A stretch of DNA of 38,932 nt from Chiloscyllium plagiosum (Eukaryota): assembly GCF_004010195.1 (NCBI RefSeq), contig NW_025214875.1, positions 1 to 38,932 of the forward strand. The letters are read 5' to 3'. A model generated the notes under the pieces. That model saw only the letters and a list, made by a program, of their open reading frames with translations, made no database searches and had not been told where the DNA came from. This document shows, one piece after another, positions 1-38,932 of the stretch. Both the position numbers and the translations under genes were made by a program. Position 1 is the first letter of the stretch; the number at the start of each line of letters is the position of its first letter.

Positions 1-790
1 CTGGCGTTTTTCTGTACCCCCTTTCTCTCTGGGTGATATCTGCACATTTACTCGTTTCTCTCAATAATCTCTCTCTGTCTGTCTGTCTTTCTCTCAGCGA
101 GATATCTGTACTGCTGACTTGTGTCTCTCAGTCCCCTCACTCTCTCTCGGGGGACATCTGTACATTGACTAATGTCTTTCATCCATTGTCTCTCTCTCAG
201 GGAGATTACTGGCCACTAACTGGTGTCTTTTTATTAATTCAATTAGGTTCCCTACAGCATGGAAATATGCCCTTCGGCCGAAAATTTCCCCGCCAACCCC
301 AGTAAGATGAACGCACCTGACAATAAGGGCTATTTAGCATGGCGAATTCACCCTAGCCTGCAAATCTTTGGATTGTCGGTGGAAACTGTGGCATCTGAAA
401 TCTACTCAGACACGGGGAGAAGGTGTAATCTCCACAGATGCCCGAGGCGGGAATCGAACTGGTATCTCTCAGTCTTTTCTCTCTCTCTCTCTCTCTCTCA
501 CTCACTCACTCTCTCTCTCTCAGTCTTTCTCTCTCTATCCCTCTCAGAGAGTTATCTGCACACTGACTAATGTCTCTCTGTTCCCTGCCCCACTTCTCTC
601 TTTCAGCGAGATATGTTTACACTGACTGGTGTTCGTCATTCACACTCCCCCACCTCTCTCTCAGGGAGACATCTGTACACTGACTGCTGTCTCTCAGTAT
701 CCTCTCTCTCTCTCAGGGAATAATCTGTACACTGACCGGTGTCCTTCACTATCCTTTCTCTCTATCTCCCAGGGAGATATCAGTACACAG
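1..790 (+). repeat. Degenerate minisatellite (GAGATATCTGTACACTGACTGGTGTCTCTCAG plus CT-rich linker, ~55-65 bp unit)
   Basis: The motif gagatatctgtacactgact recurs about 10 times with (CT)n linkers; the array is interrupted by a SINE fragment. Confidence 0.85.
232..462 (-). mobile_element. 5'-truncated HE1-type tRNA-derived SINE
   Basis: Matches the other SINE copies in this window (gggctatttagcatggcgaattcacc...gacacggggagaaggtgtaatctccacag...gcgggaatcgaac); most of the tRNA head is missing. Confidence 0.8.
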
Positions 791-819
791 CAGTATGCAG
801 AAGCCAGTACACACGTATC

Positions 820-1041
820 AGTAAACATGCAGAGAGTTGTGAATGCATGGAATGAGTTGCCAGCGGTGCTGATGGAAGCTCAGTCATTAGTAACATTTAA
901 GCGACTGCTGGACATGCATATAGACAGCAGTGAATTGAGGGGTATTTAGGTTAGCTTATTTCATTTTAGATGAGGAATAATCCTCGTCATAGCATCGTGG
1001 GGCCAAGGGCCTTTCCGGTGCTGTATTTTTCTATGTTCTAT
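820..1041 (+). mobile_element. CR1/HER1-type LINE 3' end fragment
   Basis: Encodes QRVVNAWNELP...FKRLLD (CR1 ORF2 C-terminus), followed by ggccaagggcct and a ctatgttcta tail. Confidence 0.85.
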
Positions 1042-1049
1042 CTCCTTGA

Positions 1050-1309
1050 CGGAGAGAGGCAGCACTGAGAGACACCATCAGGCTGCAGATATCCCGCTGA
1101 GAAAGAGAGTTTGGGAATTGAAAGTCACCAGTCAGTGTCCAGATATATCCTTGAGAAAGCGAGAGAGGGGAGTGAGAGACACCAGTCACTGTACAGATAT
1201 CATCCTGAGAGAGAGGTGAGTGTCTGAGAGAAGCCAGTCAGTGTACACACATCCCCCGAGGAAGAGAGAGAGGGGATGGAGAGACACCAGTCATTGTAAA
1301 GATATATCT

Positions 1310-1370
<61 letters not shown>

Positions 1371-1540
1371 CGGGGAACTGAGAGACACCACTTGGGATTC
1401 AGATATCTCCCTGAGAGAGACAGATGGGACTTAGAGACACCAGTCAGTGTCCAAATATCTCCTTGTGAGAGAGAGATGGAGAGCGGGGGAAGTGAGAGAC
1501 ACCAGTCAGTGTACCGATATCTCCCTGAGTGAGAGAGAGT
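1050..1540 (-). repeat. Same minisatellite as 1-790 in the opposite orientation, with a (GA)n tract
   Basis: Repeated gagagacaccagtcagtgtacagatatctc is the reverse complement of the left-hand unit. Confidence 0.85.
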
Positions 1541-1699
1541 GGGGTCGCCATAAACCACTTCAGCGTTCAGTGGGGATGTGGTGTTTTGTGAGGTGCAGCA
1601 GCTTCTCTTGTGGTTGGTGATTTGGTTTGGAGAATTCAACACCTCTGGCCATGTTTCCGCGCGGCTCTGATATTTCTTTATCAGTTCAGTTTATCACAT

Positions 1700-2205
1700 A
1701 TTTACCACTGCTTTCTGAACTTGCAACACTCCGTCAGTCAGATGCCTGTGGTGCATGTCTTCCCGCTATTGACAGCAAATGGCCATTTTCAAATTGTGCA
1801 GCATCATATCCCTTCGGTCCCAACCCCACCGATGCTCCGTAACATCAGGGTGCCCAGTCTGCAAGACACACTGCAGAAACTCACCAGAGATCCTCAGACC
1901 TGACCTTCCAAACCCCACAGCCACTTTCATCTAGAAGGCCAAGGGGCAACAGGTGCAGTGGAACATCACCACCCAGCACGGTCCCCCTCCGACGCCTCAC
2001 TTTCCCCCACTCAGTAACATATCGGCTGTTCCCTCAGTGTTACTGGGCTAGAATCCTGGGATTTCCCCTCCTCGGGGTATTGTGGGTCGACCCCACAGTG
2101 CGGAGACTGCTGTGGTTCAAGGTGGCAGCTCACCTTCACCTTCTCAAGTGGGGCAACTAGGGATGGCAAAGTAAATGCTGGGCCCAGACAGCGACGCCCA
2201 CACAC
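1700..2205 (+). mobile_element. Decayed L2/CR1-group LINE 3' fragment
   Basis: Contains cacactgcagaaactcaccagag...ccttccaaaccc...ctagaagg...gggcaactagggatggc...aaatgctgggcccag; related pieces at 21980-22370, 23060-23230 (-) and 3750-3872 (-). Confidence 0.6.
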
Positions 2206-2229
2206 AAACACAATCAAACTCTACTTTTT

Positions 2230-3660
2230 TTACTCCGATTGGGAGTAGGTGTGAATGTAAAGGTGTTTGTGCCCATTGGGATAGTGCGGGGTGAGAGTGT
2301 ATGGGAATGGTTATGAGTCCATTTGGAGCGTGTCGAGCGGGAGAGTACAGAAAGGATTTTGTGTCCATTGGTACAGTGTAGTGTAGGACTGAACTGGAAG
2401 GGGTTTGGGTACATTTGGATGATGTCGATTGGGAGTGAATGGAAAGGAGTTCGGGTCAATTTTGACGGTGTAGATTGGGAGTGAACGGGAAGGTGTTGGG
2501 CGACATCGGGATGGTGTCGAGCTGACGTAAATGGGGAGAGCTTTGGGTCCATTAGATGGTGTAGAGTGGGACTGAACGGGAAGAGTTTTGGGTTCCATAG
2601 GAATGGGGGTAGAATGGGAGTGAACAGGCAGGGGTTTGCATCCATTGGGATGGTATAGAACAGGAGTGAACGGCAAGGGGTTTGGGTTCATTGGACGGTG
2701 TGGTGCGGCAGTCAATCCATTAGGGTTTGTGTCCATTGTAATTTCATAGAATGGGATGGGAAAGCAGGGGTTTGGGTGCATTGGGATGGTGTAGAGTGGG
2801 AGTGCTCAGGAAAGGGTTTGGGTCCATTGGGAGTCAGTTGAGTGGGAATAAATGAGAAGGGGTTTGAGTTCATTGGGATGGTGTAGAGTGGGAGTGCTCA
2901 GGAAAGGGTTTGGGTCCATTGGGAGTCAGTTGAGTGGGAATAAATGAGAAGGGGTTTGAGTTCATTGGGATGGTGTAGAGTGGGAGTGCTCAGGAAAGGG
3001 TTTGGGTCCATTGGGAGTCAGTTGAGTGGGAATAAATGAGAAGGGGTTTGAGTTCATTGGGATGGTGTAGAGTGGGAGTGCTCAGGAAAGGGTTTGAGTC
3101 CATTGGGAGTCAGTTGAGTGGTAATAAATGAGAAGGGGTTTGAGTTCATTGGGATGGTGTAGAGTGGGAGTGCTCAGGAAAGGGTTTGGGTCCATTGGGA
3201 GTCAGTTGAGTGGGAATAAATGAGAAGGGGTTTGAGTTCATTGGGATGGTGTAGAGTGGGAGTGCTCAGGAAAGGGTTTGGGTCCATTGGGAGTCAGTTG
3301 AGTGGTAATAAATGAGAAGGGGTTTGAGTTCATTGGGATGGTGTAGAGTGGGAGTGCTCAGGAAAGGGTTTGAGTCCATTGGGAGTCAGTTGATCGGAAA
3401 GAGGTTTGGATCCATTGAGATGGCATAGAGTGGGACTGAATAGGATACGTTTTGAATCCATTTGGATGGTTGAGAGTGGGACTGAATGGGAAGGCATTTG
3501 GGGAACATTGCGATGCTGTAGAGTGGAAGCGAATGGGAAGGGTTTTGGGTACGTTGGGATGATACAGAGTGGGAATGAACAGGAAAGGGTTTGGATCCAT
3601 TGGGATGGTGGAGAATGGGAGTTAACGGAAAAGGTTTTGCATCCATTGGGGATGGTTGTT
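2230..3660 (+). repeat. G-rich ~46-bp satellite containing a homogeneous 92-bp dimer array (about 2781-3392)
   Basis: Unit is approximately gggtttgggtccattgggatggtgtagagtgggagtgaacggaaa; ttgggatggt recurs at 2781, 2873, 2965, 3057, 3149, 3241 and 3333. Confidence 0.95.
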
Positions 3661-3749
3661 GTCCTACTGAAACCACAAGTTCTCCGTTCCTCACAGTTCC
3701 AGTTAGCTCTCCCTTGTCTCCCTGCACATCTCTGTGCCCTATCTTTTGC

Positions 3750-3872
3750 GGCCGCCATCTTGAACCGCTGCAGCCTCCGTGCTGTTGGGTAGACCCACAA
3801 TGCCCACTGATGGAATAGCCGATATGTTACTGAGTGGGGGATGGTGAGGGGTCGGAAAGGGAACTTGCCGGG
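3750..3872 (-). mobile_element. Inverted partial copy of the LINE fragment at ~1970-2130
   Basis: gccgatatgttactgagtggggg is the reverse complement of cccccactcagtaacatatcggc (~2005-2027). Confidence 0.65.
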
Positions 3873-4299
3873 CACAGTCTGGGAGATGAAAGGTGAGAGA
3901 TGGAAAGATTAAATGTAGCAGGAGATGTGCACAAGCCTTGTGCTGGACAGTGTGCTGCGAGTTTTTGACACACTGCGATCCAACAGACCTCATCCTGTGG
4001 AGATATGACACTTACTGTCACACCAGACCAACGTGACAGCACTCAGGCATAAAGTTTAGGCTGGGGCCCAGTGGGATGTATCAGACATCATAAAACACAG
4101 GCTACGCTGTCCTCCACACTCTCTCAGACACGGCTGGTGTGGGGTCGGAGAGAAGCAGCAGGTAGCACTGCACTGAGGTAAGTGCAAACTGAGCACTGCA
4201 TGAAATTGGGACAATGTAGGGCAAGGCCACTACAGGGAAAGATATCAGCAGCTCAGGATAGGTTTCAAGTTACAGAGAGATGAAGCAGGTTTTTTGATT

Positions 4300-7200
4300 T
4301 GGTGCTACACAGAGTAACAGATACCCGGGACTGAGATACAGATGGGAACCAAATCTAGGGGTTTCCAATGTTTTATGCATATACAATAACAAATACCTGG
4401 GAGTGGATTACAGTTTGGTATCTAGCTAAAATCTTCAGAGTGATTTACTTCCAAAATAACAGAAACCCCGGAGTGACGTACAGACTGGACTCTAATCGGA
4501 GGGTTCAGGGTGGTTTATATCGAGAATAACAGACACCCGGGAATGAGTTAATGAGTGGAATCTAATTGTAGATTTCAGATGGTTTAGAGAAAGTCTATGC
4601 GAAATCTGAGAGTGAGGTACAGATGCAGAATATGATCGAGGGATTTGTGCGCAGAATAAGTTATATGTAGAATACCCAGGTGCTAGTTACAAACTGGAAT
4701 CGAGTCGAGGTATGCAGGGTCGTTAATGTGAAGAATAACAGACAGTTTAGAGTGAGTTCCAGACTGGAATCTAATCGAAGGCTTCAGTGTGGTTGATAAA
4801 GAGAAATACAGCTACCTGGAATTTAATTACAGACTGGAATTTTATTGAGGCATTTAGGGTAGTTTAACATGGAATAATATATCCGGGAATGATTTACAGA
4901 CTGAAATCTAATCCAGGAATTTTGTTTATTCATATGTGCAGAATACCCGGGAGTAAGTTACAGACTGGAATGTAATCGAGAGTTTTGGGTGGTTTAAATA
5001 CGGAATAATAAATACCCGAGAAGGAGTTACAGACCGGAATATAATAGAGGGGTTTGGGTTGGTTTCGATATGGAATAACAGATATGTAGGGATGAGTTAC
5101 AGACTTGATTTTAATCGTGGTGTTCACTGAGGTTTATAGATAAAATATTAGATATCCAAGAGTGGGTTACAGCCTGCAATCTATTTGAATTGCTCAAGGT
5201 GGTTTGCATGTATAATAACAGACACAGGAGTGAGATACAGACCTGAATCCATTTCAAGTTTTCATGGTGGCTTTTGGATGGAAGAACAGATATCCAGAAG
5301 TGAGTTTCACACTGGATTTTAATCGAGGATTCAGGTTGAAATCTGTCCAGAATAACACATATCTGGGAGTGAGTTACCAACTGGAATCTAGTCATGAGTT
5401 TCAGGGTGGTTTATATATAGAATAATAGGAATCTGAGAGTGAGTTACAGACTGGAATCCAATCGAGGGTCTCAGGATGGTTTAAACATAAAATCACCCGT
5501 ACCTCGGAATGACTTACAGACCAATCTAACGAGGGATAAAAATGGAATAACAGATAACTCGAAATGATTTACAAAGTGGAATCTAATCCAGGGTTTGTCG
5601 CGTTTAATACAAAGAATAAGAGATAACTGGAGTGAGTTACAGACTGGAATCTAATCGAAAGCATTAGTGCGGTTTATGTACAGAATAACAGATAGCCAGG
5701 ATGTAGTTTCAGACTGGATTCGAATCGAGGGTTTTTAGGTGTTTGTGTGCAGATCAACATATATCTGGGTATGAGTTGCAGACTGGAATGTAATCGATGG
5801 GTCCAAGGAGGTTTCAATATAGAATAAGATATATCCAGAATTGAGTTACCGACTGAAAACCATTCAGGGTGGATTACATATAGAATAACACATATCTGGG
5901 AATGAATTACAGACTGAAATCGAGTCATGGGAGATGTTATCTCTTTTAAATAATGGGGAACCGGGAGTGAGCTACTGACCGGAATGTAATTGAGGATTCG
6001 GGGTGGTAGATTCCTGGGAGTGAGCTACAGACTGGAATCTAATTGAGGATCTCAGATATTTTATATCAAGAATATGAGATACCTGGGGGTGTGGTGCAGA
6101 CCCTGGATACAATTGAAGGTTTTCTTTTGGTTTCTATGTAGAGTAAGTGGTACCCAGGAGTGAGCTACCTACTGGAACCCAGTCGAGGTCTTTAGGGTCA
6201 TTGAAGTATAGAATAACAGATAACTGAGCGTTAGTCACATACTGGAATCTAATCAAGGGAATCGGGGTGGTTTATATAGACAATAACATATACCTAGGAG
6301 TGAATTACAGACTGGAATTTAATTGAGGCGTTCAGAGTTTTTAAACACGGAATAACAAATAACCGGGAATAATTCCAGACTGGAAAATAGTCCAGGGATT
6401 TGTGGTGGTTATTATGTATAAAACAGATATCCGGGAGAGAGTTACAGATTGGAATATAATTGAAGGGTTCAGGATGGTTTTGAAACAGAATTAAAGATAC
6501 CCAGGTGTGAGACACAGACTCGAATTTGGTTCAGGATTTGGGGTGGTTTGTGTACATAATTGAAGATACCCTGGTGTAAGTTACAGACTGGAATCTAATC
6601 GAGGGCTGGGGTGTACAATAACAGAGCCCCAGGGTTACAGACTTCAATCCAATTCAGGTTTTCAGGATGGTTTTTGGTAAAAGAACAGGTATCCAGGAGT
6701 GAGTTACAGACTGGAATTTAATCGTGGGTTTCAGGTTGGTTTATGTACTGAATAAAACATATCTAGGAGTGAGTTACCCACTGGAATCGAGTTAAGAGTT
6801 TCAGTTGGACCTGGTTTATATACAGACTGCCAGATACCTCGGAGTGAGTTACAGACTGAAGTTTAATTGAGGCGTTCAGGGTTGTTTAGATATAGAATAT
6901 CAAATACCCGGGAGCGAGTTACTGACAGGAATGTAGTCAAAGGGGTTCGGGTGTTTTGTACGTCAAATAAGACATATCTGCAAGTGTTTTGCAGGACGGA
7001 ATCTAATCGAGGGGTTTGGTATAGTTCAAACATGCAATAACAGATAGCTGGGAATGATTTACAGGCTGGAATCTAATCCAGGGATTTGCGAAGATTTCAA
7101 TTAAAGATACCTGGGATTGAGTTACAGACTTGAATTTAATAAAGAGTTTCAGTCTTGTTCTCCGTCGAGTAACAGATCCACACTATTCAGTTACAGCTTG

Positions 7201-9700
7201 AAATTTATTCGACCCGTTCAGCGTAGTTTAAAATAACACAGACTTAGAAGTAAGTTACAGAATGGATTCTAACTTAAATATTCAATATGCTTTATGTATA
7301 GAATAACAAATACCCAGGAATGTCTTACAGACTAGAATCTAATCCTGAGGTTCAGGATGTTTATATATAGAATAGCAGATGGGGTGGAGTGAGTTAAAGA
7401 CTGTGATGTCTTCGAGGTGTTCAGGATGATCTATTTCCAGAATAACATACACATGGGAGTGAGTTACAAACTGGAATATAATCAATCAGTTCAAAAGGTG
7501 GTTTATATGTAGAATAACAGATATCCAGGAGAGAGTTACAGACTAGAATTTAATCGAGGGCTTCAGGGTGGTGTATATAAAAAGTCGCACACACTTGGGA
7601 GTGAGTTACAGACTGGAATCTATTCGAGGGGTTTGGGGTGGTTTATATGTAGAATAACAGATATCCAGGAGAGAGTTACAGACTAGAATCTAATCGAGGG
7701 GTTCAGGGTGGTGTATATAAAAAGTCACACATACTTGGGAGTGAGTTACAGACTCGAATCTATTCGAGGAGGTCAAGATAGTTTATATATATATATAATG
7801 TCAGTTACGTAGGAAAAAGTTATAGACTGGAATTTAATTGCGGTGTTCCAGATGATATTAAAACATTGAATACGACATACCTGGGAGTTGTTTACAGACT
7901 GAAATCTAATGGTGTGATTTATGATGATTTATATAGCGATTAAAAGATAGTTGGGATAATCTCGGCGTTCAGTGTGAATAATCTAGGAGTTCAGTGTATC
8001 GAATAACAGTTAAGCAGGAGTGAGTTATAGACTCTTACCTAATTGAGGGGGTCAGGATGATTTATACATCAAATAACAGATACGCAGAAGTGAGTTAAAA
8101 ACTAGAATCTAATCGAGGGTTCGGCGCAGTTTATATACAGAATAACAGGTACCAAGAAATGAAGTACAGACTGGAACCAATGCGGTGTTTCAGGGTAATT
8201 TCTATACAGAACACCAGTTATCCCGAAGTGAGGTGCAGACTGGAATCAAATTGAGGGGATCAGGGTGGTTTACATACAGAATAGTAGATACCTGGCAGTG
8301 AGTTACACGCTGGAATCAAATGGAAGGGTTGGTAGTGGTTTATACACAGACTAACAGATAACCGGGAAGGAGTTAAAGACTGGAATCTAATCGAGGTTGC
8401 AAGGTGATTTATAGATATAATACTAAAATCCCAGGAGTGAGTTACACACTGGAATCAAAAGGAGAGGGTCGGGATGTATTATGCACAGACTAACGATACC
8501 CAAGAGGGAGTTACAGACTGGAATGTATTGGAGGTGTTCAAGGTGAGTTATGTATAGAATACCAGATGCCTAGGAATGAGGTACAGTCTGGAACCTAATA
8601 CAAGGTTTCTGGCTGTTTTACATACAGAATACCAGTTACCTGGAAGTGAGTTGCAGATTGGGATATAATCGAGGTGTTCGGAATGGCTTACATATAGAAT
8701 AACTGCTACCCATGAGTAAGTTGCAGACTGGAATGGAATCAAGGTATTTATAATGGTTTATATATTGAATAACAAATGCTCAGGAGTGAGTTACAGACTG
8801 GAATCCGATCGATGGGTTTGGGGTGGTTTATATACATAATAATAGTTACCCGGGAGCGAGTTACAGACTGGGATCCAATCGAGGAGATCAAAGCTGCTTA
8901 GATATAAAATAAATGATACATTGGTGTGAGTTAAAAACTGGAATCTGATTGAGTGCTTCAGGATGGTTTAGATATAAAATAACACATACCTGGGAGTGAG
9001 TTACAGGCTGGAATCTAATTGAGGCTTTCAAGCGTGTTGAATAACAGATACCGGGAGCGAGTTGCAGACTGGAATTTTGTAGATACGTTCAGGATGGTTT
9101 AAAATGAGATAACAGATGCCTGGGTATATCTTTCTTTTACTGGTAGGAACCTAATGCTGCGATTTATGACGATTTAAATATCGAAAAACAGATACCTGGG
9201 AGTGAGTTACAGACTGGAATATAACCAAGGGTCTTGTGGTGGTTTCGATGCAGAATAATAGGTCTTTGGGAGTGGGTTACAGACAGGAATCTCATCGAGG
9301 TGACCAGGTTGCCTTTTTACATCGAATAACAGACTCCTGAAAGTGAGTTACAGACTGAATTGCTTTCAAGGGGTTCATGGTGGTTTTCGTACAGAATAAC
9401 AGCTCCCTGGCAGTGATGTACAGACTGGAATCTGATGGAGGAATTTGGCATGGTTTATATACAGAGTAACAGGTAGCCTGGAGTGATGTACAGACTGGAC
9501 TCTAATTGAGGGATTCGGCAACGTTTATATATAGACTAACAGGTACCCGAGAGTGATGCCCAAACTGAAATCTGTGGAAGAAGAGATAACTGCAACTGCG
9601 TTACAGACTGAAATGTAATCGAGGTGTTCAGATTGGTTTATATATAGACAGAAGACTCCCAGGAGTGAGTTCCAGATAGGAATCTAATCGAGGGGTTCAA
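4300..9700 (+). repeat. 70-bp tandem satellite, roughly 75 diverged copies
   Basis: Consensus gagtgagttacagactggaatctaatcgaggggttcagggtggtttatatatagaataacagatacccgg; near-perfect 140-bp dimer repeat (gagagttacagactagaat at 7531 and 7671). Confidence 0.95.
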
Positions 9701-9879
9701 ATCATATTAAACGGTTTGTCCATCTACACGAAATTAAAGTTATCATTCTGTCCATAATAGTATCTAAATCTGTGAGATTTAGCAAACAGGTTTTCAATTG
9801 ACACTTAAAATGTTATAAAGCTTTGAACAGCTCATAAATCTATCAAAGTAAGCAAACTGGCTTTAAACATCCAGTGTGA

Positions 9880-10243
9880 CTCATGCAGTCATAAACACCG
9901 ACAGCGCAGAAACAGACCTATAGTCCAACTTTCCCAGTCTGACCAGATATCCCAAATAATCTAGTCCAATTTGCCAATAATTGGCCAATATGCATCCAAA
10001 CCCTTCCATTTCAATAGCCATCCAGATGCATTTTAAATATTAAACTTATCCCATACTCCACCACTTTCACATTCCAGGCATGTACCTACCGTCTGCGTGA
10101 AACATTTGTGCCTCAGGCCCCTTTTACATCTTCCCCTCTCATCTTAAACTTATGAACCTCCAATTCTGGACCCCGTCACTTCAGGGAAAATACCTTTTCT
10201 ATTGATCCTATCCATGCCCCTCATGAATTTATCAAACTCTTTC
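9880..10243 (-). mobile_element. CR1-type LINE 3' end running into a gap
   Basis: Similar to the - strand CR1 3' ends at 16715 and 30090 (acagacc...gtccaac...ctatccatgcccctcatg). Confidence 0.75.
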
Positions 10244-10976
10244 NNNNNNNNNNNNNNNNNNNNNNNNNNNNNNNNNNNNNNNNNNNNNNNNNNNNNNNNN
10301 NNNNNNNNNNNNNNNNNNNNNNNNNNNNNNNNNNNNNNNNNNNNNNNNNNNNNNNNNNNNNNNNNNNNNNNNNNNNNNNNNNNNNNNNNNNNNNNNNNNN
10401 NNNNNNNNNNNNNNNNNNNNNNNNNNNNNNNNNNNNNNNNNNNNNNNNNNNNNNNNNNNNNNNNNNNNNNNNNNNNNNNNNNNNNNNNNNNNNNNNNNNN
10501 NNNNNNNNNNNNNNNNNNNNNNNNNNNNNNNNNNNNNNNNNNNNNNNNNNNNNNNNNNNNNNNNNNNNNNNNNNNNNNNNNNNNNNNNNNNNNNNNNNNN
10601 NNNNNNNNNNNNNNNNNNNNNNNNNNNNNNNNNNNNNNNNNNNNNNNNNNNNNNNNNNNNNNNNNNNNNNNNNNNNNNNNNNNNNNNNNNNNNNNNNNNN
10701 NNNNNNNNNNNNNNNNNNNNNNNNNNNNNNNNNNNNNNNNNNNNNNNNNNNNNNNNNNNNNNNNNNNNNNNNNNNNNNNNNNNNNNNNNNNNNNNNNNNN
10801 NNNNNNNNNNNNNNNNNNNNNNNNNNNNNNNNNNNNNNNNNNNNNNNNNNNNNNNNNNNNNNNNNNNNNNNNNNNNNNNNNNNNNNNNNNNNNNNNNNNN
10901 NNNNNNNNNNNNNNNNNNNNNNNNNNNNNNNNNNNNNNNNNNNNNNNNNNNNNNNNNNNNNNNNNNNNNNNNNNNN
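10244..10976. other. Assembly gap
   Basis: Run of N. Confidence 1.
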
Positions 10977-11084
10977 CAATAGTTTAAGCACTACACTCCC
11001 CTTAAAAGCTCATAAAACTGTTATGGTTAGCACAAACACCATCAACACTCACTCACCTTAGGGCAATGCTCTGAACAGAGCCGA

Positions 11085-11266
11085 CAGTATGGTGCTGGAA
11101 AAGAACAGCAGGTCAGGCAGCATCCGAGGAGCAGGAGAATCGACGATTCAGGCATAAGCCCTCCATCATTTCTTATGAAGGATTTATGTCGAAAACGTGG
11201 ATTTCCCTGCTCCTCCGATGCTGCCTGACCTGCTGTGCTTTTCCAGCACCACACTCTCGACTCTGA
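11085..11266. mobile_element. Palindromic Penelope-like terminal-repeat relic with decayed hammerhead cores
   Basis: tggtgctggaaaagaacagcaggtcaggcagcatccgaggagcagg and its reverse complement cctgctcctccgatgctgcctgacctgctgtgcttttccagcacca; the centre reads cttatgaaggatttatgtcgaaaacg. Confidence 0.7.
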
Positions 11267-11269
11267 TGC

Positions 11270-12515
11270 TTTTAACAGTTGATCAATGTGTCATATTAAG
11301 CAAACAGATCTTCTCCATGAAGTTAAAATGCCACACTGCTCTTAGCAGCTCATAAATCTGTCAAACTGAGCAAAAAGACATTGAACATACACTCTGGAGG
11401 TGTTCAATAATTGCTAGCCAGCCAGTGCTGCTGGCATCCCATGAGTGAATTAAATAATGCTGGATAGCTTTTTTGGTAAAAGCTTATAAACTTTTCAGAT
11501 CTAGTGAGCAGATCTTAATAACATAATGAAAAGCTCATAAATCTGTCAATTAAGCAAATTAAATGCTCACTTCATAAGCACAGTAGCATTCGCCATGGTT
11601 AACACACACATATATTCAATCCCCATCCAGCGTCGGAGAATGCACTTTTACATCTCATAAAAATGTCATAATAAGCAAACAGAGTATTACGAGTCACCTA
11701 AAATAGCACAGATTGAGCAAAGAAGCCTTTCACTCACACAGACAATGCCGTAATGCCACTATTGGCTCATACATGTGCCCATATTAAGTGAACAGACGGT
11801 GTATGTTTATTTAACATAGAATGCTGCTCTAAACAGCTCATAAGGCTGCCAGATGTTCAAAACAGATATTCTATACCGAATTAAAATAGGATAATGCACA
11901 TAGCAGCTTATAAATCTGTCAAATTAAGGAGACAGATGCCCATCACCCACTGAAGATTGCAAACGTCTTGAACAGTTCATACATCTGTCACGTTGAGCAA
12001 AAGGAAACTTTTAAGTTTCCATTTTGGCCGTAACAATTTACCCAAAAAAAAGGACTCACGCACTTAAAATGCCATAATTCTTTAACAGCTCATGCATATG
12101 TCAAATTAAGCAAAATAAACATTAAAATCTACCTAAGAAGCATGCAATTATTCAGAGCTCACGCATCTGGCATGTTTAGCACGCATCTAGCTCAAACGTC
12201 GTTGAAGATAGGATAATGCACTTAACAGGTCAGCAATGTTGCAGACATAGCATTCAGACAATCATCATACATTTAAGAGAAAAAAACTCTGAATTGCATA
12301 TAAGGATGACAAATTAAGCATTCAGAACTTCAACATCCACACAAAGTCTCTCAATACACTCATAAATATGTCAAAAGAAGAAAACATATTTTCAAAACCG
12401 ACATGCAATAGCACACTGCAACACTTAATAGCTCATAAATGTGTCAAGTCAGCAAAGAGATTTTCAACAACCATTGAAGAAGTCATGCCACTCATAAATC
12501 TGTCAAATTAAGATA
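11270..12515 (+). repeat. Old degenerate ~65-70-bp AT-rich tandem repeat (core CAGCTCATAAATCTGTCAAATTAAGCAAA); also present at about 9710-9870
   Basis: Core motif variants near 9829, 11347, 11533, 11654, 11766, 11835, 11904, 11973, 12085, 12358, 12431 and 12491. Confidence 0.75.
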
Positions 12516-12534
12516 TTCACTTTTTCTCTTGCAG
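12516..12534 (+). promoter_or_regulatory. Splice acceptor of the perforin 5'-UTR intron
   Basis: ttcactttttctcttgcag ends 30 nt before the ATG at 12565, matching the non-coding exon 1 organisation of PRF1 genes. Confidence 0.7.
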
Positions 12535-12883
12535 ATTCGCAGTTGGACCCACCAGCGGAGCAAAATGCCATTTGGGTATGCAAAACAGGGCACTCTTCTC
12601 TTTCTCTGCCTGCTCTTCCGGGGTGGCCTCAGCGCCTGCACCACGAGCACCATCAATGAGTGCCACAATGCTAACTTTGTGCCGGGGGCGCGGCTGGCGG
12701 GGCAGGGCTACGATGTGGTGACGCTGCAGCCCAAGGGGGCCTTTGTCATCGATGTGAACACCTGGCGCACGGCCAACGGGAGCAGCACTCTCTGTGAAAA
12801 TGAGCTGATGAATGGCGTGCGCCAACGGATGCCCGTCTCACTGATGGACTGGCGCACCCTGAGCTCATGCCGGCGCTCAGTCT

Positions 12884-13584
12884 TGTTTTAAAAAATTCTC
12901 AAGGTCAGGTTCGTAGGAGAGTAGTCTGACACAGAACAAACAACCAAGAGGCGAGTCTGCTAGAATATGAGCATTTTATTCCCCGCAGCGTCGCCAAAAC
13001 CGGGTCTCATCTTACAACGGGTCTGGCTTATACTCACTCTACATGTTACCGGAACTGGGAGCCGTCAGTTCTCGTAGAGCGGTTGCCAACAACCCACGCT
13101 CGGCGGTTAAACGTAACCCCGGAGCAGACTCCCGGGTCTGGCTTATACTCACTCTACATGTTACCGGAACTGGGAGCCGTCAGTTCTCGTAGAGCGGTTG
13201 CCAACAACCCACGCTCGGCGGTTAAACGTAACCCCGGAGCAGACTCCCGGGTCTGGCTTATACTCACTCTACATGTTACCGGAACTGGGAGCCGTCAGTT
13301 CTCGTAGAGCGGTTGCCAACAACCCACGCTCGGCGGTTAAACGCAACCCCGGAGCAGACTCACCGAACTGGAGACTTTTCCAGCTGATATACTCTTTTCC
13401 AGATATAAACATTCATGTGAACAGCAGAGCAAGGCTAAAAAACACATTCCATTCTGGTTACATACAGATAAGAAGATTCACACGGGACTAAGCAACACCT
13501 CCATTCCGGTTAGATTCACACATGTATTGGGACATAATTTTTAACCGTTTCACCACATTCCACTGCTTGGAATTTTACACCACA
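12884..13584 (-). mobile_element. Solo LTR (701 bp) inserted antisense in perforin
   Basis: Begins TGT and ends ACA; TSD AGTCT at 12879-12883 and 13585-13589; imperfect terminal inverted repeats (tgttttaaaaaattc vs tgtggtgtaaaattc). Excision restores the frame RRSVSSRLYRSPAKLAES. A - strand AATAAA at 12975-12980 is followed by a GT-rich element. Confidence 0.9.
13018..13361. repeat. Three tandem 115-bp units inside the LTR
   Basis: Units start at 13018, 13133 and 13248; identical except one substitution (acgta to acgca) and a divergent end in unit 3. Confidence 0.97.
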
Positions 13585-14785
13585 AGTCTCCAGTCGGCTT
13601 TACCGATCGCCGGCCAAGCTGGCAGAGTCCGCCAGCTCCTCCATCACCAACGACTGGTGGGAGGACCTGTCCGTGCAAACACCCAAAGCTGGTGTCAAGG
13701 TGGTGCTGGCTGGATCCCATTCCAAGATGGTGGAGTTTGGCACCACCCACTCCCAGAGCGATCGCTACAGTTTCACCAGTCAACAGTTCCAATGCTTCTA
13801 CTACCAGAATCGGGTGAAGGGCAAGCCCCTCTTGGCTCCTGATTTTCAACGCTCCCTCTCTAGTCTACCAGCCAGCAACGTTGGCAATGACACATACCTC
13901 TACCAGAAGCTGGTGGCCACCTACGGTACCCACTACCTCACAGCGGTGCAGCTGGGCGGACGTTACAAGGACGTGACGGCTTTTCGGACGTGCAAGGCAG
14001 TTTATGAGGGCTACACTGCCGAGGAGGTTAAGGACTGCCTTACGGTGGAGGCTGGTGTCACGGTCGGCCTCACCACCAAATTCTCGGAGGGCTACAAGCG
14101 ATGCCAGGAGAAGGCGTGCTCCATGAAGCACAGCAACTTCCACCAGGCCTTCAGCGACCGGGAGACGGGGGGCCGGGCCGGGACCTCTGGGGGGGACGTC
14201 TTCTCGGGCACCGACGGCTACGTGGTGGGCATGCACGGCCAGGCACAGGCCAGGACCTCCGTGATCTCTTAGGCAACAACAACCCCAAGTGGAACGCCAA
14301 GCTGGACCTTGGCCAGGTCAAGACCGATAGCGGGAACAATCTGAGCATCGGGGTCTGGGATGAGGATGTCATAACAAGCAATGACCTCCTGGGCTAGTGC
14401 CAGGTCAGACTGATCTCCGCCACCCATGGCAAGGTCTGCTACCTCAGCTATGGCAAGGTGACCTACGACTACACCTTCACCTGCGGCCCCCACCTGGGTG
14501 GCACCACCTGCCAACATTACATGGCCAGCCCTGGCAGTGTTCCCTTCACCACTGCCGTGCATGCAACCGTCCACATCCTCCTTCTCAACCCACACTTTCC
14601 CAACACCCGCTCCAAATCGCCATTCCCCATTATCTAATTCCCCTGACCTTTAACTCTGACAGTGTCTTTCCCAGACTGTATCCTTGCTATCCCCATTGTC
14701 GCATTGTAAGCCCTGGACAACATGGGAAGCTCTATGCCATTACACCAAAACGCTTTGAAGGCTTTGTCTAATCTTTCACTTTCTC

Positions 14786-14791
14786 AATAAA
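14786..14791 (+). terminator. Candidate perforin polyadenylation signal
   Basis: AATAAA about 150 nt after the end of the C-terminal frame. Confidence 0.45.
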
Positions 14792-15031
14792 TCTAACTGT
14801 GCATTTAGCTTGTTCCATGTGACCTGTCTGCACGGGCACACTCGGTCAGCGAGCTTGTGGAGTGCTGTGGGGCTGTACATGACGGGCATGGTGTGTAAAG
14901 GAAAAAAAAAAAGTGTTCTGGCGCATTTACACTCAAAAGTATAGGCAACTTTAAGAAATTGGTGACAACGGGGGAATCTGAGCATAGGACAAATTATGTT
15001 GTGATACATTGGTGCAACAACTGGTCAGAGA

Positions 15032-16212
15032 TCAGCTTAACTTCCCCAGGACAATCGTAAGCTGCTATCTGAAACTCGCCTGAGTCACGGCATAAATCCC
15101 AGTGGTAGTGCAGCAACTCAATAGCTGCAGTATGAAGTTTAATTCCATCAGAAAAAAAATGTGTAGATATCGTGTTTGGCAAACCAACCAGTACATGCTG
15201 AATCATATAGGATAGAACATTAGTAAAGGCCGCAACTGCATGAAATTGTCGAGATAGCCATCAGTAAGAAAATGGATTTCCTTCGATTCTTCAACTCTGG
15301 GTCTCTAGGATTCTCCCAAATGCTGGGGGCCTGGAGTCTCCTGTGGGCTCTGCTGATCACGAGGATGTGTCTGATAATAAAAGCATTGCACAACCGGATC
15401 AGGAGAAATGGGAAGCCTGGGGTGGGAATCGTGTAGACGAACGTGGCTGCTACCCAGAATGGTGAAATGTCAGCATACAATTTAGATTAGATTATCTACA
15501 GTATGGAAACAGGCCCTTCGGCCCAACAAGTCCACACTGACCCTCCGAAGAGCAACCCATGCAGACCTATTCCCCTAACTAATGTTCCTAACAATATGGG
15601 CAATTTAGCATGGCCAATTCACCTGACCTACACATCTGCACTGTGGGAGGATACCGGAGCACCCGGAAGAAACCCACGCAGACATGGGGGGAATGTGCAA
15701 ACTCCACACAGACAGTCACCCAATGTGGGATTTGAACCTGGGTCCCTAGTGCTGTGAGACAGCAGTGCTAACGACTGAGCCACCGTACCGCCCAGACAAA
15801 ACCGTGGTTGGTTCACCATCGCATGCCACTCTGTCAAGACAAAACACCAGAAAATGTTCTTTGAACCGCTCAGCACAGTTACTGTCCACAGAACCACAGC
15901 CGCTGTTCCCTCATTGCAATATATACTTTTCAGCTTCAGGCAACAGAAGGCGACAAATTGTTCCAAGGTGAAAGCGATGGTGAACCACACTGATCAGTCA
16001 GTTGCTGCATAGAGTATGACAGTGTGGATGTTACACAGAGGAATGGACTCCAGGAAATGAAAGTGATCTTTAAAAGTAATTGGAATGTGCCTCAATATCA
16101 GATCGAGAAGAGTAACCAGTATGTCAGTTATTGCCATGGCAACCAGGTAACGGGTGATGCATTTTGAGAGACCGTAATTTCCGTTACACAATATACCGTC
16201 ATCAGTAGATTA
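15032..16212 (-). pseudogene. GPR139-like: GPR139-like GPCR pseudogene A, exon 2
   Basis: Fragments GNYGLSKCITRYLVAMAITD, PLCNIH, WFTIAFTLEQFVAFCC, RDPELKNRRKSI and QLLSCCTTTGIYAVTQ occur in shifting frames, with stops and a SINE insertion; acceptor ttttccttccacacag at 16213 onward. Confidence 0.92.
15485..15793 (-). mobile_element. Full-length HE1-type tRNA-derived SINE inserted in the GPCR exon
   Basis: On the - strand it begins ggcggtacggtggctcagtcgttagc (A box) ...ggttcaaatcc (B box) and ends in (TCTAA)n. Confidence 0.9.
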
Positions 16213-16714
16213 CTGTGTGGAAGGAAAACATACAGGGACATCAGAGATCCCGTCGGACACAAAATAATGGTTTAACTCAGCACCAATTGACAGTTTAAAA
16301 TGTCCCTTCTTGCATTGGTTATTATATTCAAATGATCACAGCCAGTTCTGATCATGCACTTGGAGATGTCAATGGACCTGGCAAACATCTATAGAGCATC
16401 AGAAAGCTGTAGAAATGGGTTAGTTGCATAGAACAATCAGCTCAGATTGCTTGGGTATAATTCAAACTGATTGGTCTAATTCGAGTTGGCTTTTATCTCT
16501 AGGCAACTGGCTACTGTAGTGGCTGAACCAAATGGTTATATTGTATCTTGTCCAGAACGCTTGGTGCTGTCAGGTAGTACTGCCAGCTTTTAACTTTACT
16601 CAAGGTACAGTATACTTCTAGACCTTTATAACAATCCTCAGAGATAACACTTTGAGGGAAGCTTCCAATAACACAATCAGGGTGGCTGTTGACCTAAGGT
16701 TATGGATCATCACA

Positions 16715-17955
16715 TAGAGTTAACGAGACATAGAGATCCACAGCACAGAAACAGACCCTACAGTCCAACACGTCTATGCCGACCAGACATCCTAACCCAA
16801 TCCAGTCCTAATTGCCACCCTTTGGCCTATCTGCCTCTGAATCCATCCTATTCATGTCCCCACCCAGAATGCTGTATTGTGCCTAGCAGGTCATTCCATA
16901 CACGCACAGACCTCAGAGTGAAAAAAAAGTTGTATCTCATATCCATTTTAAAATTGCCCCCCTTACTCTCATCGGATGCACTCTAGTTCTGGACTCCCAG
17001 ACCCAAGGGGAAAGACCTTGTCTATTTACCCTATTCATGCCCATCATGAATGTATTAACCTGTATAGTGTCACCTTTCAGTCTCTGACGCACTAGGGAAA
17101 ACAGCTCCCGCCTATTTAGCCTCTGCTATAGCTCACTCTAAACCTAGCAACAACATTGTCAATCTTTATTGAATCTTTTCAAGTTCACAACACCCTTCCT
17201 GTCTCAGGGAGACCAGAATTCCACGCAAAATTCCAAAAGTGGCCTCACCAATGACCTGTACAGGCACAACATTACCTGCCAACTCCTATACGCAATACAA
17301 TATCCAATAAAGGAAAGCATAGCATTCACCTTTTTCACTATCCTGTGTACCTGCGATGGGGTACTGGGCTAATGGTCGGATACTTGGGAGTGTGGATGAG
17401 CAGAGGGATCTTGGTGTCCATGTACACAGATCTCTGAAAGTTGCCACCCAGGTAAATAGTGCGGTGAAGAAGGCATATGGCGTACTGGCTTGTATTGGTA
17501 GAGGAATTGAGTTCCGGGGGCATAGCTTTAAATTAAGGGGTGGTAGGTATAGGGCAGATGTTAGGGGTAGATTCTTTACTCAGCGAGTCGTGAGTTCATG
17601 GAATGCCCTGCCAGTAGCAGTGGTGGACTCTCCCTCTTTATAGGCATTTAAACGGGCATTGGATAGGCATATGGAGGATAGTGGGCTAGTGGGTTAGGTG
17701 GGCTTGGATCGGCGCAACACCGAGGGCCGAAGGGCCTGTACTGCGCTGTATTCTTCTATGTTCTATGTTCTATGACTCCAATTTTCAGGAACTATGAACC
17801 TGCAGTTCAAGGTCTCTTTGTTCAGTAATACGCTCCAGGACCTTATCATTAAGTGTTTAAGTCCTGCCCTGATGTGCCTTTCCAGAACTCAGCACCTCAG
17901 ACTAATCTAAATTAATCTCCTTCTGATACTTCTCCACCCACGACATCATCACAGA
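16715..17955 (-). mobile_element. CR1-type LINE 3' fragment hosting a nested insertion
   Basis: Similar to 30090-30905; the host sequence cctgcga|ctcca is split by the element at 17356-17775. Confidence 0.8.
17356..17775 (+). mobile_element. Nested CR1 3' fragment with an internal deletion
   Basis: Encodes NGRILGSVDEQRDLGVHVH...RGIEF joined to RGHSFKLRGG...FFTQRVV; ends in a (ctatgtt)n tail. Confidence 0.9.
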
Positions 17956-18167
17956 GCGATTGAAATCCTCTCTCCCACTCCAACCCACCTCGTACCTCAA
18001 TACAGTCGAAAACATCGCTGGTCTATTGTGGTAGTGAGTTACTGAGCGAAGGGGTAGAGGAAATTGTCTGAGGGTACCAGGCAATCTGGTCTCTGAGTGT
18101 GGTCGGCTATTTGCAAGCAACGTTTAAGAGGGTGGGCTGAGGGGAGAGCATGTTCTGGTAATATTAT

Positions 18168-18483
18168 CACAGAATCCCAACGATGTGGAAACAGGTCATT
18201 TGGCCCAACAAATCCACACTGACCGTCCGAAGGGTATCTAGAGGTATCCACCTACATTTACCCCTGACGAATGTTTCAAACATGACAGGCAATTTAGCAT
18301 GGCCAATTCACCTAAGCTGCACAACTTTGGATTGTGGGAAGAAACTGGGACACTCTGAGCAAACCCAGACAGTCACAGGCCGAACATGCAACCTCCACAC
18401 AGACAGTCGCCCTGAGGCTGGAATTGTACCCGGATCCCTGGCGCTGTGATGCAGCCGTGCTAACCACTGAGCCACCGTGCCTC
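18168..18483 (-). mobile_element. HE1-type SINE
   Basis: Head ggcacggtggctcagtggttagc on the - strand; body matches the other copies. Confidence 0.9.
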
Positions 18484-18667
18484 CCACAATCGTCGGTACA
18501 TTGTTCATTCAGAAAGAGAGGCAGTGGTCCCAGAACCCGTGTTCGTGCCTCTCGATGGCAGATTATGGAGTTTTAATTCAAAACAACAAATGATGCCGAG
18601 GAAATTGCTGCCAATTGTCACAAATCAAGCTTGTCTGGTTGGTCGAAGCCTGGGTGAAAGTGAGGGC

Positions 18668-18810
18668 TGTAGATGCTGGAGATCAGAGTCGAGAATGTGG
18701 TGCTGGAAAAGTGCAACAGGTCAGGCAGCATCTGAGGAGCAGGAGAATCGAAGTTGCGGACAGCAGTCCTTCATCAGGAATATAATGATTTACCGATGAA
18801 GGGCTTTTTG
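18668..18810 (-). mobile_element. Penelope-like terminal-repeat relic with a hammerhead-like core
   Basis: Same family as 11085-11266; the - strand reads cctgatgaaggactgctgtccgcaacttcg. Confidence 0.7.
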
Positions 18811-18859
18811 GGGGCACTGCCTGCTTGTGACTTTTAGAAATAACTCAGACACAGGCATA

Positions 18860-20200
18860 GGTGAATGGATTAGTAAGTTTGCAGATGACACTAAAGTCAG
18901 TGGACAGTGTGGAAGAATATGGAAGGTTGCAGGGAGACTTGGATAAACTGTAGAATTGGGTTGAGAGGTGACAAATGGAGTTCAATGCAGATAAATGTGA
19001 GGTGATTCACTTTGGGAAGAATAATAGGAAGACAGAATACAGGATCAATGGAAAGATTCTTGGTAGTGTGGATGTGGACAGGTATATTGGAGTCCATGTA
19101 CGTAGATCCCTGAAAGTTGCCACCCAGGTTGATAGTGCTATTAAGAAGGCATACGGTGTGTTAGGTTTCATTGTCAGAGGGATTGAGTTCTGGAGACGTA
19201 ATGACATGTAGCAACTATACAAAATACTGCTGCAGCTGCACTTGGAATATTGTGTGCAATTCTGGTCGCCGCATTACAGGAAGGATGTGGAAGCATTGGA
19301 AAAGGCGCAAAGGAGATTTACCAGGATGTTGCCTGGTCTGGAGGGAAGGTCTCATGAGGAAAGGCTGAGAGAATTGGGTCTGTTCTCATTGGAGAGAAGA
19401 TGGCTAAGAGGGGATTTGATAGAGGCATACAAGATGATCAGAGGATTAGATAGAGTGGACAGTGAAAGTCTTCTTGCTAGCATGATGACATTAGCCTGTA
19501 CAAGGGGGCATCGCTACAAATTAAGGAGTGATAGATTTAAGACTGATGTCAAAGGCATGTTCTTTACTCAGAGAGTGGTAAGATTAGATTAGATTACTTA
19601 CAGTGTGGAAACAGGCCCTTCAACTCAACAAGTCCACACCGACCCGCCGAAGCGCACCCACCTCGACCCATTCCCCTACATTTACCCCTGCACCTAACAC
19701 TACAGGCAATGTAGCATGGCCAATTCACCTAACCTGCACATTTTTGGACTGTGGGAGGAAACCGGAGCACCCGGAGGAAACCCACTCAGACACGGGGAGA
19801 ATGTGTAAACTCCACACAGTCGGTCGCCTGAGGCGGGAATTGAACCCGGGTCTCTGGCGCTGTGAGGCAGCAGTGCTCACCACTGTGCCACCGTGCCGCC
19901 CCCGCGTGGGCGTGGAATGCCCTGCTTGCCAATGTAGTTAATTCAGTCATATTAGGGAGTTTTGAACAATCCCTGGATAAGCACATGGATGAGGATGGAA
20001 TGATGTAGGGGGATGGGTTTAGATTAGTTCTCAGTTTAATCTCAGTGCAATTCTGGTCGCCCCATTACAGGAAGGATGTGGAAGCATTGGAAAAGGCGCA
20101 AAGGAGATTTACCAGGATGTTGCCTGGTCTGGCGGGAAGGTCTTAACATCGAAAGCTGAAATGTATTGTTCTGCGCTGTATTGTTCGATGTTCTATGTTC
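18860..20200 (+). mobile_element. CR1 LINE 3' portion (end of RT through 3' UTR), with SINE insertion and partial internal duplication
   Basis: Encodes KFADDTK, MEFNADKCEVIHFG, EYCVQFWSPHYRKD and FFTQRVV; about 20045-20142 repeats about 19254-19351. Confidence 0.92.
19582..19900 (-). mobile_element. Full-length HE1-type SINE inside a CR1 LINE
   Basis: Head ggcggcacggtggcacagtgg...ggttcaattcc; tail (TCTAA)3; splits the FFTQRVV-AWNALP coding. Confidence 0.92.
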
Positions 20201-20841
20201 TAAGACAGGTATGGAACCACCCAGCGAAGATCCCCAACCAGTGACAATTCGAGTTGTCCAGCTCCCTTCTCGTTTGTGAGCAAAGTTGGTTGAGGCCTAT
20301 TGGCAGGATCTGAATCAACCTGTCTATGGTTCCAAATTTGGAACCGGAGGGAATTATTTCAGAATACGGGGTCGCCCATTGCAGACAGAGATGAGTTAGA
20401 ATTTCTTCTCTCCGAGAGTAATGAATCTTGACCACAAAGTGCTGCAGTGGCTGGGTCATTCAGTATATTCAAGGCTGAGAGAGAGAGAGAGAGAGAGAGA
20501 GCATTTTCTTTCTAATCTGGCTGGTTAATGAGAGATTGTGGAGGAAAGTGTTGTTGAGAACGATTGGATTACACATGAAGAGGCAGAAGACTTTCAATGG
20601 GCCGAGTGGCTTCCACCTGCTGCTCCGTCGAACTGATTTATGATTGAACACGCTGCCGGGGATTGGCAGGTAGAGCTCGGGTTTGTGAAGATCCTACTTA
20701 CCTATGAAAAAGACAATCTTGCTGGGCTCCCTTATGTTCGGTCTCTCTCTCTCAGGTTACACAGCAGATATGTCAGTTGAGCAGAGCTCTGTGCAGTCAG
20801 ACATAGGGAAAGTTCTGTAACACACCAGCACAGTTACTCAC

Positions 20842-20931
20842 CGGGTACAGCAACAGCAGCGAGGAGCGGGTAGGAGATCTGCTTGATCCTGAGGACAGCA
20901 CAATACACCTCCAATTCAACACTTGTCCCAT
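20842..20931 (-). pseudogene. GPR139-like: GPR139-like pseudogene A, coding exon 1 (frameshifted)
   Basis: Encodes VYCAVLRIKQISYPLLAAVAVP followed by G|GTGAGT; the ATG at 20931 is out of frame (90 nt vs 97 nt in the paralogs). Confidence 0.85.
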
Positions 20932-21274
20932 TTTCACGCTGCGTCGTAAGATTTCACTTTCTCCTCTCCGGCCTTTCTCTCTGTCTTTCTGTCTGTCGGT
21001 CTGACTTTCTCCTCGCCTCTCTTTCTGTACCTTCATCTCTCTCACTCTGTCTCTCTCTCTCTCTCTGTCTCACGCTCTCTGTCTATCTCCCTCTTCATGC
21101 GTCTCTCTCTGTTACAGTACATGATGTTGGGACTGACAGACTGTGCCAGGTTAAGCTGGTATCTGAACACTTTAGGACATGTTTTACATTTCTCCATGGA
21201 TATGTTGGTGAGTTGCCACTGTCACTTACAAATGGCACACATCAGCATTTCGTAGCAGCTTCCTGTGCGGCTTA

Positions 21275-21915
21275 GGAGGGGCATGAACAGGATAAATTGA
21301 CAAGGTGTTTCCCCCCTGGGGTGGGGGAGACTGAGGGGGTGACCTTATAGAGGTTTATAACATCACGAGAGGGACATGGATAGGGTAAATAGACAAGGTC
21401 TTTCCCCCCTGGGGTGGGGGAGACTGAGGGGGTGACCTTATAGAGGTTTATAACATCACGAGAGGGACGTGGATAGGGTAAATAGACAAGGTCTTTCCCC
21501 CCTGGGGTGGGGGAGACTGAGAGGGTGACCTTATAGAGCTTTATAACATCACGAGAGGGACATGGTTAGGGTAAATAGACAAGGTATTTTCCCCCTGGCG
21601 TCGTGGAATCCAGAACTGGAGGGCATAGCTTTAGGGTGAGAGGGGAAAGAAATAAAAGTGACCTAAGGGGCAACTTTTTCACAAAGAGGATAGTACGTGT
21701 ATGGAATGAGCTGCCAGAGGATGTGGTGGAAACTGGTACAATTTCAGTATTTGAGAGGCATTTGGATGGGTATATGAATAGGAAAGGTTTGTAGGCATAT
21801 TTGCCAGGTGCTGGCAGGTGGGACTACATTGGGTTTGATTATCTGGTCTGCATGGACAGGTTGGACCGAAGGGTCTGTTTCCATGCTGGACATCTCTATG
21901 GCTATGACTCTATGT
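21275..21915 (+). mobile_element. CR1 3' fragment with a 93-bp internal tandem triplication
   Basis: agactgag recurs at 21328, 21421 and 21514; encodes GHSFRVRG..NFFTKRIVRVWNELP; ends in a ctatgactctatg tail. Confidence 0.9.
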
Positions 21916-21979
21916 CAATGACCTTCTAGAAATCTGAATACATCACGTCAACTGGCTCACCTTTATCTAACTCTCAAGC

Positions 21980-22370
21980 ATCTCAACACTGTCCACGCCA
22001 AAGCAGCCCCCTACATCGACATGCTCACACGTCCCTTCATCACTCACTCCAAAACCACCACCTTTGAGAAGTGTTTAGCATCTATGAGGTGCAATACAGA
22101 AATTCACCGAGGGTCTTGAGACAGCACCTTCTAAACGGATTAGATGTCTACCTTTAATAGCAAGGACAGCAGATACATGGGAACACCAGCCTCTTCGAAT
22201 TTCCTTCCAATTCACTTGCTATCATGACTTGGAAATAGCTCGGTTATGACTTCAGTGTCACTTGGTCAAAATCATGGAGCTCCCTTCCTGACGGCACTGA
22301 GTGGCTCGCCCCTCCATTCATCAGGTACTGTAGTGGTTGAAGAAATCAGATCACTACCACTGTCCTTGGA
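21980..22370 (+). mobile_element. Decayed L2/CR1-group LINE fragment
   Basis: Similar to 1840-2150 (gaaattcaccgag..acagcaccttctaaac..aggacagcagatacatgggaacacc). Confidence 0.55.
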
Positions 22371-22384
22371 GTGTTAATGCTTCT

Positions 22385-22800
22385 GGTGCTCTGCATAGTC
22401 GGAGTGTCTGCACTGAGGGGGCTTGACACTGTCGGAGGGGCAGTGCTGAGGGAGCTCTGCACTGTCAAACCAGGATTGTTGAGGACGCCTCACACTGTAG
22501 GGACTCCACACCATCAAAGAGTTAATACTGAGGGAGAGCACCGCAGTGTTGGAGGGTCTGTGCTGAGGAAGGGAGAGAGGGACAGAGAGAATGGAGGGAA
22601 GCAACAGAGAGACAGATAGAGAGGGAGCTAGATAGGACAGAGAAAGAGTGAGAGGGAGATAGAGAGAAAGAAGGGGAGAGAAAGACAGATTTCGGGAGAA
22701 ATAGAGGGAAGTATGTAGAGGGAGCAAGGTTCAGAGTGAGAGAGAGAAGTGGAGAGACAGAGACATAGGCGAAGAGACACAGTAATTGATAGAGACAGAG
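22385..22800 (+). repeat. Degenerate minisatellite (gcactgtcggaggggcagtgctgaggga) followed by GA-rich simple repeat
   Basis: Several motif copies, then a purine tract at about 22568-22800. Confidence 0.6.
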
Positions 22801-23699
22801 ACCATAAGGACCAGAATACAATTCGGTCCTTTGGTCCATTATATCTTTTATCAGTTTGACAATAATTTACTGCACTGGAACTTCCGTCCTGAGAGTATCT
22901 GTGTTCTCCCTGCACCAAATGGACTGTCGTGATACAGTAAGTCATCTTACCATCACATTCTCGAGAATGGTCTGACCAGAAACTCAAACATCCCATCCAG
23001 GATTAAATAACAGTAATCAAGGAACGGGGTGTGGGATGGTACTCGGAGGGGATCTTGCAGGGAGCAGACCCCTTTGTCTGCTGCCCCTCGTCCTTCTAGA
23101 CTGTTAGGGAAGTCGCGTTTAGAAGGTGCTAACATTTGAAGGGGCCTTGTTGAGTTGTCCAGATGGAACACCCTGCTGTTATTGTGCATTTTGTGGTGGA
23201 CAGAGCGTGTGTTGAAAGTGGGGGTCAGCGTCTCAATCGAGTAGAGGGGAGCGTGTTCTGGTGACGCAGAGATTCTCGAGTGTGCAGGAGCTGACCGAAG
23301 AGAATATCGAAATATTTCTCCTTCACATTCAGTGGTGACACCAATATTGTTTCCCTGCACTATCAACATGCTGGTGCTCCTAACGCTGAATTCCATACAT
23401 CCCCACCCCCACCCACCCCAACCAACCAATATCAGCATCCTGAGGGTTACAATTGCGGGAGAATCCAAACATTATCACTTAATGTAGAATAGTGGTACCA
23501 TCTCTGAATCACACCACCATCAAAAACCTGAACGTGACCCTTCATGACTCCATAGTCACTGTTACAGTGTGCATCCAAATGCAGCTTGACCGAGACACGA
23601 TATACATGCTTTGGCTCACTATTGGCAAGGGTTCTGGGGAGTGCGGCTGCACAAATAAACCTTGGAGTATGCCGTATCATTCATTCACAGTGGCATCAC

Positions 23700-24270
23700 A
23701 AGGACAGGATAGTGAAGAACGCGTTTGGTTGGATTCCCTTTGTTGATTGGAGCACCGAGTGTAAGATTTGGGAGGGCATGCTGTGGCTGTACAGAACATT
23801 GGTTAGGCCACTTTTAAAATATTGAATGCAGTTCTGATTTCCCTCCTACAGGAAGGATGTTGTGAAACTTGAAATGGTTCAGAAAGGGTCTCGACGCATG
23901 TTCCCAGGATTCGGGAGTGATGGGGTTGTTTGGTCTATATGGGGAGGATGAATATGCTAACGTTGTTTTCCCTGGGGCGTCGTGGCCTGAGCGGTGGCCC
24001 TTCGAGAGGTTGTAAAATCATGAGGTGAATCGACAAGGCAAGTAGACAAGGTCCGTTCACTGGGTTGGGGGGCGTCCTGTACTCGAGGGAGAAGGTGTAG
24101 TTTGAGAGGGGAAAGATTTCAATGGGATAAAAGAGGCAATATTTTCATGGAAAGGGTGGTGCGTGTATGGAATGAGCTGCCAGAGGATGTGGTGGAGACT
24201 GTTACAGGGCATCTGTTTGGGCATATGAAGAGGAGGGTTTGGAGTGATATGGGCCAAGTGCTTTACGTGG
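23700..24270 (+). mobile_element. Decayed CR1 3' fragment
   Basis: Encodes LYRTLVRPLLKY and ERVVRVWNELPEDVV. Confidence 0.8.
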
Positions 24271-24519
24271 GAACAATTAACATCAAAGAAAAACAAATAA
24301 TCTAGCTCATTTGACAAAGGCGAATTGCGTGAAATCTCACCATTTGTAAAGTTTTCTTGATGAGAATTTATTGAGTTTGTGGAAAGAGCAGAACTTTTGA
24401 AGCTGATGTATTATTCAATGTGGCAAAGAAGAGTTTACACCTGGTCGTTAGGAAGTCTCTACCAAACCTGGAATCGTTCTATAGAATGGAGAGGGAAAGG
24501 AAGTGGGCGCCCTGTCAGA

Positions 24520-25060
24520 TTCTTTGTCTCACTTTCTGAGCCTCACTCTGTCTCTCTCTGTCTCCATCGCTTTTTGATTTTCTCCTTCCTTTCCTCTCGA
24601 TCTCCTCATCTCTCCCTTTCTGTCTCTGACTCTCTCTGACTCAATGACACTGTCTCTCTCTCTCTTTCTCTCTCACTCTCTCACTCTCCTCTCTCTCTCT
24701 TTCTGTGTGTGCCTATCCAGCTCTACCCCCATCCCCGAGTCTGTCTACCACTCTTATTCTGCTTCTCTATCTCTGTCTCTCCATTTCTCTCTTTCTATCT
24801 GTATTCCAACCTGCCTGGTTCTCCTCCATTCCTTCTTCCTGCTTCTGTCTTCCTTGAAATCCCTTTCTCTCTCTTCCGCAATTCTGTATCTCTCTCCCTA
24901 ATTCACCCTGTGTCTATCTTTCTCTGCATGCCTCTCTGTCTCTCTTTGCCTCTCTCGCTCTCTCCTGGTCACAATCCCAGGCCCCACCATGTCTCTTCCT
25001 TTGGCTATCTCTCGCTTGCTGATGATCTGTCTGTCTTCCTCACTGTATCTGTCATTCTGT
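24520..25060 (+). repeat. CT-rich low-complexity tract
   Basis: Degenerate (CT)n/(CTGT)n. Confidence 0.8.
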
Positions 25061-25142
25061 GTCGTTCTCGTTCTCTGCAGGCCCACACACTTTTACCAAG
25101 GAACAGGTTGTAATGAGTGTTGATCATTAATCCGGGGGATGT

Positions 25143-26110
25143 CTATTGACTGTTCAGAATTGGAGAGAAAGATTGACTTCTGAGGCTTTTTAAAATCTTC
25201 ATTTGCATTAATCGAACAATGATTTCACGGAGCATACCTATGGGATATCTCAAGGCAATTATAAACTGCTCTCTGAACCTAGTCTGAGTCACAGCATAAA
25301 TCCCAGTGTTCGTGCAGCAACTCAGCAACTGCAGTATGAAGCTCAATTCCAACACAAAACTGGGTAGGTACAACGTCTGGTAGTCCAACCAGTGCATGCG
25401 GATCCATATAGAATAGAACATTAATAATGACCACAACAGCATGAAATTGGCTGAGATAAACAGCAATAATATGATGGATTTTCTTCGGCTCGCCATCTCT
25501 GGGTCTCTGGGCCTCTCCACGCTGCTGGGGGCCCGGAGTCTGTTGCGGCCTCTGCTGGTTACAATAATGTGTCTCACAGTGAGAATGTTGCACAACAGGA
25601 TTAGGACAAATGGTACACCGGGGGTGAGAATGTTGTAGACAAACTCCATTGCTACCCAGATTGGTGAATTGATAGCGTAATGTCTGATCAGATAAAACCA
25701 GGGTTGGTTCACCAATACATATCGCTCCGTCAACGTGAAATACCAGAAGATGTTCTTCAAACAGCTCAGCACGGTCACTGTCCCCAGAACCACAGCCGCC
25801 GTTCTCTCAGTGCAGTATTTACTTTTCAGCTTCTGGCAACAAATGGCCACAAATCGGTCAAAGGTGAAAGTGACAGTGAACCAGACAGAACAGTCAGTTG
25901 CTGCATAGAGCAGGACAGCGTGGATATTACACAAGGGGATCGACGCCAAGAAACGAAAGTGTTCAGCAAATGTAATTGGAATGTGCCTCAATATTAGATC
26001 GAGAATAGTAACCATTAGGTCACTAAGTGCCATGGCGACCAGGTAGCGGGTGATGCATTTCGAGAGACCACAATTTCCCTTGAACAGGATCGCTATCGTC
26101 ACTAGGTTGG
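25143..26110 (-). CDS. GPR139-like: GPR139-like class A GPCR gene B, coding exon 2 (open frame)
   Basis: Acceptor ttttccttccacacag at 26111 onward. Frame ANLVTIAILFKGNCGLSKCITRYLVAMALSD...SVWFTVTFTFDRFVAICC...RDPEMASRRKS...LSCCTNTGIYAVTQTRFR runs to TAG. With the 97-nt exon 1 it gives 1065 nt, i.e. 354 aa. Confidence 0.92.
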
Positions 26111-26474
26111 CTGTGTGGAAGGAAAACATAGAGGAGCATCACAAGTCCGTTTGTACACAAGATGACATTTTACCTCACCATCAATTCACAGTATTAAAAG
26201 TGCCGTTTTGCACCTGTTATTATATTAAAATGATCACACCTATGAATGATTATATGCTGGAAATCGGAATGATCCTGGAAAACATCAATAGAGTACGAGG
26301 AATGTGGCAGAAGTGTGTTAGTGGAAAATGAGCACAGCTTTCCAGTAAACATAAATGGGACACTAATAGTATCGAAAATTGGATGCCATCTAATATGGAT
26401 AACTACATATGGAAATTGAATGGTAAGATAAGCTGGCAAATGATAGGACGAAAGATGGTTAAACAAGTGTTGAT

Positions 26475-29400
26475 ATAGAACAAAGAACAAAGGACATTTA
26501 CAGAGCAGGAACAGGCCCTTCGGCCCTGCAAGCCTGAGCCTTTTGAAATCCGCTGTCGAAACCTGTCACCTAATTACAAAGGATGTGGATCCCTCTGCTC
26601 CCCACCGACTCATGCATCGGTCCAGGCGCATCTGAAATGAACCTACCGTGCGTTCCTCTACTCCCTCTGCTGGCAACGCGTTCCAGACACCTACCACCCT
26701 CTCTGTAAAGTACTTGCTGCGTGTATTCCCCTAAAACGTTCACCTCTCCCTTTGAAAGCGTGCCTTCTCATTATTGAACCCTTCGCCCTGGGAAAAAGCA
26801 TATCTGTGTCTAACCTGTCTATACCCATCATGATTTTGTAGATCTCGTTCAGGGCCACCCTCAATTTCATTTTTTCTAATGAAAACAGTCTTAACCCACT
26901 CAACCTCTCTTCGTAGCTGGCACCTTCTGGAGCAGGCAACATCCTTGTAAACCCTCTCTGCTACGTCTCCAAATAGTCCACATCCTTTTGGTAATGTGGC
27001 GACCAGACCTATACACAGTAATCTAAATGCGGCTGAACCAATGCCTAGTACAAATGCAGCATGACCTGCCAGCACTTGTGCATAATCCCTCGTCCGATGA
27101 ACTCAAACATATTATATGTCTTCTTGATGACTCTGTCCACCTATGCAGCATCTTTAGGGTACAATGGACTTGAACTCGCAGATCTCTCTGCTCATCAACT
27201 GTTCCCAAGGCTCTTCCGTTAACTGTATAATTCGCTCGAGAGTTAGACTTCACAAAATGCATCACCTCACATTTGCCTGAATTGAACACCAACTGCCACT
27301 TGACCATCCAACTGTCCAGTCTATCTATATTTTCCTGAATTCTTTGACAGTCCCCTGTGCTTTCTCTACTCCACCAATCTTCGTGTCACCTGCTAACTTG
27401 ATGGTAATACCAACAGTACCCTCTTCCAATCATTCACATATATCAAAAATAATAGTGGCCAACACTGACCCCTGTGGAACACCCCTGGTCACATTTCGAA
27501 TGCATTTCGAATGGAAAGCGAATGCAATGTTGTCATTTATCTCAAGAGGATTGGAATATAAAAGCACCGTTGTGCTACTGAGACTTTATAAAGCTCTGGT
27601 TAGGCCCCATTTGGAGTATTGTGTCCAGTTTTGGGCCCCACACCTCAGGAAGGGCATACACTGGAGCGTGTCCAGCGGAGATTCACACGGATGATCCCTG
27701 GAATGGTAGGTCTAACATATGAGGAATGGCCGAGGATCCTGGGATTGTATTCATTGGAATTTAGAAGATTAAGGGGAGATCTAATAGAAACTTACAAGAT
27801 AATACATGGCTTGGAGAGGGTGGACGCTAGGAAATTGTTTCCGTTTGGCAAGGAGACTAGGACCCGTGGACACAGTCTTAGAATTAGAGGGGGTAAATTC
27901 AGAACAGAAATGCGGAGACATTTCTTCAGCCAGAGAGTGGTGGGCCTGTGGAATTCATTGCCACGGAGTGCAGTGGAGGCCGGGACGCTAAATGTCTTCA
28001 AGGCAGAGATTGATAAATTCTTGATGTCACAAGGAATTAAGGGCTATGGGGAGAATGCGGATAAGTGGAGTTGAAATGCCCATCAGCCATGATTGAATGG
28101 CGGAGTGGACTCGATGGGCCGAATGGCCTTACTTCCGCTCCTATGTCTTATGGTCTTATTCCTCCATTTCGAGTACCTCCTTTCAACTACTACTCTGTGT
28201 CTCATGTTGCTCAACCAGCTCATTATCCACCCAGCTAGAACGCCATGCACACCATGTGACTTCAGGTTCCCCATTAGTTTCCCATGGGGAACCTTATCAA
28301 ATGCCTTACTAAAGTCAATGTATATGACATCTACTGACCTTCTCTCATCTATCAACTTGATCACTGCCTCAAAGAACTCTATTAAGTTGGTAAGGCATGA
28401 TCTCCCCCGCACAAAACCATACTGCCTATGACTGATAAGCCCATTCTTTCCCAAATATACGTAGGTTTTATCCCTCAGTACGTTCTCCAGCAACTTTCCC
28501 ACCACTGACGTCAGGCTCACTAGTCTGTAGTTACCTGAAATATCTCTACTACCCTTCTTGTACAGGGCGACAACATGAGCAACTCTCCAGTCCTCCAGCA
28601 CCTCACCTATGTTTAAGGATGCTACAAAGATGTCTGTCAAAGTCACAGCTATTTCCTCTCTCACCTCCCTCAGCAACTTGGGATAGATCCCATCCAATCC
28701 TGTGGATGTGTCCACCTTAATATCCTCTCGCTTACCCAACGCATATTCTCTACTTACGTCATTGTGATCCTGACTAATCAATCTTCTATCTCTAATCTCA
28801 ATATTCATCATGTCCCTCTCCTCAGTGAACCCTGATGCAAAGTAATCATTCAGAATCTCACCCATTTTCTCAGGTTCAACGCACAACCGTCATTTCTTAT
28901 CCTTTAGTGGAGCAACTCTTTCTCTAGTTACCCGCTTGCCTCTTACATAAGAATAAAATACTTTGCGATTTTCCTTATTTCTGCTAATTGAAGCAATTTC
29001 ATGTCCCCTTTTAGCCCGCTTGATTCCTTGTTTAAGACCGGTCCTACTCTCCCGATATTCCTCCAGGGCCTGTTCTGTTCTTAGCTGCCTGGACTTGATG
29101 TACGCTTTCCTTTTCCTCTTGGCTAGTTGCACGATTTCTGTTGTCATCCACGGTTCACAAATCTTGCCATGCCTATCCCTTCCTTATAACGGGGCATGTT
29201 TTTCCTACACTATATTTAACATATCTTTGAAAGCTTCCCACATATCAAATGTGGACTTCTTTTCAAAGAGCTGTGTCTAATCCATATTTCCCAGCTCCTG
29301 CCGAATTTTGATACCATTGGCCTCAGCATAGTTTAGTACTTCTCGCTGAAGACAACTCTCATCTTTGTCTATGATTATTCTAAAACTTAGAGAACTGTGG

Positions 29401-29880
29401 TCACTATTCCCAAAGGAATCCCCCACTGCAACTTCTACCACCTGGCCTGGCTCCTTACCCAAACACAAGGTCCAATACAGCCCATTCCCTCGTCAGACTA
29501 TTGGCATACCACTCTGGAAAAGTCTCCTAAAAGCTTCGTACGAATTCTGTCCTATCCAGACCTCTGAAAAAAAGTGTATCCCAGTCAATGTAGGGAAAAT
29601 AAAAATCTCCGTTCATCACCACCCTGTTGCCTGTCCATCTTTCCATAACCTGTTTACCTATTTATTTTTCTACCTCAGGCTCACTGTTGGGAGGCCTTTA
29701 ATACAGCCCCAACAATGTAACTGCACTCTTCTTATTTCTCAGTTCCACCCATAATGCCTCAATACTCAAGCCCTCCTTAGTGTCCTCTATTAACACAGTC
29801 GTGATATCATCCCTGATCAGCAAACAACTCCTCCCCCGCTTTTACTTCCCTCCTTGTCCTGTCTGAAGCATCTATATGCT
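26475..29880 (-). mobile_element. Long decayed CR1 LINE (ORF2 endonuclease end, RT, 3' UTR)
   Basis: Encodes FGNSDHSSLSF, GLDGIYPKLL, NYRLVSLTSVVGK, YIDFSKAFDKVPH and FNSGKCEVMHF; tail (aacaaag)n near 26478. Confidence 0.95.
27492..28159 (+). mobile_element. Nested younger CR1 3' fragment
   Basis: Encodes LYKALVRPHLEYCVQFWAP...FFSQRVVGLWNSLP; tail ctatgtcttatggtctta; splits the host sequence ctggtcaca|ttcctcc. Confidence 0.92.
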
Positions 29881-30089
29881 GGAAATTATCTGTTGTGACA
29901 TTTTGATAAATTGGTCTTACATTCCATTCGCTCCTCTGCCTACGCGTCCATAGCTTACTTCCTCACTATTGACGTAGTTGACATTCTCATCGACACTCAG
30001 AGATGGCATTTTGAGAGGAGCTCCCCATAAAACATTCGGGCTTAATGGAGACCTAACGTCATTGGCAATCACTTAGAATTAAGAAGTGA

Positions 30090-30905
30090 TAGTGCTTTAC
30101 AACACTGAAACAGAACCTCCTATCCAGTTTGTCCATGCCAGTCAGATGTTGTAAATTAATCTAGTCCCTTTTGCCAGCATTTGGCCCACATGCCTCTGAA
30201 CCCTTCCTATTCATGTCACCATCGATGCCTTTTAAAATGGGTTGTTGTACCAGCCTCCATCACTTCCTCTGGCAGCACATTCTATGCACGCACCACCCTC
30301 TGTGTGTAAACGTTACCCCTCAGGTCCCCTTTAAACATTTCCCCTCATTCTAAATCTAGACCCTTTAGTGCTGCACTCCCCCACCACGAGAAACTTACTT
30401 TGTCCATTTACCCTATCAGGATTTATGCCTCTCAGGATTTTATAAGATTATCCCTCCAGTGTAAACAGCACCAGGCTATTTAGCCTCTCCCTATGACTCA
30501 AACCCTCCATCCCTGGCTACAACTTTGTCAATCTTTTCTGAACTCTTTCAAGATTCACAGCGTCCTTCCTGCAGCAGGGAGACCAGAATTGCACACAAAA
30601 ATCCACAAGTGCTCGAACCAATGTCCTGTACAGCCGCAACATGACTTCCCAAATCCGGTACTCAGTGCTGTGACCAACAAATGGAAGCATACTAAACCAT
30701 CTTTTTCACGATCATATCTACCTGCGATTCCACTTTCAAGGAACGATAAATCTGCACTTCAAGGTATCTTTGTTCAGCAACACTCCCCGGACATCACCAT
30801 TAAATGTATACATCCATCCTGGATTTGCGTTTCCAAAATGCAACACCTCATATTTATCTAAATTATACTCCATCCGCCAGTCCTCAGATCATTGGACCAT
30901 CACAG
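30090..30905 (-). mobile_element. CR1 3' fragment (paralogous to 16715-17955)
   Basis: Shares sequence and downstream flank with the gene A intron copy. Confidence 0.8.
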
Positions 30906-30915
30906 CCCTGGTTAA

Positions 30916-30951
<36 letters not shown>

Positions 30952-31154
30952 CAACAAATTCCCTCCCTCAATGTAGTTTAAACCAGGGCCTGTCTCGAGG
31001 GTTGTGGGAGAGTCACTGTTAGAAGGGTTAGACTGGATTGTTTGAGGGCACCAGGCAATTATCCTGCTGGTGTCTCTGAGTGAGGTTGGTTGTTAGTAAA
31101 CAGTGTTTTCAAGGATAGGGTGGGTTTTGGGGGAGAGCATGTTCTAGTGACCTT

Positions 31155-31498
31155 GTCATAGAATCCCTACAGTGTGGAAACAGCCCATTAGGCCCAACAC
31201 ATTCACACCGACCCGCTTGAAGGGTCTCCCACCCAGACCGAATCCCTTCCTTATTACTTTACATTTCCACTGACGAATGCACCTGAACTACACCTCCCTG
31301 AACACTTTGGAGAACTTGTCACGGCCAATTCACCTGAACTACACATCTTTGGATTGTGCAACGGAACCATAACACCTGCAGCAAACCCACGCAGACATGG
31401 GGAGTTTGTGCAAACAGACAGTGGCCCGAGCCTGGAATTGAACCCGGGACCCTGGAGCTGTGATGCAGAGTTGCTAACAACCGAGTCTCCATGCAGCC
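31155..31498 (-). mobile_element. HE1-type SINE (paralogous position to 18168-18483)
   Basis: SINE body with the same flanks (ggggagagcatgttct... and ...tacattgttcattcagaaa). Confidence 0.85.
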
Positions 31499-32297
31499 CG
31501 TAGTTATTGTTACATTGTTCATTCAGAAACACAGATAATAAGGCGTGAACCAGGGTTGGCGCCACTCTATGGCATATTGTCGAATTTTGATTCAATCAAT
31601 AAACGAGTCCAACAATGACGAGGAAACTTTTGCCAATTGTTAGGAATAAAATGCATCAGGTTCCATACAAGCCTAAAATGACACCACCCGGTGAAGGTCC
31701 GAAACAGTGACTATCCTGGTCCACCAGCCCCAATCTCAATTCTGAGCAAAGGTGGCTGTGGCCACTTGGGAGTCAACCTGGAAATGGTTCCAACTTGCAC
31801 CAGAGGGAATTATCTCAAAATAAGGGATCGCCGATTGAAGACAGAGATGAAGACAGCTTTTTCCTCTCCGTGAGGATTGAGTCTATGGGACTCTCGATCA
31901 TAGAGGGATGCTGTGGTTGGGTCATTCAGTATATTCAAGGCTGAGAGAGAAAGAGACTGAGATTTCTAATCAGACTGGAAATGGAGATATCGTCTAGGAA
32001 AGTGGTGTTGGGAACTATTGAATTAGCCATGATCTCAGTGAATACCAGAGACGTTTCAATGGGCCAACTGGCTTCCTCCTGTTCCTCTGTCTAACTGATT
32101 TATGATTGGGCACACTCGCCTGGCGTTGGCCGGTGTGGGGGAGTGTGGATTGTGCTCGGTGATGAGAAAGACTAGGACGCTGGGCTCCCCAGTGTTAAGT
32201 CCATCGCTCGGGTTACACAACAGGAATCACAACAGAGGAGAGATCTGTGGAGGCAGACACAGGGAAGGATCTGTAAACCACCAGCACAGTAACTTAC

Positions 32298-32394
32298 CGG
32301 GAACAGCAACAGCAGCGAGGAGCGGGTCGTATACTTGCTCGATTCTGAGGAGGACAAAATGCACCTGATTTGATGTTTCGATGCTTATTCCCAT
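32298..32394 (-). CDS. GPR139-like: GPR139-like gene B, coding exon 1 (proximal copy)
   Basis: Encodes MGISIETSNQVHFVLLRIEQVYDPLLAAVAVP followed by G|GTAAGT; phase 1 fits exon 2 (g+cc = Ala). Confidence 0.88.
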
Positions 32395-33249
32395 TTTTCC
32401 TGTGCACCAGAAGGTTCAGTATTCTCAGGCTCCAACCTCTCCTTGCTCTGCTCTCTGGATCTTGCTTGTGCCCCTCGCAGTGTGAGACCCCACCTCAAAA
32501 TGTGCGCTTATTAATCAGAGAAAGCGTCCCTTCAGGGACACAATCAGCGCGCTCAGAGACTGGGATTCATTTACTGAACAAACCACTTGGGTTAACCCCT
32601 TCTCCTCACAACAGCCTCTCCACTGCTTCACGCTTCCTAAAGGATTATGGCTTTGTCTGCTGTTGGGAAAGGACGATGGGAATAAAGGATAACAAAGTGG
32701 ACCGACTCTGTTGTATAAACACTGGGGAATTTGGCAAAGATAGCAAAGTGTATTTATAACTGATCACGTGTATGTTGCCCACTGAAGAATGCTACTCTGC
32801 GGCTGAGTGCTACCAAGTGCCTGTGTGCTATAGAAAGGCTGCTTGAGAATCGCCCTTGCATTGGTTGAGATTCCCTTTTGGGTGCTTTGTGTCCAGGAAT
32901 GTGTGGGAAAGGTGCTTGTGGAAAGAGATTTGGCGAATCTCCGCATTGTGTCTTATAGATGGTGCAGTGGTGTGTGCGTGGGGGAGGGAGTGGGAGTTTG
33001 TGGATGGCATGCCAATCGAATGGATCCCTTTATTCCTGGATGGTGTCACACTTTATGGGGGGGAGGAGGGGGGGGGGCACGGACAGCAGATCCGAGTCAT
33101 AATTTCTACCTTTATCTTCACAATGAAACAAAATACAAATCCTCATTGATTCTCAAATCTCGCCTTACTATTGCAGGACAAGGCTTCCGAGTAAGCAATC
33201 CCAGGAATCACATTTCAATTCCGGCTTGGCGTTTCAGCAAAAGACTCAG

Positions 33250-33525
33250 GAATGTGTGACTTTTGGGGCAATTGTCAACGAAATGTGTGAAGCAGGTTTC
33301 TCACACAAAGAGTGGTGAGTGTCTGGAACGCGCTGCCAGAGTAAATGATGGAAGCAGACGCAATAGCAGAGTTCAAGAAACGCCTGGGCGAATTCATCAT
33401 AGGGAAGGGAAGAGAGGGAGGTGGATCCTGCAAGTAAAACCAGTTTTAGTTTGGAAGGGCAAAATATATCAGCGCAGGCTTGGGAGGCCGAAGGGCCTGT
33501 TCCTGTGCTGTTCTCTTCTTTAGTC
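33250..33525 (+). mobile_element. CR1 3' end fragment (duplicated at ~36770-37016)
   Basis: Contains tcacacaaagagtggtgagtgtctggaacgcgctgcc...ggccgaagggcctgttcctgtgctg. Confidence 0.8.
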
Positions 33526-33707
33526 TTGATCCCATTGTTCGAGCAGAATGATATAGCAAAGTAATCGAATCGATGACTATGCTTTAAACCCAAGAGCCTT
33601 TGTTTCCAGCCCCATTCACCAAAAAAGACAGACAGGCAAACTCAGTTGAGGAAGGTCAACTCCTCCCAACCTCTTACAATTACCAAATTCATGCTGTTAA
33701 ATGTCTG

Positions 33708-34815
33708 GGAACAAAGAACAAAGAAAATTTACAGCCCAGGAACAGGCCATTCGGCCCTCCAAGCCTGAACCAATGCAAACCTACTGTCTAAACCTGTCGC
33801 CCAATTCCGAAACATCCGAGTCCCTTTGCTCCCACCTACTCTTGCATCTGTCCTGACGCATCTTTAATGAATCCATCGTGCCTGACTCTACTACCTCTGC
33901 TGTCAACGCGTTTCAGGCACCTACCACCCTCTGCGTGTATCCCCCTTAAACTTTCCACTTCTCACCTTGAAAGCGTGATGTCTCGTTATTGAATCCTTCA
34001 CTCTGGGAAAAAAGCTTATCTCTATCTAACCTGTCTATAACCTTCATAATTTTGTAGTCCTCAGTGAAGTCCCCACTCAATCTCCTTTTTTTCCGAATGA
34101 AAACAATCCTAACCGATTCAATCTCTCTTCATAACAAGCACTTTCCATAGCAAGCAACATCCTTGTAAAACCTTCTCTGCGCCCTCTCCACAGCACCCAG
34201 ATCCGTTTGCTAATGGGGCGACCAGTACTGTACACAGTATTCGAAATACGGTCTTGTACAAAATTAACATGACCTGCCAGCTCTTATACTCAATGCTCTG
34301 TCCGATGAAGACAAGCATACTAAATGGCATCTTGACCACTCTACCCAGCCATGCTTTCAGGGTACAATGGACCAGAACTCCCAGATCTCTCTGCTCATCC
34401 ACTTTTCCCAAGGCTCTTCCGTTTACTGTAAAATTCGCTCCAGAATTAGACTTCCCAAAACGCACCACTTCACATTTACCTGGATTGAACTCCACCTGCC
34501 ACTTCTCCGCCCAACTCTCCAGTCTATCTATATCCTCCTGTATTCTTTAACAGACCCCTATGCTTTCTGCTACTCCACCAATCTTCGTGTCATCTCCAAA
34601 CTCTCTGATCATTTTCTCAGGTTCGACACACAGACTTCCTTATCCTTTAGTTGACTAATCCTTTCTCTAGTTACCTGCTTGCTTCTTATATAAGAATAAA
34701 AGGATTTGGGACTCTCCTTAATTCTGCTCGCTAAAGCTATTTCGTGACCCCTTTTAGCCCACTTGATACCTCGTTTAAGACTGGGCCAACTCTCCCAATA
34801 TTCCTCCAGGGCCTT
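33708..34815 (-). mobile_element. CR1 LINE fragment with an internal deletion
   Basis: MEFNPGKCEVVRFG is joined near 34608 to the KRGHEIALASRIKE region; same family as 26475-29880. Confidence 0.88.
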
Positions 34816-35798
34816 CTGGGAGTTGGAAGCGTGCCCAGATTTGCACCAATTGCAACTTGTCCCCATTTGGGGAGAGTTTGCTGAGTATGTGGAGAAGCAG
34901 ATGTTTTGGCGAAGACAAGGTTTCAATGAGGCAAAGAAGATGGTTGCACGTCATTGATATGAGTCCTCTACCAGGCCTGGAATGGTCCGTTGAATGGAGA
35001 GGGAAAAGTGATTGGTCAATGTCAGTCTCTTTCTGTCATTGTGCCTGTCGCTCTGTCTCGCTGCAACCTGATTATTCCTCTCCTTCTCTCTGTCTTTCTC
35101 TCCCTCCACCTCTCTCTCTCCCTCTCTCTCTCTCTCTTGCTTTCGCTCTTTCTCTCCCGGTCTCTCTTTCTCTCTCTCTGTCTCTCTGTCTTTCTCTCTG
35201 TCAGTCTCTCTGTCTATTAGAGCAGCTGATCATGCGACTGGCAGCCTGTGTTGCGTTTCGTTCCTGCCTAAACCCTTTCGGGCATGTTTTACGTTTTCCT
35301 GTTGTTATGGGGGTGAGTTGCCACAGTCACTTTCCAATGCACCAGGTCAGTATTACACTGTGTAATCTGGTCAGAGGCCTTCTGGAAATCTGATTCGATC
35401 ATAGAGGGATGCTGTGGTTGGGTCATTCAGTATATTCAAGGCTGAGAGAGAAAGAGACTGAGATTTCTAATCAGACTGGAAATGGAGATATCGTCTAGGA
35501 AAGTGGTGTTGGGAACTATTGAATTAGCCATGATGTCAGTGAATGCCAGATAAGTTTCAATGGGCCAACTGGCTTCCTCCTGTTCCTCCGTCTAACTGAT
35601 TTATGATTGGGCACACTCGCCTGGCGTTGGCCGGTGTGGGGGAGTGTGGATTGTGCTCGGTGATGAGAAAGACTAGGATGCTGGGCTCCCCAATGTTAAG
35701 TCCATCGCTCGGGTTACACAACAGGAATCACAACAGAGGAGAGATCTGTGGAGGCAGACACAGGGAAGGATCTGTAAACCACCAGCGCAGTAACTTAC

Positions 35799-35895
35799 CG
35801 GGAACAGCAACAGCAGCGAGGAGCGGGTAGTATACTTGCTCGATTCTGAGGAGGACAAAATGCACCTGATTTGATGTTTCGATGCTTATTCCCAT
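35799..35895 (-). CDS. GPR139-like: Duplicate GPR139-like coding exon 1 (distal copy)
   Basis: Encodes MGISIETSNQVHFVLLRIEQVYYPLLAAVAVP followed by G|GTAAGT; intact 97 nt. Confidence 0.85.
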
Positions 35896-37016
35896 TTTCC
35901 CTGTGCACCAGAAGGTTCAGTATTCTCAGGCTCCAACCTCTCCTTGCTCTGCTCTCTGGATCTTGCTTGTGCCTGACGCACTATTCCCCTCGCAGTGTGG
36001 GACCCCAACTCGAAATGCGCACTTATTAATCAGAGAAAGCGTCCCTTCAGAGACACAATCAGCGCGCTCAGAGACTGGGATTCATTTACTGAACAAACCA
36101 CTTGGGTTAACCCCTTCTCCTCACAACAGCCTCGCCACTGCTTCACGCTTCCTAAAGGATTATGGCTTTGTCTGCTGTTGGGAAAGGACGATGGGAATAA
36201 AGGATAACAAAGTGGACCGACTCTGTTGTATAAACACTGGGGAATTTGGCAAAGTTAGCAAAGTGTATTTATAACTGATCACGTGTATGTTGCCCACTGA
36301 AGAATGCTACTCTGTGGCTGAGTGGTACCAAGTGCCTGTGTGCTAAAGAAAGGCTGCTTGAGAATCGCCCTCGCATTGGTTGAGATTCTGTTTTGGGTGC
36401 TTTGTGTCCAGGAATGTGTGGGAAAGGTGCTTGTGGAAAGGGATTTGGCGAATGTCCGCATTGTGTCTTATAGATGGTGCAGTGGTGTATGCGTGGGGGA
36501 GGGAGTGGGTGTTTGTGGATGGCATGCCAATCGAATGGATCCCTTTATTGCTGGATGGTGTCACACCTTATGGGGGGGGGGGGCACGGACAGCAGATCCG
36601 AGTCATAATTTCTACCTTTATCTTCACAATGCAGCGAAATACAAACCCTCACTGATTCTCAAATCTCGCCTAACTATTGCACGGCAAGGCTTCCGAGTCA
36701 GCAATCCCAGGAATCACATTTCAATTCCGGCTTGGCGTTTCAGCAAAAGACTCAGAAATGTGTGACTTTTGGGGCAATTGTCAACGAAATGTGTGAAGCA
36801 GGTTTTTCACACAAAGAGTGGTGAGTGCCTGGAACGCGCTGCCAGAGTAAATGATGGAAGCAGACGCAATAGGAGCGTTCAAGAAACGCCTGGACGAATA
36901 CATCATAGGGAAGGGAAGAGAGGGAGGTGGATCCTGCAAGTAAAACCAGTCTTAGTTTGGCAGGGCAAAATATATCAACGCAGGCTTGGAAGGCCGAAGG
37001 GCCTGTTCCTGTGCTG

Positions 37017-37634
37017 NNNNNNNNNNNNNNNNNNNNNNNNNNNNNNNNNNNNNNNNNNNNNNNNNNNNNNNNNNNNNNNNNNNNNNNNNNNNNNNNNNNN
37101 NNNNNNNNNNNNNNNNNNNNNNNNNNNNNNNNNNNNNNNNNNNNNNNNNNNNNNNNNNNNNNNNNNNNNNNNNNNNNNNNNNNNNNNNNNNNNNNNNNNN
37201 NNNNNNNNNNNNNNNNNNNNNNNNNNNNNNNNNNNNNNNNNNNNNNNNNNNNNNNNNNNNNNNNNNNNNNNNNNNNNNNNNNNNNNNNNNNNNNNNNNNN
37301 NNNNNNNNNNNNNNNNNNNNNNNNNNNNNNNNNNNNNNNNNNNNNNNNNNNNNNNNNNNNNNNNNNNNNNNNNNNNNNNNNNNNNNNNNNNNNNNNNNNN
37401 NNNNNNNNNNNNNNNNNNNNNNNNNNNNNNNNNNNNNNNNNNNNNNNNNNNNNNNNNNNNNNNNNNNNNNNNNNNNNNNNNNNNNNNNNNNNNNNNNNNN
37501 NNNNNNNNNNNNNNNNNNNNNNNNNNNNNNNNNNNNNNNNNNNNNNNNNNNNNNNNNNNNNNNNNNNNNNNNNNNNNNNNNNNNNNNNNNNNNNNNNNNN
37601 NNNNNNNNNNNNNNNNNNNNNNNNNNNNNNNNNN
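37017..37634. other. Assembly gap
   Basis: Run of N. Confidence 1.
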
Positions 37635-38319
37635 TCTCCTTAATTCTGCTCGCTAAAGCTATTTCGTGACCCCTTTTAGCCCACTTGATACCTCGTTTAA
37701 GACTGGGCCAACTCTCCCAATATTCCTCCAGGGCCTTCTGGGAGTTGGAAGCGTGCCCAAATTTGCACCAATTGCAACTTGTCCCCATTTGGGGAGAGTT
37801 TGCTGAGTATGTGGAGAAGCAGATGTTTTGGCGAAGACAAGGTTTCAATGAGGCAAAAAAAGATGGTTGCACGTCATTGATATGAGTCCTCTACCAGGCC
37901 TGGAATGGTCCGTTGAATGGAGAGGGAAAAGTGATTGGTCAATGTCAGTCTCTTTCTGTCATTGTGCCTGTCGCTCTGTCTCGCTGCAACCTGATTATTC
38001 CTCTCCTTCTCTCTGTCTTTCTCTCCCTCCACCTCTCTCTCTCCCTCTCTCTCTCTCTCTTGCTTTCGCTCTTTCTCTCCCGGTCTCTCTTTCTCTCTCT
38101 CTGTCTCTCTGTCTTTCTCTCTGTCAGTCTCTCTGTCTATTAGAGCAGCTGATCATGCGACTGGCAGCCTGTGTTGCGTTTCGTTCCTGCCTAAACCCTT
38201 TCGGGCATGTTTTACGTTTTCCTGTTGTTATGGGGTGAGTTGCCACAGTCACTTTCAAATGCACCAGGTCAGTATTACACTGTGTAATCTGGTCAGAGGC
38301 CTTCTGGAAATCTGATTGG

Positions 38320-38880
38320 ATCACATCAACTGGCTCTGCTGTGTCGATATTGCTCGTTAATTGTCAAAGGAGTCCAACAGATTGGTCAGGCCTAATCTCC
38401 CCTTGATGAAGCCGTGCTGGTTTCACCCAATGTTCACCCCTAATTCCAACTATTTTGCAATCTCACCTTTAAGGGTGGGTTCTGAAATCTTTTCACTGGA
38501 CGATGTCAGGGTAAGAAGCCCATAAATCCATGTATTTTGCGTCCCTCCAATCTCTTAAGCTTGGGTTTGGAATTGGATATTTTCCAGTCACTCCCTGACT
38601 CCAGGGAGTCCTGAACAATCATCACCAATTACTCGACCATCTCTCAGCTATCCCCTTCAGAACTCCGAGATGCAGTCCATTTGGTCAACCACCTTCAGCC
38701 CTTTCAGCTTCCCCAGCACCTTCTCCTGCGGTCAACGCTACGATCACCTCAGTCCCCCGTTTCTCTGGAAGTGCTGCTTTGTTGCCAGCACGCTGAAGAT
38801 TGGTGCAAAGTACAGATTCACTTCCTCCGCTGTATCTTTGTCCCCTATTACTGCTTCTCTTGCCTCAGTTTCTGGCGTTC
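38320..38880 (-). mobile_element. Decayed CR1 RT-region fragment
   Basis: Contains atctccccttgatgaagccgtgctg and gatgtcagg, resembling the RT region at 28380-28700. Confidence 0.65.
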
Positions 38881-38932
38881 CAAGTGTGAGCTTTTACTGT
38901 CTAGCTAAGAACTGCTGTCATCTCCTGACTGG

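What the first reader, a model, noticed from the sequence alone, without database searches (positions are those of the whole stretch)
13018..13361. Triplicated 115-nt unit made almost entirely of hairpins in the putative R region of the LTR
Seen on the - strand of each unit: GGAG-tctg-CTCC; GGTTA-cgtt-TAACC; GAGC..GGTTG-ttgg-CAACC-GCTC; and CTCTAC...GTAGAG enclosing GAACTG-acggctcc-CAGTTC. The last two stems compete for CTC, and GGCTCCC could pair with GGGAGTC at the unit junction. The units lie between the TATA-like box and the polyA signal, so they would be transcribed. Inference: a multimerised cis-acting RNA element (TAR/RxRE-like, export, dimerisation or an unknown ribozyme). I could not match hammerhead, HDV-like, twister or hairpin ribozyme cores by eye. 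Alternative: U3 enhancer repeats if the LTR is + oriented (TATAAA at 13404-13409).
Basis: partly seen in the sequence, partly recalled or inferred. Interest (0 to 1): 0.7.

Follow-up and report, generated by a model that had tools for sequence, protein, structure and literature searches.

The report
Stuttered R region, shark endogenous retrovirus
The three 115-base repeats are real and sit in a lone terminal repeat of a shark endogenous retrovirus; most family members have one copy, and the extra copies are likely a copying slip of reverse transcriptase that repeated the predicted hairpin-rich start of the viral RNA, not a new ribozyme.

Summary
The repeat is confirmed: three 114-nt units joined by one extra G. 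It lies in a 701-bp minus-strand solo LTR (12884-13584, 5-bp target duplication) inserted in a broken perforin-like gene. The family is an ERV-L/XtERV-S-like class III retrovirus (tRNA-Ser primer site, dUTPase after integrase) with about 1,300 LTRs. One unit is the norm; an estimated 8% carry 2-18. RNA reads show poly(A) after AATAAA on this strand, and 12 reads cross a unit junction. Four indirect signs put the transcription start at the unit's first base: a TATA-like box at -30, a hypervariable -1 base, loss of the in-unit TATA in one subfamily, and linkage of unit alleles to U5. No 5'-end data were available. Folding is modest (z about -1.8). Variants shared by several loci break fewer stems than expected (3 vs 8.1), but there is no two-sided covariation. 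No ribozyme was found. Best reading: an ordinary structured 5' half of R, repeated by misaligned minus-strand transfer, with the junction G likely copied from the cap.

The parts
12884..13584 (-). Solo LTR (701 bp, TGT...ACA) of a class III ERV family
   Evidence: flanks identical
12879..12883 (.). 5-bp target site duplication, copy 1
13585..13589 (.). 5-bp target site duplication, copy 2
13362..13584 (-). U3 (inferred); base 13362 is the hypervariable -1 position
13385..13391 (-). TATA-like box starting 30 nt before the first unit; reads TATAAG or AATAAAA in other subfamilies
13248..13361 (-). Unit 1 (114 nt); its first G is the inferred transcription start; carries A18G
13247..13247 (-). Extra junction G, likely copied from the cap
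   Evidence: table 5c
13133..13246 (-). Unit 2 (114 nt)
13132..13132 (-). Extra junction G
13018..13131 (-). Unit 3 (114 nt): three predicted hairpins (unit positions 6-35, 38-51, 52-96) and a splice-donor-like site overlapping TATAAG (G+1 at 13037; also 13152 and 13267)
12958..13017 (-). 3' part of R with AATAAA (12980-12975) in a predicted hairpin; poly(A) addition maps to 12963-12958 by homology
12884..12957 (-). U5; predicted to pair with the gag-AUG region in two-LTR copies
12565..12883 (+). 5' piece of the interrupted perforin-like reading frame (no Pfam hit; likeness to perforin N-terminus is recalled)
13590..14397 (+). 3' pieces of the perforin-like gene: MACPF domain, then a C2 piece in another frame ending at a stop

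Best explanation
The repeat is three copies of a 114-nt segment that is single in most LTRs of a class III endogenous retrovirus family, and this segment is likely the structured 5' part of the R region, likely repeated by misplaced minus-strand transfer during reverse transcription. Shown: the solo LTR, its orientation, the poly(A) site, transcription across unit junctions, the single extra G at the junctions, and unit numbers from 1 to at least 16. Inferred: (1) transcription starts at the unit's first G; (2) reverse transcriptase once copied the cap as a C and re-primed 114 nt downstream, fixing the junction 'unit end + G + unit start'; (3) once R held two units, out-of-register strand transfer and template switching added or removed units in later rounds; (4) the single unit works as the 5' hairpins of a retroviral leader, beside a poly(A) hairpin, a U5-AUG stem and a U1-binding site, probably serving poly(A) control and packaging. 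The extra units are probably tolerated passengers. In this solo LTR they can only act as part of a promoter or terminator antisense to a dead perforin-like copy.
For: Orientation and 3' end: tRNA-Ser primer sites follow the CA end in 30 rows, some duplicates. The genome's tRNA-Ser(TGA) matches one type. 121 of 547 laid RNA reads carry A-tails 12-17 nt after AATAAA. Copy number: 1,319 first-unit boundaries versus 222 junctions, exact patterns; the 100 listed junctions fall in 46 loci by my hand count, so about 100 LTRs (about 8%); 28 of the first 30 listed boundaries have no junction. Start site: TATA-like box at -30; five states at -1 (T 30, A 2, TA 2, C 1, G 1) among 36 LTRs identical over the 125 nt upstream, in nearly invariant flanks. 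HIV-1 and MLV gain G at -1 by cap read-through (10.1101/2024.12.04.626847, passages). The in-unit TATAAG becomes CATAAA in 4 of 30 loci that keep an upstream AATAAAA. Unit sites 89 and 105 are linked to U5 sites (r2 0.54-0.70) more than to U3 sites -38/-43 (0.15-0.25) in 98 distinct single-unit LTRs. Junction: 90 of 97 have the extra G, as do 12 RNA reads. Four unlinked loci share a derived junction variant, and neighbouring units share private changes, so arrays were inherited and re-expanded. Structure: of 24 variants found in 3 or more loci, 3 break pairs (null 8.1, P about 0.01) and 8 keep them through G-U; 7 break if read antisense; singletons show no deficit (17 of 33 vs 14.1). A single-unit leader folds at z -3.92.
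Against: No 5'-end data: the one informative RNA run appears 3'-end biased and shows no step or start pile at the unit start; the second raw-read run laid 0 reads. A TATAAG/TATAAA inside the unit has its own plausible start 30 nt on. Site +18 is linked equally to U3 and U5 (0.13-0.38 vs 0.24-0.39), and far U3 sites -158 to -170 still link to site 89 at 0.45-0.48. The sample is enriched for one subfamily. No pair changes on both sides against the commonest pair, and the covariation score is within shuffles (111 of 500). The structure was predicted from one of these sequences, so the test leans towards it. R alone from this copy folds at z -0.09. Nearly all junctions are identical, so the first duplication may be a single event, and one G could be chance. 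No homology explains the landing at +114.
Confidence: 0.7

Rival explanations
1. The unit is the promoter-proximal end of U3. The TATAAG in the unit is the real TATA box, R is about 45 nt, and the array is an ordinary promoter duplication transcribed only at 3' ends.
For: TATAAG/TATAAA at unit positions 100-105, with G105A in 69 loci, about 30 nt before a possible start. Reads over the unit are explained by 3' read-through. Per-unit folding is modest.
Against: The box is lost in a replicated subfamily (4 of 30). The 10-20 nt after the unit are often deleted. Unit alleles travel with U5. The hypervariable base is at the unit start. The motif also reads as a splice donor.
Confidence: 0.12
2. The unit is in R and extra copies are selected because they strengthen a cis-acting RNA function (export, dimerisation, or U1-dependent poly(A) suppression).
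For: Arrays recur on many U3 and U5 haplotypes, reach 16 or more units, were inherited and are transcribed. A second, different duplication of nearly the same segment shows in 4 reads. Each unit adds a U1-like site upstream of AATAAA, as in foamy virus R (PMC3694450, passages).
Against: About 92% of LTRs have one unit and the sizes fall off quickly (24, 10, 5, 6 loci with 1-4 exact junctions, one with 17, hand count). Triplication is predicted to disrupt hairpins 1 and 2 of the middle unit (P about 0.1). The second joint was not found in the assembly.
Confidence: 0.12
3. The unit is a self-cleaving ribozyme or a precisely processed short RNA, and arrays are rolling-circle cDNA of it, as in retrozymes.
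For: Precise unit ends, head-to-tail arrays of near-identical units, and shared private changes in neighbouring units.
Against: Rfam gave only chance matches, E at least 3.3. No hammerhead, twister, pistol, hatchet or hairpin core motifs (recalled motifs) were found in the units; the one HDV-L3-like heptamer is on the antisense strand and, by eye, lacks a closing P3. Poly(A) reads run through the unit end and the junction. An extra G fits a cap, not a circle.
Confidence: 0.04
4. The triplication at this locus is an assembly artefact.
For: The window is a whole small unplaced contig with gaps. No DNA reads were laid on this locus.
Against: 19 of 154 LTRs in hand have three units at unrelated loci (sample biased towards arrays). 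RNA reads cross the junction. Unit 1 differs from units 2 and 3.
Confidence: 0.02

Closest known systems
XtERV-S / ERV-L-like class III endogenous retroviruses (PMC8278194, passages read)
   Same: TGT...ACA LTR ends, tRNA-Ser primer site, 5-bp target duplication, dUTPase in pol, internally deleted copies that keep primer site, leader and 5' gag, many solo LTRs, and a long gap between TATA and poly(A) signal (283-287 vs 574-579 in XtERV-S).
   Different: Shark host (nearest gag-like hits are from Cetorhinus and Carcharodon). No sequence or tree comparison with XtERV-S was made. The passages read mention no tandem R units.
Prototype foamy virus R region (PMC3694450, passages read)
   Same: Long R (193 nt there; about 174 nt inferred here for one unit), splice-donor site in R upstream of the poly(A) signal, structured RNA.
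   Different: Use of the donor and poly(A) suppression are untested here. The gag and pol frames lie in line across one stop, whereas foamy pol is made from a spliced transcript.
IAP LTR R-region tandem repeats (PMC2861705, passages read)
   Same: A variable number of tandem units inside R that differs between LTRs of one family.
   Different: IAP units are 13-bp CT-rich cores. Here the unit is 114 nt, begins at the inferred start site and has a junction G.
Cap read-through at minus-strand transfer in HIV-1 and MLV (10.1101/2024.12.04.626847, passages; Kulpa 1997 and Volloch 1995 seen only in its reference list)
   Same: Changes to G and other letters concentrated at the -1 position of R.
   Different: There it gives a point change at the U3/R border. 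Here the same G is inferred to mark a whole-segment duplication.
HIV TAR / HTLV RxRE
   Same: Hairpins at the 5' end of a retroviral RNA, followed by a poly(A) hairpin.
   Different: No Rfam match, and no transactivator or export protein was identified.

Membership tests
Class III ERV (ERV-L/XtERV-S-like) | LTR with TGT...ACA ends and 5-bp target duplication | tested here: met
   (window); 20 of 30 rows with exact 5-bp flanks
Class III ERV (ERV-L/XtERV-S-like) | tRNA-Ser (or Leu) primer binding site | tested here: met
Class III ERV (ERV-L/XtERV-S-like) | pol order protease-RT-RNase H-integrase-dUTPase | tested here: met
Class III ERV (ERV-L/XtERV-S-like) | RT phylogeny groups with class III | not tested
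   No tree built; best solved-structure hits are MLV-type then foamy RT
Retroviral R region | 3' end is the poly(A) site downstream of the units | tested here: met
   121 of 547 reads with A-tails
Retroviral R region | 5' end (cap site) lies at or before the unit | tested here: inconclusive
   Indirect support; no start seen in reads
Conserved cis-acting RNA structure | Two-sided covariation above shuffles | tested here: not met
   0 of 30 pairs; score reached by 111 of 500 shuffles; 98% identity gives little power
Conserved cis-acting RNA structure | Replicated variants avoid breaking stems, sense strand | tested here: met
   3 breaks vs 8.1 expected, P about 0.01
Known self-cleaving ribozymes / retrozymes | Catalytic core or Rfam model match | tested here: not met
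Known self-cleaving ribozymes / retrozymes | Self-cleavage in vitro | not testable with these tools
   bench assay
TAR / RxRE | Rfam match or cognate viral protein | tested here: not met
   No Rfam match; three post-pol ORFs had no Pfam family

The most novel reading that the evidence does not exclude
These arrays are a fossil record of reverse transcriptase repeatedly jumping from the capped 5' end onto a short, precisely ended 114-nt R transcript (a TAR-like abortive or processed RNA), building cap-marked concatemers of up to 18 units in one round; the unit is a selected RNA element whose dose tunes poly(A) choice.
Probability: 0.12. Interest if true: 0.6.

Novelty: new variant of a known kind. 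Interest (0 to 1): 0.3.

Why it matters
The parts are familiar: a class III ERV LTR, a structured R, and length polymorphism made by reverse transcriptase. The modest new point is that the repeat unit appears to begin exactly at the cap site and to carry a cap-derived G. If so, about 100 genomic copies record strand-transfer errors in a shark retrovirus, and the start site can be read from DNA alone. It also gives a natural 1-to-18 dose series of an R element for tests of poly(A) control.

Tried and rejected
Rfam at E up to 10 over 12800-13700: 4 matches, all chance level. Ribozyme core scans with recalled motifs: negative. My first reading, that the unit is U3 with its own TATA, was dropped. 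Plus-strand orientation was rejected. A back-splice or lariat origin of the junction was rejected by eye: the nearest donor lies 2 nt past the unit end and the junction lacks those letters. A Pol III miRNA cassette was rejected by eye: no run of four T in the sense unit. Start-site mapping from reads failed; no RNA holder was listed among indexed runs, and run X20 laid nothing. A genomic copy of the second read joint was not found. Divergent homologues for covariation were not found: own-genome searches return only the best 40-60 candidates and no relatives' genomes are held. The tally was not properly de-duplicated; drop 20 overlapping loci. No tree was built. Paper searches found no description of R-region concatemers with a cap G or of this shark family; the library lacks most subscription papers, and no supplements were read. 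Earlier-findings look-ups returned nothing.

Full report
Observation. TRF finds 13018-13361, period 115, 3.0 copies, 99%. On the minus strand the array is three 114-nt units separated by one extra G. The listed inverted repeats are present, but folding is only modestly better than shuffles: z -1.84 sense and -1.72 antisense for one unit. The array's z of -3.44 is inflated by the repetition; against a shuffled unit repeated three times it is -1.64, reached by 8 of 100. Rfam gives only chance matches.

Context. The array lies in a 701-bp element, 12884-13584, with TGT...ACA ends on the minus strand and identical 5-bp flanks. It interrupts a reading frame whose 3' part has a MACPF domain followed by a C2 piece, that is, a perforin-like gene that is also broken elsewhere. 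The LTR is antisense to it.

Family. The own genome holds 1,319 exact matches to the U3/first-unit boundary and 222 exact unit-unit junctions. The 100 listed junctions fall in 46 loci by my hand count, so roughly 100 LTRs (about 8%) are multi-unit. Of the first 30 boundaries listed, 28 have no junction, and 20 rows show exact 5-bp flanks. Among 154 LTRs in hand, a sample biased towards arrays, unit numbers were 1 (118), 2 (4), 3 (19), 4 (5), 5 (5), 6 (2) and 16 (1, cut by the locus edge); one locus lists 17 junctions. Many two-LTR copies have only about 250-570 nt between primer site and 3' LTR. Two of four longer stretches show a 606-aa gag frame, one stop, and a 1,154-1,166-aa pol frame with protease, RT, RNase H, integrase and a C-terminal dUTPase. 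The primer site matches the genome's tRNA-Ser(TGA). These are the features described for XtERV-S and ERV-L (PMC8278194, passages). The only 2 protein hits to gag come from lamniform sharks. No RT tree was built.

Orientation and transcription. Raw poly(A) RNA reads of run X19, labelled as the same species as the best DNA holder, were laid on a single-unit copy: 121 of 547 reads have A-tails 12-17 nt after AATAAA, and 12 reads go back from the unit end to the unit start with one G between. Multi-unit LTRs are therefore transcribed. These reads may come from any family member and do not show that this locus is expressed. They show no start site.

Is the unit R or U3? Each unit ends in TATAAG, which first suggested U3. 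Four findings point to R. First, another TATA-like box begins 30 nt before the unit's first G and reads TATAAG or AATAAAA in other subfamilies, while the in-unit box becomes CATAAA in 4 of 30 loci; the in-unit motif also matches a splice donor at 8 of 11 positions. Second, the base before the unit is hypervariable: five states among 36 LTRs that are identical over the 125 nt upstream, with nearly invariant flanks (not fully de-duplicated). Cap read-through is reported to put a G at -1 in HIV-1 and MLV (10.1101/2024.12.04.626847, passages), and most first-strand transfers follow full-length strong-stop synthesis (PMC6088434, passages). Third, alleles at unit positions 89 and 105 travel with U5 (r2 0.54-0.70) rather than with U3 sites at similar distance (0.15-0.25) in 98 distinct single-unit LTRs. 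Against this, site +18 is equally linked both ways and distal U3 sites keep r2 up to 0.48 with site 89. Fourth, a long R is usual in related viruses: 193 nt with the donor inside R in foamy virus (PMC3694450, passages), and about 290 nt between TATA and poly(A) signal in XtERV-S. One-unit R here would be about 174 nt; this copy's would be 404 nt.

Structure. A natural single-unit leader, from the inferred start to the gag AUG, folds at z -3.92 into three unit hairpins, a poly(A) hairpin and a U5-AUG stem, although R alone from this copy folds at z -0.09. Across 251 units from 123 loci, variants found in 3 or more loci break 3 of 24 times against 8.1 expected (P about 0.01), 8 keep the pair through G-U, and pair 59-89 occurs as GU, GC and AU. 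Singletons show no deficit, and an antisense reading gives 7 breaks. The formal count on 69 distinct haplotypes finds no two-sided change and a covariation score within shuffles. The structure is thus plausibly under selection on the sense strand but not proven.

Mechanism. 90 of 97 junctions read unit end, G, unit start; 7 in four loci share one derived variant. Neighbouring units share private changes, for example six units in L029 and four in L023. Each of these steps is inferred. What guided the first landing is unexplained; a short RNA ending at +114 would explain it and is the novel case. Variable tandem repeats inside R are known from IAP LTRs, with 13-bp units (PMC2861705, passages).

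Verdict. Searches found no published description of this family or of cap-marked R concatemers, within a library that lacks most subscription papers. Novelty: new variant of a known kind. Interest 0.3.

Noticed in passing
L033, L036, L032, L048, L037 (5' vs 3' LTR): The two LTRs of single elements often carry different subfamily haplotypes (U5 differences of 5-7 in about 63 nt plus a 7-nt indel), even where the target duplication matches (L033). A canonical single reverse transcription should give identical LTRs; intermolecular plus-strand transfer or gene conversion could explain it.
   Followed up: partly
L043:1969-2530; L039:1980-2600: A second array, of about 80-bp units, precedes many 3' LTRs. 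Each unit holds a purine-rich stretch before a TG start, and LTR 5' ends vary accordingly, suggesting several plus-strand priming sites.
   Followed up: partly
primer sites: Eight primer-site variants look like mosaics of two tRNA-Ser types; only the TGA type was checked against a tRNA gene.
   Followed up: partly
L046:1272-1371, L056:1409-1508, L057: The upper stem of hairpin 3 is lengthened step by step in subfamilies (C80T, C81T, G82T, G59A); this may be selection for pairing or slippage in a T run.
   Followed up: partly
L033:1246-1560: Predicted poly(A) hairpin over AATAAA and a long U5-AUG stem with G-U pairs, as in other retroviral leaders.
   Followed up: partly
L033:1222-1344 (reads): Four RNA reads show a second, different back-joint of about 123 nt covering most of the unit; no genomic match was found.
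   Followed up: yes
window 12565-14640: The perforin-like gene is broken apart from the LTR too: a frame change between MACPF and C2 and a stop in C2. The genome has 19 matches to the MACPF piece, many in long open frames.
   Followed up: partly
window 2212-3696 and 4321-9603: Satellite-like arrays of 46/92 bp and 70 bp.
   Followed up: no
window 31894-38155: A tandem duplication with offsets of about 3.5 kb and 2.9 kb, 96-100% identical; it may be an assembly overlap near a gap.
   Followed up: no
window 11076-11265: Inverted repeat with 91-nt arms, 84% complementary, 8 nt apart; probably two copies of a short interspersed repeat facing each other.
   Followed up: no
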